This document shows positions 1 through 64,000 of a DNA stretch of 64,000 nt, in pieces (within the stretch, counting starts at the first letter, position 1; each line of letters begins with the position of its first letter). Location of the stretch: the NCBI GenBank assembly GCA_964399335.1, contig CAYNQI010000001.1:14707-78706 (forward strand). Direction: 5' to 3'. This stretch comes from an uncultured Thermoplasmata archaeon. Lineage in GTDB: Archaea > Thermoplasmatota > Thermoplasmata > Halarchaeoplasmatales > Halarchaeoplasmataceae. The position numbers and the translations under genes are program-made. The notes below the pieces were generated by a model that was given only the letters and a program-made list of their open reading frames with translations, had not been told where the DNA came from and made no database searches.

Positions 1-369
1 CCCTTTGTTGAGAGATACATCGAATTAGAAGCAAGCGATCTGATGGTTAAAAAGGTCGCTAAGATGCAGGATAAGAGATATGACGAAGAGGGATGGCTGG
101 AAAGAACTGGTAAAGCTACAACCTACAAACCAACTGAGATCGCAAAATGGATATCCATGATAAAATACAAGGTACCTCACCTTGCCAAGGATACCGCCGA
201 CGATGCCATGCATTGGTTAGGAGCGGCGGGATACAGTTCTGAGTACATCTTTGAGACTGCATGGAGAGGTGTCATGTCTTACTGTGTCGGTGCAGAAGGC
301 GGAGCGAATATCCAGAAGTTAGTCATAGCCAGAGAAACCCTTGGTAAAGACTACATCCCGTACAAGTAG
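1..369 (+). CDS. Acyl-CoA dehydrogenase, C-terminal fragment (5' end lies outside the window)
   Basis: The reading frame is open back to base 1. The C-terminal 'AEGGANIQKLVIARETLG' resembles the ACAD 'YEGTxEIQRLVIAR' tail. Location directly upstream of etfB/etfA fits. Confidence 0.45.
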   Translation, partial: PFVERYIELEASDLMVKKVAKMQDKRYDEEGWLERTGKATTYKPTEIAKWISMIKYKVPHLAKDTADDAMHWLGAAGYSSEYIFETAWRGVMSYCVGAEGGANIQKLVIARETLGKDYIPYK

Positions 370-385
370 ATCGATTGGTGGTCAT

Positions 386-1186
386 ATGCGGTTCGTAGTT
401 CTGGTAAAACAAGTCCCCGATACGACTGAGGTCGAAGTGGATGAAGAAACTGGTACTATAATCAGAGAAGGAGTCCCTTCGGTACTCAACGCCTTCGACG
501 AGTTCGCGCTGAACGAAGCTATAGATTTAAAAGAGAGGATGGACGAGGATGTTGAGATAATAGCGGTGAGCATGGGCCCACCACAAGCTAAAGATGCTCT
601 TAAGAAATGCCTTGCCATAGGTGCTGACAGTGCTGTTCTTCTCACTGACCGTGTTTTCGCAGGAGCCGATACTTGGGCTACAGCTGTAACCTTGGGTAGA
701 GCTGTGAAAAAACTAGGGGATGTCGATGTTGTTTTTGCGGGCCAAGAAGCATCAGATGGGAACACAGCCCAGGTGGGGCCTGAAGTCGCTGCTCAACTGG
801 GCATATCCCAATTGACTTTCGTCGCTGAGATCGAGGAAGTGGATAAAGAAAGTGGCCATATAATCTGTAAAAAGGAAACGGATGAGGGTCACGTGAGAAT
901 AAAAGCAGAGCTGCCTGCCGTGATTGCATGTATGCCTGAACCTGGGTTTGAACCAAAGATACCCAATATAAGAGACATAATGAAAGCTAAAAAGAAATCT
1001 CTCGACGAATGGACGTACGAGGATCTAGGTGGAGACGAAGAGGAATACGGTCTAGATGGATCCGAGAGTGTTGTGATTAGAACTTATTCTCCTCCTCCAA
1101 AAGGTGAAGGTATCAAGATAGAGGAAAAACCGGAGATCGCCGTTGAAAAGATCATCGAGTTCATGGATGAGGAGGGATTACTATGA
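386..1186 (+). CDS. etfB: Electron transfer flavoprotein beta subunit (EtfB/FixA)
   Basis: N-terminus 'MRFVVLVKQVPDT…' is typical of EtfB. A GGTGG ribosome-binding site sits 7 nt upstream of the ATG at 386. The stop overlaps the etfA start as ATGA. Confidence 0.85.
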   Translation: MRFVVLVKQVPDTTEVEVDEETGTIIREGVPSVLNAFDEFALNEAIDLKERMDEDVEIIAVSMGPPQAKDALKKCLAIGADSAVLLTDRVFAGADTWATAVTLGRAVKKLGDVDVVFAGQEASDGNTAQVGPEVAAQLGISQLTFVAEIEEVDKESGHIICKKETDEGHVRIKAELPAVIACMPEPGFEPKIPNIRDIMKAKKKSLDEWTYEDLGGDEEEYGLDGSESVVIRTYSPPPKGEGIKIEEKPEIAVEKIIEFMDEEGLL

Positions 1187-2385
1187 TCATCATCGATACA
1201 GAGAGTTGCACGGGCTGTGAGAAGTGTGTGAAAGTTTGTCCAGTAGATGCATTGGAGATGGAAGATGGAGTGGCTAAACTGATAGAAGAGCTCTGTATAT
1301 CATGCAGTGCGTGTGTAACAGCCTGTCCCGTTGATGCCATCGAACCCGAATTGAAAGCTCAAAGGGCTGATTTTTCAGAATACAAGGGTGTATGGGTATT
1401 TGCAGAACAACATGAAGGTAAACTAAAGGCTACTGGACCACAATTACTTGGGAAAGGTAGAGAATTAGCAGATGAACTCGGTGAAGAGCTCTGTGCAGTC
1501 CTTTTAGGACATGATGTAAAGGGTCTAGCAGATGAATTAGGATCCTATGGCGCTGAGAAAGTTTACGTTGTAGAGGATAAATCATTGAAGGGATACACAA
1601 CTGAAGCATATACCACTGCCCTGACTACATTGATATCAAGATATAAACCAAGTGTTTTCATATACGGTGCCACCCATCTTGGTAGAGATCTAGCTCCATC
1701 CGTTGCCGGACACATAGGTTTAGGACTGACAGCAGATTGCACAGGACTTTCCATAAAGGAAATCGAGGGACAGAAAGCATTACTTCAGACGAGGCCAGCT
1801 TTCGGTGGAAATGTTATGGCTGATATCGTCTGCCCTAATACAAGACCTCAGATGGCTACCGTTAGACCACACGTTATGGAACCTATGGAGCCAGAACCCG
1901 GTAGAGATTACGAGTTGATAGAAGAAAAAGTGAAGATCGATTCTGATTCGATAAGCACTGAGATCTTAGAAGTTTTAGAAGCTGAGGATAAAGGGGTTTT
2001 ACCTGTTGAAGAAGCAGATAGGATCGTATCCGGTGGTAGAGGAGTCGGAAATTGTCAAGAGGACTTCGAGTTACTTAGAGAATTGGCTGAAGAGCTTGAT
2101 GCTGCCGTAGGATGTAGTAGGCCTATCGTTGAAGAAGACATAATGCCAAAATGTCACCAGGTCGGTCAGAGTGGGAAAACGGTTTCGCCGGATCTTTACA
2201 TCGTTTGTGGTGTATCCGGTGCTGTTCAGCATCGAGTCGGTATCAGAGGTGCGAAGACGATAATAGCTATCAATAAAAACTCAGATGCACCTATATTCGA
2301 TATGGCAGACCTTGGAGTTGTTGGAGATCTGAAAGAAATACTGCCACTTTTAATCGATAAGATCAGAGAGAAAAAAGAAAACTAA
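1183..2385 (+). CDS. etfA: Electron transfer flavoprotein alpha subunit with N-terminal 2x[4Fe-4S] ferredoxin domain (FixB-type)
   Basis: Two CxxCxxCxxxCP motifs (CTGCEKCVKVCP and CISCSACVTACP) are followed by an EtfA fold with an FAD-binding C-terminal region. It is translationally coupled to etfB. Confidence 0.85.
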   Translation: MIIIDTESCTGCEKCVKVCPVDALEMEDGVAKLIEELCISCSACVTACPVDAIEPELKAQRADFSEYKGVWVFAEQHEGKLKATGPQLLGKGRELADELGEELCAVLLGHDVKGLADELGSYGAEKVYVVEDKSLKGYTTEAYTTALTTLISRYKPSVFIYGATHLGRDLAPSVAGHIGLGLTADCTGLSIKEIEGQKALLQTRPAFGGNVMADIVCPNTRPQMATVRPHVMEPMEPEPGRDYELIEEKVKIDSDSISTEILEVLEAEDKGVLPVEEADRIVSGGRGVGNCQEDFELLRELAEELDAAVGCSRPIVEEDIMPKCHQVGQSGKTVSPDLYIVCGVSGAVQHRVGIRGAKTIIAINKNSDAPIFDMADLGVVGDLKEILPLLIDKIREKKEN

Positions 2386-2406
2386 AAACCTTTCTTCTTT
2401 TTCTTA

Positions 2407-3618
2407 TTAAAACAGAAATATTGCCCCAGATATAGTTATCCAAACGAATATGAAGACTATCAATACGAGTGTTGGCTTCCAAATATGGCTGTAAAATGCT
2501 TTAAGATCCGTTCCAAAATATTCTACCGTTAAAATTATGCATAGATGTATCGGGCTGAGAACATAGCCTAGGAATGTGAACAAGTAAATGACTCCCACCG
2601 TTCTAACAGATACTGTAGATATGAGAGGTAATAGTACAGGAACTCCGATACCTACCGCACTAGGTAGATGACCAAGGAACATCCCTATAGCAAGAGCTAC
2701 AAGTACCACTACTAGGAAAATCGGTACGTGATTCTGTAAAGATGATACCGCTGGAGCTATACCGTTTGTCCTTTCGATAATGCCTTTGAAGAGCATGATA
2801 CCATAGGCTGCTAATATGAGGTTAAGAGAAAGTCCCTTCCTTGCAGTGTGGGGTAAATCAATAAAATCATATTCATCTCGGTTCTGAAACAGCAGAAATA
2901 CTATCGCTATGGGTAGTGTCAGGTAAAAGGGTAGGCCAAATATGATATTCAACGATAGAGCCAATATTATCGGCATCAACTCCCAAACAAGTAGAAGAGG
3001 TTTTGTAGATAATTGCTCAGATTTTACCGATTCAATTTCACCTATCCCCCATATGACTCCACAAATTATCTGGACAGCAAATATCGGGATGTTGTACATG
3101 GCAATTCTGTATAGGCTAACTCCTGATATACTAGATGCCAGTATCAATCCCAGTGACAGTGGATAGATCGTGAACCAAATGTGCCTGAACCACCAGTTTA
3201 GAAAAGTCTTGTGAACCGGGTCTACATTCAATTCATCCCCCTCATCATCTATCATAGGAGCTGACACTAAGGCACCCCCCGGCATGGGCATCAACCCAAA
3301 GATCGCAGGTATGGATGCTATGACTAACCTTCTATCTGGGACAGCTCCTCTGAGCTCTTTTATCATCCTCATGACCTGTCCAGAATCACTGTAAAGGAAC
3401 CCAAGAAAAGCTATCATGTTGATTATCAATATTAGTTCGATGGTCTCGAACTCTAAAGAAATTTCAAACAGCCAGTTCAATCCTTCTAATGACGGATTAG
3501 ACAGAGCTAACAATACTCCGACAGCTATGAGAATAGAGTATCCGAATCCAACTTTTTTATAAATCAAAGTGCCCAGGACCACGAAGGCGATCAGTACACC
3601 TATCAAGGACTGCATCAT
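2407..3618 (-). CDS. Polytopic integral membrane protein, putative transporter (DUF401-like)
   Basis: About 12 hydrophobic segments. A 'GLMPMPGGALVSAPM' re-entrant-loop-like motif is present. Confidence 0.5.
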   Translation of the reverse strand: MMQSLIGVLIAFVVLGTLIYKKVGFGYSILIAVGVLLALSNPSLEGLNWLFEISLEFETIELILIINMIAFLGFLYSDSGQVMRMIKELRGAVPDRRLVIASIPAIFGLMPMPGGALVSAPMIDDEGDELNVDPVHKTFLNWWFRHIWFTIYPLSLGLILASSISGVSLYRIAMYNIPIFAVQIICGVIWGIGEIESVKSEQLSTKPLLLVWELMPIILALSLNIIFGLPFYLTLPIAIVFLLFQNRDEYDFIDLPHTARKGLSLNLILAAYGIMLFKGIIERTNGIAPAVSSLQNHVPIFLVVVLVALAIGMFLGHLPSAVGIGVPVLLPLISTVSVRTVGVIYLFTFLGYVLSPIHLCIILTVEYFGTDLKAFYSHIWKPTLVLIVFIFVWITISGAIFLF

Positions 3619-3722
3619 CTACCCTCAAAAGCAGGTTTATTTAAAATCTTACTCCCTTTTACTGATTTTGAAAATAAAGCGAAACTATTATATTCAAACT
3701 AAGACTTAATAACTAATGTACC

Positions 3723-4829
3723 ATGAATATTGACACTATTTGGTTCTTAATTATAGTGATAGTAACCCTTATCGGTTTTTCAGCAGCTATACTTCTTTAC
3801 CTGGAAAAGTCAAAAGATAAACGTATTTCAAACGTTCGTAAATCTTCCAGTTTAGATAAAGAAGACGAAGCATATAATAAAGTAAAAAGCACAAAAAGCA
3901 TAACAAATGTTATGAAAAGAAGTGGTAAGGATACCAGTGATGCAGATGTGTTCATAGAAAGGGCAGAGATGGCTTTACAGGCAGGAGATCACTCTAAGTC
4001 CATCTCTCTTGCTGAAGAAGCAAAATCCAAATTGGAACAAGCTACAGCTGTTAACGAAAATGTCAAGAATGATAATAAACAAGATGATATGAATATCATA
4101 AAAAATGAAGATGGCGATTCAAAAATGAAAGAAGCTTATACTATAGAGGACCTAGATTCTTTAGAGAAGAAAAAAGAAGATGATGAGCTTAAGGCAAAAA
4201 GTCAGGAATTGATGAAACAAAAAGAAAAAATACAGAATCTACCAGAAAATTATTTGGAATCTAAATTCGAGATAGAACAAGCCACTGACATGCTTGAGAA
4301 AGAAGGTGGTGATGAAGAAGCTAAAAAATTACTAGGGCAGGCAAAGATGAATTTTGAGAACGAAAGATACACCGAGGCCTTGAAGCTGTCTCTAAGATGC
4401 AAAAAAACGATAGATGAGGATAAAGCCGGGCTGATCAAGTTTCAAAAGATAGGGGAAAAAGAGGCTAGTGATAAGCAGAAGAGTCGATCTGAAAAGGAAA
4501 TAAAAAGCAATACTATTATCAGAAAGATCGATGAAGAAGACGAAGCGGGAGAAGAGAAGATTAAAACTACCCCATCAGAAGGAAAAGTTAAATGTCCAGA
4601 CTGTGGTTATCTTGGAGAGATGGGGGATAACTTCTGTCCAAAATGTGGTACCGAGATGGTCATAGAACTAAGATGTTATTCTTGCGGTAAAGAAGTAGGA
4701 CCGGAAGATAATTTCTGTCCAAGTTGTGGGCACGAGCTTTCACCTTCGATTTATGAGTGCCCGGACTGTGGTGCTGAAGTGGATGAGGATGTGAAATTCT
4801 GTCCAAAATGTGGAATCGAATTTTTATAA
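3723..4829 (+). CDS. Membrane-anchored coiled-coil protein with C-terminal triple zinc-ribbon
   Basis: N-terminal transmembrane helix (IWFLIIVIVTLIGFSAAILLYL). A long charged Lys/Glu/Asp helical region follows. Three tandem CPxCG…CPxCG zinc ribbons lie at the C-terminus. Confidence 0.6.
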   Translation: MNIDTIWFLIIVIVTLIGFSAAILLYLEKSKDKRISNVRKSSSLDKEDEAYNKVKSTKSITNVMKRSGKDTSDADVFIERAEMALQAGDHSKSISLAEEAKSKLEQATAVNENVKNDNKQDDMNIIKNEDGDSKMKEAYTIEDLDSLEKKKEDDELKAKSQELMKQKEKIQNLPENYLESKFEIEQATDMLEKEGGDEEAKKLLGQAKMNFENERYTEALKLSLRCKKTIDEDKAGLIKFQKIGEKEASDKQKSRSEKEIKSNTIIRKIDEEDEAGEEKIKTTPSEGKVKCPDCGYLGEMGDNFCPKCGTEMVIELRCYSCGKEVGPEDNFCPSCGHELSPSIYECPDCGAEVDEDVKFCPKCGIEFL

Positions 4830-4831
4830 AA

Positions 4832-5623
4832 TCAAAGGATCTTTTTTTTTACTAGATAATTCGTTATTTCGTTGATCTGGACTGGACTAAGATTGCCTAC
4901 CCTCTTATCCTGATAAGGTATGTCTTTATTTTTTTCAATACCAAAACCAACATTCAAAGCGTTCCTGATCATCTTTCTTCTGTAACTAAAAAGTTGTCGG
5001 ACAACTTCTGAAAAAACGTCAGGGTATTTCAGATTAAAATCAGGTTCCTTAGGGGTTAGTTTTACAACTGTCGCATCAATCTTAGGGCTAGGGTAAAACC
5101 TATCCTTCGGTATATCAAAAAGTCTTTCGACTTCGGCATGTGTACTGACCATGACAGTTAATCGTGAATAATTCTTTTCACCTACCTCAGCTAACATCCT
5201 GTCTGCGTATTCTTTCTGATAAGTCAATACGCCTGTTTTAAAATCCTGATCCAAAAGTTTGAAAGTTATCGGGGATGATATGGAGAATGGTAGATTAGAA
5301 ACCACTTTATCGAAATTTGGTAGGTCTATATTTAAAACATCTCCATGGATGATCTCAACATTTTCAAGACTGAATTTACCTTTAAGATATCTAAACAAAT
5401 CATCGTCCCTCTCGACCAGTATAAGTTTACCCGAAATAGATTCAAGCTTTTCAGTCAACACACCTAGTCCTGGACCTATTTCCAGTACAGTTTCATCCTT
5501 TGAAATTTTAGCAGCATCGACTATCCTACATGCTAGACCCTCGTCTATCAAAAAATTTTGTCCCAACGATTTGGAAGGTGTGATACCTAATTTATCCATC
5601 CTATCTTTATAACTACTGTTCAT
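4832..5623 (-). CDS. rsmA: 16S rRNA (adenine1518/1519-N6)-dimethyltransferase KsgA/RsmA
   Basis: 'GQNFLIDEGL…VLEIGPGLGVLTEKL' SAM-binding motif. Length fits KsgA/Dim1. Confidence 0.85.
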   Translation of the reverse strand: MNSSYKDRMDKLGITPSKSLGQNFLIDEGLACRIVDAAKISKDETVLEIGPGLGVLTEKLESISGKLILVERDDDLFRYLKGKFSLENVEIIHGDVLNIDLPNFDKVVSNLPFSISSPITFKLLDQDFKTGVLTYQKEYADRMLAEVGEKNYSRLTVMVSTHAEVERLFDIPKDRFYPSPKIDATVVKLTPKEPDFNLKYPDVFSEVVRQLFSYRRKMIRNALNVGFGIEKNKDIPYQDKRVGNLSPVQINEITNYLVKKKIL

Positions 5624-5714
5624 TTCAGTCCATTCCTAACAAAACATAAACTAGATTAACCCTATGTAACCGTGGTTAAAGTTACATTTCTTTTCCCGAG
5701 ATATTTTATCCGGT

Positions 5715-5963
5715 TTATTCCATACTGATATTTTCCATGACGACAACATCTCGGACGGCTTTCATGCCCTTGAACGGTAAGACCAGCCGCCCCTCAGCAT
5801 CAGTATCGAATAATCGTGGTTCAATTTCTTCGGCTGGAGTAACTAATACATGTTTCATATCTCCAGATTCTGTATTTACCACGAAATTGTCTATCATACC
5901 CAATATTTGTCCGTCGTTCGTCATCACGGTCTTACCTCGTAATTCAGTCACGAATTTTTTCAT
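5715..5963 (-). CDS. PRC-barrel domain protein
   Basis: Small archaeal PRC-barrel pattern (LRGKTVMTNDGQILGMIDNFVV…). Confidence 0.5.
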   Translation of the reverse strand: MKKFVTELRGKTVMTNDGQILGMIDNFVVNTESGDMKHVLVTPAEEIEPRLFDTDAEGRLVLPFKGMKAVRDVVVMENISME

Positions 5964-6002
5964 ATCTTAATACCTCCATTCGGAATTGTCATCCTGATTA
6001 CA

Positions 6003-8210
6003 TTACCTGTATAATCCAACCCCATTATAATCTTTCTTCCTCCTAACGGTCTTCTGCATCATCTCTTCTAGATCTTCGTACATGTCTAAGATATCTTGAT
6101 CGATAGATGGGATAGATTCGTCTATTACTTTATTGAAATATTCCTGGCTGACCTCTTTTGCCCCGTCTTTTATAGCTAGAAGGCCGGCCTCCCTACATAT
6201 TGATTCTATATCGGCCCCTACATATTGATCCGTCCTTCTCACTAATTCTTCAAAATCAATATCATCTGCTAGAGGCATGCGTTCAGTGTGTATCATGAAT
6301 ATCTCTTCTCTCGCATCTTTATCTGGAATAGATACGTTCAAAGAATGATCGAACCTTCCAGCCCTTAACAATGCTGTGTCGATCCTGTCAGGACGGTTAG
6401 TGGCAGCAATAACGATGATGCCGGTATTTGGTTCGATGCTGTCAAAACTGGTGAGTAACTGATTCACTATCCTATCGGTTACATTCTCTCCAGTGTCACC
6501 ACCCCTCTCAGGTGCTAAAGCATCTAACTCATCTAAAAATATTATAGAGGGTGCTGCTTGCCGTGCTTTTTTAAAGATCTCTCTTATGGCTTTCTCACTT
6601 TCTCCGACCCATTTGGATAAAATTTCAGGACCTTTTACAGAGATGAAATTAGCCCCACTTTCATATGCTACAGCCTGAGCAAGCATGGTTTTTCCCGTTC
6701 CAGGAGGGCCGTAAAGAAGAATACCTTTCGGAGGAGATATTCCCATATCTGTGAAAGATTCTGGTTCCTGTATCGGTCTTTCTACGGAATCGTTCAATCT
6801 CTCCTTAGCTTCATATAAACCTCCAACATCTTCCCATGATATCTCAGGTATCTCGACCATTATCTCTCTCAAACTGCTGGGTTCGATCTCACGCAGAGCA
6901 TTCTGAAAGTCCTTGGAGTTGACTTCCATACGTTCTAATATGTTGCTTGGAATCGGTTCGTCTAGATCGAATTCAGGGGTATACCTTCTAAGTGCTCTCA
7001 TAGCTGCTTCTTTAGCCAATGATTCTAGATCAGCACCGGCGAAACCATGAGTCATCTCCGCTAACCTTTCAAGGTTAACGTCATCGGCTATAGGCATGCT
7101 TCTCGTATGTATCTGAAGGATCTCCATCCGACCTTCTTTATCAGGGAGTCCGATCTCTATCTCTCTATCGAACCTTCCTGGTCTTCTCAGGGCCGGGTCG
7201 ATGGCACTTTCACGATTGGTTGCAGCGATAACGATGGTCTCTCCCCTTTGGGTTAGACCATCCATCAATGTCAATAACTGGGCAACGACTCTTCTCTCGA
7301 CTTCTCCTCGAACATCATCCCGCTTAGGAGCTATGGAATCCAACTCATCAATGAAAATAATTGAAGGGGATTGTTCCTCAGCTTCTTCGAATTTTTCTCT
7401 TAGTTTTCCCTCGCTCTGACCATAATATTTGGACATGATCTCTGGGCCCTGGACTGAGAAGAAGTTAGCTCCAGCTTCATTAGCTACAGCCTTAGCGATC
7501 CAGGTTTTACCAGTACCGGGTGGGCCGTATAAGAGTACACCTTTTGGAGGGTCTATACCCAATCTATCGAATAGGTTAGGGTGTTTGAGAGGTAATTCTA
7601 TCATCTCCCTGACCCTCTTTAACTCTTCATCTAAACCTCCAACATCTTCATAAGTAACCTTTGTAGCACCGATGATCTCGGATTCACTGACAGGTTCTTC
7701 TTTGACTACGACTTCAGTTTCTTGATTTACCTCTACGGGTTCTATAGGATTTGTAGTTATCACTATAAATGGGACGCTTCCACCCATTAGTGCGATACCG
7801 GGTACGACTATAGCATCGCCTGCCATTATAGGTCTGTCAAGGAGTCTTTTCTTTACATATGATTCTATACCCTCTCCAAAACGCAATCGATTTCCTTCTT
7901 CGATGACAGGAGCTATGACCACTTTTTTAGCTGGGACCGTTTCTACTTTCTTTACCTTTACTCTGTCCCCCAACGATACTTTGGCATTTTTCCTAACCAG
8001 ACCATCGATACGTATTATCCCTTCTCCCTCGTCTTCTGAATGAAGCCTGAAAATCTTGGCAACGGTGTCCTTTTCTCCTTTGATCATTATAACGTCGCCG
8101 ACGTCTACTTCTAACTTCATACGGGTCTTGGGACCTATCCTGGCTCTGTTTCTGCCGATATCTTCTTGTGGAGCCTCTTTTACGGTCAAAACTATTTCGT
8201 CAGACATCAA
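6003..8210 (-). CDS. cdc48: AAA+ ATPase Cdc48/VAT (two AAA domains plus N domain)
   Basis: Two Walker A motifs (GPPGTGKT twice), DELD Walker B motifs, and second-region-of-homology arginines. Length is 735 aa. Confidence 0.95.
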
Positions 8211-8259
8211 ATTCTCCAGGTATAAGACATCGATAGTTTATAAAAGATTTTTCGTCAAA

Positions 8260-8964
8260 TCAAGGTGTAAAATGGAAAGGTAGATTACGGGTAACCTCGT
8301 TTTCGTTGTCGTTAACATCTCTCATATAAATACTAACTGCCATACTTCTATCCTCCACAGTAATATTATTAAAAGTCAGATGATATTCATGAGTATCAGT
8401 CTGCCACTCCATAATATACTCTTCATTATCAATATAAATACGGATACTATCATGATCCACTTCGACATTATCGGTAATAGTGGCTATGATGGTTACATTG
8501 TAAGTCTCAGTTATATTATCATTATCACGAACATATTCATGTTCTACTATTTCCCCGTCTCTTTCGAACTCCATTTCAATATCATTCAGTGTAGGATCTG
8601 CAAAATCACTGAAGGGGGGATTCATCAGAATTATCCAGACAGCCAGAAATGTAAAGAGATACATTGCCACACTCATCGCCCATTCTTTTTTTCCTAATTC
8701 TGATATCTCGATTCCGGCTGTTTGGAAAAGAGTTTTCAACAGACCTATACCGGTTAAGCCGATAAGGAAACCTAAAAGTGCTTCATGGCCTGAATATATG
8801 AAAACGTAAAGCGCGGCTATTGAAAATACCGGGGCTAAAGCTACACTTATGTAAACACACTTTCCTTTCCTTAACTCATTAAGCATGTACTCTTTTTTAT
8901 CGAATTCCGGGAATTCGTACTCCTCGGATTCCTCTTCCTTCTCTTTCTTCCTTCTCTTCGCCAT
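8260..8964 (-). CDS. Hypothetical membrane protein with Lys/Glu-rich N-terminal tail and acidic extracytoplasmic domain
   Basis: Start reassigned to MAKRRKK. Two to three transmembrane helices are followed by an Asn/Asp/Glu-rich domain. Confidence 0.45.
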   Translation of the reverse strand: MAKRRKKEKEEESEEYEFPEFDKKEYMLNELRKGKCVYISVALAPVFSIAALYVFIYSGHEALLGFLIGLTGIGLLKTLFQTAGIEISELGKKEWAMSVAMYLFTFLAVWIILMNPPFSDFADPTLNDIEMEFERDGEIVEHEYVRDNDNITETYNVTIIATITDNVEVDHDSIRIYIDNEEYIMEWQTDTHEYHLTFNNITVEDRSMAVSIYMRDVNDNENEVTRNLPFHFTP

Positions 8965-9058
8965 CTTTGCTGAAAAAACCGGTAGTACTATTAAAAAACT
9001 TTCCCATATTTTGATTAAAATAGAAGATTTGAAATAGTGCAAGTACTATCTTCCGGCG

Positions 9059-9883
9059 GTGATAAATATGGAGATAGCAGGTTATGGACTTCAAGAGGAG
9101 TTACCCTACGTTGGATTCAGCCTATGGAACTTGATGTTATTCGTTATAACACTGGTAGTAGGCCTGATACTGGTAAAAGTAGTATCGAGGATGATAAAGA
9201 ATGCTATGCTCAGGAACAATATCCGTAAGATACTTACTGAATTCACAACACGGATACTGAGGATCGTATTGTATGTTTTCGTTGTCGGTGTTTCTTTATC
9301 GTTCTTAGGTGTACAGGTAGGAGCGGCATTGGTAAGCTTATCAGTGGTGTTAGGTTTCGTTCTAGGTTTTGCACTGGGAGACACTTTGAGCAACATAGCA
9401 GCCGGTGTGATGATAGCTATCACGAAGCCTTTTAGGTCAGGACATTACGTGGAGGTCAACGGAGAAGAAGGTGTAATCAAAAGCGTAGGTATAAGTCTGA
9501 CTGAACTTGACACTAAAGATAACAAACACATCGTGATACCTAATAAACTGGTTTGGGGCAGCAATATAATAAATTATACTAGGAACTCGACTAGAAGGGT
9601 CGATATAGAAACTGGTGTAGGTTATGATGACGACCTGAATCTTGCTATAAAGACTTCATTAGATATATTGAAATCGCATCCCAACGTCCTAGACAATCCA
9701 GAACCACAAGTTAGAGTAAAATCCATGGACGATTCTGCAGTGACATTAGCTGTACGACCATGGGTTAAAACAGAAGATTACTGGGACACATTCTTCGATC
9801 TACAGAAACAGCTTAAAGAAGGATACGATGAAGCCGGTTTGAACATCCCATATCCACAGATGGACGTTCATTTGGATAAGTAA
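9059..9883 (+). CDS. mscS: Small-conductance mechanosensitive channel MscS
   Basis: Three transmembrane helices plus the conserved MscS beta domain (VIPNKLVWGSNIINYT). Confidence 0.85.
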   Translation: MINMEIAGYGLQEELPYVGFSLWNLMLFVITLVVGLILVKVVSRMIKNAMLRNNIRKILTEFTTRILRIVLYVFVVGVSLSFLGVQVGAALVSLSVVLGFVLGFALGDTLSNIAAGVMIAITKPFRSGHYVEVNGEEGVIKSVGISLTELDTKDNKHIVIPNKLVWGSNIINYTRNSTRRVDIETGVGYDDDLNLAIKTSLDILKSHPNVLDNPEPQVRVKSMDDSAVTLAVRPWVKTEDYWDTFFDLQKQLKEGYDEAGLNIPYPQMDVHLDK

Positions 9884-9981
9884 AACACGGGTTTATGTGT
9901 GATATCTCTGAGGTGTCACCTGATCCTTTTCTTTTTTTATTATGTTTAATTGGGGGGGAACTAAACAGATATCTTTTTTGT

Positions 9982-10521
9982 CTATTCCTCTAGAATTTCA
10001 TTAAAGAACTGTTCAGCCTCGTTATGGAACTCTTTGATAGTACCTTCGTTAACTATCATCTTATCGGCTAGGGCGATGATCTTACCTATCCCCCAATCCA
10101 ACTCACGATGATCACGCTCTACGAACTGTTCCCAATCTTCTGGTTTATCCTCTCTACCCCTTTTCTTTAACCTTTCATATCTCGTATCGGGGGATGCGTG
10201 GATCGCAACTATGACCATCTTCTCCTGAAGTTCGGATTTGAATATTTCGACCTCTTGGTAACTCCTAACTCCATCGATGACGGTTTTACTATCACCGATT
10301 CGATTCAAGGTCCTTTCAGCCCATATACCGAAATGGAAGTTCTCTCTTTGATCGTGGGCAAAACTTCCGACGCTTATATCGTCCATGAGCATGTTCTCCT
10401 GCTTAGCGACCGTCCTAACAACATCACCCATCCTGACCACGTCGTAATCAAAATCTCTTGCTACCCTCAAAAACTCTTCCTTGCCTGACCCAGGCATGCC
10501 TGTAAGTAGAATCATCACCAT
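9982..10521 (-). CDS. UPF0200-family P-loop nucleotide kinase (CoaE/adenylate-kinase-like)
   Basis: P-loop 'LLTGMPGSGK'. The C-terminal 'VAIHASPDTRYERLKKRGR…IALADKMIVNEG' pattern is typical of archaeal UPF0200. Start set at MVMILLTG. Confidence 0.7.
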   Translation of the reverse strand: MVMILLTGMPGSGKEEFLRVARDFDYDVVRMGDVVRTVAKQENMLMDDISVGSFAHDQRENFHFGIWAERTLNRIGDSKTVIDGVRSYQEVEIFKSELQEKMVIVAIHASPDTRYERLKKRGREDKPEDWEQFVERDHRELDWGIGKIIALADKMIVNEGTIKEFHNEAEQFFNEILEE

Positions 10522-10532
10522 GATATCACCTC

Positions 10533-11330
10533 TTAATCTGAAAACTCTCTCCAATCGACTCCTATAGTGGCGCTTCTCAATTTGGCTACCGTCGGTATCT
10601 TTCTCTTGTGAGCGTTCTTTTCTACCATGGCTTTTATATCTTGAACGTCCTCTTCAGATACTCCGTTGATCTCAGCGATCCTTTCCATGGTATATCCCTT
10701 TTCGATCCCTTTGAGTATCTCGTCTATTTCCTCGTACGCATACCCCAATTCATCTTCATCGGTTTGTCCCTCCCAAAGACCTGCTCTCGGAACCTTGTTT
10801 AAAAACCGTTCTGGAACATCTATGACTTCAGCTAATTTACTGAGGTCACTCTTGTAGATATCTCCAACGGGTAGGAAGTCTGCAGCACTGTCTCCATATT
10901 TTGTAGTGTAACCTAATAATAGTTCACTTTTGTTACTGGTACCAACGACCAAACCGTTCTCAACATTAGCAAAGTAATACTCAAGGCACATCCGTATCCT
11001 TGCTTTTAGGTTTGCAAAGGCCATCCTGTTATCAGGGTCTCCAGGGAATTCCTTCAATATATTGTCTATATCTATATCGTGATATTTTACATCCCATTCA
11101 GATGCCAACCAACGAGCATCCTTCATATCCTGCTCAGGAGATGCAGATTCTGGCATGATGAGGCAGATAACTTTATCGTTCCCTAGTGCGTCTATACATA
11201 ATTTCAATACCGTTGCAGAATCCAGTCCACCACTCAATCCAAGTATCACTTTATCGGAGCCGGTTTTCTCAACCTTGTCCCTGATAAAATTATATATGAT
11301 CTTCAGAGTTTCGTTATTTGAAGAGGTCAT
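10533..11330 (-). CDS. nadE: NH3-dependent NAD+ synthetase
   Basis: PP-loop 'GLSGGLDSATV'. Length and C-terminus are typical of NadE. Confidence 0.9.
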   Translation of the reverse strand: MTSSNNETLKIIYNFIRDKVEKTGSDKVILGLSGGLDSATVLKLCIDALGNDKVICLIMPESASPEQDMKDARWLASEWDVKYHDIDIDNILKEFPGDPDNRMAFANLKARIRMCLEYYFANVENGLVVGTSNKSELLLGYTTKYGDSAADFLPVGDIYKSDLSKLAEVIDVPERFLNKVPRAGLWEGQTDEDELGYAYEEIDEILKGIEKGYTMERIAEINGVSEEDVQDIKAMVEKNAHKRKIPTVAKLRSATIGVDWREFSD

Positions 11331-11380
11331 GATTTGGAAGTGAACCGTTGTAATATTACTTTTATGGTGCTGTGAACCTT

Positions 11381-11752
11381 TTACACTTTTTCGATCCTGA
11401 TCTTTCCCTCATCTTTTACATCCTTTAACTTTTCAGATTCCTCCACGGATCCGATCACGTTCACGTCACTTGCAGCTACCGGTTTTTTAGTGGTGGAATC
11501 CGGTGTTTCACCGAAGAACAGAGCTATGGCTTTACCTGGTGGCCAGTAAGCTAAGGTTCCTACTTCAACTTCTGTTCGAGCTGTTTCGTCGAGTTCCATC
11601 TCAACGGCTATCGGAAAGTAGAACTCGTTACCCCATGTCTGAAAAGCCTTCTCCATCGGGAGCATCTCTTCGAAGACTTCTGCACAATTTGTATCCTTTA
11701 ACTGACCCTTCAACTCTACATCTCCCACGATTACTTTGATCTCACTTCCCAT
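11381..11752 (-). CDS. Cyclophilin-like fold protein (PF04126/DUF369-type)
   Basis: About 120 aa with an 'AYWPPGKAIALFFG' motif. Confidence 0.5.
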   Translation of the reverse strand: MGSEIKVIVGDVELKGQLKDTNCAEVFEEMLPMEKAFQTWGNEFYFPIAVEMELDETARTEVEVGTLAYWPPGKAIALFFGETPDSTTKKPVAASDVNVIGSVEESEKLKDVKDEGKIRIEKV

Positions 11753-11881
11753 ATTATCAACACTAGATTGGTTACAGATTTATTATTTTTTATGGTGTTT
11801 ACTAGATCGACATCCCACTAAAATCGAAAGTTTTTTAACTTCTGTATTCCAAATAATAATTAGATTATGGAGGCTTGAAAT

Positions 11882-12448
11882 ATGAAGGTTAGATGGTTGG
11901 GTAATTCCTGTGTAGAGATCTTTCGAGATCAACATATATTGATAGATCCGAACTTTCTAGTTGAACCGGAAAAGAAGCCAGATATAGTTCTTGTTACCCA
12001 TGAACACGATGACCATTTCGATCCCGAGGACTTCGACGAGTATGGAAGTGATGCAAAACTACTAGCTCCGGAGCCGACTTTGGAGAAATTCGATCTGGAC
12101 GGTATCGGAGCCGAACCGGGGATGTATTTTAAAGATATTAAGATGTTAGATTGCCAGTGCTGGAAAGCCGAGAAAAGTGTCAGTTATTACTACAAAGGTG
12201 TACTACATAGTGGAGATTCTAATGTTTTCCCGGATGTAGAAGATGTGAAGCTGCTGTTCACTGCCTGTTTCCCGGATTACTACGACGACTACATCTCAGC
12301 TGCAAAAAGGTTGGAAGCAGAAAAAGTGGTCCCGTTCCACTACAGCCCAGAGGAAGGTACTGATGACGCTGAAGAACTGGTTAGTCTGATGGAAGATGAA
12401 GAGATAATCGCTACTCTTTTGGAACTTGGCGAGTCCGTTGAAATCTAG
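11882..12448 (+). CDS. Metallo-beta-lactamase-fold hydrolase
   Basis: 'VLVTHEHDDHFD' metal-binding motif. A GGAGG ribosome-binding site lies upstream. Confidence 0.7.
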   Translation: MKVRWLGNSCVEIFRDQHILIDPNFLVEPEKKPDIVLVTHEHDDHFDPEDFDEYGSDAKLLAPEPTLEKFDLDGIGAEPGMYFKDIKMLDCQCWKAEKSVSYYYKGVLHSGDSNVFPDVEDVKLLFTACFPDYYDDYISAAKRLEAEKVVPFHYSPEEGTDDAEELVSLMEDEEIIATLLELGESVEI

Positions 12449-12484
12449 AAAGTTATTTACACACTTACAATAATTAAGAAAAGC

Positions 12485-13912
12485 ATGAAGACCGCTATAG
12501 TCAACACAAAACTGCTCACATTCCAGGGGGAAGGATTGGGTATAATAGACGATGGAGCTTTGTCATTTTCCCGTGGGAAGATCGACTTCGTAGGTAAATC
12601 AAGTGATCTCAAAAGGGATGACGTTGAACGTACGATAGACGGAAAAGGTCACGTAACTATGCCCGGGCTTGTAAACGCCCATACGCATACTAGTTCTACG
12701 ATCTTAAGGGGTGGGGCACAGGATGTACCGGAAATAGAGTGGATGAACAAAGCCATCGGACCGATCGCTAGGCATCTAAAAAAAGATGATAGGATATTGG
12801 GTTCAAAATTAGGTGTGATAGAAGGACTGCGGTCAGGTATCACTACGTTCGGGGAATACATATCCGACGTTGGTAGATCCATCGAAGAGGTGTATGCACC
12901 TTTTGATGTTCGAGTAGCTGCCACGGAAATTATCAACGAAGTGACTTCCAACAAACAAAGTTTAGGTCCAAAAGATGTTTACGAATTAGACAAGGATAAA
13001 GGAAGAAGAGCTTTGAAAGTGAGTGACAAACTCCAAGACAAGTACGAAGGAGAGGATCTGGTCAAGATGATGTACGGACCTCAAGCACTGGACATGGTCA
13101 CTGAAGATACTCTCAAACAAGTTAAAGAACACGCGGAAAAAAGGAGCGCTAAAATACATATGCACGTAGCTCAAGGTGAACGAGAACGATTACAGATCAA
13201 AGGTAGATATGGAAAGGAAGCCACCACTATTAAAGTACTCAAAGAATCGAACCTACTTGATGAAAACCTCTTAGCTGCGCACTGTCATGATACTACACAA
13301 GAAGAAAAAGAGATCATGGTCGAAAACAATGTTGATATGGTAGGGTGTCCCAGTTCTATAGCTATGATAGACGGGATAGTACCACCGGTTTCAGAGTTCT
13401 TAGAACTAGGTGGAAACGTTGGTTTAGGTACTGATCAGGCACCAGGTCCGGGTACGCACAACCTGTTCAGAGAGATGAGAACGGCCTCGATATTGACTAA
13501 AACCAAGTACAAAGACCCAACAAAACTACCTGCATGGGATACACTCAGGTTGGGATGTATAGGAGGAGCAAGTGTTTTAGATTGGGATGAAAAGATAGGT
13601 TCTCTCGAGGAAGGTAAATCCGCGGACATCATCACTGTAGACCTCTCTAAAGTCAATTTGACGCCTTCAGTCGATATACCATTCCATAATTTCGTTCCAA
13701 ATCTAGTTTATTCAGCAACCGGTTTTGAGGTGGACAATGTATTCATCGCTGGAAAACATATAATGAGGGATGGAGAATTCGTTAAAATAGATGAAAAAAG
13801 GGTAGTTAAAGAAGCTCAAGATAGAGCCGTCGACCTGTTCAAAGAAGCTAAAGACGACTGGGAAGAAGCCGAAAGTTACCTGGTCGACATGACTCGAGAA
13901 GGACTTCTCTGA
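12485..13912 (+). CDS. Amidohydrolase, MtaD/SsnA-like (5'-methylthioadenosine/S-adenosylhomocysteine deaminase family)
   Basis: 'MPGLVNAHTHT' metal-binding HxH. Later 'HVAQ' and 'GTDQ' motifs and ~475 aa length fit the family. Confidence 0.75.
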   Translation: MKTAIVNTKLLTFQGEGLGIIDDGALSFSRGKIDFVGKSSDLKRDDVERTIDGKGHVTMPGLVNAHTHTSSTILRGGAQDVPEIEWMNKAIGPIARHLKKDDRILGSKLGVIEGLRSGITTFGEYISDVGRSIEEVYAPFDVRVAATEIINEVTSNKQSLGPKDVYELDKDKGRRALKVSDKLQDKYEGEDLVKMMYGPQALDMVTEDTLKQVKEHAEKRSAKIHMHVAQGERERLQIKGRYGKEATTIKVLKESNLLDENLLAAHCHDTTQEEKEIMVENNVDMVGCPSSIAMIDGIVPPVSEFLELGGNVGLGTDQAPGPGTHNLFREMRTASILTKTKYKDPTKLPAWDTLRLGCIGGASVLDWDEKIGSLEEGKSADIITVDLSKVNLTPSVDIPFHNFVPNLVYSATGFEVDNVFIAGKHIMRDGEFVKIDEKRVVKEAQDRAVDLFKEAKDDWEEAESYLVDMTREGLL

Positions 13913-15277
13913 TCACTTTTTGTGAAGTAAGTACCTCCCAACGTAAACGTCGATATCTTCCTTTCCGTTCACATCAAATTCGATAGTGTTCTTCTGTCCT
14001 TCCCCATCGAGGTAATAGAACTCAAAATCTGAGACATCCTCTTTCTTGGGGATCAACATTATAGATGCCTTTTCTAAATCATCCAAGAACTCCAGTCTTA
14101 AGAGTCCCTCGTGCTTCTCGACTTTTGCTTTTCTTGCGCCTCTGAATGTTTCGTAATGCCCTTCAAGTAGATCGAGCCTATCTTTCCTGGCGAAGAAGGG
14201 CATTTCCCTCCAATCGTCACCGTCTATTATATTCATCACTGCCTTGGCCACTGCTACCACAGATGAGGTTGGTGATGTGTTGCAGGCTAAAGCGACTCCG
14301 ATATCTTCAGTGAATCCCAAGTAGGCGGAAGCTACAGCTATAGAACCACCGTGTCCTACCATTTTTTGGCCTTTGAAATCTTTAACACCCCAGCCGTATC
14401 CGTATCTGTCATTTTCCCTTGAAACGTAACCTTTGTGCATCTTTTCAATAAGGTCTTCAGCGATCAGTCTTTCACCGTTAAACACTCCTCCATCCATGTT
14501 CATGATCATATAATTGGCTAAGTCATCGATTGGACACAATAAGCCTCCTGCTGGGAAACTGAATTCTCTGACTGGTAGATCTGTTTCAGTTGGTTCACCG
14601 TCTCTGGAAAAGTAAGGTGTCATCTCATCATCTTTTCCATCCAGTTCAAAAACCGATCGGTTCATAGATAAAGGTTCGAATATCTCATTTTGAATAAAGT
14701 TCCTGTAAGAGGTACCTGTCACTTTTTCTATGATCTGACCTAAGAGACAATATCCAGTGTTGAAGTAGAAGAATCTCTCACCTGGATCAGATGGTATCTC
14801 GTCTTTTGCGTTGTTAACATGCATGTACAAGTCATCTAGGTCTCCAAGAGGTACACCTCTTTCTTCCAATCCGATCAACCTCGCAATCAAAACTTCACTT
14901 ACACCTAGAGAAGGCATCCCTGAAGAGTGTGTGAGCAGGTGATGAATCGTTATCGAGTCGGGCCAATTTACCGGGATATATTCATTAACTGGATCCTTAA
15001 CATCTAACTTCCCTCTTTCAACCAATTTCATGATCCCCAGTGCTGTAAATGATTTAGATATGGATCCGATCCCATAGATCGTCTTGACTGTTGCCGGTAG
15101 ATCCTTTTTTAAATCCCTAGAACCAAAACCACGGGCATAATTAATTTCACTATCCTCAACTACTGCTAAACTCATCCCTGGTACTTTTGCTTCAGTCATC
15201 CACCAGCTGATAAAATCGCCTATCTCGTTGGAGGTGTCTTCATTCAAATTATCGATTTTTTTAGCCATACATGTCAC
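13913..15277 (-). CDS. Beta-lactamase-family serine hydrolase (class C/PBP-like/D-aminopeptidase-like)
   Basis: SxxK active-site motif 'SISKSF' and overall ~450 aa architecture. Confidence 0.75.
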   Translation of the reverse strand: MTCMAKKIDNLNEDTSNEIGDFISWWMTEAKVPGMSLAVVEDSEINYARGFGSRDLKKDLPATVKTIYGIGSISKSFTALGIMKLVERGKLDVKDPVNEYIPVNWPDSITIHHLLTHSSGMPSLGVSEVLIARLIGLEERGVPLGDLDDLYMHVNNAKDEIPSDPGERFFYFNTGYCLLGQIIEKVTGTSYRNFIQNEIFEPLSMNRSVFELDGKDDEMTPYFSRDGEPTETDLPVREFSFPAGGLLCPIDDLANYMIMNMDGGVFNGERLIAEDLIEKMHKGYVSRENDRYGYGWGVKDFKGQKMVGHGGSIAVASAYLGFTEDIGVALACNTSPTSSVVAVAKAVMNIIDGDDWREMPFFARKDRLDLLEGHYETFRGARKAKVEKHEGLLRLEFLDDLEKASIMLIPKKEDVSDFEFYYLDGEGQKNTIEFDVNGKEDIDVYVGRYLLHKK

Positions 15278-15366
15278 CTATGATCATCTAAAAGATGGCA
15301 AAATAAATATTTTTTTTGTTTTTTCTCCCGTAAATTTAAATTTTCTAAAGGCTTTCGCAATTATCC

Positions 15367-15765
15367 ATGCATCCTATAGAACCTTTGATACTAGCCGTTT
15401 CAGCTATCCTTATCCATGAGGTTTTTCACTACATACCTCATATATTTATGAAAACTAAAATAGAAAGATTTATCGTATCTACTAAATCAGTTGGTTTTCA
15501 ATTCTCAAACGACTTCCTGCAAGAGAAAAATAAGGTGATCGCAGTCTACCTGTTACCCCTTTTCCTTTCATCGATATTAGTAATAGATCCTTATGCTCCT
15601 CGGATATTCATTTTTGGTATAGTTAATCTCCTTTGGAGTATCACAGATATATCTACACTTGCTTCTCTTCTAACAAGATCACCCATTGAAAGGGTGAAAT
15701 GGGCTGACAAGAAGGATAGGAAGGCTAGAGATAAAGCCATCATAGACTTGTCAAGATCGAGCTGA
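15367..15765 (+). CDS. Small membrane protein with intramembrane HExxH motif (putative mini metalloprotease)
   Basis: 'ILIHEVFHYIPH' lies in the first hydrophobic helix. A further transmembrane segment and a basic C-terminal tail follow. Confidence 0.35.
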   Translation: MHPIEPLILAVSAILIHEVFHYIPHIFMKTKIERFIVSTKSVGFQFSNDFLQEKNKVIAVYLLPLFLSSILVIDPYAPRIFIFGIVNLLWSITDISTLASLLTRSPIERVKWADKKDRKARDKAIIDLSRSS

Positions 15766-15769
15766 CTGA

Positions 15770-16102
15770 TCAATAATCTAAATCATCAACTTTCGAAGCG
15801 ATTATAAAATCGTTTTCTGACAAGCCTTCAATAGCATGTGTGTAAAGGATTAATTTTACAGTATTCCAAGATATGTATATATCAGGGTGATGTCCTTCTT
15901 CTTCGGCAATGTCCGCAACCTTGTTTACAAATTCCATAGATTCTTCGAAGTTTTTAAAACTAAAAATCTTCTTGATTTTATGTGTATCCTTCCTATCTAT
16001 ATCCCAGTTATCAACATCTTTTAGATATCTATCTTCTTCTACATCCGGCATCGGGGACTGTCCCCCTTCACAAGGGACACAATGTTTTTCAGATAATTCC
16101 AT
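15770..16102 (-). CDS. Pterin-4a-carbinolamine dehydratase (PCD/DCoH)
   Basis: 'EEGHHPDIYISWNTVKL' is the conserved PCD signature. Confidence 0.8.
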   Translation of the reverse strand: MELSEKHCVPCEGGQSPMPDVEEDRYLKDVDNWDIDRKDTHKIKKIFSFKNFEESMEFVNKVADIAEEEGHHPDIYISWNTVKLILYTHAIEGLSENDFIIASKVDDLDY

Positions 16103-16231
16103 CTAGATTACCATCGAATGATATCAAAACAGATTAATTAAATCTTGTGTTGCGATGAATAAATAGACGTTAATCTAACATAACACAATTAAGGGGCAAA
16201 TACGCAGTATTTTTAATTAGGCTTGATCCGA

Positions 16232-16513
16232 TTAAGGTTCTAAACTGACCGTTATAGACATCGAGGAAACGTTGACTGTCCGATCATCCTCTTCTTGTTC
16301 TATCTCTTCAGTATCCGTTTCAATGCCGGTTATGTTTGCTTCTTTTAAAAATCTGTTTTTGGTTATCTCGGCAACGTCAACTGCCTTACTGATGGCTCTT
16401 CCTCTAGCCTTGATAAAGACTTCATCAGAGCCGCTATTGAATTGATTCACGACAGCCATAACGTACGCCATTGTTTCCTTATTTCCGATATACACTGTGT
16501 TTTCTTCTGCCAT
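16232..16513 (-). CDS. albA: Chromatin protein Alba
   Basis: '[12 protein letters not shown]…[19 protein letters not shown]…RFL' matches the canonical Alba sequence. Confidence 0.85.
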
Positions 16514-16713
16514 ATCTATGTACCTCGCATATCTTGCATTTCCAAATTAAAAAGGTTATATTTACTATTTTAGTTTTTTAACTCTTTACCCAAGAAGTCA
16601 TCTTCCTAAATCTCTGATTTAGGTGGGGGATGAATTGGGGTGGCTTTTCAATCACACTTTCACTGGCCCCCTCTAATAATGTCTTATATACCTAGAAAGA
16701 AATTCATACTTGG

Positions 16714-16974
16714 ATGGAAGCTAAAAAAACCATAACTTGTAGGATTATCGAGCCCAACAAATGTAAATTAGAAGCCCTCAAGACAGAATATGATAAGGTT
16801 CAACGATATATCAAAGGTGAAGATGTTGATACCTATTCGGCTACCGTTCAAGCGATGGATAAGTACACAGATTTTGGATGCCCTCGACGACGATGGTACC
16901 CTGGATTCACCATGCCATTGCTTGCCATCGCGGTAGTCCTAGCACTGGTAATCTATTATAAGAAGAGATGGTAA
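16714..16974 (+). CDS. Small protein with PGF-CTERM-like C-terminal membrane anchor
   Basis: C-terminus 'PGFTMPLLAIAVVLALVIYYKKRW' has PGF, a transmembrane helix and basic residues. No N-terminal signal peptide is evident. Confidence 0.4.
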   Translation: MEAKKTITCRIIEPNKCKLEALKTEYDKVQRYIKGEDVDTYSATVQAMDKYTDFGCPRRRWYPGFTMPLLAIAVVLALVIYYKKRW

Positions 16975-17002
16975 AAACCTATCAAATTCAACCAGGAGTA
17001 TG

Positions 17003-17467
17003 TCAACCTTCTCTTAACCAATCTTCGAGAGCAGAGATACCAGTAGGATGACTTATCTTGATCAATGCTTTAGCGGTTTCATCCTGAACCCATACTTTAT
17101 CTTCCTTCAAAAGTTCTACTAAATGGTCAACTGCTTCTTCAGATCCTATCTCACCCAGGGCATCGGCTGCACAACCTCTTACAAAGTAATGTTCATCATT
17201 TAAAAGTTCTATTAGATGTTCAATTAACTCTTCATTTTCATATTTACCTAATGTCCTAGCAGCTATGCCCCTTACTCTCTCATCATCATCATCTAATGCT
17301 TTTACCAAAGGATCGATAACTTTTTCATTCTCGATCACTTCGAGGATTTGAATAGCCTTTCGCCTAACTTCTGGATCATCATCCTGGAGGTCCTGGATTA
17401 TTTTTTCGACATATCCCATCGTATCTTTCTCCGGTTCCGTCAACCCAATTTGTCCAAATGGACTCAC
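17003..17467 (-). CDS. HEAT-repeat (PBS-lyase type) protein
   Basis: Three to four repeats of the form 'D..VR..A...LG.IG....(V/I)..L…'. Confidence 0.7.
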   Translation of the reverse strand: MSPFGQIGLTEPEKDTMGYVEKIIQDLQDDDPEVRRKAIQILEVIENEKVIDPLVKALDDDDERVRGIAARTLGKYENEELIEHLIELLNDEHYFVRGCAADALGEIGSEEAVDHLVELLKEDKVWVQDETAKALIKISHPTGISALEDWLREG

Positions 17468-17979
17468 TCCCTTTTAATAACAAATATTTTTGTTATTATT
17501 GAAGATATATTGAGGGTCCGACTATAAATAATTTACTGACAGAATACAATCAATATCAAAAAAAGATCGATTTTAAATGTTTAGATAAAACGGATATATA
17601 CCTAATTTAGAAAAAAAAGGGAGGGAGGGTGATTATCGTGATTTATCAATTGAGTAATTTTATAGCTCTATTAACGCAGGATTTATAATGTTCAAAATCC
17701 CCGTTACATTCAAAATCGAGAACCTCTTTAGTTCTCTCTAAACAATCCATGAATGAACCTATAGAAGAATTAAAAGAATTTAAGGATTTGATATCCTGCC
17801 GGGAGATAGTTTCTCGGTCTAACATAATATTGACCTTTAGGTCTGTTGTATATATGTGTATATATGCACACATTTATAAACCTTTTGTACCTTGATGAAA
17901 ATTAAAAAGAATGTTTTTTTATTATTTACCATAAAACAACATAGTAAGATATATCATTTGCCCTGTCTTTTGATGGGAT

Positions 17980-18417
17980 ATGGTCTCGGTTAGGACCTTT
18001 AGAGTAGATGACCTAAGAAAGGTAATGAAGATCGCTGATGAATCTTTAAAAGAAATTTATGATGAAGAGCTTTTTTTAACCCTTCATAGTGCTTGGAATA
18101 CTGGTTTTTATGTGGCAGTGAAAGACAATGCTGTCATAGGATTTATTTGCGGCACCATAATCCCCACTGAGCAAGCAAGATTGTTGATGCTAGCTGTCCA
18201 TCCATTGTATAGAAGACAGGGTGTTGGGTCCACGCTCATGAGTGTATTTGTAGAAAAATGCATAATAGAGGAGGTCAAAATCATTGTCCTTGAGGTAAGA
18301 CCGACCAATCACGTCGCTATCAATTTTTATCTGAGAAGGAATTTCAACCCTGTTGAAACTTTAGAAGACTTTTACACGAATGGGGAAACTGCGATAAAGA
18401 TGGTAAAACATTTATGA
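17980..18417 (+). CDS. GNAT family N-acetyltransferase (RimI-like)
   Basis: Acetyl-CoA-binding motif 'HPLYRRQGVGSTLM'. Confidence 0.8.
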   Translation: MVSVRTFRVDDLRKVMKIADESLKEIYDEELFLTLHSAWNTGFYVAVKDNAVIGFICGTIIPTEQARLLMLAVHPLYRRQGVGSTLMSVFVEKCIIEEVKIIVLEVRPTNHVAINFYLRRNFNPVETLEDFYTNGETAIKMVKHL

Positions 18418-18463
18418 TGCTATGATTTCCAAATCTACGTAATTTGATCAATGAGGTGTAAAC

Positions 18464-20086
18464 ATGGTAGAAAATATGGATAAACAGTTCGAAAAATTAG
18501 AAAAAGAAATCTTCGATAATTTTATGGAAAGAAATCCAACTTGGGCAACCTCTATAGGCATCCACGAATACGATCATTTGTTACCAGATATATCACGTGA
18601 TAAACACTTAAAAGATATTGAATTGATGAAGGGTTGGAAGGATGACCTAGAGGAGTTCGATCCCTCAGATCTATCCGAAGAAAAAAGGTTGTCAAGAAAA
18701 TTAGGTATTCATCTTTTCGAATTATTCTTATTTCAAATGGGAGATTTGAGACGGTGGGAAAAAAACCCATCACTGCCATCTGTGGTAGGAGGGGGGATAT
18801 TTCCACTCTTGAAGAGAGATTTTGCTCCTATCGAAGAGAGATTAGAAAGCATACATGGCAGAATCCAAGATATACCAAAATTATTGGAGCAGGAAAGAAC
18901 TAAGCTGGAAGAACCTGTAAAACTTTGGATAGGCATGGCTATCGAATCTGCAGAACAACTGCCAATGCTTTTTAAGCTAGTGTTGATGATAGCAAAAAAA
19001 GAAGATCTAGATAAGGAAGATATCGATAAGTTAAATGAATCAATCAATAAAGCCGATGAAGCTATTGAAGAATACATAGAATGGTTAGATGAAAAGAAAA
19101 GTGAAGGTGTAGATGAATTTGCCATCGGGTCCGAAAAATTTAGTGAATTGATAGAAAAAAGAGAATTGGGGTATAACCCAGATGAGATCCTAGATATAGG
19201 TGAAACTCTTCTCGAGGAATCAAAGAATCAAATGAAAAAATATGCTGAGCTTTTAAACAAAGAAGCCGATGTAGATGAAGTTGTTGAGGAAGTTATGTCC
19301 CAAACCCCAGAGTCCTTCGATGAGGCTCTAAACTGGTATCGGGAGGGGCTTGAAGACGCAAAAGAATTCGTAATAGAAAACGATTTGGCCACGATCCCAG
19401 AAAACGAAGAGATCGAAGTTACAGAAACACCTGAATACCTCAGACCTTTGATACCTTATGCAGCTTATATGCCTCCTGCAAAATTCGATGAAGTTATGAA
19501 AGGGATATACATAGTGACCCCACCAAACAATGAAGAGGCCCTAACAAATTACTCTTATTGGGATCTTAGAAATACGACAGTCCACGAAGGGTATCCTGGC
19601 CATCATCTTCAAAACGCAGCTGCTAGAACCAATGACGATATATTTCATCTATTTTCAAGAGCCATAGAAACTATCGAGGGATGGGCTCATTACTGTGAAG
19701 AGATGATGAAGGATCAAGGATTTGACGATACTCCCGAAGCCAGGTTGATACAGACAAAAGACGTGGTATGGAGAGCGGCTAGGATTATAGTTGATGTTAA
19801 CCTCAGCAGGGGTGATATGAAATTTGACGAAGCAGTTGATTTCTTAGTTGAACATGCACGATTGAAAGAAAAGGATGCAACAACTGAGGTGAAACGATAC
19901 ACCCAGAATCCAGCTTATCAATTGAGTTACCTTTTAGGTAAAGAGATGTTGAAAGATCTAAAGGAAGACGTTAAAAGTAAGATGGGGGACGATTATACTG
20001 AAAAATTCTTTCACGATACTATCCTATATTCAGGGAGCGTTCCCATGAAATATCTCAGGGAGATATTTGAAGAAAAAATAAAATAG
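18464..20086 (+). CDS. DUF885-family protein (putative metallopeptidase-like)
   Basis: 'HEGYPGHHLQ' signature and ~540 aa length. Confidence 0.65.
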   Translation: MVENMDKQFEKLEKEIFDNFMERNPTWATSIGIHEYDHLLPDISRDKHLKDIELMKGWKDDLEEFDPSDLSEEKRLSRKLGIHLFELFLFQMGDLRRWEKNPSLPSVVGGGIFPLLKRDFAPIEERLESIHGRIQDIPKLLEQERTKLEEPVKLWIGMAIESAEQLPMLFKLVLMIAKKEDLDKEDIDKLNESINKADEAIEEYIEWLDEKKSEGVDEFAIGSEKFSELIEKRELGYNPDEILDIGETLLEESKNQMKKYAELLNKEADVDEVVEEVMSQTPESFDEALNWYREGLEDAKEFVIENDLATIPENEEIEVTETPEYLRPLIPYAAYMPPAKFDEVMKGIYIVTPPNNEEALTNYSYWDLRNTTVHEGYPGHHLQNAAARTNDDIFHLFSRAIETIEGWAHYCEEMMKDQGFDDTPEARLIQTKDVVWRAARIIVDVNLSRGDMKFDEAVDFLVEHARLKEKDATTEVKRYTQNPAYQLSYLLGKEMLKDLKEDVKSKMGDDYTEKFFHDTILYSGSVPMKYLREIFEEKIK

Positions 20087-20131
20087 GAGTGGTTTTAGAA
20101 ATACCTAAGGTAAGAGAATTTCCTTAGCAAA

Positions 20132-20653
20132 TCACTTATTTTCTACCAGTTCGTCCGCTTTTACCAGTGATATGAGTTCTACATCCACTTCCTTTAGATT
20201 CTCTTCAGCACCTTCCTGCCTATCCACCACTACTATAACTTTTTTGACTTCTGCTCCGGCTTTTCTCAATACTTCTACGGTTTCAACAGAAGAACCGCCA
20301 GTTGTTGTAACATCTTCTACAATCACCACTTCCTCTCCTTCTTCAAGAACCCCTTCAAGCCGAGTTCCAGTTCCATGACCCTTCTCTTTTTTCCTGACCA
20401 TTATGTACGGAGAACCGGTCTCTAAAGATACAGCGGCAGCGATCGGGACGGCGCCTAACTCCATCCCGGCTATCTTTTCATCATCGATGTATTTAGCCAT
20501 CTTTTGTGCGACCTTCTTTAAAATATCAGGTCTAGTACTGGCTAATTTGATATCTACATAATAACTGCTCTTCTTACCTGAAGTAAGCGTGAACTCACCG
20601 TATTTTATCGCTCCACAATCTTCCAACATCTCTTTCAGCATATATTTCACCAA
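20132..20653 (-). CDS. pyrE: Orotate phosphoribosyltransferase
   Basis: PRPP-binding 'VVIVEDVTTTGGS'. Confidence 0.85.
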   Translation of the reverse strand: MVKYMLKEMLEDCGAIKYGEFTLTSGKKSSYYVDIKLASTRPDILKKVAQKMAKYIDDEKIAGMELGAVPIAAAVSLETGSPYIMVRKKEKGHGTGTRLEGVLEEGEEVVIVEDVTTTGGSSVETVEVLRKAGAEVKKVIVVVDRQEGAEENLKEVDVELISLVKADELVENK

Positions 20654-21192
20654 GGTTCGTTTTTTAGTCCTAATTTATATCCTATTATGTTAACTATTCG
20701 GTGTAAAAGAGGGATTCCGATTAAAAGGATGATCAAAGCGATCCAACCATCACCTGAAAAATAGGTTTTTAAAACCCAATTATGATCTACGATAAATGTG
20801 AGTAAAAATGCACCGATCACAAAGTCATACTGATCTATCACAGGTGTTTTAGCTCCTCGTTTTCTTCCTAACCTTCTCTTTAAAAAACTGGCCATCATGT
20901 CTCCAAAAAGTGCTCCAAAGGAAAGTGCGAATATGATTATATAAGTTCTCATAGACTGAGGAAATATGTTAATGAAAGGAGAAACTAAAAAATTAAAAGC
21001 GATAGTAACCAATCCACCAGCTAATCCACCTCCCAAGAGTCCCCTCCATGTTTTACCATCTCCAAGGATCCTTTTTCCATGGATCTTCAATCCACCGTCT
21101 ATAGGAGTACCGCCTCCAAATATTACTGCTAATGGATTTGCAATGAGAGCCGGGATGAATGCCAATATCGCACTTAATACTCCGATATTCAT
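20647..21192 (-). CDS. carS: CDP-archaeol synthase (CarS, DUF46)
   Basis: About 180 aa with 4–5 transmembrane helices and a 'GKRILGDGKTWRG' loop typical of CarS. Confidence 0.6.
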   Translation of the reverse strand: MNIGVLSAILAFIPALIANPLAVIFGGGTPIDGGLKIHGKRILGDGKTWRGLLGGGLAGGLVTIAFNFLVSPFINIFPQSMRTYIIIFALSFGALFGDMMASFLKRRLGRKRGAKTPVIDQYDFVIGAFLLTFIVDHNWVLKTYFSGDGWIALIILLIGIPLLHRIVNIIGYKLGLKNEPW

Positions 21193-21229
21193 CGGTTTGA
21201 AATCATCTTATCTATTAAATACTCTTTCA

Positions 21230-21997
21230 TCAAAGTAGACTTTTCTCCATCTCCATTACCATCTTGATACGCCGTGCTAAAAGTTCGATTCCAGCATCCC
21301 ACAGTTTTTCACCTTTTTCTTTTGTAGCTTTCTTTGGATCTCCCAAAACACCGATTTTACTTAGCTCATGTGTATCCCAGGCAAACTCGAATGGAGGATC
21401 ATTTTCGAATTCGAACTCGTCACCCGGAAAATCCATCTCAACCTCAGGAATAGCATCCTTATCTACCAATTCTTCTCGATTCGCCAGTGAAGTAGATGTT
21501 TCATACTCTCCGGCGTGTACATCATTCTTAGAATCTACGTACTTCTTTTTACCGGGATCCATACTCTCCCCGGAATCTATAAAGATCAATAGTCCAGTTT
21601 CCCTTTTTAACTTTCTAGAAGCTATCTTTATAGTTGTTGTGTTTCCACCATGAGCATTGTATATGAACAGTTTTTGGATGCCATGATGGATGATTGATCT
21701 TCCGATATCTATTATCATATCTCGAAGCGTTTCAGATCTCACAGTTATAGTTCCAGAAAAGGCCATATGATGATCGCTGACTCCGTACGGGATCGTTGGC
21801 AATATAAGTGGTTTCGGAGAATCAATTCTTTTTACGGCTTCTTCTAACATATAACCAGCATCAAAAGTATCGGTATCCAGCGGTAGATGTGGTCCGTGTT
21901 GTTCTATACTTCCTATGGGAAGTAGTGCAGTATCTACGAATCTCGTTCTTTGTTCAAGCTCTGATCTAGTCATCTCTCCCCATTTTATCTTCTGCAT
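21230..21997 (-). CDS. Creatininase-family amidohydrolase (ArfB-like)
   Basis: 'LPIGSIEQHGPHLPLDTD' creatininase metal-binding motif. Confidence 0.8.
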   Translation of the reverse strand: MQKIKWGEMTRSELEQRTRFVDTALLPIGSIEQHGPHLPLDTDTFDAGYMLEEAVKRIDSPKPLILPTIPYGVSDHHMAFSGTITVRSETLRDMIIDIGRSIIHHGIQKLFIYNAHGGNTTTIKIASRKLKRETGLLIFIDSGESMDPGKKKYVDSKNDVHAGEYETSTSLANREELVDKDAIPEVEMDFPGDEFEFENDPPFEFAWDTHELSKIGVLGDPKKATKEKGEKLWDAGIELLARRIKMVMEMEKSLL

Positions 21998-22074
21998 AGT
22001 TGTGAAAACAAAAAAGTTTCATTTAGATTTTTCCTCCCTAAAAATTATTACCCTTTGTTATGTAAATAAATCAA

Positions 22075-22313
22075 TGGATACTCCAAGAGATATATTGAAC
22101 GAACTTAAATGGGATAATTCAAAATCTTTAGAAAGGGCTGAGATTTTTTACGTCCATAGAGGCGCACCTGGTGATTACAAGATCATCAAAGGAGATGAAA
22201 TACTCGATCTGGGTCGCTCTTTCATCAAGTTAGAAGAAGGCCAGATACCTTATCATAGGATCTTTCAGATCGTATGCAACGGTGAGGTAATTTTTTCTCG
22301 AGAAAGGTCATAG
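22075..22313 (+). CDS. DUF504-family small protein
   Basis: About 79 aa with a conserved 'IPYHRI' motif. Start set at the internal Met. Confidence 0.45.
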
Positions 22314-22934
22314 CTTTTTCAAGAGTTTATCTATATCTTCTCTGAGTTTTTCCCTGTTCGAGGATATAGCAATATCCCCTCTTGTTTTTTCTACTAAAGC
22401 TCTTGCCATGTCCTGTTTATTTTTGATTGGAATTATAGCCTTTGGATAATCCAATTCCATAAGCATATCCTTTATACGACTCATGGCATCAAGCAGTTCT
22501 TCAGCTCTTTGAACATCTCCTTCTGTCAGTTTTTCTAGACATTGCCGACGTAGTTCACCTATGACATCAGCTAGTCCGAGTAGGTAGGCACTAGGTGTGA
22601 TATCTAATCCCTTTGCTCCCATCAGTTCTCTATCTGAAGTCAGGGCCCAGAGTATATGAGCTTCAGCAAGCTCTTGGAAACCGTTCCTTAAAAAACCTGA
22701 ATGAAAAAGTTCTGGATAACCTTCTATTATACTTTTCAATTTTGATACCTCTTGGATAGCTTCGTTGAAACTTTCTTGGGGATTACCATCCTGATGGATC
22801 TCCTTGATCATTTTCCGAGATGATCTCCTTATAGCCCTAGAGGATTTTAATGCTAGTTCTCTAACGGTGTCTTTGTCATCTAACTGGCCAACGATCTTAT
22901 CAACTTTATTTTCTAAATTATCTAAGTTTTTCAT
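22308..22934 (-). CDS. Translin-family protein
   Basis: About 200 aa helical protein with 'YLLGLADVIGELRR' typical of translin/TRAX. Confidence 0.6.
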   Translation of the reverse strand: MKNLDNLENKVDKIVGQLDDKDTVRELALKSSRAIRRSSRKMIKEIHQDGNPQESFNEAIQEVSKLKSIIEGYPELFHSGFLRNGFQELAEAHILWALTSDRELMGAKGLDITPSAYLLGLADVIGELRRQCLEKLTEGDVQRAEELLDAMSRIKDMLMELDYPKAIIPIKNKQDMARALVEKTRGDIAISSNREKLREDIDKLLKKL

Positions 22935-22936
22935 CT

Positions 22937-24274
22937 CTAGTCCCCTTTGATCTCTTGCATATGTTTCAATTTTCTTTCGATACTCTCGGGCTTACCAATG
23001 TCGTGTCTCATATGGACTTTATCTCCTTTTACATGGGATAAAGCTCTTTCACTAGCGGATTCTGCTTCTTCTAACTTCTCTGAATAACCACAAACTGCTA
23101 AAGACCGGGAAGTTGTAGTGTATATATTCCCATCTTTTTCATCCACAGAAGCATAAAACAATTGTGCTCCTTCTGATCCTATAGCATCCTCATCTATTTC
23201 CAACTCAGCACCTGAGACCGGATCTATTCCATATCCTTCAGGTACGATATATTTACAGACACTTGATTTTTTCTCGAAAGATACTTCCAAATCTGAGATG
23301 TCGCCTTGAGCTATATTTTTACAAATCTCTACATAATTGTTTTCTAGTAGTGGTAGAACATTCATAGCCTCTGGATCACCCCAACGACAGTTATACTCGA
23401 TGATCTTTGGTCCCTTTTTAGTGAGCATGAATTGTCCGTATAGAACACCTTTGTAAGTCACACCTTCTTTTTTTAAGGCCCTCAGCGTTTCTTTGATAAT
23501 CGAAACGCTCTCATCGTAAGTTTTGCTATCCACGAATGGAAGCAACCCGTCAGCCTGTGAATAAGAACCCATGCCGCCTGTATTGGGTCCTTCATCACCT
23601 TCAAATAAACGTTTATGGTCTTGGACTAAAGGCATCGGGATCAGGTTTTCACCATCTGTGAATACCTGTAGTGTAAATTCTTCTCCTTTCAATCTTTCTT
23701 CCAAGATCAACTTGGAACTGCCACCTATTTTGTTCTCTAGTACTTTATGACAATAATCTATTACCTCTTCTTTGTTCTCTAGATGTTCTCCCATGATCTT
23801 AACGCCTTTTCCACCGGTTAACCCTACTGGTTTCACTGCTAATTCCCCTTCATAATGGGTTAAAAAGTCCTCGATTTCCTCTATATCATCAAACACCTGA
23901 TAATCTACTTTCCCCGGTAGATCATATTTCTGCATGATATTTCTCATGAATTCTTTTGATATCTCGATCTGCGCTGCATTTTTATTTGGACTAGCACACT
24001 TGATACCTTTTTTCTCCAGCTCATCAACGATACCTTTACCTAGAGGTGCTTCTGGACCTACAACAGCCAGGGCTACTTTTTTATCAACGGCCCAATCAAC
24101 AACATCATCGATGTTAGTGCCCTTCTCAAGTAAAAATTCCTTGGATAGACGGGCAATACCTGGATTTTTGTTGCCCATAACTGCGTAAATCTCAGCACCA
24201 CCATGATGAAGCGCTTTTACTATAGTATGTTCTCTCGCTCCTCCTCCAACAGTAAGTATTTTCATAGTTATCAT
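22937..24274 (-). CDS. purD: Phosphoribosylamine--glycine ligase
   Basis: N-terminal 'KILTVGGGAREH' and ATP-grasp architecture. Confidence 0.9.
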   Translation of the reverse strand: MITMKILTVGGGAREHTIVKALHHGGAEIYAVMGNKNPGIARLSKEFLLEKGTNIDDVVDWAVDKKVALAVVGPEAPLGKGIVDELEKKGIKCASPNKNAAQIEISKEFMRNIMQKYDLPGKVDYQVFDDIEEIEDFLTHYEGELAVKPVGLTGGKGVKIMGEHLENKEEVIDYCHKVLENKIGGSSKLILEERLKGEEFTLQVFTDGENLIPMPLVQDHKRLFEGDEGPNTGGMGSYSQADGLLPFVDSKTYDESVSIIKETLRALKKEGVTYKGVLYGQFMLTKKGPKIIEYNCRWGDPEAMNVLPLLENNYVEICKNIAQGDISDLEVSFEKKSSVCKYIVPEGYGIDPVSGAELEIDEDAIGSEGAQLFYASVDEKDGNIYTTTSRSLAVCGYSEKLEEAESASERALSHVKGDKVHMRHDIGKPESIERKLKHMQEIKGD

Positions 24275-24304
24275 TAAGGGTAAAAAGGTGGTATAATATA
24301 AGAT

Positions 24305-24889
24305 TTAGTCTGAGATATACTCTTCTTTTCTCCTTGATAAAACTATCTTATCATCTTCTACAGAATCTATATCATCAGCATCGATGGTAACGTCTTTCGT
24401 TTTAACATCAATGAAAGCGGGGACAGGTCCTTCCTCTAAATGACTCGTAGGAAGAGAGATTGTCATATCCTCGAAGGACATCATGGGAACTGCGTACCTT
24501 TCGATCTCTCCTTTTTCATCTCTAGTACGAATGACTTTAGCATGTACACGTATATATTCTAAGTCCCCATCCTTATCTTTTTCAGCTTCTACTACTCTAC
24601 CGATCTCAGTATCTTCACAATCCACTACTTTGGTATCGATTAAATTTTTTTCAGGACATATCCATAAATATATTTTTTCTGAAGTGATCTTATCGATATA
24701 TTTGAGATCGATTTTAAAATATTCACCGAAAAATCCCTTGTGGATCAAAAGACTTGTAGGGCTTAGTGTGGTAATGTTGATCTCTATATCATCTACATGC
24801 CCAAAGTGTTCTCCCTCTGCATCGTACACGTGAGTACCTTTGATCTTGTTGAAAGTGGTCTTCCCCTCTTTAGAAATGATCTTACCCAT
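24305..24889 (-). CDS. PRC-barrel-like domain protein (tandem)
   Basis: Two PRC-barrel-like segments. The assignment is weak. Confidence 0.35.
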   Translation of the reverse strand: MGKIISKEGKTTFNKIKGTHVYDAEGEHFGHVDDIEINITTLSPTSLLIHKGFFGEYFKIDLKYIDKITSEKIYLWICPEKNLIDTKVVDCEDTEIGRVVEAEKDKDGDLEYIRVHAKVIRTRDEKGEIERYAVPMMSFEDMTISLPTSHLEEGPVPAFIDVKTKDVTIDADDIDSVEDDKIVLSRRKEEYISD

Positions 24890-24963
24890 CTCTATCGATA
24901 TCTATAATGTTTTTAAACTACTTTATATTTGCCCCACCTGTTTAGAGGATTACAATATAGGGT

Positions 24964-26406
24964 TCATCTCAACATTTTTTTAATCAATCCAAGATCATCC
25001 TTATTGATCCCTTTTAAAAAATACAATATAGTGAAGTAGAATATAATTCCTATAGGAAGGATCCATAGAGGAGATATCTGTAATCCAAGTAAAGTTGGTA
25101 GATAGAGTAACATGGCCATAAACACACTAGAGAGATAAGGTTTCCACAGATAAGAAGTTGGGATAGGTGATAACTGTTCACAAACAAGATGATAATTTAG
25201 AAGGAAATGTGTGATTTCAGCTATAACGATGGCTACAGCAGCCCCATAGACACCATAAGACGGGATGAATAAAATTCCCGATATTATTAAAACAGCGGAC
25301 GCAACTATGAGATTCCTAGATGATTCTAAAGTCCTTTCGCTGGACCACAGCACCATTTTCAAACTACCATTCATGAACAAGAAGGGGAGCATCCAAACTA
25401 TCGTTCTAAACACATGGATAGTCTGTTGATATTCTGCAGCATATATCAAATGGATAATATCTCCAGCGATAACATAAAGCCCTAAGGTCAAGGGGAGAGA
25501 TAAGATCAGCAAAAACCTAAGAGATTCAAAGTAAGCCCGTTTCAATACCTTTCTTCCAGACGAATATAGTCTTGAAAATACGGGATAGATGGCCCTTCCA
25601 AAAGAGTAGGGCACTACTCCTAAAAATATTATGATTTTCCAACTAGCACTGTAAAGACCTGTAGCGAAGCTACCAGTAAATACAGCCAATAGGACAATTA
25701 TAACATGACCATAAATGACACCAACTGTCATAAAAAGAGCGAATGGAAAAGAATCTTTTAAAAAACTCTTCCATCTTCTTGGATCTGGAGTGGATATCTT
25801 AGAGTTAGAAAGTCCCATCTGATATACAATAAAATAGAGGAATAATTGAATCATATAGGAGACCAGAAGAAATAGCAGTATATTTAAGAGATCGTAACCT
25901 AATAAAATAGCTGATATTCCAAATGACAAGTATATTACCTTCCAAATCAAAGTTACGATGGCCTGCAATTCCATCCTTTCTAGGGCTTGAAATTGTGCTG
26001 CGAACGAATTAGATAGTTTTTCGAATATCAGGATAGTTATTGCAACCATGAAGATATTAAAAGGTATATTCACTTTGAAAATATTTTTTACCATGAGATA
26101 AACAACTGAAATAACTACGACAGTAAGAATACCTAAAAGAATCCTTAGAAAAAGGATATTGCTTAAAAACTCAGGTGCTTTCTCTGGTCTCCTAGAAACT
26201 TCTCGGATAGTCATCTCATCTAAACCAAAATCAACAACGACCGACAAAAGGTATGAAAAAGCCATTACAGAATTAAAAATTCCGAATGACGTAGGTAATA
26301 GATGGTTAGCTAGAAGTATTATAAAAATTGCACTAAAAACCCTCGCGATTATCTGGGCCGATGCCAGCCATCCCGTATTTTTTAAAACTTTTACGAAACC
26401 TTTCAC
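24964..26406 (-). CDS. Oligosaccharide/polysaccharide flippase (MOP/Wzx family)
   Basis: About 12–14 transmembrane helices. The N-terminus is typical of polysaccharide biosynthesis Wzx proteins. Confidence 0.8.
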   Translation of the reverse strand: MKGFVKVLKNTGWLASAQIIARVFSAIFIILLANHLLPTSFGIFNSVMAFSYLLSVVVDFGLDEMTIREVSRRPEKAPEFLSNILFLRILLGILTVVVISVVYLMVKNIFKVNIPFNIFMVAITILIFEKLSNSFAAQFQALERMELQAIVTLIWKVIYLSFGISAILLGYDLLNILLFLLVSYMIQLFLYFIVYQMGLSNSKISTPDPRRWKSFLKDSFPFALFMTVGVIYGHVIIVLLAVFTGSFATGLYSASWKIIIFLGVVPYSFGRAIYPVFSRLYSSGRKVLKRAYFESLRFLLILSLPLTLGLYVIAGDIIHLIYAAEYQQTIHVFRTIVWMLPFLFMNGSLKMVLWSSERTLESSRNLIVASAVLIISGILFIPSYGVYGAAVAIVIAEITHFLLNYHLVCEQLSPIPTSYLWKPYLSSVFMAMLLYLPTLLGLQISPLWILPIGIIFYFTILYFLKGINKDDLGLIKKMLR

Positions 26407-26449
26407 TGGATCACATATTTGTAATGGATACGATTTATAAAAATTCTTG

Positions 26450-27484
26450 CTAAGGCTTCGATTTGGAATCGATCTTTTTAAATAATCTTTTCATCCAAGA
26501 GGTCACATCGATCTTATCTTTTATGAGTCTACTACGGGCTGCCTTAAAGTCGACATTTATAGTTTCTTCGAGGATCGAACGGATGGTGAAAAAGGTCTCA
26601 TGGGAGGTGGTTATCTGTGCACCCAATTCATATTTTAATTCCTGGTCTTCTAGATAACCTCGATTTTTATTGGATAAGTATATCCAAGGAACCCCAAGGA
26701 CCCCGGCTTCAGAAGCAGTGGTTGCGCCTTCTCCCACATACATTCTAGAAAAGGCTAAGAGATCATGAAATTTATGATCGGGTATATCAATTTCATACTC
26801 TCTGATAGGAGAGGGGATAGGTTCTTCAGAATTAACAATAACCGGGCCATATTCATCCAATAATCTGACTAGGTCTATTCTTTCTCTTCTATCTAGAACA
26901 CGTTCGTCTGCCTGATGACTAGCGTCCATGGCCGAAAATCTTACAATAGTATATTCCTTCGATTTCAATCCAAGCTCTTTAAGGACGCCTCTATCGGGTT
27001 TGAAGCGTTTAGGATGTAGGTAAGCTAGTTCATGATAACCTCGATAGGTGACATGCTTATTTTTTGGAGGGCGACCCCTGTAGCAGTCCGGTGTAGCTAT
27101 CACGTCAGCACATGGAAAAGTCAGTAAATTGGTAAAAGTAGCTGTTTCGGTATCTGTAAAATCAATAGTAGTGGCATCTAATAGGGAACCTGCATGTACA
27201 GAATACAAACCCGCTATAGATGCTGTTATATCGGGATCTATTTTTCTTGCTTTATTGATCAATGAAAGATCGTTATGAATCACCCCCAATCCCTTACCCA
27301 ATTTTCCACTGTATGTCTTTCCAAAAGTTTCGTATTCAAATCCAAGAAGGTCAAGTAATGTCAGCGTATTCTCTCTTTCCTTAACCATCAAGTGAAATTC
27401 ATGGCCCTCCTTTTTCATATCCCATATTAAATTCTTGAAAAAATGAACGTGTGCGGGATGAGCGATCACTAATAGGACCTTCAA
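26450..27484 (-). CDS. DUF354-family protein (GT-B/epimerase-like fold)
   Basis: N-terminus 'MKVLLVIAHPAHVHFFKNLI' is the DUF354 signature. Neighbours the flippase and a sugar epimerase. Confidence 0.6.
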   Translation of the reverse strand: MKVLLVIAHPAHVHFFKNLIWDMKKEGHEFHLMVKERENTLTLLDLLGFEYETFGKTYSGKLGKGLGVIHNDLSLINKARKIDPDITASIAGLYSVHAGSLLDATTIDFTDTETATFTNLLTFPCADVIATPDCYRGRPPKNKHVTYRGYHELAYLHPKRFKPDRGVLKELGLKSKEYTIVRFSAMDASHQADERVLDRRERIDLVRLLDEYGPVIVNSEEPIPSPIREYEIDIPDHKFHDLLAFSRMYVGEGATTASEAGVLGVPWIYLSNKNRGYLEDQELKYELGAQITTSHETFFTIRSILEETINVDFKAARSRLIKDKIDVTSWMKRLFKKIDSKSKP

Positions 27485-27587
27485 TCTAACACCGTTTTTG
27501 GAAAGATTGGAGATAGATATAAATGTAACCCAGAAAGAGTGATAAAGAGTATACGAAAATTATTAAAGAAAGCATTTTCTAAACAGG

Positions 27588-28163
27588 TTGATGGATTGGC
27601 TTATCATCATCGCCTTGGCTTTTGCAACCGTTGCTCTTGCTGAGATAGGAGATAAAACCCAGATAATGACTATATCTCTCGCAACCCGCTATAGGAACAA
27701 TCCTGTTTTTTGGGGTATGTTTTTGGGGATGAGTATAATCACTTTGTTTGGTGTCTTAGTAGGTACTGTGATCTACCAATTCATTCCTTTGTTTTACGTA
27801 AAATTGTTCGCAGCACTTATATTCATATTCTTTGGGACATACTCATTATATATAAAAGAGAAAGAAGTGGATAAAGATGTAGACGAAAAAAAGGTTTTTT
27901 CAACTTCCTTTTTACTTGCCTTAATAGCTGAATTTGGAGACAAAACTCAATTGGTAGTGATTGCTTTAACCGCAAGGTATAGAGCTCCATTTTTAGTCCT
28001 GTTGGGGGCTTTAGGTGGGTTAGCACTGGTGATAGGTATAAGTGTTTTTATGGGAGACAAGATAGCAGAAATTGTCGAAAAAGATAAAATTGATTTGATT
28101 TCATCCGTGCTATTCCTGATTATAGGGATAGCATTTCTTTTTGAGATTTTGTTTTTCACGTAA
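27588..28163 (+). CDS. UPF0016/GDT1-family cation (Ca2+/Mn2+) transporter
   Basis: Two 'E-x-G-D-K-T' motifs (EIGDKTQ and EFGDKTQ) in an internally duplicated membrane protein. Confidence 0.8.
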   Translation: MMDWLIIIALAFATVALAEIGDKTQIMTISLATRYRNNPVFWGMFLGMSIITLFGVLVGTVIYQFIPLFYVKLFAALIFIFFGTYSLYIKEKEVDKDVDEKKVFSTSFLLALIAEFGDKTQLVVIALTARYRAPFLVLLGALGGLALVIGISVFMGDKIAEIVEKDKIDLISSVLFLIIGIAFLFEILFFT

Positions 28164-28179
28164 ATGATATTAGCACCTA

Positions 28180-28731
28180 TTGAAATTAAGTACTATGGCC
28201 CGATGGAAGAAGAAAGATTCTAGGAAGATAGCTGACTCTACGTTCTTCACCTTGAAAGAGGATGATGTTGAGCTCCCCGACGGCAGTGAAATGACTTACA
28301 CTATGTTGGATATGCCTGATTTCGCTGGAGTACTACCGGTGATAGATGATAAATTCGTTTTGATCAAAAATTACAGATATCCAGTTGATGAGATGGTATT
28401 GGAAATTCCCGCTGGATTGATAGAAGAAGATGAAAAACCAAAGGAAACCGCATCTAGAGAAATGAAGGAGGAGACGGGTTATACACTAAAAAGCTGTGAA
28501 AAAATAATTGAATATCATCCCGTAGCTAGCCTGAACACACAGACTGCACATCTATTTTTAGGCGAGGTCGACGAAGGTTTTAAAACAAATAGAGATACAG
28601 CAGAAGATATGACCGTGGAAATTATCCCCATCCAGGAAGTATATAAGATGTTGGAAAACAAAGAGATAGTACATCCTCATACTATTATTGGACTTTTTTA
28701 TAGTAGAGATAAATTATCAGAAATGATTTAA
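28180..28731 (+). CDS. NUDIX hydrolase (ADP-ribose pyrophosphatase-like)
   Basis: Nudix box 'GLIEEDEKPKETASREMKEETGY'. Confidence 0.85.
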   Translation: MKLSTMARWKKKDSRKIADSTFFTLKEDDVELPDGSEMTYTMLDMPDFAGVLPVIDDKFVLIKNYRYPVDEMVLEIPAGLIEEDEKPKETASREMKEETGYTLKSCEKIIEYHPVASLNTQTAHLFLGEVDEGFKTNRDTAEDMTVEIIPIQEVYKMLENKEIVHPHTIIGLFYSRDKLSEMI

Positions 28732-28817
28732 ACAACTTATACATATTGGGAAAAGAATTCAAGCTCAAAAACAACCGAAAAGGTTTATAGATAAAACGCA
28801 ATTTTGGAAGACTCTTT

Positions 28818-30125
28818 ATGGCAAAAAAAGTAAAAAGCGAAAGCGGTAACATATTTTGTTCTTATTGTGGAACCGCCGTAAAAGAAGATGACGATAACTG
28901 TCCTAGCTGCGGTGAAGAACTTGAAGAACGGTTGATCGAAGGGGTGTTATGTCCGTCCTGTGATAATCCCGTCGATCCTATGGAAAATGTTTGTCCAGAA
29001 TGCGGTGCAGAATTATCAGATGTTACTTCCGAAGGAGATAGAGATGAGGAATTTCTCTCTAAGCTACTAGGTTGGGGTGATGAAACCGAAGGCAAGCTGG
29101 AAAAAAAGATCGAAGAAAAACGCAAGGCTATGGAGGTTTTCAAGAAGGTAGCTGATGGCACAGGCGGTAAAGAAGAGAAAAAAAAGGTTGAAAAGAAAGA
29201 CAAGGTAGAGACTGATATCTCATATGACCTTATGGTAAAGCCCTTTGAAGATGTAGTAAAGACTACCGAGGAAACACTAGCTGACATAAAGGATAACATG
29301 GTTGAATTAAAAAGTGAGATTGAAGACTGTGAAGATCCAGAAGATAAAGAAAAGCTTAAAAAAGAGATGGAGGAGCTTAAAAAGAAAAAAAGGCGTTTCC
29401 ATAATATGATCGCTAGTATAGAACAGATGGACAATGCAGTGGAAACTTTACTAGAAAAACAGAGGAAGGAATTAGAAGAGAAGCAAGAAGAACTCAAAAA
29501 CAGAGTTAAAGAGTTCAAGAAGGTAGTTAAAAGGAAGGATAAGGAAAGAGAAGACATCAAGGAAAAGAAAGAGGCCCTTAAAGAAAAAGAAGAAGAACTC
29601 AAGGAAAGGGAGATGAAGCTCAGTATATGGGAAGAAGAACTAAAAAGAAAAGAAGCAAATTTATCTGCACAAGTTGAAGAATATAAGGAAGGGGAGGAAG
29701 CACTTGAAAAAATCGAAAAAGAGATGCCTAAAGAGGGAAAAGTTACCAAAGAAGAATGGTTAGAAGAGCAGAAAAAGATACAAAAAGAGCTCTTTGATCT
29801 AAAGGATATGTGGGGTGAAGATGACGAAACGATTGATATCTCAAATGATTCCGTACCAAAAGTTAGAAAAAAGATAAAAAAGAAGGAAACTGAGTGGAAA
29901 AAGAAAATAGAAGAAATGGAAAAAGAGCTAGAAGAAGTTCGTAAAGAGAAGAAAGAGCTTGAAGCAAAAACCCTTGAGATGGATGTAAAGAAGGAAGAAA
30001 TCGAAACTATACTATCTGTTTTAGATGATCTATTAGGTAACCTTCCTGAAGATCGTATCCGTGAGTTTGCAAAATCAAAGCATTTTGAACTTTATGAGAA
30101 AGTTCTAGACGCCTTTGAATTATAA
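28818..30125 (+). CDS. Double zinc-ribbon protein with long Glu/Lys-rich coiled-coil
   Basis: N-terminus has four CxxC pairs (CSYCG…CPSCG and CPSCD…CPECG). The remaining ~360 aa is highly charged Lys/Glu heptad-like sequence. Confidence 0.6.
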   Translation: MAKKVKSESGNIFCSYCGTAVKEDDDNCPSCGEELEERLIEGVLCPSCDNPVDPMENVCPECGAELSDVTSEGDRDEEFLSKLLGWGDETEGKLEKKIEEKRKAMEVFKKVADGTGGKEEKKKVEKKDKVETDISYDLMVKPFEDVVKTTEETLADIKDNMVELKSEIEDCEDPEDKEKLKKEMEELKKKKRRFHNMIASIEQMDNAVETLLEKQRKELEEKQEELKNRVKEFKKVVKRKDKEREDIKEKKEALKEKEEELKEREMKLSIWEEELKRKEANLSAQVEEYKEGEEALEKIEKEMPKEGKVTKEEWLEEQKKIQKELFDLKDMWGEDDETIDISNDSVPKVRKKIKKKETEWKKKIEEMEKELEEVRKEKKELEAKTLEMDVKKEEIETILSVLDDLLGNLPEDRIREFAKSKHFELYEKVLDAFEL

Positions 30126-30137
30126 GGAGTAATACAG

Positions 30138-33100
30138 ATGGGTTTAAGAGAAAGGGCAAAGAAGGCGCTCGAAGAAGAAGAAAAAACTTCTGAGGAGATC
30201 GAAAAGAAGGAAGAAGGAGTCGAAGAACTACAGAAGGATATCCAAGAGCTCGAGAATAAAAAATCTCAACTCATTGAAGAAATCGATAGATTAGATATCG
30301 AGAAAGAAGACCTTGAATCCAAAAAAGAGGAGTTCGAAAATGTCAAAGCTAAAATTAAAGAGACTGTCAAAAAGAAGAAGGATTTGGAAGAAGGGATTGA
30401 AGAACTTGAACTAGAGTATGAGAAATTAAGGGAAAAACGAGAGGAATTGGAGAGGTTGACTGAAGAGTATGAAACTGTTCAGAAAGAGAAAGAAAGTTTA
30501 GAATCGGAGATCAAAGAACTGAGTGAAAAGAAAGAAAAGATAATAGATGAAAAGGATAGTATCGAAGAAACATACGGTGAACTTGAAAAAGAGATAGCTG
30601 ATCTTAAAAAAAGAAAGGAGGAACTTTTAGAAGGGGAGGAGGAACTAGGTGAGTTATCAGAAAATGTGAAAGAACTGGAAGAAAAGAAAGAAGAGCTTCA
30701 AAAAGAAATCGAAGAACTTGAAAAAGAGAGGGGAGAGATTGCCAAATCCAAAGATGAGCTAGAAAAAGAAGATGAAGAGCTCGAAGAAAAAAGGGAAGAG
30801 TTAAAGAAAAGAGAGCAAGAATTGAACAAAGAAAGAGATGAGTTAAAAGATTTAAAAAACGAGGTCGAGGAAGAAAAAGAAGTTGTTTTAGAAAAAAGGG
30901 AAGATCTCGAAGAAAGAAAAGAAGAATTGGAAGATAAAGAGGGATATTTAGAGGGAAAAGAAAAGGAATTACAGTCAAAAGAGGAAAAGTTAGAAAGAAA
31001 AGAAGAAGACGTTGAGGAAAAGATTTCTGAAATCGACGAAAGGGAGGAAGAGCTAAGAACATTGAAGAAGAGTATCGATGGGAAGAAGGGAGCACTCCAG
31101 AGGTCTAAAAATAAATTGGAGGAGGATAAGAAAGAGTTAGAGGAGAGAGAGAGAAAACTCCAGGAAAAAGAGAAGAAACTTAGAGAAGAACTAAAACAAG
31201 AGTTATTCGAAGAAAAAAGGGAAGAATTGGAGGAACTAGAAGATTCTTTACAAGAGAAAAGGGAGGAGAAAGAAAAGTTAGAAACAGAAATCTCGGACTA
31301 TGAGGAAAGATTAGAAGAGATAGAGGACAAAGAAAATAAGTTAGATGAAAAGGAGACTGGGATAAAAGAAAAAGAAGAAGAATTGAAAGAGCGGACCTCA
31401 CTCTTGGATGAAAGAGAGTTGGCAATAGAAGAGAAAGAAGGGATGATCCAGGAAGCTGAAGAGAAACTAGAAGACATAGAAATTAAGGAGCAGGAGCTTG
31501 AAGAAGAGATAGAGAAACTAGAGGAGAAAGAAAATGTTTTAGATACTAAAGAAGAAAAACTTGATGAACTTGAAGAAAAATTGGATAAAAGAGAAAAGTC
31601 ATTAAGTGAAAGAGAAGATGATACAGCTTCGAAGAGTGAGGAACTTGATGATAAGGAAGAAGAGCTATCTCAGAAAAATGAAGAACTCGAGGCTAAATCT
31701 AAGGAGATAGAAGAGAAGGAACAAGAGTTACAGAAAAGGGAAGAGGAGATAGATCAAAGAAAAGTAGAGTTGGAGAAGCTTGAAGATGATATTAATGAAA
31801 GAAAAGAAGAGATTCAAACTTTAGAGAAGTCATTAGAAGAGAAAGAGGAAGAGTTGGAAAACGTCGAAAAAGAATTGGAAGAGAGACGGAAGAATATATC
31901 TGAATCTGAAAACAAGCTAGATTTAAGAGAAGAACAATTGATAGATTGGGAAGAAGAAGTAGAGGGAAGAGAAGAAGAGCTAGCAGACAAAAGTTCCGAT
32001 TTAGAAGAAAAAGAAAATCAACTCGATCAAAGAAAAGATGAACTTGAAGAACTAAAAGAGGAGTTGGAGGAACGTGAAAAAAGGCTAGAAGACTTGGAAA
32101 GTAATTTAGACGATGTCCAAAAAGAACTTGTAGAGCGTGAAAATCAAATAAAGACTCAAGAAGAAGAACTCGATGAACGAGAAGATAAGATCGAACAACG
32201 GGAGGCGGAACTAGAAGAACTTCAAACCGACCTCAAAGAGAAAGATGAGAAATTAAAGGCCAAGGAAAAAGAACTTCAAGAATGGGATAACAACTTAAAT
32301 GAAAGAGAGCAGGGATTAGATACCAGGGAGGAAGCCATCAATGAAAGAGAAAAAGAGCAAGATGAAAGAGAAGATAATCTTGCTGAGAAAAAGGAAGAAC
32401 TGGGTAAAAAAGAGAATCATCTAATAGAGTGGGAAAGTGAACTTGATACGAGGGAAAACAATCTTAACGAACGTAAATCCAGTCTTGATGATAGAGAAGA
32501 AGAATTGAAAGAGCTAAGCGAAGAACTTGATGAACGAAAAGAAAATATAGAGAAAAAAGAGACGGAACTAGAAGAAAGTGCTCAAGACCTAGATGAGAAA
32601 GAGAAAAAACTCGAAGAGATACAAGATTCTTTAGACCAAAAAGAAGAGGATTTGTCTAAAGAGAAAAAACAATTAAAGGAAGAAAGGGAAGGCCTTCACC
32701 AGTTAAGAGATGAATTGAATAGATGGGAGGACAAGTTAGACGAAAAACAGAAGATTTTAGAAAATGATAGAGATGAGTTCGAAGAAAGGGTGAGTAATAA
32801 AGAGGAGGAATTAAGTGAACGTAGTTCATCACTAGACGAAAAAAGCAAGATATTGTCAGAAAAAGACGACCGTTTGACAAAGTTAGAAAAAGAACTATCC
32901 CAGAAAGAAGGTCGAGTTTCTAAAAAAGAGAAGAATTTAAACGAACTTAAAGAGGACCTTGAAGATAGAGAAGAAAAAATCCTTGAAAAAGAAAAAGGAC
33001 TTGGCAGACTTCAAGAAGAACTAGAAGACTGGAGAGAAGATTTATCCAGTAAAGAACATAGACTTGAAAAAGAAAAAGAAGAAGTTAGTCAAAAAGTCAA

Positions 33101-34175
33101 GGATATACAGGATAAAGAAGCTCGCCTTTGTGAAAGAGAAGGTGTAGTTGAAGAAGAATTAGAGAAGATAGAAAAAGAGAGGGATGATCTATCCGAGATG
33201 TGGACCAATATCGGGGAGAAGCTTGAAGATGTTGAAAATAAAGAGGAAAGATTAGAAAAACAGCGTTCAGAGATTGCGGTACAAAAGAACGAGCTCAAAC
33301 AGAAAGAGAAAAATCTAAACGAAAGGGAAAGTGACATAAAGACAAAGGAAAAAGAACTCGCTGAAAAAGAGGAGGACATAGAAGAAGAGATAGAAGAAGT
33401 AACAAGGGAGATGGAGAAGGCTCGTTCTTGGAGCCAAACAGCTTTAGACAAAGAAAAAGAACTCCAATCCTGGGAAAATGATCTTGAAGAATGGGAGGAT
33501 AAGTTAGAAGAAAGAAGGAACAAGATCCAAGAAGAGAGAGAAGAAATAGAAGAGCTTCTAGAGGAACTACCAGAAAGAGTCGAGGATATTGAAAGGCGAG
33601 AGGAGGAGCTTCGAGGAAAAGAGAATCAATTAGAAGAAGAGAAAGGAAGAATTGAGTCTTTAAAAGAAGAACTCGAAGATAGAGAAAGGGATTTAGAAGA
33701 AGAAAAGAAGCACGTCCAGGATATAAAGGAAAGTGCTATGAACATGATGCAGTATGCCAAATCCAAGAAAGCTAGGGAGGAGAAGAAACGAAGAGAAGAG
33801 ATTCAACATGAGAGAGAAAAACTAGAAAGAGAGAGGAAAAAACTCGAAAAGGAATTGGCCCAGAAAGAAAAGAACCTCGAAAAGAGAGAACAGATGCTTG
33901 ATGATAAGAAAAATGATCTCATGGAAAGAGCCCAAGAGTTGGAAGAAAAGGAAACAGAGCTTCAACAACAGCGGGATCAGATAAAGGAAGAAAAGAAAGA
34001 ACTCACCGAAACTTGGAAAGAACTAGAAGGGGAGTCCAAAAAGATGGAAGAGCTGGAAGAGCGTGAGAAGAACATCGAAGAGCGTGAGAAAGAACTAGAA
34101 GATAAGAAAGAAAAATTAGAAAAGAAGAAAAAGAGGATAGACAAGATGAAAAAGCATCTTGATGATCTATTGTAA
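30138..34175 (+). CDS. Giant (1345 aa) Glu/Lys/Leu-rich coiled-coil protein
   Basis: A 4 kb uninterrupted ORF. A GGAG ribosome-binding site lies 8 nt upstream, 12 nt after the preceding stop. Composition is dominated by Glu, Lys, Leu, Asp and Arg with recurring ELEEKxxELxxKE units. No globular domain or Walker motif is present. Confidence 0.7.
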   Translation: MGLRERAKKALEEEEKTSEEIEKKEEGVEELQKDIQELENKKSQLIEEIDRLDIEKEDLESKKEEFENVKAKIKETVKKKKDLEEGIEELELEYEKLREKREELERLTEEYETVQKEKESLESEIKELSEKKEKIIDEKDSIEETYGELEKEIADLKKRKEELLEGEEELGELSENVKELEEKKEELQKEIEELEKERGEIAKSKDELEKEDEELEEKREELKKREQELNKERDELKDLKNEVEEEKEVVLEKREDLEERKEELEDKEGYLEGKEKELQSKEEKLERKEEDVEEKISEIDEREEELRTLKKSIDGKKGALQRSKNKLEEDKKELEERERKLQEKEKKLREELKQELFEEKREELEELEDSLQEKREEKEKLETEISDYEERLEEIEDKENKLDEKETGIKEKEEELKERTSLLDERELAIEEKEGMIQEAEEKLEDIEIKEQELEEEIEKLEEKENVLDTKEEKLDELEEKLDKREKSLSEREDDTASKSEELDDKEEELSQKNEELEAKSKEIEEKEQELQKREEEIDQRKVELEKLEDDINERKEEIQTLEKSLEEKEEELENVEKELEERRKNISESENKLDLREEQLIDWEEEVEGREEELADKSSDLEEKENQLDQRKDELEELKEELEEREKRLEDLESNLDDVQKELVERENQIKTQEEELDEREDKIEQREAELEELQTDLKEKDEKLKAKEKELQEWDNNLNEREQGLDTREEAINEREKEQDEREDNLAEKKEELGKKENHLIEWESELDTRENNLNERKSSLDDREEELKELSEELDERKENIEKKETELEESAQDLDEKEKKLEEIQDSLDQKEEDLSKEKKQLKEEREGLHQLRDELNRWEDKLDEKQKILENDRDEFEERVSNKEEELSERSSSLDEKSKILSEKDDRLTKLEKELSQKEGRVSKKEKNLNELKEDLEDREEKILEKEKGLGRLQEELEDWREDLSSKEHRLEKEKEEVSQKVKDIQDKEARLCEREGVVEEELEKIEKERDDLSEMWTNIGEKLEDVENKEERLEKQRSEIAVQKNELKQKEKNLNERESDIKTKEKELAEKEEDIEEEIEEVTREMEKARSWSQTALDKEKELQSWENDLEEWEDKLEERRNKIQEEREEIEELLEELPERVEDIERREEELRGKENQLEEEKGRIESLKEELEDRERDLEEEKKHVQDIKESAMNMMQYAKSKKAREEKKRREEIQHEREKLERERKKLEKELAQKEKNLEKREQMLDDKKNDLMERAQELEEKETELQQQRDQIKEEKKELTETWKELEGESKKMEELEEREKNIEEREKELEDKKEKLEKKKKRIDKMKKHLDDLL

Positions 34176-34176
34176 A

Positions 34177-35166
34177 CTATTTTACCCGCTCTATCATATA
34201 ATCTACTAGAGAAATCAGTATATTTTTGTGGTTACTTTCTTGTAAAGATTTTATACTATCCTTTGCACTGTTAGCATACTCCACTGCTAACTCTCTACAA
34301 TATTCGATCGAGTCGTATTTGGTCAGCAGATCTATGGCTTCATCAACTTCTTCTTGAGTACTATCGTTTTCAAGTATCTCAACGAGACGGTTTCTGTCAT
34401 CATCTTCTAAATTTTGAAGGGCATGTATCACCATCAACGTCCTTTTACCGGCTTTGATATCACTACCAACGGGTTTTCCGAGATCATTTTGATTACCCAT
34501 CAAATCTAAATAGTCATCTTGAACCTGGAAAGCGATGCCCATTTTGCGGGCATATTCCCCCAGCATTTCTACCTGTTCCTCGGATGCGTCTGCCACTATA
34601 GCCCCACACCTAGCAGCAGCCTGGAAGAGATAACTAGTCTTCTTTTCGATCATCTCTATGAACTCATCTTCGATGATATCGAAAGTTGTTTCAAATCTCA
34701 TGTCCTCCTCCTGACCTTCTGCAACCTTCAATACCGCTTGAGATATCTCATATAGAACTTGTTTTATTTTCACAGGTTCTACATCCATCTCTGATATCAA
34801 TCTAAAAGAAAGGGCGAAGAGTGCATCTCCGACATTGATAGCAGTGGGTAACCCTTCCTTTTTATGGAGTGTTTGTCTACCTCTTCTTAGATCGTCATCA
34901 TCCATGATATCGTCGTGGATCAAAGTGAAATTATGGATCAATTCGATGGATAAACCAGGTTTTATAGCGTCGTTCTCATCACCATCCAATGCGCCACAAG
35001 ATACCATGGCTAAAAAGGGTCGTAGTTTTTTACCTCCAGCCTGTGGGTACCAAGCCATGTTTTTCCACATGAAATGATCTTTATTTTTGAATATCTTGAC
35101 GATCTCTTCATCTACGATCTTTTTCCTTCTTTGGATCTCAGCCATGAGGTCTGTCATTATCTTCAC
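34177..35166 (-). CDS. idsA: Geranylgeranyl diphosphate synthase / short-chain polyprenyl synthase
   Basis: First DDxxD motif 'LIHDDIMDDDDLRRG' and second 'QVQDDYLD'. Confidence 0.85.
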   Translation of the reverse strand: MKIMTDLMAEIQRRKKIVDEEIVKIFKNKDHFMWKNMAWYPQAGGKKLRPFLAMVSCGALDGDENDAIKPGLSIELIHNFTLIHDDIMDDDDLRRGRQTLHKKEGLPTAINVGDALFALSFRLISEMDVEPVKIKQVLYEISQAVLKVAEGQEEDMRFETTFDIIEDEFIEMIEKKTSYLFQAAARCGAIVADASEEQVEMLGEYARKMGIAFQVQDDYLDLMGNQNDLGKPVGSDIKAGKRTLMVIHALQNLEDDDRNRLVEILENDSTQEEVDEAIDLLTKYDSIEYCRELAVEYANSAKDSIKSLQESNHKNILISLVDYMIERVK

Positions 35167-35209
35167 ATCTAGGTGTAATAATTTGATATATTTAAGTAGA
35201 ACGCTTGAT

Positions 35210-36253
35210 TTATTGGGATAACCAATCTCTTAAATCTTCAGTAACTATCACCCTTCTATCTTTTAGATCATCCACGGTAGAACATCCCTGAAGAAACATA
35301 GAAACTTTCAATCCGTGGATCACGTGTCGTAAATATTTTACGACCTCGTCTTTACCTTCCCTTAAATAAGGTAAAACTCCCCCGGCTATACCAACAACTT
35401 CAGCACCCAATGATAAAGCTTTAGATACCTCTATTCCGTTTCTGATACCTCCAGTAGAGATTATAGGTATGTCTACGGCATTACTGCATTCAAAAGTAGT
35501 TACTGGTGTAGGTATACCCCAGTTCCACAACTCCTTCGCTATAGATCTTTTAAGTTCGTCACTTTCTCTAAAATATTCTACAGCAGAAAAGGATGTTCCT
35601 CCCATGCCTCCAACATCTATGGCTTCAACTCCAGTATTCTGGAGTTTTTCGGCGACATCTGCGGATATGCCAGCACCGGTCTCTTTAGCTATTATTGGTA
35701 CTTCATCAGATAATAGAGAGATGGCTTCCAAAACACCCTTCGAATTTGTATCTCCTTCTGGTTGAACGATTTCCTGGAGATAGTTTAAATGTACAGCTAG
35801 GTAGTCACCATCTATCATTTTTAAAGCTTCTAAAGCTTTGTCAACACCATATGCATCATCTCCTCTCTGAGAGATCAATTGTGGCGCCCCTAAGTTACCG
35901 AACACTAAGGGAGGGTTATGTTCTTTAATAACTTCATAAGAACGTCTCAGACTCTTATCTTCCAAGGCTGCTCTTTGACTGCCAACCCCAAAAGGTATTC
36001 CAAGTTCTTCTGCTGCTTCTGCAAGGATACTATTGATATTTTCAGCACCACTGTAACCTCCAGTTATAGCTGAGATCATTAATGGCGCGGATAAACTTGA
36101 TTTTAAAAATTCAACAGTAGTGTCGATCTCATGAAAATCAATCTCTGGTGTTGAATTATGATAAAATTTTAACATGTTCCAATAATCTTTGCCTGCCTCC
36201 ACATCCTCATCCAAACAAATATCCATATGATCTTCTTTTCTTGATTCTATCAT
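35210..36253 (-). CDS. fni: Isopentenyl-diphosphate delta-isomerase type 2 (FMN-dependent)
   Basis: 'RKEDHMDICL' N-terminus and a glycine-rich FMN-binding TIM barrel. Confidence 0.85.
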   Translation of the reverse strand: MIESRKEDHMDICLDEDVEAGKDYWNMLKFYHNSTPEIDFHEIDTTVEFLKSSLSAPLMISAITGGYSGAENINSILAEAAEELGIPFGVGSQRAALEDKSLRRSYEVIKEHNPPLVFGNLGAPQLISQRGDDAYGVDKALEALKMIDGDYLAVHLNYLQEIVQPEGDTNSKGVLEAISLLSDEVPIIAKETGAGISADVAEKLQNTGVEAIDVGGMGGTSFSAVEYFRESDELKRSIAKELWNWGIPTPVTTFECSNAVDIPIISTGGIRNGIEVSKALSLGAEVVGIAGGVLPYLREGKDEVVKYLRHVIHGLKVSMFLQGCSTVDDLKDRRVIVTEDLRDWLSQ

Positions 36254-37002
36254 CTTTTCACCTCGGTTGAGACCGTATCTTTTCCATTTAGCATCCGTTT
36301 CAATCTATCTTTCTTACTACCGTTGATTACAAATGTCCGACAGTTTTCTGAAATCTCTAGCATTTTTTCAACTTTTCTATTCATCCCGCCAGTCACATCT
36401 ATAGATGTTTCAGTGGTTTTGATGTCCTTTTTTACCAATGGATACATCTCCTCTGTAAATTCGTAAACTAGCTCCCCTTTTTTGTATATACCATCAACAT
36501 TAGAAACAAATATTGCCTTCTCTGCTTTTTCACAAAGACCCAGCATAAGATCGTCACCAGAACATATCGTAACCTTTCTTTTCTCGTCTAATGCAACATC
36601 ACCGAATGTCACCGGAACGGTCCCTATGTCAATATATCGGTGAAAAATATCAGAATTTAAATCCCTCAGTTTGCCATCCGTATATTTTGTAACAATACCA
36701 CCTGGTATAGATACCGCTGGAAGACGCTCATCTATCATCATCTCTATTATTCGATTGTTCAAAACTCTCATATGGTTCTGAACTTTTGAAGTGGCCTCAG
36801 CAACGTTCTTAGGATCCTTTGTGTTGAGTTCAAATTTCTCAGCCCCAGGATGGCCAAAACTACCCCCACCATGCACTACGATAAAGTCATTATCTGTTGA
36901 AGAAGCGATCTCATTAATCAGTCTCGTAGTTCTTCTTCTTTTAAAAGTATAAGGAACATTCTTGTCTGTGATTACACTGCCACCCAACTTAATCAATATC
37001 AA
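36250..37002 (-). CDS. ipk: Isopentenyl phosphate kinase
   Basis: Amino-acid kinase fold 'MILIKLGGSVITDK', ~250 aa. Overlaps fni by 4 nt. Confidence 0.85.
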   Translation of the reverse strand: MILIKLGGSVITDKNVPYTFKRRRTTRLINEIASSTDNDFIVVHGGGSFGHPGAEKFELNTKDPKNVAEATSKVQNHMRVLNNRIIEMMIDERLPAVSIPGGIVTKYTDGKLRDLNSDIFHRYIDIGTVPVTFGDVALDEKRKVTICSGDDLMLGLCEKAEKAIFVSNVDGIYKKGELVYEFTEEMYPLVKKDIKTTETSIDVTGGMNRKVEKMLEISENCRTFVINGSKKDRLKRMLNGKDTVSTEVKR

Positions 37003-37008
37003 GGTCTA

Positions 37009-37167
37009 TCATTCCTTCTTCCTACTGCAAATAGCGAATTCGTCCCCATCAAAAAATACTTCTCTATCTGGATTCTCCCTCTGGATATTATCTATCATAT
37101 CCTCTATATCGGCGAGCGTGATAGATGAATCGTGACGATCTATCTTTTTATGGATCTTTTTATCCAT
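37009..37167 (-). CDS. Small ORF (52 aa) immediately upstream of ipk
   Basis: ATG to TGA. Its stop lies 7 nt before the ipk start. It is below the ORF-track size cutoff. Confidence 0.2.
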   Translation of the reverse strand: MDKKIHKKIDRHDSSITLADIEDMIDNIQRENPDREVFFDGDEFAICSRKKE

Positions 37168-37385
37168 TAAGATTCCTCTAGCTTATTTTAGTAGGAGATT
37201 TAACTACTTATATTTTTTTGGTAAAGAAAAGAAAAAATTCAACATAGATATTTAGTGATAATGCAAATCGTCATACTGATCCTAGCTAGAATAAGTGATA
37301 TTGATTTATTCAACGATACTTTTATATATGGTTAAAACTTTTCTAATAATGTCGGACAAACATATGACATATATGGTGTTAAGGT

Positions 37386-37523
37386 ATGACAGAAAAAGAA
37401 AGTATATGGGATGCAGTCGAGAAATACAAATACGCATTTATGTATTACGTATATTTCGCAACATGTTTGATAGTCGCACTTTGGCTAGCCAAACCTATGG
37501 AGATTCTAGCTTCTCTAATCTAG
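37386..37523 (+). CDS. Small ORF (45 aa) with one transmembrane helix
   Basis: MTEKESIWDAVEKYKYAFMYYVYFATCLIVALWLAKPMEILASLI. Confidence 0.2.
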   Translation: MTEKESIWDAVEKYKYAFMYYVYFATCLIVALWLAKPMEILASLI

Positions 37524-38471
37524 GAGTGACCTAACGGTTAATGCGATCGATTCAGCACTGGTATATTCCGGAGACCAGCCTAAATTTTTTAGCTTTTCAA
37601 TAGATAGACGCATAACTTTTACATCACCTTTCCATCCTCTACCACCATCAACTCCCCCAGTCCAGTTGTATTCTACATCTTCAAGGTTCATTTCATCACA
37701 GACTATATCTGCAATTTCTTTAACGTTGATGTAATCCTCGGAGCCTATGTTATAATACTCAACTCTGTCCTCAGCATAACGGGTTCCGTATACCATACCA
37801 TTTATGCAGTCGGATATGTAAAAATAAGATTTAGTGGTGCCAGGGGGGCTACCTAAGATTTCAAGAGTTTCTGGATCATCTTTCAGTTTATGTACAAAAT
37901 CATAAGTCACACCATGGGTGCTTCTCGGACCGACTACATTGGCGAATCTGAAACAAACAGCCTTCATATCAAACGTATGACAATAAGCCGAGATCATAGC
38001 CTCGCAGGAAAGTTTTGAAGATGCGTAAAGGGAAATTGGTTTCAAAGGCCCCAGATCTTCAGGTGTTGGAATTACATCCGTTTCACCGTATACTGTAGAG
38101 GTTGAGGTGAATACGATTTCGTCAACATCATTCTGTTTCATAGATTCCAAGATGTTGTATGTGGCTATCACGTTTTGTTCTAAATGGACATGAGTGTCAT
38201 CGGCTCCAGCTCTAACATCTGGATTGGCTGCAAGATGGAAAACCATATCACATCTTTCCATCTCCTTATCTAGTCTGTTCTTGTCCAAAACATCAGCGAC
38301 TATAAGTTCGAAATTATCATTTTCTTTTAGATGAGAAACCAATTCCTCTTTTCCTGAAGATAGATTATCGTATCCGACTACATGATTTTCCTCGATCAAC
38401 TTATCACTTAGATGGCTACCTATAAAACCAGCTGCTCCAGTCAATAGTATTTTTCTATTCTTCAATTTCAT
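37515..38471 (-). CDS. NAD-dependent sugar epimerase/dehydratase (UDP-glucose 4-epimerase/UDP-xylose synthase-like)
   Basis: Rossmann motif 'ILLTGAAGFIGSHL' and a YxxxK catalytic motif. Confidence 0.85.
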   Translation of the reverse strand: MKLKNRKILLTGAAGFIGSHLSDKLIEENHVVGYDNLSSGKEELVSHLKENDNFELIVADVLDKNRLDKEMERCDMVFHLAANPDVRAGADDTHVHLEQNVIATYNILESMKQNDVDEIVFTSTSTVYGETDVIPTPEDLGPLKPISLYASSKLSCEAMISAYCHTFDMKAVCFRFANVVGPRSTHGVTYDFVHKLKDDPETLEILGSPPGTTKSYFYISDCINGMVYGTRYAEDRVEYYNIGSEDYINVKEIADIVCDEMNLEDVEYNWTGGVDGGRGWKGDVKVMRLSIEKLKNLGWSPEYTSAESIALTVRSLLD

Positions 38472-39216
38472 CTATTTCACCTTTTTTAGACCTCTTATTT
38501 TTAGAATTATTCATATGATTTTTTGAGATGTAATATATTAAAGCAAATATGATCCCAACTATAACTAAAGCACCGATGCCTTGGAATAAACTTGTTTGAA
38601 AAGCCTCGAGTATGGCATCACTCAAGTACAAAGAAACTACAGCGATAAAAGTGCATCCTATAAAAGATCCCAATATAATGGCTAACCATGCCTTGAACTT
38701 ATCTAAACCGATTACCTTCCCTATTATAGATGCACCTACTCCTCCACTCCCCTGGAAAGGGAACATAACAAATAGAGCTACACCGATGAAAGCCACTTTT
38801 GAGATCCATTGTTTTTCTTTCATCTTTTTGGCCCCGAACTTTTCGAACTTTTTTATCCAAGTTCCGATAAGGGGTATTTTCTCCGCGATGTAAAAATTCC
38901 ATAAAAGGAAATACGATGTGACTATATCTACAAAAGCTATAGATCCAGCAACAAGAACTATGATCGTAGCAGGTGTGAGGATACCTTTAGCATTTATAGC
39001 ACCTACTGTTAAAGGTATAACACTCTCTTTCCCAGCAGGGGGGAAAAAGTAACCGAACATCCCTCCTCCGGTTATCCAATAAATGCTTTTATTATGTATG
39101 ATAAGGTATAGTAAAATTAGGTATAGAGACGCGATAAGAAACGGTAGAAAAAATATTACAATTTTACCAGGTAGTGTGGTAAAGAATCCGTTCAATTCCT
39201 TATCTTCTTCCATCAA
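38455..39216 (-). CDS. Membrane protein, putative small multidrug-export-like (COG2426)
   Basis: Six or seven transmembrane helices and a Lys-rich C-terminus. Confidence 0.45.
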   Translation of the reverse strand: MMEEDKELNGFFTTLPGKIVIFFLPFLIASLYLILLYLIIHNKSIYWITGGGMFGYFFPPAGKESVIPLTVGAINAKGILTPATIIVLVAGSIAFVDIVTSYFLLWNFYIAEKIPLIGTWIKKFEKFGAKKMKEKQWISKVAFIGVALFVMFPFQGSGGVGASIIGKVIGLDKFKAWLAIILGSFIGCTFIAVVSLYLSDAILEAFQTSLFQGIGALVIVGIIFALIYYISKNHMNNSKNKRSKKGEIDEIEE

Positions 39217-39252
39217 AAATGGAGTAGATATAGATATTTAAGAACTTTGGGT

Positions 39253-39378
39253 TTAAATCCTTGATTTTTTACCAAAAATGACCTTTTTTCCACAGAAAGG
39301 ACAATCTTTTGATTCGGTGTCCTTTTCTATTTTAAAATGTGTCCCACATTTAGGACATACTGCATCCAATTCCGCCAT
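39253..39378 (-). CDS. Small zinc-ribbon protein (41 aa)
   Basis: MAELDAVCPKCGTHFKIEKDTESKDCPFCGKKVIFGKKSRI, with two CPxCG knuckles. It is absent from the ORF track because it is under 60 aa. Confidence 0.4.
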   Translation of the reverse strand: MAELDAVCPKCGTHFKIEKDTESKDCPFCGKKVIFGKKSRI

Positions 39379-39430
39379 GATATGCTGATGTAGATAGTCG
39401 ATAAAAAGTTTACCTGTCAGCTAACTCATC

Positions 39431-39922
39431 TCACTCGAGTAAGGTGATATTCTTTTTACCTATTTTTTTAACGACCCGATCGGCTATACTGGAATCGATG
39501 ATCTTCTCAAGTTTGCCTTTGATGGACTTATGGATTATAACATGGATAATATTCATCCGCTCAAATTCGTCGATTATCTCTTTAGATATGTCGTCAGTGG
39601 TCCTTAAATAGACACCGTAAGGTATCTCGAATTCGTCCATAACATCTATTATATCTGAAGCCATTTCATCTGCCATCTGTTTCTTGGTCTGTTGTACTTC
39701 GTTATCTATCTTTTCTTTCTCTTCATGGCCCAAATAAGCATCTACTATTTCCCTTTCAGGTCTCTCTTTGATTATCTTGAGGATTGCGATCTTTTCTGGA
39801 TGTAATTTTTTTATGATTATTTTGATCTTTTCAAGTGATCTTTTGGAATATTTGTGTCCATAGCTGGCTATGAGAAGCGTTTCAGGTTTTTGTTTCCGTT
39901 CTTCTTTTTTTATTTCGTCCAT
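39431..39922 (-). CDS. Universal-stress-protein-like (degenerate UspA fold)
   Basis: Length and alternating hydrophobic pattern fit the family, but the ATP-binding motifs are poor. Confidence 0.35.
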   Translation of the reverse strand: MDEIKKEERKQKPETLLIASYGHKYSKRSLEKIKIIIKKLHPEKIAILKIIKERPEREIVDAYLGHEEKEKIDNEVQQTKKQMADEMASDIIDVMDEFEIPYGVYLRTTDDISKEIIDEFERMNIIHVIIHKSIKGKLEKIIDSSIADRVVKKIGKKNITLLE

Positions 39923-39941
39923 AAATTTCCACCTTTATTTA

Positions 39942-41351
39942 TCACCAATACCCTAATAATTTCCACCATGCTAACCCTACTGTGATAAAGGTCAATATCC
40001 CGAATATGTTCAGCAATAATCCTGCCTTCAAAAAGTCTTTAGCTTCAAGTTGACCCGTTCCATAAACCAGCATCGCACTGGGTGTACCTATGGGTAACAG
40101 GAAAGCAAAACCACTAGCTAGTGCAATAGTGAATACTGGAACTATAACAGGGAAGCCAAGAGGTACCATAGCTGAGATACCTATCGGAAGTATGACCGCC
40201 GTTACCGCTGCGTTACTCATGGCACTAGATAAAAACACGGTAAGGGTGGCGAATACAGCGATCATCAATAAGGGGTTGTTACCGATGCCAGAGATAATTC
40301 CAGATGAGATACGATCTAAAAGACCGGTATGAGGTAATATCAATGAAAGGGTTACTGCTCCTACATACAGAAACAAAGTACCCCATGGCATCCTCGATTC
40401 CACATCCTCCCATGTAACGATCTTAGTGGCTCCGATAGCGAATGCCAATATCACGGCTACAACACCCATCCCTATTATCTGACCTACAGTAGCCCATGCT
40501 ATAAAACCTGCAAAAAGGAAGCCGGCAGCCATACCTTCACCCATCTTTAGGTCTCCCATTTTCTTCAATTCATCTTTGATGTTACTTCTAATGTTTTCCA
40601 TATCTACATCTTCTAGATCGTATAACCAGTTTAAAACCAAATAAACCACAACGATCATGACCAAAGAAACTGGGATAGAGGCAACGAACCATTCTACAAA
40701 AGATATCGATTCTCCAGTATATTCTGTATATATTTCCACTGCTAATATGTTCCTAGCACCACCTAAAAAAGTAGCGATACTTCCCACTGATGTCCCGTAG
40801 GATAATGCTAATAGCGTAGCTTTGGCAAAATTTGACTCCATGATGTCTTTCCTATTAGTGTAGGCATATATCCCCAATAATATAGGAATGAAAATAGCGG
40901 CTATACCATGGGAAGGCATTAGCATGGAGAGTAATGCCCCTACTGCAACTATACCTAAAAGAAATCTTTTGGTAGATTTTCCAAAGAATTTTAGGAATGT
41001 AAGGGCAACACGTTTATGCAGATCCTGGGCTTCGAAGGCTATGGCTAAAACGAAGGCCCCCATAAGGAAGAAAAGTGTACCGGAATGAAATCCATAAAAG
41101 GCCTCTTCAGGAGGGATAAGACCTAGGATTACAGAAACAAATATTATCAAGAATGTAGAAAAGATGAAGGAAACCGGGGTGAGGAGCCACATATAAACTG
41201 CAAGGAAAACGATGGCGGCACCATAGTACAATTTTGGATCGGCAGCATATAGAGTAGAAAGTAATACAATGAATGTAAATACGGCTAAGCCGAGAATTGT
41301 CTGGAACTTGTCGTTCCTCAGTATATCCATTATATTACTTCGCTCCACCAT
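39942..41351 (-). CDS. ArsB/NhaD-superfamily anion permease (SLC13/DASS/CitMHS-like)
   Basis: About 470 aa with ~12 transmembrane helices in an inverted-repeat topology. Confidence 0.65.
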   Translation of the reverse strand: MVERSNIMDILRNDKFQTILGLAVFTFIVLLSTLYAADPKLYYGAAIVFLAVYMWLLTPVSFIFSTFLIIFVSVILGLIPPEEAFYGFHSGTLFFLMGAFVLAIAFEAQDLHKRVALTFLKFFGKSTKRFLLGIVAVGALLSMLMPSHGIAAIFIPILLGIYAYTNRKDIMESNFAKATLLALSYGTSVGSIATFLGGARNILAVEIYTEYTGESISFVEWFVASIPVSLVMIVVVYLVLNWLYDLEDVDMENIRSNIKDELKKMGDLKMGEGMAAGFLFAGFIAWATVGQIIGMGVVAVILAFAIGATKIVTWEDVESRMPWGTLFLYVGAVTLSLILPHTGLLDRISSGIISGIGNNPLLMIAVFATLTVFLSSAMSNAAVTAVILPIGISAMVPLGFPVIVPVFTIALASGFAFLLPIGTPSAMLVYGTGQLEAKDFLKAGLLLNIFGILTFITVGLAWWKLLGYW

Positions 41352-41430
41352 AGCGTTGAGATATACACCTATGGGTATAAATTTATTTTCCAGTAATTTT
41401 TAGTGGTTTGAGATGTTTTAATTTCTCAAA

Positions 41431-42084
41431 TCATTCGACCATCAATATAGAATGGTCCTTTTGCCATTTTGATATATCTACCGTATCAACCATCTGATAC
41501 CCTTTATCAATAACCTGTTTTACCAGATCATCGATGACTTTTTTTGATGGTTTAGAAACATCTATGCTCTTAGCTTTGATAGCTATCATCCCATAACCTC
41601 TGTTTTTTTTAAAGGTAAGGTTTTTCAAAAATATATCCAATTGATTACGCTGGGCGATATCTTGGTAAACAAAATCAACCCGCCCCACTAGATCTCTGTA
41701 GTTTTCTGGACGATTAGCATCCGCCATCATCGGGAAGATATTCTTCCTTTTTTTAGACAACTTCAAAAGGTTGCGATACGGTTTTCTAGCTTTTTCCACA
41801 GCGAAGATCCTGCCATCTGTTAATATATCGGAAAGATGTGATACAGTTGTGCCATCCCCGGCACCAAGATAGAGGATATCGGCATCTGGACCGAATGGTA
41901 AACCGCCTTCTTTGACCAAAAAAGCTCCCAACTTACTTCGATGTGGGTCCCAATTTCTGTATTCAAAATTGTCTACTTCTACTAGATCTTCTCCGTAAAC
42001 AGATTCTCCAGGAACTAGGTTCATTGTATAATATCGACCTTCGATACGGTAAACACCGTCTGAAACAGGTATCGGTTCTTTCAT
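41431..42084 (-). CDS. flpA: Fibrillarin-like rRNA/tRNA 2'-O-methyltransferase
   Basis: 'YRNWDPHRSKLGAFL' and 'ILYLGAGDGTTVSHLSDI' are canonical fibrillarin motifs. Confidence 0.9.
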   Translation of the reverse strand: MKEPIPVSDGVYRIEGRYYTMNLVPGESVYGEDLVEVDNFEYRNWDPHRSKLGAFLVKEGGLPFGPDADILYLGAGDGTTVSHLSDILTDGRIFAVEKARKPYRNLLKLSKKRKNIFPMMADANRPENYRDLVGRVDFVYQDIAQRNQLDIFLKNLTFKKNRGYGMIAIKAKSIDVSKPSKKVIDDLVKQVIDKGYQMVDTVDISKWQKDHSILMVE

Positions 42085-43175
42085 CTCATTTCATCCAAAA
42101 CTTCGGGGAACTTCTCAGCAAATTTGCGAGCTCCCTCTTCAGGAACCGTGAAAGATATCCTTACGAATTTATCTCCAGCGATATTCGATAGATAGTTACC
42201 TCCACGAACGAATATATCGTGTTCGTAAAGGAGTTTTTCCTGGATCTTCTGTGGATCTAACCCGGTTTCTTCAATATCTATCACGAACATGTTGGTGTTA
42301 GATGGATAAACAGGTAGGAAAACATCGGGTATATCTTCTACTGCTTCCTTGATGATAGATTGGTTCTTTCTTGACTGTTCCAACATCCCTGGAAGCCATT
42401 CCTTTTTGGTTTCCAAGGCCTTTTTCGCCCCGACCTGTGCGATAACATTCGCAGATAGAACGTTGGTTCTGTACTTGTGAAGTATATCAGAGTATTCCTT
42501 TGGCATGATAAGTCCGCCCAATCTCATGCCTGCAAAACCCAAATTCTTTGAGAAGGAGTAAACGAACATCGTACGTTCTGGAACGAATTCAGAAGCTAGG
42601 GTGTGTTCGTACGCAAAATCCCTGTAAGTAATATCATCTATAACTAGAAGATCGTTATCCTCAGCGATCTCACAGATCCCTTTCACATCTTTTTTAGTGT
42701 ATGATGAGCCTAAGGGATTTAGTGGATCGATAAGAAGTATCATCTTGGTATCCTTATCTACTTCTTCATTCACCTCTTCGACTGTCATCCTGTAAGGATC
42801 CTTATACACATCGATCTCCTTCGGAACAGCTCCACTCAATTTTATCTGATGATGTATAGGCATGAAACTCGGGTCCGACGCTATGACATTGTCACCTTCT
42901 TTTAGTAGAGCACGAGTAAGGGTGTATGTTCCTTCGATGGCTCCATTGGTGATGATGGCATCAAATCCATCCTTCAAACCTAGATCTACAAGTAACCTTT
43001 CTTTCAATCCAAGTACACCATCTCTATGAGGGTAAAGGTTGAATTTCTTATTTTCTAAGGCATCTTTCATCGCTTCTAATATCTCTGGGGATGTTTCTAT
43101 TTGGTTAGTGTTCTGACTCATCCAGACGATCTTGTCCTCCCTTTCATGGGCGTAAACGAACGGGTCTTTTTCCAT
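42081..43175 (-). CDS. PLP-dependent aminotransferase, class I/II
   Basis: PLP-binding lysine context 'SFSKNLGFAGMRLGG'. Confidence 0.8.
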   Translation of the reverse strand: MEKDPFVYAHEREDKIVWMSQNTNQIETSPEILEAMKDALENKKFNLYPHRDGVLGLKERLLVDLGLKDGFDAIITNGAIEGTYTLTRALLKEGDNVIASDPSFMPIHHQIKLSGAVPKEIDVYKDPYRMTVEEVNEEVDKDTKMILLIDPLNPLGSSYTKKDVKGICEIAEDNDLLVIDDITYRDFAYEHTLASEFVPERTMFVYSFSKNLGFAGMRLGGLIMPKEYSDILHKYRTNVLSANVIAQVGAKKALETKKEWLPGMLEQSRKNQSIIKEAVEDIPDVFLPVYPSNTNMFVIDIEETGLDPQKIQEKLLYEHDIFVRGGNYLSNIAGDKFVRISFTVPEEGARKFAEKFPEVLDEMR

Positions 43176-43350
43176 TATACCACCGGATATGGTATGGCGA
43201 AGTGAGTATAAGTTTTTCGGGCAGAACTGAAAAAACTCTTAGAAAAATATTTATCGACCTTTTCTTTTAGGAGGGTGTAGGTGGCTCGTTGGTTTTATAT
43301 ACAACCTGCTTTTAAGAAGAGCACGTGAAGTGTAGTTTAACTTCAAACTA

Positions 43351-43449
43351 GCTCCCGTGGTGTAGTCCGGCCAATCATCTCGGCCTTTCGAGGCCGATCA
43401 AACCGGCCAAAGACAGCCGATTACTCGGGTTCGAATCCCGACGGGAGCA
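43351..43449 (+). tRNA. tRNA-Glu (anticodon TTC) with a 24-nt canonical bulge-helix-bulge intron (43391..43414)
   Basis: Acceptor GCTCCCG/CGGGAGC. D-loop AGTCCGGCCAA with A14, G18, G19 and A21. T-arm TCGGG-TTCGAAT-CCCGA. Anticodon stem TCGGC/GCCGA with mature loop CTTTCGA. The intron forms helix–3-nt bulge (CGA)–4-bp helix (CTTT/AAAG)–3-nt bulge (ACA)–helix (GGCCG/CGGCC). Discriminator is A. No encoded CCA. Confidence 0.75.
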
Positions 43450-43558
43450 TTTTTATGTTCTTTTAAAAATGTGTAAGGAGGAGTGAGAACCTTTAGGTTC
43501 GCGAACAAAATTATGAAGTAATTTTGTGAGCTGTGAGAATTCTGTAGGAATTCTGACT

Positions 43559-43572
43559 AGAATCCCGACGGG
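43559..43572 (+). repeat. Direct repeat of the tRNA-Glu 3' end (GAATCCCGACGGGA), 126 bp downstream of the gene
   Basis: A 14/14 nt identity with tRNA positions 43433..43446. The rest of the tRNA is not duplicated. Confidence 0.5.
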
Positions 43573-43936
43573 AACACTACAAAAACTTATGGGCTTAAAA
43601 TACCCTTTCTTCAAAATTTTTCGTGTATCAAATCTTATCCTGAGTTATGTTAACTTTACTCCTTCTGAGACTCGATCTTCCGAAGTAACAGAATTATGAT
43701 CCCGACCAGTAGGACGATCACGATCAAAAGACCAACAGAAAATGCATTTGATGTGGGTCCTACAGGGCATGTCTGGAGATTGATGTTTTCTAACATGTTT
43801 ATACCTTATACTATCAATATATAACACAGTGATACTAATACTTTTGGAACTGATTCTAAAACAAAATTTCCTCATTGGTTTTAAATATCATTTTTCTTAG
43901 TGAAAGTTTTAAAAATGTTGATTTTAATCTCGTTCC

Positions 43937-45106
43937 ATGACCAACGTAGAATTTGGAATATGTGGAGATTTGGACCCTCATAAAACACCTAATGAGTTGA
44001 ATCCACTGCCCACTTTAAAAAAAGACGATGTCGGAAAAATGCTGCTCAAGTTGAATAGAAAACCCATGGAGAAAAGTCAGTTAATGGAAGAGTATGATAA
44101 CCTTAAAGGTGATATAGATAAGTTGCTAAAACTAGGGGCATTGAGGGAAGACGATAAGGTTTATGTTAATTTCACTCTTTTAGATGCTGAAGATTCGCGT
44201 TTTATCTTCGAGGAATGCGAACCTTTTGCCAAAGACCTTTCCGAATTTATTCTAGAACGGGAAGATGATATTTTTGCAGTACTAACTCAGTACAAGAATC
44301 CACATGTACCTAAAGAAAAGTTAGCATTTTTCATAATAGGTTGTTATCTACTTGACTGGGGGTCCTTAGAATTGTTCCGGATGTGGGATGTTGCTGATAA
44401 CAAAAAACCACAACCTGGAGGAAATGAATACACTTTATGGGGAGAAGAAGAGGTCGACCAGATGTTGAAAAGGATCTACTGGGGTGGACACGCTCTTAAA
44501 ACTGGAGACTACATGTTTCACACTTTTGGCGATCATCACGATTATGCTCAAAGATATGCTCTACCCGACCTTTTGCATGTTTTTCCAGATTTCGATTTTC
44601 AAGGTGGAGAGGAGTATGAAAGAGTACTGTTTGATAAACGCAAAGAAATGGCTATAGAATTAGGAGAGATTTTGGATACTTTATACCAAAATGAAAATTT
44701 GAATCACGATAAAGGTAACCTTGTGGATTTTCTTAAGAAGATAGATTATATAGAAGATCAAGATGGACTCAAAGTGAACATACCATATTTCACAGAAGAA
44801 GAAGTTCCAATCATCGTGGAAGCTATCAAACCGATAATACCAGAGCTTAGGAAATGGGTTGATACTGAAATGCCTATTTTAAAGAAGAAACTTAAACCGA
44901 TCAGACCACTTCAAAACGGAGTCTCTTTTGAGGAGGTTTTCATCCAAGTGTGGCACGTGGTCTTCGGACTTACCAACAAGCAACTAACAGAAGCTGGTAT
45001 GTTCTACGATACCTACCAAGGTGGAATGGGATATTTGCAGGCTCTTTTTAAGGGCGATGTTTCAAAAATGGTTTTGAACGATTTATTGGATATCGGCATA
45101 GTTTAA
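43937..45106 (+). CDS. Hypothetical protein (389 aa), acidic
   Basis: Long ORF. The N-terminal ~90 aa may form a winged-helix-like segment. Confidence 0.5.
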   Translation: MTNVEFGICGDLDPHKTPNELNPLPTLKKDDVGKMLLKLNRKPMEKSQLMEEYDNLKGDIDKLLKLGALREDDKVYVNFTLLDAEDSRFIFEECEPFAKDLSEFILEREDDIFAVLTQYKNPHVPKEKLAFFIIGCYLLDWGSLELFRMWDVADNKKPQPGGNEYTLWGEEEVDQMLKRIYWGGHALKTGDYMFHTFGDHHDYAQRYALPDLLHVFPDFDFQGGEEYERVLFDKRKEMAIELGEILDTLYQNENLNHDKGNLVDFLKKIDYIEDQDGLKVNIPYFTEEEVPIIVEAIKPIIPELRKWVDTEMPILKKKLKPIRPLQNGVSFEEVFIQVWHVVFGLTNKQLTEAGMFYDTYQGGMGYLQALFKGDVSKMVLNDLLDIGIV

Positions 45107-45165
45107 CTTTTTGCATTCCGGACAAACAGCCCTTATAAATTTATACCACCTATCTATTACACCAC

Positions 45166-45723
45166 ATGGTTCTAATGCTTGAAAGAGAAGACGTCAAAAA
45201 AGTGAAAGACCTCTTGCTCGAGGGAGAAGAGACATCTGATATAGCAAAAAAATTAGACTGTGATTTTGAAGAGATACAGGATGTAATTGGATTGGAGACA
45301 GTGATTGCTGATGAGATATCCCAAGAAAAGCAGTCCAAAGCTTTCAAAGGATTTTCAGAAGGTAAAAAACCCGTAGATTTGGTGGAAGAAAAACTCCTTA
45401 ACATCGATGAAGCCGGCCTCCTCTACAAAAAATATGAAGAACTATCTAAACTCGGAGAAACTAAAGATGATGATAAAAAATCACTTGAAAAATTATCAAC
45501 ACAGATCGGGTTGTTGGGCAGTAGACTATCGAGAATTGAACTTAAGGTTATGAATTCTAAACTTCTGCCCGAAACCCAGAAATGCAGTAAATGCCGCTCA
45601 GAATCATCGTACAGTGTTGGCGTTGTCTGTTCTAATTGTAACGAAATCGATATGCTCCAGGATGAGAAGAAACCTGCAGATATTGTTGAAGGTATTCAGA
45701 ATCTTATCCAGAATAAAAAATAA
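45166..45723 (+). CDS. Hypothetical HTH/coiled-coil/C-terminal zinc-ribbon protein
   Basis: N-terminal 'EETSDIAKKLDCDFEEIQDVIG' is helix-turn-helix-like. C-terminus carries 'CSKCRS…CSNCN'. Confidence 0.45.
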   Translation: MVLMLEREDVKKVKDLLLEGEETSDIAKKLDCDFEEIQDVIGLETVIADEISQEKQSKAFKGFSEGKKPVDLVEEKLLNIDEAGLLYKKYEELSKLGETKDDDKKSLEKLSTQIGLLGSRLSRIELKVMNSKLLPETQKCSKCRSESSYSVGVVCSNCNEIDMLQDEKKPADIVEGIQNLIQNKK

Positions 45724-45727
45724 GATA

Positions 45728-45988
45728 TTATTCTTCTTCGTTCTCTAAAATAGTTTTTACCATACGTTTACCTTGATCTAAACGATCCAACCACATATTT
45801 TCACGTACTGGTTTCCAACGATTATTTTCAAAAACTGCGTTCAAACCTGCCTTCATAGCGTCAGTTCCTTTCTGACGAATAAACTCTATTCTTTCTTTTT
45901 CAGACATCTCTTCAGCGATCTCCATCTTCTCGTCAAAGTCGAAATCGTTAAATGTTGATTGCTGGACTCTTTCGGGCATAGTTATCAC
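45728..45988 (-). CDS. Hypothetical small protein (86 aa)
   Basis: ORF only. Confidence 0.3.
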   Translation of the reverse strand: MITMPERVQQSTFNDFDFDEKMEIAEEMSEKERIEFIRQKGTDAMKAGLNAVFENNRWKPVRENMWLDRLDQGKRMVKTILENEEE

Positions 45989-46039
45989 ATTTATAATTTG
46001 AAAGCTTATACAGGAACTAAATTATTTATTTTACGCTTC

Positions 46040-47890
46040 TCAAGTTCGATCGATACTACCATCCAATACTTTCATTTCCCGTTCAAGGATGCTGATCTCT
46101 CTATCTTTCAAAGCAGATGGGCTAACAGTTATCAAAAATACAGTGTCCGTTTCAGAAACCATATCGATCATATGCCTTAAAAACTGCATAGTAGCATCAA
46201 ATCCAGTATGGCTGACCAAGTATTCAATCCCGTCGAGCAAGATGACCTTTCCTTCTTCGATAATCTCTTCAAATCTATATGTTATGCTTTCCAGGTTTGG
46301 ACGAACTGTCTTTATGTTTTCACTCTCTCTATTAGATAGCCAAAATATTTCTGCATCATCTAAATAATATTCCTTTGCGATCATATTTGGATTTATTCTT
46401 GAAATAATGTATACTTTACCCCCTTCCTGAAGTATATTTTCTAATATACTGAATCCTTTATCTGGACGTTCTTCCTCGATGATATAGCTGACACCGGGTT
46501 GTAGCTCTTGGGAATTAAAATTGGAAGATGAAGCCATTTCTTCCTCAAAATGGTGCCTAAGACTATCTTTTACAGCATCTAAGGTGATCTCTTGATTTAA
46601 CAAACTTGAAAAAGCCAGTATTCGGTTGATAGCGCCTTCAATCTCCCTTACATTCTTTGTGATGTGGGTCGCTAAAAATTCTTTTATCTCGTCAGATACA
46701 TCCAATCCCTGCTGTTTAAGCTTTTCTTCGATAATTTTCAGCCTTGTTTCATAAGAGGGGGGTTCTATCCTAATAACCAGTCCCGATTTAAAACGAGATA
46801 CCAATCTTTCCTTTAGATCAGGTATATCTTCGGGAGGCCTATCTGAAGTAAGTATGATTTGACAGTCCTCATTATTAAGATGATTGAAAAGATAGAAAAT
46901 TATCTCCTGGTGTTTTTCTCTATCGGCTAGAAATTGTATATCGTCTAAAAGAAGTATATCCGCACCATAATATTTACCTCTTAATTCTTCAGATTTTTCG
47001 TCTCTTAAACTCGTTATAATCTCTGAAGTACAATTTTCGGTGGTAGAATAAACGATGTTTAATTCGGGACGATTTTCTTTTACATAATGTCCAATTGCCT
47101 TAAGGAGGTGAGTCTTTCCCAAACCAGACTCACTCGTTAGAACTAGCGGACTGAATTTTCTTCCACCTGATCGAACGATTTCCTTTGATGCAGCAAATGC
47201 CAATTTATTATTCTCCCCAACCACATAGTTTTCAAAGGTATACTTTCTAGGAAAATCAGATCCATTTACCTTCTTACCTGTCCTATCTTTGATGATCATA
47301 TCGTAAACTTCTAATTCCTTATCATCCCTATGCTTCTTATGGATATCTTCGGTGATCTGCTTAGATTCTTCTGATATATTTACATTTTCACTTTCTTCAG
47401 AAATTTCCTCCTGGATACTTTTGGTTTCTGTATCTATTTGATCGAACAGTTCCTGCTTCTCTTCAGATTTTTCCTTTTGCTCTTTCTCAATACCTTCATC
47501 CTCAATTTCAAGTATCTCTTCGATACTTTCTTTTTTATCAGGTTTAGATGGTAAATCGTCCTCCTTTACCCTTCCCCCGACTTTTTTGATCAAATCATCT
47601 ATATTGACATTGGTATGTACTTCTAAATATATCTCATCCATATCATCTATACCCATGATCTTTAAAAATGCCTCATTTCCTTTGATCTCCATATTAGAAG
47701 GAGTGTAAAGGAGTGCATTCATTGGAGATCCATCCTTAAGTGTGATATAGCCTTCAAGCTCATCATTTAGGGTTATCCTGATATAACCCTGAAAAGAATA
47801 TTTTTTTAGTTTTTCGAGGGTTTTTGAAAGTTCCCCAGGGCCCTTTTTATCTTGTATTTTCAGTCCTTCGGGAAATTTTTTCCTTGGCAA
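46040..47890 (-). CDS. DnaA-type AAA+ ATPase domain fused to C-terminal DUF835, with N-terminal unknown α/β domain and acidic linker
   Basis: Residues ~205–430 carry 'YTFENYVVGENNKLAFAA', 'SGLGKTHLL', 'ILLLDDIQFL', 'IILTSDRPP', 'SRFKSGLVIRIEPP' and 'NVREIEGAINRI'. These are the sensor and box motifs of DnaA domain III. No DnaA domain IV is present. The C-terminal 190 aa match the DUF835 pattern (YLDDAEIFWLS…ILLDGIEYLV…FLITVSP). Confidence 0.8.
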   Translation of the reverse strand: MPRKKFPEGLKIQDKKGPGELSKTLEKLKKYSFQGYIRITLNDELEGYITLKDGSPMNALLYTPSNMEIKGNEAFLKIMGIDDMDEIYLEVHTNVNIDDLIKKVGGRVKEDDLPSKPDKKESIEEILEIEDEGIEKEQKEKSEEKQELFDQIDTETKSIQEEISEESENVNISEESKQITEDIHKKHRDDKELEVYDMIIKDRTGKKVNGSDFPRKYTFENYVVGENNKLAFAASKEIVRSGGRKFSPLVLTSESGLGKTHLLKAIGHYVKENRPELNIVYSTTENCTSEIITSLRDEKSEELRGKYYGADILLLDDIQFLADREKHQEIIFYLFNHLNNEDCQIILTSDRPPEDIPDLKERLVSRFKSGLVIRIEPPSYETRLKIIEEKLKQQGLDVSDEIKEFLATHITKNVREIEGAINRILAFSSLLNQEITLDAVKDSLRHHFEEEMASSSNFNSQELQPGVSYIIEEERPDKGFSILENILQEGGKVYIISRINPNMIAKEYYLDDAEIFWLSNRESENIKTVRPNLESITYRFEEIIEEGKVILLDGIEYLVSHTGFDATMQFLRHMIDMVSETDTVFLITVSPSALKDREISILEREMKVLDGSIDRT

Positions 47891-48003
47891 TGTAAATGGT
47901 TAATCGTAACTCGATATTAAATTGTTTCCTGTTTAATCTAAAAACTATTTGTGTCTAAATAGCAGTTGTCACAATAATTTATGACATATGATTAAATTAT
48001 TAA

Positions 48004-48978
48004 TTACAATCCGAGATATAAGTATACTAGATATAGAAAATAAGCTATAGTCATGATCAACCCTTCTACTCTCCCGATTTTTTTACCTGTATAGATGAAT
48101 AGTGTCAGAACTAGGCTAACAGATATCATTATCATCATATTAGGGATTATCTCCGAAGTGAAAGTTATGGGTGCAAAAATTGCACATACCCCAAGGACCA
48201 TTAGGATATTGAAAGTGTTGGAACCGATCACATTACCGATAGATATATCAGATTCCTCTTTATGAGCTGCCATTGAAGAGGCGGCTAACTCCGGAAGGGA
48301 TGTAGCTATAGCTATGATCGTAAGACCTACTAAACCCTCAGAAAGTTGAAATTCATGAATATAAAAAACCGCTGATCGGATCATTAGTTCTGCACCAAGT
48401 GCTATGCCTATCAACCCGATTATCAGTTTTAGTAAATTGATTTTTAGTTGCTTAGACTTTACTTGTTCGTATTTTTCAGTTACAAATTTTTTCTCAACTA
48501 CCTTTTCTTCACCCTCGAAAATAGCTATCCATACAAAAAATACCATATATGCTGCTAAACCAATGAGAAGTATTATCCCTCGAAATCTATCGATAGACAT
48601 CCCAATCGAAACAATAAGCAGTAAAGACATCGCACCGAACATTATCGGGATCTCTCTTTTTATCACCCCACTATCCACCTCGATGGGGTTTACCAAAGAA
48701 CTGATACCTAGTACTAAAAGCACGTTAGCGATGTTAGACCCGATAACGTTACCGATGGGTATGCCGGTCCGTCCTTTGAATACTGCATTCAAGCTTGATG
48801 CGAGTTCTGGTAGTGACGTACCAAACGAAACTAGAGTCAATCCTATGACGATAGTAGGAACTCCTAGATAAGCTGCAGTTTTACCTCCTCCATCTACGAG
48901 ATAATCAGCACCTTTGATAAGTATGACAACTCCAACGGCTAAAATAGCCGTCCACCCTATAAGTTCCACTGCCATCAC
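48004..48978 (-). CDS. Ca2+/cation antiporter (CaCA family, YrbG/NCX-like)
   Basis: Two alpha-repeats 'GNVIGSNIANVLLVLG' and 'GNVIGSNTFNILMVLG'. Confidence 0.85.
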   Translation of the reverse strand: MMAVELIGWTAILAVGVVILIKGADYLVDGGGKTAAYLGVPTIVIGLTLVSFGTSLPELASSLNAVFKGRTGIPIGNVIGSNIANVLLVLGISSLVNPIEVDSGVIKREIPIMFGAMSLLLIVSIGMSIDRFRGIILLIGLAAYMVFFVWIAIFEGEEKVVEKKFVTEKYEQVKSKQLKINLLKLIIGLIGIALGAELMIRSAVFYIHEFQLSEGLVGLTIIAIATSLPELAASSMAAHKEESDISIGNVIGSNTFNILMVLGVCAIFAPITFTSEIIPNMMIMISVSLVLTLFIYTGKKIGRVEGLIMTIAYFLYLVYLYLGL

Positions 48979-49063
48979 ATAGATATATATATACCTTTAT
49001 AAATAATTGACCTACGAGATTATTAAAAAATTATTAGTAAGTGGATAGTTTATTCGTTGTTTA

Positions 49064-50248
49064 ATGCCTCAGATGGATATCAAAAAAGTAGACGATAACC
49101 TTACTTTACTCGGCATCGATTATATCGGTGATGAGGGTGTTGAAGAACAAATATTTGATTTCATCGAAGAAAAAGAGCCAGATAAAATTGGCATAACCAT
49201 TTGTGAAACTAGATTTGAAACTTTAAAGGGTGATGAAAGTTGGAAAGAAAAACCGTTATTACCCACATATAAGAAAGGTAAGATTGGCCCCTTGATATAT
49301 CAGACGTTCGTCGATTCGATCAATGAAAACCTAAGAAGATTCAAGAATATTGAAGCGGAGGGGCATATAGCTAGGTTGGTTCCCTTCGTCGATAAATTAA
49401 ACACTGATATAGAATTCGTTGATAGGGATATTGCACTTACCCTAGGAACCGCTTATCAAAATATGTCTATTTTAGAAAAATTAAAGATGATAAAATATCT
49501 AAAATCTACCATGCTAAGTTTTTCTGGTAAAAAAAAGAGTGACTCAGTTGATAATATTAAACATCATGATGATATCGTTGAAGGGGTTTTAGACAAGTTA
49601 GAAATGTTCGCACCTTCGGTAGTTAGAAAGGCAAGAAGAGAAAGAGTTGAGTATATAGCAAAAAAATTGTACGGGTTCAGTAATAAAGGTACCGTTGTTG
49701 CTGTAATACCTAAAAGTAAGATATATGACATTTTTAAGGAAATTAATCGGTTAAAGATGGAAGAAAGATTCAAAGGTGAGAATTCAAGTGTAACACACTT
49801 AGAAAAGATAGGTAAGAAGGTTTACTCTAAAGTGATACGTTACGCTTCATCGATTTTCTTCATAGCCCTTGCGATATATCTATTCGTTTTTTCTGATGTT
49901 TTGAACATATGGAGAGCTTGGCTTTATTGGTTCTTGGCAGTGGGTGGGATGTCTGCATTGGGTTCCGCACTAGCTAAAGGCCATCCCTTTTCAATAATCA
50001 TATCATTTCTACTAGCTCCATTTATGTCTTTGACACTACATGGACCTGGATGGATCTCGGGTTATGTGGAATTGAAAGTAAGACAGCCGACGATGGCCGA
50101 TGTTAAAAGACTTACCAACAGTAAAAACGCCTCAGAATTTCTATCTAACAACGTTATTAAGGTGTTTCTAGTGGGAACTTTTTCCAACATATTCACATGG
50201 ATAGGCCTATTCGTCGTACTTCCTCTATTGATAAGGTTCGTAGGGTAG
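49064..50248 (+). CDS. TraB/PrgY/GumN-family protein with C-terminal membrane domain
   Basis: The N-terminal 'LTLLGIDYIGDEGVEEQIFDFIEEKEPDKIGITICETRFETL' parallels the TraB 'GTAHVS…PDVVAVELC' core. About 400 aa with C-terminal transmembrane helices. Confidence 0.55.
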   Translation: MPQMDIKKVDDNLTLLGIDYIGDEGVEEQIFDFIEEKEPDKIGITICETRFETLKGDESWKEKPLLPTYKKGKIGPLIYQTFVDSINENLRRFKNIEAEGHIARLVPFVDKLNTDIEFVDRDIALTLGTAYQNMSILEKLKMIKYLKSTMLSFSGKKKSDSVDNIKHHDDIVEGVLDKLEMFAPSVVRKARRERVEYIAKKLYGFSNKGTVVAVIPKSKIYDIFKEINRLKMEERFKGENSSVTHLEKIGKKVYSKVIRYASSIFFIALAIYLFVFSDVLNIWRAWLYWFLAVGGMSALGSALAKGHPFSIIISFLLAPFMSLTLHGPGWISGYVELKVRQPTMADVKRLTNSKNASEFLSNNVIKVFLVGTFSNIFTWIGLFVVLPLLIRFVG

Positions 50249-50291
50249 TGAAAAATAATATATCACACTCTATTCTTAATACCAGCATCAT

Positions 50292-51140
50292 ATGAAGAAC
50301 AAAGAATATATCAAACGTATCTTCGAGGGGGCACTAATGGGAATGGCAAATATAATCCCAGGTGTTTCCGGAGGTACCATGGCACTGATAACAGGTATAT
50401 ACGATAGATTGATACACTCTATCAACACCATCCCCATTGACGCACCTATGACACTTATAAAGGGTGATTTTCATAAGTTAAAGAAAAAACTTCAAAAGGT
50501 AGATTATCACTTTTTAATCCCTCTGATCATAGGAATACTGATAGGTTCTTTACTTCTAGCTAGAGTTATAGAGTTCATCCTCTATTCACATCCTGCAGTT
50601 ACTTACTCCTTCTTCTTTGGACTCATACTAGCTGGACTCGGTGTGATAAACAAATATATAGAGAATTTAGACATAGAGAACGTTTTCTGTGGATTTATAG
50701 GTTTCCTATTTGCATTTCTTATTGTTGGACTTCCAACATTGCAAACGGATCCTAGTCTTCCACTAGTTTTTATAATCGGAATTTTCGTTATCATCTCTAT
50801 GATCCTTCCTGGCATATCTGGTGCCTTCATACTCATCTTTTTAAAACAGTACGATTATATGCTGCATGCACTAAATGATCTTGATATTCCTGTGATAGTT
50901 ACTTTTCTAGCAGGTGGGACCGTTGGTCTATTTGGATTTTCAAGATTGCTAGATTTTTTATTGGAAAAACATAAATCCCTGATGATGTCATTTTTGTTTG
51001 GGTTGATGGTAGGGGGGTTACGTGCTCCTGGAAGTGAAGTGATAGCAATAGATCCTCCTCTCTACGAGATCATAATACCCGCAATGATCGGTGCATTTTT
51101 GGTCATTTTATTAGAATATAAATATGTACGCTCTGATTAG
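50292..51140 (+). CDS. DUF368-family membrane protein (putative polyprenyl-phosphate transporter)
   Basis: Duplicated 'PG(V/I)SG' re-entrant motifs (IPGVSGGTMALI and LPGISGAFILI) and ~8 transmembrane helices. Confidence 0.55.
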   Translation: MKNKEYIKRIFEGALMGMANIIPGVSGGTMALITGIYDRLIHSINTIPIDAPMTLIKGDFHKLKKKLQKVDYHFLIPLIIGILIGSLLLARVIEFILYSHPAVTYSFFFGLILAGLGVINKYIENLDIENVFCGFIGFLFAFLIVGLPTLQTDPSLPLVFIIGIFVIISMILPGISGAFILIFLKQYDYMLHALNDLDIPVIVTFLAGGTVGLFGFSRLLDFLLEKHKSLMMSFLFGLMVGGLRAPGSEVIAIDPPLYEIIIPAMIGAFLVILLEYKYVRSD

Positions 51141-51800
51141 TCAAATCTTTTTAAACCCCCGGCGGACATATCCGAATATTGCTCGTCTGATATAGAAGAA
51201 TGTTTGCACATAAGTTCTATCCTTCCCTCCAGCATCTACTTTACCTTTCTTTATTTGAGTTACAACATCCTCCCACGTATCTATATCTTCAAATATCGTG
51301 TAAGCTTTGCCTACGGTTTTCAGTCTGTGTGCATCACTACCACCGATTATTGGAAGGTTCATCTTTTCTGCCGCTTTTCTAGCTTTCACATTTTTCGTAT
51401 GCCAGCTTCTTCCATTTATACCTTCTATGGCGGTCCATTTATTGGAAAAAAGTTTATCCTCGCCCATGCCTGACCAGTATCTATAAGGGTGAGGGGCTAC
51501 AGCTATACCGCCTTGATCTTCTATTTTGTCTATAGCCTCTGCGATAGTGGGATGTTTTCCGATCTCCTCCTGAATACCAATAGCTAGAACATGTCCCTCT
51601 CCTGTACTAACCTCGATCCCCGGGACTAAAATCAAAGGACTATCAATATCCTTAACACTTCTATAACCCTGTAACGTATTGTGGTCCATTATTGCTAAGC
51701 CGTCGAGACCAACATCTTCTGCCTTTTTCAATATTTCACCAGGCCTACCATTGGAGTCTCCGGAGTAAGTGGAATGTACGTGCAGATCTATCTTCATCAA
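51141..51800 (-). CDS. PHP-domain metal-dependent phosphoesterase
   Basis: 'IDLHVHSTYSGDS…MDHN' PHP histidine motifs. Confidence 0.8.
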   Translation of the reverse strand: MMKIDLHVHSTYSGDSNGRPGEILKKAEDVGLDGLAIMDHNTLQGYRSVKDIDSPLILVPGIEVSTGEGHVLAIGIQEEIGKHPTIAEAIDKIEDQGGIAVAPHPYRYWSGMGEDKLFSNKWTAIEGINGRSWHTKNVKARKAAEKMNLPIIGGSDAHRLKTVGKAYTIFEDIDTWEDVVTQIKKGKVDAGGKDRTYVQTFFYIRRAIFGYVRRGFKKI

Positions 51801-52369
51801 TATCCCTCAATATAATCTAATAATTTTTCAGCTAGTTCACATTCTTGATTCTCAAGATTTTTATATATCTTTTCCTTTAATTTCTTTTTGTACTCTCCTT
51901 CTGCAAGAGGGACTCTTGTAGCGTATACCATCGAATCTACTAAAGGATTTTCCCTTTGTATGTAATCTCCCTCACCAAATTTTTTAACGACTGAACCTAG
52001 AACTTTTGAAACTAAAGCGGTACCTAATTCATCTTCGACCTCATAATTTTGACGATCTGAAACTTCACAAAAATAAACTTTAGACGCGTCTATGGGGTAA
52101 TAAAAACCATCTTGGCATTTCATGGAATCTTCTCCGAGTTCATTATACCCCGGTTCATCAATTCCTTCTAGGGATGCTTTATAAAACATATATGGATCGT
52201 TCACCAAGGAAAAAGTGAACTTATGGTTTTCACGTAAATTTCTAGCAGTGTCTGATGGGTGATAAATGTTTATTTCGATTTGATTTTCCTCGATGTCAGC
52301 ACCTACAGCTGATGTATTTACATGACTATTCCATGTAACCAATATTCCTTCAAATATAGGCATATTCAA
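51797..52369 (-). CDS. DUF447-like (FMN-binding split-barrel-like) protein
   Basis: Size and hydrophobic pattern fit. Overlaps the PHP gene by 4 nt. Confidence 0.35.
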   Translation of the reverse strand: MNMPIFEGILVTWNSHVNTSAVGADIEENQIEINIYHPSDTARNLRENHKFTFSLVNDPYMFYKASLEGIDEPGYNELGEDSMKCQDGFYYPIDASKVYFCEVSDRQNYEVEDELGTALVSKVLGSVVKKFGEGDYIQRENPLVDSMVYATRVPLAEGEYKKKLKEKIYKNLENQECELAEKLLDYIEGY

Positions 52370-52372
52370 AAT

Positions 52373-52840
52373 TCACGCAACTTCCATACCCCTTTGCGGT
52401 TTCTTTTTCTTACCATTTTTTGGTACATTTACTTTTGGCATGGGTATAGGAGGAGGTAACTGCACCTCTCTAGCGATCAATACTGATTTAGGTATGCAAT
52501 TTTGTATGATCGCAGAATGGACCTGATTAGCTATTTCATTGGGCATCTCGTTTTTATCCCTCCACTTTGAGGCCAGGTCCGAAGGTGCATCTTTGATCAT
52601 CAATCTACCTTCCAACTCGATCCTTCCAATACTTTTGTAGTTAGCTGTGAATCGAAAATAAATATCGAATGAATCCTTTGTGATCTGCTTGATCTTTGTA
52701 ACCGAGCTATTGTGATCTATCCTAACATTTTTCTTCCTGTTTTGACTACTAGTGAAGCGCTCTGCATCGATTGATTTGATCTCAAACTTGGCAATAGACA
52801 TGATGTATAATATCCAATGGTGATTTAATAATCTTTCCAT
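52373..52840 (-). CDS. Hypothetical protein with Lys-rich C-terminal tail
   Basis: Start reassigned to an internal Met (MERLLNHHW). The track ORF 52373..53197 runs antisense through the Roadblock gene. The product has a β-rich middle and a 'KNGKKKKPQRG' tail. Confidence 0.4.
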   Translation of the reverse strand: MERLLNHHWILYIMSIAKFEIKSIDAERFTSSQNRKKNVRIDHNSSVTKIKQITKDSFDIYFRFTANYKSIGRIELEGRLMIKDAPSDLASKWRDKNEMPNEIANQVHSAIIQNCIPKSVLIAREVQLPPPIPMPKVNVPKNGKKKKPQRGMEVA

Positions 52841-52943
52841 TAGGAATTTTTTACTGGTTTTTGGTCCTATTTTTACTCGAATATGGGGAAAATCTTTATA
52901 ATCTTCCAACCTGATTGTTAGGTGACTTATCAGTCTAAAAGTC

Positions 52944-53309
52944 GTGGTTATTATGACACCGAATACAATAGAAAGTTTATTAGATAATATCAAGGAAAAT
53001 CTCGATGTGGATGAAGTAACTTTAATATCTAGAAGTGGAATGCATATCGGGGGGGATGTTCCAGAGAATGCACATCTGGAAACTTTTGTAGCTATGTCTG
53101 CAATATTATTAGGGTCCGCTGAAACAGCTACCTCAGAATTAAAAGAAGAGCTTTCACACGTTATAGTAGAACTTAAAGAATCACGTGTCCTAGTCATGAA
53201 TGATGGTCCTCAGGCTTTATTAGCAATCAAAATGCCTAAGAGTTCTGATATAGAAAAGGTTTTAAAGGGTTTAGAAGAGCCAATAGAAAAACTGAAAGAC
53301 CTTTTATAG
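52944..53309 (+). CDS. Roadblock/LC7 (MglB-like) domain protein
   Basis: 'VTLISRSGMHIGGD…FVAMSAILLGSAE…VLVMNDGPQALLAIKM' is the typical Roadblock pattern. Confidence 0.7.
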   Translation: MVIMTPNTIESLLDNIKENLDVDEVTLISRSGMHIGGDVPENAHLETFVAMSAILLGSAETATSELKEELSHVIVELKESRVLVMNDGPQALLAIKMPKSSDIEKVLKGLEEPIEKLKDLL

Positions 53310-53319
53310 AGGGGATACG

Positions 53320-54804
53320 ATGACTAAAGCTTTTATCAATTGTAAGGTGATACCATTAGCTGGACGTTCCGAAAAATTTCATGGATTTTCTGTTGAAGAT
53401 GGAAAAATTTGTTATATAAAGGATTACGATAAGATAATGAATGAGAGTGATGAGAAAATCAATCTGAAAGGAAGTACTGTTCTTCCTGGTTTCATCGACT
53501 CTCATGTACATTTACTTGAGATGGCCCTAAAAAAAAATTGGATCGATCTTTCAGATACTAACAGTTTTGAAGAAGCTAAGTATTATCTAGAAAAAAATAT
53601 CCAAGGTAAAGACAAAGGTGAATGGATCATAGCAGTAGATTTTGACGATAGTAAATGGAAAAAAGCAAGTTACCCCTCTAAAAAAGAACTAGACAAAATT
53701 AGCGAAGATCATCCTATAATATTGAAAAGGGTATGTGGGCATATAGCGGTCGTCAATTCTAGAGCTTTAGAAAAAATCGATGAGGATTGGAATAAAGTTA
53801 ACAGAGAAAATGGTTTACTAAAAGAAGAGGCCGTATGGAACTTAGATGAAGTTATCGATCTAGATATAGAAGAAAGAAAAGAGGCCATAAAAGAAGGTAT
53901 TAAAATCGCCCATGAACTCGGTGTTACTGGAATCCATGAGATAGTTGACAGAGACGGCTGGGAGGCCTACGCAGAGTTGGATGACGAGATTGATCTAGAC
54001 CTTAGAATACGATGTTATCTTCATTATGATGAAGTCGATGAATTAGAACCAGTTAATAAGAGTGAATTTCTATCTCTTAGAGGGATCAAAATATTTGCTG
54101 ATGGCTCTCTAGGAGGAAGAACTGCTGCTCTTAACGAGGAGTATAACGATGATCCAGATAATAAAGGTATGTTGATGCATCCTAAGGGAGAACTAGATGA
54201 TATCATCTCCATGGCGGAAAGCAAAGGTTTCCAATGCATGATCCATGCCATCGGAGACCGTGCTATAGATACTGTATTAGATGCTTATGATGATAGCGCT
54301 GAAAGGATAAAGGAGCTTCGTCATAGGATCGAACATGCAGAGATGCTTTGGGAAGGGAACATTAAAAGAGTTAGAGATATGGGGTTATCACTTTCCGTCC
54401 AACCTAATTTTGCTTACAATTGGTCCCAGCCTGGAGGTATGAATGAAAAAAGACTCGGGAGAGAGAGGTTGGAAAAGACAGATCCTCTTTGGAATATTCA
54501 GCGTGCTTTGGTAAAAATGGCCTTTGGTTCGGATAATATGCCAATGTCGCCTCTTTTTGGTGTTTACTCTGCAACAAACCATCCCTTGTTAGAACAGAGG
54601 ATATCCACATATAATGCACTGCAAAGCTATATCACAAACAGTGCATATATCGGTAGAGATGAAAAGGAGATCGGGGAATTGAAAGAAGGTAAAAAGGCTG
54701 ATTTTGTAGTGCTTTCAGAAGATCCTTTAGAAGCTGAAGATATAAATGATATAGAAGTTAAGATGACCGTAGTTAATGGTAAGATCGTTTTTGATAATTT
54801 ATGA
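53320..54804 (+). CDS. Amidohydrolase-3 family metal-dependent hydrolase
   Basis: 'LPGFIDSHVHLLE' metal-binding HxH. About 490 aa. Confidence 0.8.
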   Translation: MTKAFINCKVIPLAGRSEKFHGFSVEDGKICYIKDYDKIMNESDEKINLKGSTVLPGFIDSHVHLLEMALKKNWIDLSDTNSFEEAKYYLEKNIQGKDKGEWIIAVDFDDSKWKKASYPSKKELDKISEDHPIILKRVCGHIAVVNSRALEKIDEDWNKVNRENGLLKEEAVWNLDEVIDLDIEERKEAIKEGIKIAHELGVTGIHEIVDRDGWEAYAELDDEIDLDLRIRCYLHYDEVDELEPVNKSEFLSLRGIKIFADGSLGGRTAALNEEYNDDPDNKGMLMHPKGELDDIISMAESKGFQCMIHAIGDRAIDTVLDAYDDSAERIKELRHRIEHAEMLWEGNIKRVRDMGLSLSVQPNFAYNWSQPGGMNEKRLGRERLEKTDPLWNIQRALVKMAFGSDNMPMSPLFGVYSATNHPLLEQRISTYNALQSYITNSAYIGRDEKEIGELKEGKKADFVVLSEDPLEAEDINDIEVKMTVVNGKIVFDNL

Positions 54805-54847
54805 AGCAGAAATCGATTATATTAAATAACCGAAGTTTGTTTTAGGG

Positions 54848-55240
54848 ATGGTTGATAAAATGGCTGAGATAGATGAAGGATTAAAATACACCGATAATCA
54901 TGAATGGATCAAAATCGATGGTGACGAGATTACCTACGGTATAACAGATTATGCACAGGACGAACTGGGAGACATCGTATACGTGGAATTACCCATGGAA
55001 GGTGAAGAAGTAGAAAAAGGAGATGTGATCGGAGTCGTCGAATCTGTAAAAACTGTTTCTGATCTTTATGCCCCTGTTTCCGGAACGATATCGGCAGTTA
55101 ACTCCATGCTCGAAGGTGAACCAGAACAGATAAATGAAGACCCTTTCGGAGAGGGGTGGATAATCAAGATAGAGATAGATGATGAATCCGAATTAGATGA
55201 TCTAATCACTGCTGAAGAATACAAAAAAGAAACCGAATAA
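54848..55240 (+). CDS. gcvH: Glycine cleavage system H protein
   Basis: Lipoyl-lysine motif 'ESVKTVSDLYAPVSG'. Confidence 0.85.
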   Translation: MVDKMAEIDEGLKYTDNHEWIKIDGDEITYGITDYAQDELGDIVYVELPMEGEEVEKGDVIGVVESVKTVSDLYAPVSGTISAVNSMLEGEPEQINEDPFGEGWIIKIEIDDESELDDLITAEEYKKETE

Positions 55241-55282
55241 AAACTCTTTAAATACTTTTTTATTAAAAAATAAAAAAGGGGT

Positions 55283-56578
55283 TTAGTCGTATTTATCGAG
55301 GAAAGAGAACCTCTCGTGTGCCGGTAGACCTTCTTTGTAGCAGTAATGTATCTCCTGGAAGTCATTTCTGAACTCGATAACATCCTCTTTGACCTTTTTG
55401 GGGTCCTCTCCGTCTTTCACGATACGCTTGATGAATTCTGCGACTTCTTGCATGTGTTTTTCCTTCATGCCCAAACGGGTAAGTTCTTGGGCACCTAATC
55501 TGATACCACTGGGTTCCTGAGCACTGTTAACATCGTCCCAAGGCATAAGGTTCTTGTTAGCGATCATGTTGGCTTCTTCCATGGCTTCTACTAAAGTTTC
55601 TCCTCCACCTTCTTCCTGTACGTCAACTGCCAGTGTATGAGACTTTGTGAATCCTTTGTGCTCGCACATAACGTCCATGTCTCTTTCATAGAGTGCCTGA
55701 CCGAGGGCCTGAGCGTTCTTGATTATCTGTTTCGCATACTCTTTACCGAATTCTTGATGTTCTGCTAAAGATACTGCCAGGGCAGCCATGGTGTGAAGAT
55801 GATGATTTGATAGAACCCCTGGGAAGACACCATAGAACAATTTCTGTTTCATCTCTTCATCCCTTGGATTTGAAAGGAGTATACCTCGCTGTGGACCAGG
55901 TAGTGTTTTGTGGGTGCTTCCAGTCATGACCTCTACACCTTCTCTAAATGGATCTTGGAACTCCCCTCCAGCGATCAAACCGAGAACATGGGCGGCATCG
56001 TACCAAACGTAACATCCTACATCTTCTAAAGTTTCTTTGAGTTCTTTTAATGGTGGTGGGAACAAGTACACCGACCTACCGAATAATGCGATATCCGGCT
56101 TCTCTTTCTTTAGCAGTTTCTTTGTACCCTCGACATCTATATTCATCTCATCGACATTGAAAGGATATGTTTTAGGTTCCATACCTCTAAAACCAACTGA
56201 GCCGAATTTTGCACTGCTTATATGTGCTCCATCTGATACGTCCACCGAAGTGATACTCTTCCCGGGACCTCCCAAACCCATCAAAACAGCCTGATTTGCG
56301 TTGGTACCAGAGATCGGTCTGACATCCGCATAATCTACATCAAAAAGGTCTTTAGCAAGTTCCTGGGTTTTGATCTCAACTTTATCTACAAAGGTATTCC
56401 CTTGATAATACCTTCCACCAGGGGGGCCTTCTGCATATCGATCATGAAAATCACTGATCAGTAATTCTCTTGCCATCGGACTGATTATGTTCTCCGAGGC
56501 GATCATAGGTAACGATCTCTTGAACCATTCATGATGTTTATCGACCTGTTCATATATATAATCTGCATCTTGTTTCAT
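55283..56578 (-). CDS. glyA: Serine hydroxymethyltransferase
   Basis: PLP-lysine context 'TGSTHKTLPGPQRG'. Confidence 0.9.
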   Translation of the reverse strand: MKQDADYIYEQVDKHHEWFKRSLPMIASENIISPMARELLISDFHDRYAEGPPGGRYYQGNTFVDKVEIKTQELAKDLFDVDYADVRPISGTNANQAVLMGLGGPGKSITSVDVSDGAHISSAKFGSVGFRGMEPKTYPFNVDEMNIDVEGTKKLLKKEKPDIALFGRSVYLFPPPLKELKETLEDVGCYVWYDAAHVLGLIAGGEFQDPFREGVEVMTGSTHKTLPGPQRGILLSNPRDEEMKQKLFYGVFPGVLSNHHLHTMAALAVSLAEHQEFGKEYAKQIIKNAQALGQALYERDMDVMCEHKGFTKSHTLAVDVQEEGGGETLVEAMEEANMIANKNLMPWDDVNSAQEPSGIRLGAQELTRLGMKEKHMQEVAEFIKRIVKDGEDPKKVKEDVIEFRNDFQEIHYCYKEGLPAHERFSFLDKYD

Positions 56579-56690
56579 AGTTATACCTCAAGAGGTGATT
56601 GTCTTTTCAATATTAAACCATTTTGTTTAAGTAAATGTCGAATCAAGACAATTTTTTTATAGTTCGCGGAGCTTATTATAGTAAAGATAA

Positions 56691-57863
56691 TTGAAGGAGA
56701 TAACAATGGCGCGAGTAGAAGATTTTCAGGCAAAGGACGTGATGACCAAGAATTTTATAACTGCTAAACCCGATGATAAAGTCTCTGATGCCATCGGCCT
56801 TATGCGTAAACACGATGTGGCAGAGATACCTGTTGTCGATAATGAGGAGGTGGTAGGAATAGTTGCTGAAGATATGTTCGTTAAAAAAAGACATCTACCT
56901 TTTTCCACTAAACTAGCCCATATCATGACAAAACCACCTAATGTTGAACAGGGTGACAATATTATAGATGTCAGTGAGCTCTTATTATCGTCTGGATACA
57001 GGGGGATACCGGTCAAATCAAATAACGATATAGTGGGATTCGTTTCCCGGTCAGATATTATTGAAGTGATTCCAGAGATAGATGAGCTTAAAAAATCCAC
57101 TGTCGGAGAATACATGACCCCGTCTCCTACTACCATAAGAGAGCATGACAGTATTATTAAAGCTAAAAACATGATGGATAACCTAGATGAAAAAGTCATA
57201 CCGGTGACCGATGAACATGGGAGAATTTCAGGGATGATAGGTATAAAAGATATTATCAAAGAGAGTTCTCGACCGGTATCTAGACACGAAAAGGGTGAGA
57301 AAAGTGGGGAGAAGGATTCACCATATTCAGATATGGAGATCAGGAGTATGATGGTAACACCCCCAATTACTACGACACCAGGGGAAAGTATACATGATGC
57401 AGCTGAAAAGATGAGTAAAAATAACATATCCACATTAGTTGCTGTTGAAGACGAGGCTATCAAAGGTATACTTACTCAGATCGATCTGATAGAAACCATA
57501 GCTAGTTTTCGGGAATCTGATCAAGTATATGTCCAAATAACAGGCTTAGAAGAAGATCCCGATGTATACGACCAGATGTATCAGATGGTTCAAAAATATT
57601 TACAGAAGATCAACAGAGTGTTGAAACCTCTTGTATTGAACATCCATGTGGTGACCCATCAAACATCAGGCCATGAAAAGAAATTCAGTATTAGACTGAG
57701 ACTGAATACCGACCATGGTATGTTCTATGCAAAGAAATTCGATTGGAACATAATGAGAGCTTTGGATGAAGGTCTAAACAGTTTGCAGAAGAAAATTTAC
57801 CAGGACAAAGAAAAGAAATTAGATAAGTATAGGAAACACCCCAAATACAGGGAATCACGATAG
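56691..57863 (+). CDS. Four-CBS-domain protein fused to a C-terminal ribosome hibernation factor (HPF/RaiA/S30AE)-like domain
   Basis: Four CBS repeats (…DVAEIPVVD…, …GIPVK…, …VIPVTD…, …TLVAVED…). The C-terminal ~110 aa match the HPF pattern ('VYVQITG…', 'IHVVTHQT…FSIRLRL.TDHG.FYA…ALDE.LN.LQKKI'). Confidence 0.65.
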   Translation: MKEITMARVEDFQAKDVMTKNFITAKPDDKVSDAIGLMRKHDVAEIPVVDNEEVVGIVAEDMFVKKRHLPFSTKLAHIMTKPPNVEQGDNIIDVSELLLSSGYRGIPVKSNNDIVGFVSRSDIIEVIPEIDELKKSTVGEYMTPSPTTIREHDSIIKAKNMMDNLDEKVIPVTDEHGRISGMIGIKDIIKESSRPVSRHEKGEKSGEKDSPYSDMEIRSMMVTPPITTTPGESIHDAAEKMSKNNISTLVAVEDEAIKGILTQIDLIETIASFRESDQVYVQITGLEEDPDVYDQMYQMVQKYLQKINRVLKPLVLNIHVVTHQTSGHEKKFSIRLRLNTDHGMFYAKKFDWNIMRALDEGLNSLQKKIYQDKEKKLDKYRKHPKYRESR

Positions 57864-58859
57864 GCCCCAGTACTTCTTGAGAGTAGCTTTCGTTTCCAAA
57901 ATCTCTTCCCTTCCTTTTTGTTCCGTATCACTCACTTTTGTATATTCTAGTGAAACCTCTTTTCCACTTTCTGAAGCAACTATACCTGCAGCTATCTCTG
58001 AGAGGCATTCTAGGTGGTATCCGCCTTCGAGCATGTGTGATACAGAACCCTTACACAACTTTTTTGACAGGGCTGTGATCCTTTCAGCCATCCTGATATA
58101 ACATTGGCTGGAATATGTTAGACCCGTGAGTTTGTCTGCATAATGCCCATCAGTTCCAAAAGAAACGATTATAGTTTTAGGTTGGTACTGATTCAATATG
58201 GGTTTCATTATCTCGGTCCAAGCTAGATCTAAGGTGGAATCCCCACGTCCTGTTTTTAAGGGTATATTTATGTTGTACCCCTCGCCGGGCCCTTGACCAA
58301 CAGCTACAGCCTCACCGGTACCAGGGTAAATTCCATGATGATGTGCTGAGATATAAAGAACGTTAGGATCCGAGTAAAATATATCGCTAGTACCGTTCCC
58401 GTGATGAGCATCGAGGTCTATTATTGCAACCCTACCGGCGTTTACCTGATTTGCGGCGATGGCAGCGTTATTTAAGTAACAAAATCCTCCCCCATAATCC
58501 TTCCCAGCATGGTGACCTGGTGGCCTGAGAAGTGCTAAGGTCCTTTCACCACTTAATGCTTTTTTAATACCCTCTAAAGCTCCACCCGCTGCTAGCTTAG
58601 CTATCTCATAAGTATCTTCATCAAGGTAAGTGTCCCCACCATCGATATATTGCCCATAGCTACTTTTTAACATATCAAGATATCTAGGTGTGTGTGTTTT
58701 TTCTAAAATTTCTCTTTCCGCAGGTTCGGGTATCAAAACATCCTCGATCAGCTCTTCATCTTCCAGTCGAGTCAATATAGAATTAAGTCTATCTGGTGAT
58801 TCTGGATGGGTGCCAAATTGTTTATGATCCAAATATTTCGGATGGAATATTATGTCCAT
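57855..58859 (-). CDS. Histone deacetylase-superfamily protein (acetoin utilisation AcuC/acetylpolyamine amidohydrolase-like)
   Basis: 'IDLDAHHGNGT' zinc-binding motif. Confidence 0.85.
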   Translation of the reverse strand: MDIIFHPKYLDHKQFGTHPESPDRLNSILTRLEDEELIEDVLIPEPAEREILEKTHTPRYLDMLKSSYGQYIDGGDTYLDEDTYEIAKLAAGGALEGIKKALSGERTLALLRPPGHHAGKDYGGGFCYLNNAAIAANQVNAGRVAIIDLDAHHGNGTSDIFYSDPNVLYISAHHHGIYPGTGEAVAVGQGPGEGYNINIPLKTGRGDSTLDLAWTEIMKPILNQYQPKTIIVSFGTDGHYADKLTGLTYSSQCYIRMAERITALSKKLCKGSVSHMLEGGYHLECLSEIAAGIVASESGKEVSLEYTKVSDTEQKGREEILETKATLKKYWGLS

Positions 58860-59592
58860 ATCCCGTTTAAATAAGCGAAATTATTTAAACGTTGACGTGA
58901 AATCTTATATGGATAAGATGAAGTATGCTGCTCTTTTTTCAGGAGGGAAGGATTCCGCCTTGGCGTTATGGAAAGCTCAAAAAGATGGTTTGAACGTAGA
59001 GTATTTAGTGACCGTATTTCCTGAAAGAGACGACTCCTATATGTTCCATAAACCGAATCTAGATTTTGTCCCAGATATCGCTGAATCATTGGGTATCGAG
59101 TTGGTAAAGGTTGGTACAGAAGGTGAAAAAGAAAAGGAGCTTGAAGATCTGAAGAGGGGTTTGGAGAGTTTGGAAGTTGATGGCATAATTACAGGTGCTG
59201 TGGCATCTTCATATCAGTATGAAAGGCTAGAAAATCTATCATCTCAGTTAGGGTTAGAACTGTATGCACCTTTGTGGGATATGGATCAAGAGATTTTATT
59301 AAATGAATTATTAGAAGATGATTTCGAAGTTATCATCGTGAGCGTAGCAGCCATGGGTTTCGATGAAGAGTGGTTAGGTCGAGAGATCGACAGGGATTGT
59401 GTTGTTGAACTTGAGGGATTGAACGAAAAATATGGGATCAACGTTGCAGGAGAGGGCGGGGAGTACGAGAGTTTGGTACTTAATGCACCTAATTACCACT
59501 GGGGGTTTGAAGTGGTTCAAAGTAATATTAAATGGGACGGTCATCGTGGTGAATACGATATTAAAAGAATAAAGAAAAGGGATCGAAAATAG
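58852..59592 (+). CDS. PP-loop ATPase, diphthine-ammonia ligase (Dph6/MJ0570)-like
   Basis: 'AALFSGGKDSALAL' PP-loop. About 230 aa. Confidence 0.7.
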   Translation: MSISRLNKRNYLNVDVKSYMDKMKYAALFSGGKDSALALWKAQKDGLNVEYLVTVFPERDDSYMFHKPNLDFVPDIAESLGIELVKVGTEGEKEKELEDLKRGLESLEVDGIITGAVASSYQYERLENLSSQLGLELYAPLWDMDQEILLNELLEDDFEVIIVSVAAMGFDEEWLGREIDRDCVVELEGLNEKYGINVAGEGGEYESLVLNAPNYHWGFEVVQSNIKWDGHRGEYDIKRIKKRDRK

Positions 59593-59612
59593 ATTAGGTC
59601 TCGAGTTATTTT

Positions 59613-60167
59613 CTATACCTGTCTATCCCTTTCTAAAACTGCTGACATACTCATAGAAGCAAAACGAGGTGTTTTTTGTTTTCCTTCTTTTTCAAACTTA
59701 TCTATACTACTTTCAGACAGGTATTTTTCAGCCTTTAAACTCTCGTAATGCCCTTTCTCCATCAATGCAATATATCTAAAAAACGTTTCATATTTTTCTT
59801 CACGTTTAGCAAGATGGTTGTAAAGATCGTAAGCGTTATCCTCAGCTGACATAGCACGATCAATAGCTTCGATCAGGTTCCTCACAGTTTTTATCTCTTT
59901 AACGAATTCACCCTCATGAGCTGGAAGGCCTTCAGCGTTAGGAACAACATAATCCTTATCACCAAATTCCATTTCATGCAGTTTTAAAAGCTCTTCCATA
60001 TGTCTTTTTTCATCCATTGCTAAGTTCTTGAATTTTTCGGATGCTAAACCCTCTAGCTTTTTAGAAAGAGACATATAACCATCATGAGCTGCTTTTTCAC
60101 CTTCTATAGAATATCCTACTAGTTCTTTGAAACTTATTTCGTTCAATTTATCATACATCCTAATCAC
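59613..60167 (-). CDS. Ferritin-like/rubrerythrin-family diiron protein
   Basis: Paired E…ExxH motifs ('EKAAHDGY', 'DEKRHMEEL', 'EKGHYESL'). Confidence 0.55.
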   Translation of the reverse strand: MIRMYDKLNEISFKELVGYSIEGEKAAHDGYMSLSKKLEGLASEKFKNLAMDEKRHMEELLKLHEMEFGDKDYVVPNAEGLPAHEGEFVKEIKTVRNLIEAIDRAMSAEDNAYDLYNHLAKREEKYETFFRYIALMEKGHYESLKAEKYLSESSIDKFEKEGKQKTPRFASMSMSAVLERDRQV

Positions 60168-60246
60168 TCTATATATTCGATTAATTCGCTGTTATTAAGT
60201 TTTTCTACGATGTGTTGACATAACCTATAAATAATACAGCTAACAT

Positions 60247-61704
60247 TTGCATTACGGTGCAAATATGCGAGAGATCACTGATTATGCTATAAAAAAATTA
60301 GAGGACTCGGATATCCAATATGGTGACATAAGATTTTCTGATATATTGACTCAATCGATACAGGTGAGGAACGGTTCTGTAGAAACTATAAAAGACAATA
60401 CCAGCAAGGGATTCGGTATAAGGATAATAGACAAAGGATGGGGCTTTGCTTCATCATCTGTCTTGACCAAAAAGGGTATCGACGAGACCATTAAAAGAGC
60501 TAAGAAGATCGCTAAGGCTTCAGGTAAAACTTCCGAGGGGGTGGATCTGAAGGAAGTAGAGATTTATCAGGACAAGTATGTTAATGATTACAAGAAGGAG
60601 CCTTTTGAAGTGGATCTAGATGAGAAGATCGAGTATTTAGTAGATGTGAACGAGCGTCTCGATATCGATGATCAAATTAACGTACGAACATCCAATTTTA
60701 AGGCTTGGAGGTTCTTGAAAGAATTTGCTAGTACTGAAGGTGCACGGATAGAACAGAAACTGATCCAGTGCGGTGGGGGTTTGAGTGTGACCGTTTCTGA
60801 CGGAGAAGATGTTCAAACCCGAAGTTATCCCAATTCCTTCGGAGGAGATTATAGTTCAAGTGGATACGAATTCTTCGAAGGCATGGATCTTTTGGGTAAT
60901 GCCGAGAAAACTGCCCAAGAGGGGGTCGATCTTTTGAAAGCTGAACAGTGTCCCGAAGGAAAAATGGATATCATATTGAATACGAATCAACTAGCTCTGC
61001 AGGTACACGAAAGCTGTGGGCATCCGACCGAGTTGGATAGGGCTCTTGGAACCGAAGCAAGTTATGCCGGTACTAGTTTCATGACACCTGACAAATTAGG
61101 AAAACTCAGATATGGTTCTGATATAGTTCACCTCACCTCTGACGCTACAGCAGAAGGTGGATTAGGAACCTTCGGTTACGATGATGAAGGAGTTAAAGCC
61201 AAGAAAGTTGATCTTGTGAAAGACGGTATGTTCGTTGGTTACCAGGCTTCTAGAGAAGATGCGGCCCAGGTAGATGTAGAAGTGAGTGGAAGCATGAGGG
61301 CCGACGGTTGGAGAAACTTACCTTTAGTCAGGATGACCAATATCAATTTAGAACCTGGTGATTGGTCCCGTAAAGAGATAATCGAAGAAACCGATAAAGG
61401 TATCATCTTTGATGGGATCAAAAGCTGGAGTATAGATGATAAGAGGTTGAACTTCATGTTCGGAACTGAAGCTGGTTATCTAGTTGAAGACGGAGAAGTC
61501 AAGAAGTTGATCAAGAACCCCACCTATACAGGGATCACTTACGAATTCTGGAGAAGATGCAACGCCATATCTGGAAAAGATGATTGGAAACTCCATGGAG
61601 TCCCGAACTGCGGGAAAGGAGAACCGCCTCAGGTCATGAGAGTCGGTCACGGAGTTGCGCCTGCTCGATTTGAAGACGTTACCGTGGGGGTGGGAAAATG
61701 GTAA
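60247..61704 (+). CDS. tldD: Metalloprotease TldD
   Basis: 'HESCGHPTELD' HExxxH motif. About 485 aa. Confidence 0.9.
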   Translation: MHYGANMREITDYAIKKLEDSDIQYGDIRFSDILTQSIQVRNGSVETIKDNTSKGFGIRIIDKGWGFASSSVLTKKGIDETIKRAKKIAKASGKTSEGVDLKEVEIYQDKYVNDYKKEPFEVDLDEKIEYLVDVNERLDIDDQINVRTSNFKAWRFLKEFASTEGARIEQKLIQCGGGLSVTVSDGEDVQTRSYPNSFGGDYSSSGYEFFEGMDLLGNAEKTAQEGVDLLKAEQCPEGKMDIILNTNQLALQVHESCGHPTELDRALGTEASYAGTSFMTPDKLGKLRYGSDIVHLTSDATAEGGLGTFGYDDEGVKAKKVDLVKDGMFVGYQASREDAAQVDVEVSGSMRADGWRNLPLVRMTNINLEPGDWSRKEIIEETDKGIIFDGIKSWSIDDKRLNFMFGTEAGYLVEDGEVKKLIKNPTYTGITYEFWRRCNAISGKDDWKLHGVPNCGKGEPPQVMRVGHGVAPARFEDVTVGVGKW

Positions 61705-63062
61705 GTAACGACTTAAAAAGTTCTGCTCAGAAGGTACTAGATAAAGTCCAAGTCGATGAAGTCGAGGTGTTGATACACAGAAAAGACAAGGCCTTGACGA
61801 GATACGCCAATTCCAAGATCCACCAGAATGTCGGACAGAAGGATTTCGACGTTTCCATAAGGGCGATCCTAGGTAAGAAAATAGGATCCGTTTCTACAAA
61901 TTCGGTTGATGAAAAATCTTTGGTAGAAGCTCTACGCAGGGCTGAGAACATAGCTAAGCATCAAAAAAAGGATCCTGATTTTATCGGTCTCCCAGAACCT
62001 AAAGAGGATCGTTCAGGTAAAGAGAACTATTTTGAAGAAACTGTAAAATACACTCCAGATGAACGGGCTAAAAAGGTCAAAGAGATCATAGAGTATGCCA
62101 GCGGTAAAGGTGTTGACCGGATGTACGGAGCTTTCGAGACGGAAACCATCGAGGTACTTGTTGCAAATACTAATGGGATAATGAAAAGCAGCAGGATGAG
62201 TAAAGCCAATTTGACCGCTACCGCTATCGCAGACTGGGATAACGACCAAGGATTCGGTTGGAGTGAACAGTGCTCCGCTAACGTGAAAGATATCGATCAC
62301 ATGAATGTTGCTAAGACCGCTGTCGATAAGGGTTTGAACAATATGGACACTGAAAGTATAGAACCTGGAGAGTATACTGTGGTCTTAGAACCGTTAGCCG
62401 TTAACACCATGCTCATGTATCTTGCCATGATGGGTATGAGCGCTAAGAAAGTCCAGGAGAAAAGAAGTTTCATGAACGGTAAATTCGGAAAGAAGATCAT
62501 GGACGAGCGTGTTAACATCTTCGACGATGCCATGCACGATGAGATGATCGGTTTCCCATTCGACTACGAAGGTGTACCTAAACAGAGAGTAGATATGATC
62601 AAGAACGGGATCGCTAACGATGTCGTTTACGATTCCTATACCGCTGGGAGGGACGAAGAAGATAAAGAATCTACGGGACACGCCTTGCCGATGCCAAGCC
62701 CCATGAGTCCTATACCTCTAAATCTGATGATGGATACGGGAGATGCCAGCGTACAGGAGATGATCGAAGATACAGAGAAAGGGATACTGGTAACTAGATT
62801 CAATTACTGCCGGCCGGTACATCCGGTAAAAGGTATATTGACAGGACTTACTAGAGACGGGACCTGGAGGATCGAAGACGGAGAGGTTACACAACCACTG
62901 AAGAATCTTAGGTTCACCCAGAATCTACTCGATGCGTTCAGCAACGTAGAATTGATAGGTGATGAACGTGTACTGTTCTCACTGGGCTATTATCCGGGTT
63001 ATACAAGTGTTCCCGCCATGAAGATACCGGAATTCAACTTCACTGGAACGACGGAATTCTAA
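61698..63062 (+). CDS. pmbA: Metalloprotease PmbA/TldE
   Basis: Paralogous partner overlapping tldD by 7 nt. The fold pattern matches. Confidence 0.85.
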   Translation: MVSNDLKSSAQKVLDKVQVDEVEVLIHRKDKALTRYANSKIHQNVGQKDFDVSIRAILGKKIGSVSTNSVDEKSLVEALRRAENIAKHQKKDPDFIGLPEPKEDRSGKENYFEETVKYTPDERAKKVKEIIEYASGKGVDRMYGAFETETIEVLVANTNGIMKSSRMSKANLTATAIADWDNDQGFGWSEQCSANVKDIDHMNVAKTAVDKGLNNMDTESIEPGEYTVVLEPLAVNTMLMYLAMMGMSAKKVQEKRSFMNGKFGKKIMDERVNIFDDAMHDEMIGFPFDYEGVPKQRVDMIKNGIANDVVYDSYTAGRDEEDKESTGHALPMPSPMSPIPLNLMMDTGDASVQEMIEDTEKGILVTRFNYCRPVHPVKGILTGLTRDGTWRIEDGEVTQPLKNLRFTQNLLDAFSNVELIGDERVLFSLGYYPGYTSVPAMKIPEFNFTGTTEF

Positions 63063-63361
63063 AAAACTCTTTTTTCTTTTTTTGATATATTTGACAAAGG
63101 CAAGCTGTGGAAAAAGTATTTTGATATTCTAATTCACGTGTTAAGATAAAAAGCCCGCTAGATACAATCAAGGATACGGAGGAAAGAGGAAACATATGCT
63201 GAAATCGAAAAGCAATGATCACCGTGTTCACCTAGAGGAGGGAATATACGATATAAAGTTCGGATATCCTAAGTTAAGCGAAATTCTTTTCAGGTCTGCT
63301 TCGTTTTTGGCATATACTCTACGCTATCCAAGCTTCTTCCACACCAAAAAGATTATATTAT

Positions 63362-63381
63362 TGTGTTGCATTAGTAACACA
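63362..63381. promoter_or_regulatory. Inverted repeat TGTGTT-N8-AACACA immediately upstream of the RHH gene (candidate operator)
   Basis: A perfect 6-bp inverted repeat ending 10 nt before the ATG at 63391. Confidence 0.3.
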
Positions 63382-63390
63382 TAGGATACG

Positions 63391-63618
63391 ATGACAACAA
63401 AAACTAAAACCCTCAACGTTAGAGTTACAGAAAGACAATACGACGAGTTAGAGGAACTCGTTGAGAGGGGTGAATATACCTCGAAAGGAGAATTTATTCG
63501 TGACTTATTGAGAGAGAAATTTGATGCTTTTTCAGAATATATTCATAATAAAGCTGAAAAAGACAGAGAAAAACATATTTCTCTTGAAGAATATGGGGAA
63601 TCTAGAGGATTGGAATGA
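63391..63618 (+). CDS. Ribbon-helix-helix (CopG/ParD-like) antitoxin
   Basis: 'LNVRVTERQYDELEELVERGEYTSKGEFIRDLLRE' has the RHH β-strand and helix pattern. It overlaps the downstream toxin by 4 nt. Confidence 0.7.
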   Translation: MTTKTKTLNVRVTERQYDELEELVERGEYTSKGEFIRDLLREKFDAFSEYIHNKAEKDREKHISLEEYGESRGLE

Positions 63619-63875
63619 GTTATTCTATTTTCCTCCATCCAGATGTAGAAAAATATCTTGATTCTCTTTCAGATAACCAGAAGAAAAACTGTTATGATGG
63701 TTTAAGAAAATTGTCTACCGATCCTTTTAAACCGAGATCGGGTTGCGATATAAAAAAGATGTCTGGCAGTAAAACCTTCTACAGATTAAGAGTTGGTAAC
63801 CATAGATTTCTCTATGTTGTTAAAGATAATGAGATATTGGTGGAAGAAGCTTTCAAAAGGGAGAAAGGTTATTGA
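63615..63875 (+). CDS. RelE/ParE-family toxin
   Basis: 'FYRLRVGNHRFLYVVKDNEILV' is the RelE/ParE core. 86 aa. Confidence 0.75.
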   Translation: MSYSIFLHPDVEKYLDSLSDNQKKNCYDGLRKLSTDPFKPRSGCDIKKMSGSKTFYRLRVGNHRFLYVVKDNEILVEEAFKREKGY

Positions 63876-64000
63876 TGTTATATGCCAAAAACGGAGCAGA
63901 CCCACGATTATACGACTTAGCAGAAGTTTATGCAGATATAACTGATTCGGTACCAGAGAAAACTCTAGATCTGAGAAATAATCCAAGATGGAAAGGTAAG
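63876..64000 (+). CDS. Hypothetical protein, 5' fragment (continues beyond the window)
   Basis: ATG directly after the RelE stop. Open to the window end. Confidence 0.3.

What the first reader, a model, noticed from the sequence alone, without database searches (positions are those of the whole stretch)
28818..34175. Two-gene locus: zinc-ribbon/coiled-coil protein plus 1,345-aa almost purely Glu/Lys coiled-coil protein
The second ORF starts 12 nt after the first behind a GGAG ribosome-binding site, so the pair is probably co-transcribed. Together they give ~1,780 aa of highly charged, heptad-like sequence (ELEEKxxELxxKE units). The only recognisable domain is an N-terminal pair of CxxC…CxxC zinc ribbons. 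Neither protein has an ATPase or SMC head. The architecture resembles eukaryotic filament-forming rod proteins and could be an archaeal cytoskeletal or tethering element. The underlying DNA is long GAA/AAG-rich low-complexity repeat, so it is also prone to assembly collapse and slippage.
Basis: seen in the sequence. Interest (0 to 1): 0.6.

Follow-up and report, generated by a model that had tools for sequence, protein, structure and literature searches.

The report
Zinc-ribbon adaptor plus giant coiled-coil rod
This is a real two-gene operon, conserved in uncultured Thermoplasmata archaea, that encodes a zinc-ribbon adaptor protein and a roughly 200-nm coiled-coil rod, and the two seem to be joined by a tail-domain/head-peptide pairing that recurs next to many other genes in archaea and bacteria.

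Summary
ORF1 (28818-30125, 435 aa) and ORF2 (30138-34175, 1345 aa) are intact, 12 nt apart behind a GGAG, and strongly heptad-periodic. Neither has an ATPase head.

Two sub-claims fail.
- ORF1 has a second recognisable domain: a C-terminal three-helix module, Pfam PF27359 'TP_0179'.
- The DNA is purine-rich but carries only degenerate 21-nt periodicity. Orthologues from independent assemblies match ORF2 in length to within 7 aa, and their indels are mostly 7 or 14 aa. It is not an assembly artefact.

The pair is conserved in at least 14 Thermoplasmatota loci, with no conserved third gene. All ORF2 orthologues start with MGLR[EDQ][KR]A[KR]. Most share a C-terminal region.

Main new finding: in 100 gene pairs from Archaea and Bacteria, a protein ending in TP_0179 is followed within a few nucleotides by a gene starting MGL[LRFI]x[KRQ]A. 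The stricter motif was never seen elsewhere in 1.02 Mb. The downstream partners include PilB-type ATPases, giant rods and spirochaete proteins of unknown function.

Best reading, inferred and not shown: ORF1's tail docks onto ORF2's N-terminal peptide, giving an anchored, non-enzymatic rod that acts as a scaffold or tether. Its cellular role is unknown.

The parts
28776..28789 (+). Archaeal BRE/TATA-like promoter element (CGAAAAGGTTTATA). Its last base lies 28 nt before the ORF1 ATG, which implies a leaderless or near-leaderless transcript.
   Evidence: CGAAAA-GTTTATA is invariant in the window and four related loci (L007-L010), while the flanking sequence varies. Promoter function is inferred from the archaeal consensus.
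28818..30125 (+). ORF1, 435 aa: a zinc-ribbon / coiled-coil / TP_0179 adaptor protein.
   Evidence: Intact ORF. There are 16 homologues at E<=1e-3. Orthologues occur in all 14 class-i loci. Against L007, pN is 0.13 and pS 0.80.
28857..29006 (+). Double zinc ribbon (residues 14-63, four CxxC motifs).
   Evidence: Pfam DZR 38.6 bits and Zn_ribbon_3 43.9 bits, both above cut-off. CxxC motifs at residues 14, 28, 45 and 59. AF2 predicts beta structure here with pLDDT of about 73-86.
29031..30038 (+). Helical / coiled-coil region of ORF1 (residues 72-407). It includes the conserved DEEFLxKLLxWG motif (residues 76-88) and a 129-residue helix (174-302).
   Evidence: AF2 helices at 72-112, 124-170, 174-302 (pLDDT mostly above 90), 311-333 and 346-407. 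Periodicity of 3.54 residues with power 3.11, against a shuffle maximum of 1.79. Conserved motifs are visible in alignment A1.
29994..30122 (+). C-terminal TP_0179 domain (PF27359; residues 393-435), a small three-helix module with net charge -7.
   Evidence: Residues L399, L402, D403, L405, L406, L409, P410, F417, S420, Y426 and E427 are invariant across 16 family members. PF27359 is precomputed on the homologues. AF2 gives a three-helix model with pLDDT 87. Net charge.
30126..30129 (+). Shine-Dalgarno GGAG, 8 nt upstream of the ORF2 ATG.
   Evidence: Read directly from the sequence. GGAG, GAGC, GAGT or GAGG is kept at this position in L007-L011.
30138..34175 (+). ORF2, 1345 aa: a giant heptad coiled-coil rod, about 200 nm long if it forms one continuous coiled coil.
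   Evidence: Intact ORF. Heptad periodicity. It is 64.6% identical to L007_B with a single 7-aa indel and 57.8% identical to L008_B with two 7-aa indels; pN is 0.20-0.24 against pS 0.77-0.87.
30138..30173 (+). N-terminal MGLRERAKKALE peptide, the proposed docking peptide for the TP_0179 domain.
   Evidence: MGLR[EDQ][KR]A[KR] begins every class-i orthologue. The MG[LI][LRFI]x[KRQ]A motif was preceded by TP_0179 in 93 of 93 occurrences and never seen elsewhere in 1.02 Mb. Third codon positions vary, so selection acts on the protein.
33525..34172 (+). Conserved C-terminal region of ORF2 (residues ~1130-1345). It holds the protein's only proline (P1145, in the ELPERV motif), the ESAMNMMQYAKSKK motif, a conserved Trp (ETWKE) and the terminal RIDKMKKHLDDLL.
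   Evidence: Alignment of 11 orthologues. The single proline is at residue 1145.

Best explanation
ORF1 and ORF2 form a self-contained operon, conserved in Thermoplasmatota, that builds a non-enzymatic two-part rod.

- ORF1 is the adaptor. It has an N-terminal double zinc ribbon (the presumed anchoring or partner-binding end), about 330 residues of coiled coil, and a C-terminal three-helix TP_0179 domain.
- ORF2 is a rod with heptad register over most of its 1345 residues, broken by about 20 register shifts. That gives about 200 nm if it is a continuous parallel dimer. It has a short basic N-terminal peptide (MGLRERAKK) and a conserved C-terminal region of about 215 residues.

Proposed mechanism: the acidic TP_0179 tail of ORF1 captures the N-terminal MGL peptide of ORF2. 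The two coding sequences abut, so this may happen as ORF2 emerges from the ribosome. The rod would then be fixed head-to-tail to a zinc-ribbon anchor. The same tail-to-head pairing links other consecutive gene products, such as adaptors to PilB-type ATPases. The assembled complex most likely acts as a structural scaffold, spacer or tether.

Shown here: the genes are real and under constraint, the domain anatomy, and the adjacency rule. Inferred: co-transcription, physical docking, oligomeric state and cellular role.
For: **The genes are real and constrained**
- Orthologue lengths are 1352, 1345, 1296 and 1289 aa. Indels are mostly 7 or 14 aa.
- pN is 0.20-0.40 while synonymous sites are saturated.

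**Operon signals**
- A BRE/TATA element is invariant upstream of ORF1 and a Shine-Dalgarno sequence is kept before ORF2.
- The pair is the only gene set shared by all 14 class-i loci (ORF2 orthologues).

**Anatomy**
-.

**Docking hypothesis**
- In 45 of 46 GTDB loci, the gene after a TP_0179-ending protein starts MGL[RL]..., with a gap of -4 to +15 nt (61 nt in one locus).
- The stricter motif was preceded by TP_0179 in 51 of 51 archaeal and 42 of 42 bacterial occurrences, and in none of the remaining 1.02 Mb.
- In total there are 100 pairs, 97 of them non-identical.
- Selection acts at the protein level. Third codon positions carry 1.0-1.9 bits of entropy, first and second positions are mostly near-fixed, and the upstream RNA is unconserved.
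- Three-gene daisy chains exist in which the middle protein carries both an MGL head and a TP_0179 tail: L005 and L024.
- In an Altiarchaeota locus, a 65-aa protein with a ParB-like N-terminal peptide (my reading of the sequence, untested) and a TP_0179 tail sits between a ParA/MinD-like ATPase and a T2SSE ATPase that starts MGLRDKAKK. This is what an adaptor would look like.
- Charges are complementary: -7 for the domain and +2 for the peptide.
- Among 184 TP_0179-bearing proteins, the domain lies within 15 residues of the C-terminus in 169 of the 178 where the motif was found, and none of the 184 also carries the MGL motif.
Against: - No physical or structural test of docking was possible.
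- Adjacency could equally mean that both motifs bind a common third partner.
- 23 of 76 bacterial TP_0179 genes lack an adjacent MGL gene, as do archaeal loci L035 and L055. The pairing is therefore not obligatory from the TP_0179 side.
- Covariation between subtypes is confounded by shared ancestry.
- Nothing in the gene context points to a cellular process. Neighbours are housekeeping genes and vary between lineages.
- One third of the core 'd' positions are Lys or Arg, so the oligomeric state and stability of the rod are uncertain.
Confidence: 0.5

Rival explanations
1. The two proteins are co-expressed, but TP_0179 does not bind the MGL peptide. Instead both motifs independently bind a common third partner, such as a hub protein, the membrane or a chaperone. 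Alternatively, the MGL N-terminus is a targeting or stability signal whose position next to TP_0179 genes reflects shared regulation.
For: - TP_0179 genes occur without an adjacent MGL gene in 23 of 76 bacterial loci, in L035 and in L055.
- PilB-type partners carry two or three internal copies of the xLLEKAxxKK motif, as expected of a short linear motif that recruits a multivalent partner.
- From my own knowledge, untested here: MGLF-type N-termini resemble the amphipathic helix alpha-0 of PspA/Vipp1.
Against: - The coupling is positionally strict, from an extreme C-terminus to an extreme N-terminus with gaps of -4 to +15 nt. All 93 motif occurrences follow a TP_0179 gene.
- Daisy chains exist.
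- A common-partner model does not require adjacency or terminal placement.
- The ORF2 peptide is too polar to insert into a membrane, and neither protein has a transmembrane segment.
Confidence: 0.25
2. The pair is an accessory of a type IV pilus-like or archaellum-like machine encoded elsewhere in the genome. It would be analogous to the TP_0179 adaptors that sit directly upstream of PilB-type ATPases, with the rod acting as a cytoplasmic scaffold for that machine.
For: - Most TP_0179/MGL pairs in Thermoplasmatota, and the Altiarchaeota pair, have a T2SSE ATPase as the downstream partner. The one Nanoarchaeota pair instead has a 596-aa coiled-coil partner.
- Coiled-coil cytoplasmic components are known in archaeal type IV pilus loci (PMC4858521).
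Against: - There is no T2SSE or T2SSF gene next to any of the 14 class-i loci, and no second TP_0179 or MGL motif in the 64-kb window.
- In class i the rod occupies the position that the ATPase occupies in class ii. It replaces the ATPase rather than accompanying it.
Confidence: 0.15
3. ORF2 is a divergent SMC/Rad50/ASRP-type chromosome-organising or defence ATPase with cryptic head domains.
For: NCBIfam and PADLOC report matches to SMC_prok_B (151 bits), ASRP (151.5 bits), Rad50, JetC and LmuB.
Against: - All scores are far below the curated cut-offs: 151 against 567 for SMC_prok_B and 151.5 against 300 for ASRP. All map to arm positions of the profiles, for example SMC 233-497.
- There is no Walker A motif. 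ORF2 has a single cysteine, so it has no zinc hook.
- The N-terminus is a 12-residue peptide that runs straight into heptads, and the C-terminus ends in a helix.
Confidence: 0.03
4. The long ORF is an artefact: a chance open frame in purine-rich low-complexity DNA, or a mis-assembled repeat.
For: The region has a strong purine skew (GC skew up to +0.53, AT skew up to +0.51). Long spurious antisense ORFs are also present.
Against: - Orthologues from independent MAGs align along the full length, with 64.6% and 57.8% identity and only 7-aa indels.
- pN is much lower than pS.
- The termini are conserved across the family.
- DNA repeats are degenerate.
Confidence: 0.01

Closest known systems
Pfam PF27359 'TP_0179' domain family (named after Treponema pallidum TP_0179; function uncharacterised)
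   Same: The ORF1 C-terminus carries every invariant residue of the family. Its homologues have precomputed PF27359 hits. As in most members, the domain lies at the extreme C-terminus.
   Different: The N-terminal architecture (double zinc ribbon plus coiled coil) is specific to the Thermoplasmatota class-i group. I found no functional literature on the domain. The link to MGL N-termini in the next gene is not something I could find described.
TP_0179-adaptor / PilB-type (T2SSE) ATPase operons of Thermoplasmatota and Altiarchaeota
   Same: The same tail-domain to head-peptide gene junction, the same tight spacing, and a coiled-coil or low-complexity adaptor upstream.
   Different: There the downstream partner is an ATPase followed by T2SSF membrane proteins. 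Here it is a 1345-aa rod with no enzymatic domain, and no pilus genes are nearby.
Bacterial coiled-coil-rich cytoskeletal proteins (Streptomyces Scy and FilP, Caulobacter crescentin, Helicobacter Ccrp). From my own knowledge.
   Same: Very long, non-enzymatic coiled-coil rods of comparable size (Scy is about 1300 aa). They are proposed to act as scaffolds.
   Different: There is no sequence relationship. ORF2 is heptad-based rather than built on Scy-type longer repeats. ORF2 has a dedicated zinc-ribbon adaptor and a docking peptide. Filament formation has not been tested.
SMC / Rad50 / archaea-specific SMC-related protein (ASRP) arms
   Same: Long heptad coiled coil, with sub-threshold profile matches to the arm regions.
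   Different: No ATPase head, hinge or zinc hook. It is not a member.
Helicobacter pylori HP0958 (FlgZ): coiled-coil hairpin plus zinc ribbon (cited in PMC4858521)
   Same: It combines a zinc ribbon with a coiled coil in a cytoplasmic accessory protein of a filament-export machine.
   Different: The domain order is reversed, the protein is much shorter, it has no TP_0179 tail, and no homology was detected.

Membership tests
Pfam DZR / Zn_ribbon_3 (double zinc ribbon) | Two CxxC...CxxC ribbons scoring above the Pfam gathering threshold. | tested here: met
   DZR scores 38.6 bits (cut-off 27.3) over residues 14-63, and Zn_ribbon_3 scores 43.9 bits (cut-off 27). There are four CxxC motifs.
Pfam PF27359 TP_0179 domain | C-terminal motif of about 45 residues, LDxLLxxLPxxxIxxFxxSxxFxLYEKV, forming a small helical module. 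| tested here: met
   - The local Pfam copy lacks this model, so ORF1 itself could not be scored against it.
- Homologues at 54% and 47% identity carry precomputed PF27359 hits.
- ORF1 has all 11 invariant residues.
- A profile seeded with the ORF1 tail retrieves 2653 cluster representatives.
- AF2 gives a three-helix model with pLDDT 87.
SMC / Rad50 / ASRP superfamily | N-terminal Walker A head. | tested here: not met
   No G....GK[ST] motif in ORF1 or ORF2. The ORF2 N-terminus is MGLRERAKKALEEEEK, which runs straight into heptads.
SMC / Rad50 / ASRP superfamily | Whole-protein score above the curated cut-off, covering the head and hinge positions of the profile. | tested here: not met
   SMC_prok_B scores 151 bits against a cut-off of 567, and ASRP scores 151.5 against 300. 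The matched profile positions lie in the arms only.
SMC / Rad50 / ASRP superfamily | Central hinge or CxxC zinc hook. | tested here: not met
   ORF2 has a single cysteine, at residue 998.
RNase Y (Pfam RNase_Y_N hit) | N-terminal membrane helix plus KH and HD catalytic domains. | tested here: not met
   The RNase_Y_N hit (64.5 bits) comes from 8 repeated coiled-coil stretches. No KH or HD domain was found. There is no transmembrane segment: the maximum Kyte-Doolittle 19-residue average is -0.56. TIGR03319 RNase_Y scores 41.5 bits against a cut-off of 454.
Canonical heptad coiled coil | 3.5/7-residue hydrophobic periodicity with the a and d positions occupied. | tested here: met
   Peaks at 3.50 and 7.04 residues lie far above the shuffle values. 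Position a is 44% Leu and 14% Ile; position d is 35% Leu and 11% Ile, but also 33% Lys/Arg. An unbroken register run spans about residues 521-884. Indels between orthologues are mostly multiples of 7.
Charged single alpha-helix (ER/K SAH) domain | Long stretches free of hydrophobic residues, with i to i+4 Glu-to-Lys/Arg pairing. | tested here: not met
   The longest hydrophobic-free run is 15 residues. Hydrophobic residues make up 20.6% and follow a 3.5-residue periodicity. The i to i+4 acid-to-base enrichment is modest (z = 2.5).
Intermediate-filament-like / coiled-coil-rich cytoskeletal proteins | Self-assembly into filaments, and a shape or organisation phenotype. | not testable with these tools
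   This needs purified protein studied by EM or AFM, and genetics or imaging in the organism.
Anti-phage defence systems (PADLOC) | A match to a defence-protein model outside generic coiled-coil regions, plus the partner genes of that system. | tested here: not met
   Only JetC, LmuB and DruC coiled-coil segments match. The neighbours are housekeeping genes.

The most novel reading that the evidence does not exclude
The TP_0179 tail and the MGLxxKA head form a general, previously undescribed docking code. A small C-terminal three-helix domain on one protein would capture the N-terminal peptide of the protein encoded immediately downstream, possibly co-translationally. This would string consecutive gene products into complexes in both Archaea and Bacteria: pilus ATPases, ParA-linked adaptors, spirochaete proteins of unknown function, and here a 200-nm rod. 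ORF1/ORF2 would then be an anchored cytoskeletal ruler or tether in Thermoplasmata, a class whose cultured members commonly lack a cell wall (my own knowledge).
Probability: 0.45. Interest if true: 0.75.

Novelty: new variant of a known kind. Interest (0 to 1): 0.6.

Why it matters
- If the TP_0179-to-MGL pairing is a physical handshake, it gives a simple sequence rule for predicting protein-protein contacts between neighbouring genes. The rule would apply to thousands of uncharacterised proteins: 2653 cluster representatives carry the domain.
- It would assign a function to a Pfam domain of unknown function that is found from Treponema to DPANN archaea.
- It would show how PilB-type ATPases in several uncultured archaeal lineages are recruited.
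- For archaeal cell biology, a conserved rod of about 200 nm with a dedicated zinc-ribbon anchor and register-preserving evolution is a concrete candidate for a cytoskeletal or tethering element in Thermoplasmata.
- The docking step can be tested directly with a 50-residue domain and a 16-residue peptide.

Tried and rejected
1. **Word-indexed homologue search with the ORF2 C-terminal 257 aa.** The 8000 candidates were swamped by low-complexity sequences and nothing scored. ORF2 orthologues were taken instead from the loci found through ORF1.
2. **Word-indexed search with the TP_0179 profile.** It returned only 25 short proteins. The exhaustive search was needed to see the family size.
3. **Locus search with the 16-sequence alignment A1.** It was repeated with 7 sequences.
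5. **Literature.** Papers that mention TP0179 or TP0180 treat them only as loci in genome comparisons. The ESCRT and archaeal type IV pilus surveys do not describe this pair.
6. **Search for a conserved third gene.** None was found across the 14 loci. The recurrent upstream gene in one clade is a nitroreductase.
7. **SMC/Rad50, RNase Y, defence-system and single-alpha-helix readings.** All rejected on tested features.
8. **RNA-level explanation for the conserved junction.** Rejected because third codon positions vary and the upstream 30 nt are unconserved.
9. **Strict residue covariation between the TP_0179 tail and peptide position 4.** Clade-level tracking exists, but it cannot be separated from shared ancestry, so it counts only as weak support.


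Full report
**1. Observation**

The ORF1 stop is at 30123-30125, GGAG at 30126-30129 and the ORF2 ATG at 30138.

ORF1 has four CxxC motifs at residues 14, 28, 45 and 59. It passes the Pfam thresholds for DZR and Zn_ribbon_3.

ORF2 is 31.9% Glu and 16.0% Lys, 61.6% charged overall, with net charge -218. It has one proline and one cysteine.

Hydrophobic residues in ORF2 show periodicities of 3.50 residues (power 8.27) and 7.04 residues (power 2.52). The best value over 100 shuffles was 1.91. A register scan shows:
- position a is 44% Leu and 14% Ile;
- position d is 35% Leu and 11% Ile, but also 33% Lys/Arg;
- one register run is unbroken from about residue 521 to 884;
- there are about 20 shifts of 3 or 4 residues elsewhere.

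The longest stretch without a hydrophobic residue is 15 aa. This is therefore a coiled coil and not a charged single helix.

**2. Sub-claims that do not hold**

The DNA is strongly purine-skewed (GC skew up to +0.53, AT skew up to +0.51). However, its repeats are only a degenerate 21-nt (heptad) periodicity. Most copies are 61-72% identical over at most 57 nt, and one copy reaches 81%. Shorter repeats reach about 88% identity. There are no long exact repeats.

Orthologues from independent metagenome-assembled genomes align with ORF2 over the full length:

| Locus | Identity to ORF2 | Indels |
|---|---|---|
| L007 | 64.6% | one 7-aa indel |
| L008 | 57.8% | two 7-aa indels |
| L009, L011 | about 39% | mostly 7 or 14 aa |

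Non-synonymous differences are 0.20-0.40 per site, while synonymous sites are saturated at 0.77-0.91. The gene is real and under purifying selection. Its indels are mostly whole heptads, which points to selection for an unbroken coiled-coil register.

The long antisense ORFs listed (for example 28862-29749 on the minus strand, rich in Ser and Phe) look like by-products of this codon bias.

The zinc ribbons are not the only recognisable domain. All 16 ORF1 family members end in an invariant motif, L..LD.LL..LP...I..FA.S..F.LYEKV. The database annotates this as Pfam PF27359, 'TP_0179'. The local Pfam copy lacks that model, which is why one search did not report it.

**3. Anatomy**

ORF1, from AF2 with 16 sequences (mean pLDDT 77):
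- beta zinc ribbons over residues 1-65;
- helices at 72-112, 124-170, 174-302 (pLDDT mostly above 90), 311-333 and 346-407;
- the TP_0179 module.

Modelled alone with 26 sequences, the TP_0179 module is a three-helix mini-domain with pLDDT 87. It has no significant match in the PDB; the best hit has E = 2.6.

ORF2 orthologues range from 860 to 1814 aa. Shared features:
- an N-terminal MGLR[EDQ][KR]A[KR] peptide, in all orthologues;
- a conserved proline break ([ED][LI]P[EQ][RK]), seen in seven of eleven aligned orthologues;
- an ESAxxxMxYAKSxxxR motif, and a conserved Trp;
- a terminal R[IL]D[KR]MKxxLxxLL, absent from L016.

Neither protein has a transmembrane segment or a Walker A motif.

A BRE/TATA-like element, CGAAAA-GTTTATA (28776-28789), ends 28 nt before the ORF1 ATG and is invariant in five related loci. 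A GGAG/GAGG Shine-Dalgarno sequence is kept before ORF2. This fits, by inference, a near-leaderless bicistronic transcript.

**4. Distribution and context**

A scan of one genome per GTDB species found 46 loci with a TP_0179 tail, nearly all in uncultured Thermoplasmatota. The closest relatives of ORF1 are:
- a Thermoplasmatota MAG at 77% identity;
- 'Candidatus Saliniplasma' at 66%, in the order Ca. Halarchaeoplasmatales. This group of halophiles is thought to use a 'salt-in' strategy with acidic proteomes (PMC11332174).

That probably explains part of the extreme Glu content. Close orthologues are about 55-63% charged, while distant ones (L014-L017) are about 45-46% charged and rich in Ala and Arg.

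Across the 14 class-i loci, only the pair itself is shared. ORF1 orthologues cluster in all 14, and the ORF2 orthologues, which low-complexity masking hid from that clustering, were identified. Neighbours vary and are housekeeping genes: NUDIX, GDT1, polyprenyl synthase, IDI2 and IPK in the window, and a nitroreductase in another clade. The module is self-contained, and gene context gives no functional clue.

**5. The tail-to-head rule**

In 45 of the 46 GTDB loci, the gene immediately after the TP_0179-ending protein begins MGL[RL].... The gap is -4 to +15 nt, with one case of 61 nt.

The loci fall into two classes.
- **Class i (11 GTDB loci plus L003 and L005).** A zinc-ribbon / coiled-coil / TP_0179 protein followed by a giant rod.
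- **Class ii (about 35 loci).** A Lys/Glu-rich low-complexity protein with a TP_0179 tail. In nearly all of them it is followed by a PilB/FlaI-type ATPase of about 600-650 aa (Pfam T2SSE, PilB3_C). The ATPase starts MGLLEKAQQKK, often with one or two further internal copies of that motif.

Further cases:
- In an Altiarchaeota contig the gene order is a ParA/MinD-like ATPase, then a 65-aa TP_0179 protein, then a T2SSE ATPase starting MGLRDKAKK, then two T2SSF genes. The N-terminus of the 65-aa protein (KVLGKGIRALIP) resembles, to my eye, the ParA-stimulating peptide of ParB. That resemblance is my reading and was not tested.
- Two loci hold three-gene daisy chains in which the middle protein has both an MGL head and a TP_0179 tail: L005 and L024.
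- A metagenome scan with the spirochaete form of the domain returned 80 bacterial loci. In 53 of the 76 with a downstream ORF, that ORF starts MGL[LFIR] at -4 to +3 nt. Six sampled partners have no confident Pfam match.

Overall there are 100 pairs, 97 of them non-identical.

Specificity is very high within this sample. The ATG-anchored motif MG[LI][LRFI]x[KRQ]A occurs 51 times in the archaeal set and 42 times in the bacterial set. Every occurrence lies just downstream of a TP_0179 motif, and none lies elsewhere in 1.02 Mb.

At the junction, third codon positions are variable (1.0-1.9 bits), first and second positions are mostly near-fixed, and the 30 nt upstream are unconserved. Selection therefore acts on the peptide and not on an RNA element.

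An exhaustive profile search finds 2653 cluster representatives with the domain (1558 at E <= 1e-10). The domain is almost always at the extreme C-terminus and sometimes occurs in tandem. Its N-terminal partners are diverse: transmembrane proteins, coiled coils and acidic low-complexity proteins.

**6. Mechanism**

The most economical reading is that TP_0179 is a docking module for the N-terminal MGL peptide of the next gene product, and that proteins ending in it are adaptors. For this locus:
- the ORF1 acidic tail (net -7) would hold the basic head of ORF2 (net +2 over the first 12 residues);
- this would attach a rod of about 200 nm (1345 x 0.1485 nm) to a zinc-ribbon / coiled-coil anchor;
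- the abutting coding sequences would favour capture as the ORF2 N-terminus emerges from the ribosome.

Conserved rod length within the close clade (1289-1352 aa), together with whole-heptad indels, suggests that length and register matter, as they would for a spacer, ruler or tether.

All of this is inference. Docking was not tested, because the tools offer no multimer prediction. The oligomeric state is unknown, the ligand of the zinc ribbons is unknown, and no cellular process is implicated. I put about 0.5 on the combined statement. The components differ:
- the module being real and non-enzymatic: above 0.9;
- direct docking: about 0.6;
- a scaffold or tether role: about 0.4.

**7. Rivals**

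- *Common third partner or targeting signal instead of direct docking (0.25).* Some TP_0179 genes lack an adjacent MGL gene, which this reading allows. It does not explain the strict terminal placement and adjacency.
- *Accessory of a pilus-like machine encoded elsewhere (0.15).* Class ii suggests it. However, no pilus genes accompany any class-i locus, and the rod occupies the ATPase's position rather than joining it.
- *Cryptic SMC/Rad50 (0.03).* Only sub-threshold arm matches, no Walker A, no hook.
- *Artefact (0.01).* Excluded.

**8. Comparison with known families**

ORF1 is a member of the DZR family (tested directly) and of the TP_0179 family (membership tested indirectly through its homologues). 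ORF2 belongs to no curated family:
- its Pfam RNase_Y_N hit comes from repeated coiled-coil segments, and no KH or HD domain or membrane helix is present;
- its orthologues have no Pfam annotation.

In what it works like, the nearest analogues are long bacterial coiled-coil scaffolds such as Scy, FilP and crescentin, and adaptor-client pairs in ParA or pilus systems. That comparison rests on my own knowledge. The resemblance is architectural and not homologous.

I found no paper that describes the TP_0179 domain's function or its pairing with MGL N-termini. The library is incomplete, so this is absence of evidence only.

**9. Verdict**

This is a real, conserved, non-enzymatic two-gene coiled-coil module.

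The finding ranks above ordinary because of the cross-domain tail-to-head gene-junction rule it exposes. That rule is directly testable and, if physical, would annotate thousands of proteins.

- Novelty: new variant of a known kind (long coiled-coil scaffold with adaptor).
- Interest: 0.6.

Noticed in passing
L053:2315-5611 (Altiarchaeota contig JAZDNF010000009.1): The gene order is a ParA/MinD-like ATPase, then a 65-aa protein, then a T2SSE ATPase starting MGLRDKAKK, then two T2SSF genes. The 65-aa protein has a C-terminal TP_0179 domain, and its N-terminus (KVLGKGIRALIP) looks like a ParB-type ParA-stimulating peptide. It looks like a minimal adaptor linking a positioning ATPase to a pilus ATPase.
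   Followed up: partly
L005:10001-14534 and L024:247-4227: Three-gene 'daisy chains'. Protein 1 ends in TP_0179. Protein 2 starts with MGL and ends in TP_0179. Protein 3 starts with MGL and is a giant rod in L005 and a T2SSE ATPase in L024.
   Followed up: partly
L056-L135 (spirochaete-like metagenome contigs, many from termite gut): Bacterial TP_0179 proteins are 35-1080 aa as called (the shortest are cut by contig ends) and often acidic low-complexity. In about 70% of loci they are followed by small MGL[LFI]-starting proteins with no Pfam family. In the rest, MptE-like genes (HSRYNP motif) often follow directly.
   Followed up: partly
L016:8406 onward (gene B) and L035:2383-5028 (gene A): Domain variants. 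One ORF2 orthologue carries a DUF835 domain between the MGL peptide and the rod. One TP_0179 protein has two regions that look KaiC-like by eye (not tested) ahead of the coiled coil, and it has no MGL partner downstream.
   Followed up: partly
window:34134-34172 (+): The last residues of ORF2 (RIDKMKKHLDDLL) resemble helix 1 of the TP_0179 domain (SVLDDLLGNLPE) but stop before the LP turn. This ending is conserved in most ORF2 orthologues. Whether it is a truncated or mimicking docking element is unknown.
   Followed up: no
window:34175-37002: ORF2 ends 1 nt from the stop of a convergent isoprenoid-lipid gene set on the minus strand: polyprenyl synthase (34177-35166), FMN-dependent IDI2-type isomerase (35210-36253) and an amino-acid-kinase-family isopentenyl-phosphate-kinase-like gene (36250-37002). 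The enzyme names beyond the Pfam families are my own assignment. This arrangement is kept in close relatives (L007-L009 and L011) but not in distant ones.
   Followed up: partly
window:24305-24889 (-): A 194-aa PRC-barrel protein lies about 4 kb upstream on the opposite strand. PRC-barrel proteins have been linked to archaeal cell division (my own knowledge). No conserved linkage to the pair was seen.
   Followed up: no
window:28862-29749 (-), 30604-31095 (-), 33089-33523 (-): Long Ser/Phe/Leu-rich antisense ORFs of up to 295 aa lie opposite ORF1 and ORF2. They look like artefacts of the purine-rich sense codons and could be mis-called as genes.
   Followed up: no
L003:7518-7913: In one distant class-i locus a SepF gene lies three genes upstream of the pair, on the opposite strand. 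This was seen only once and is probably coincidental.
   Followed up: no
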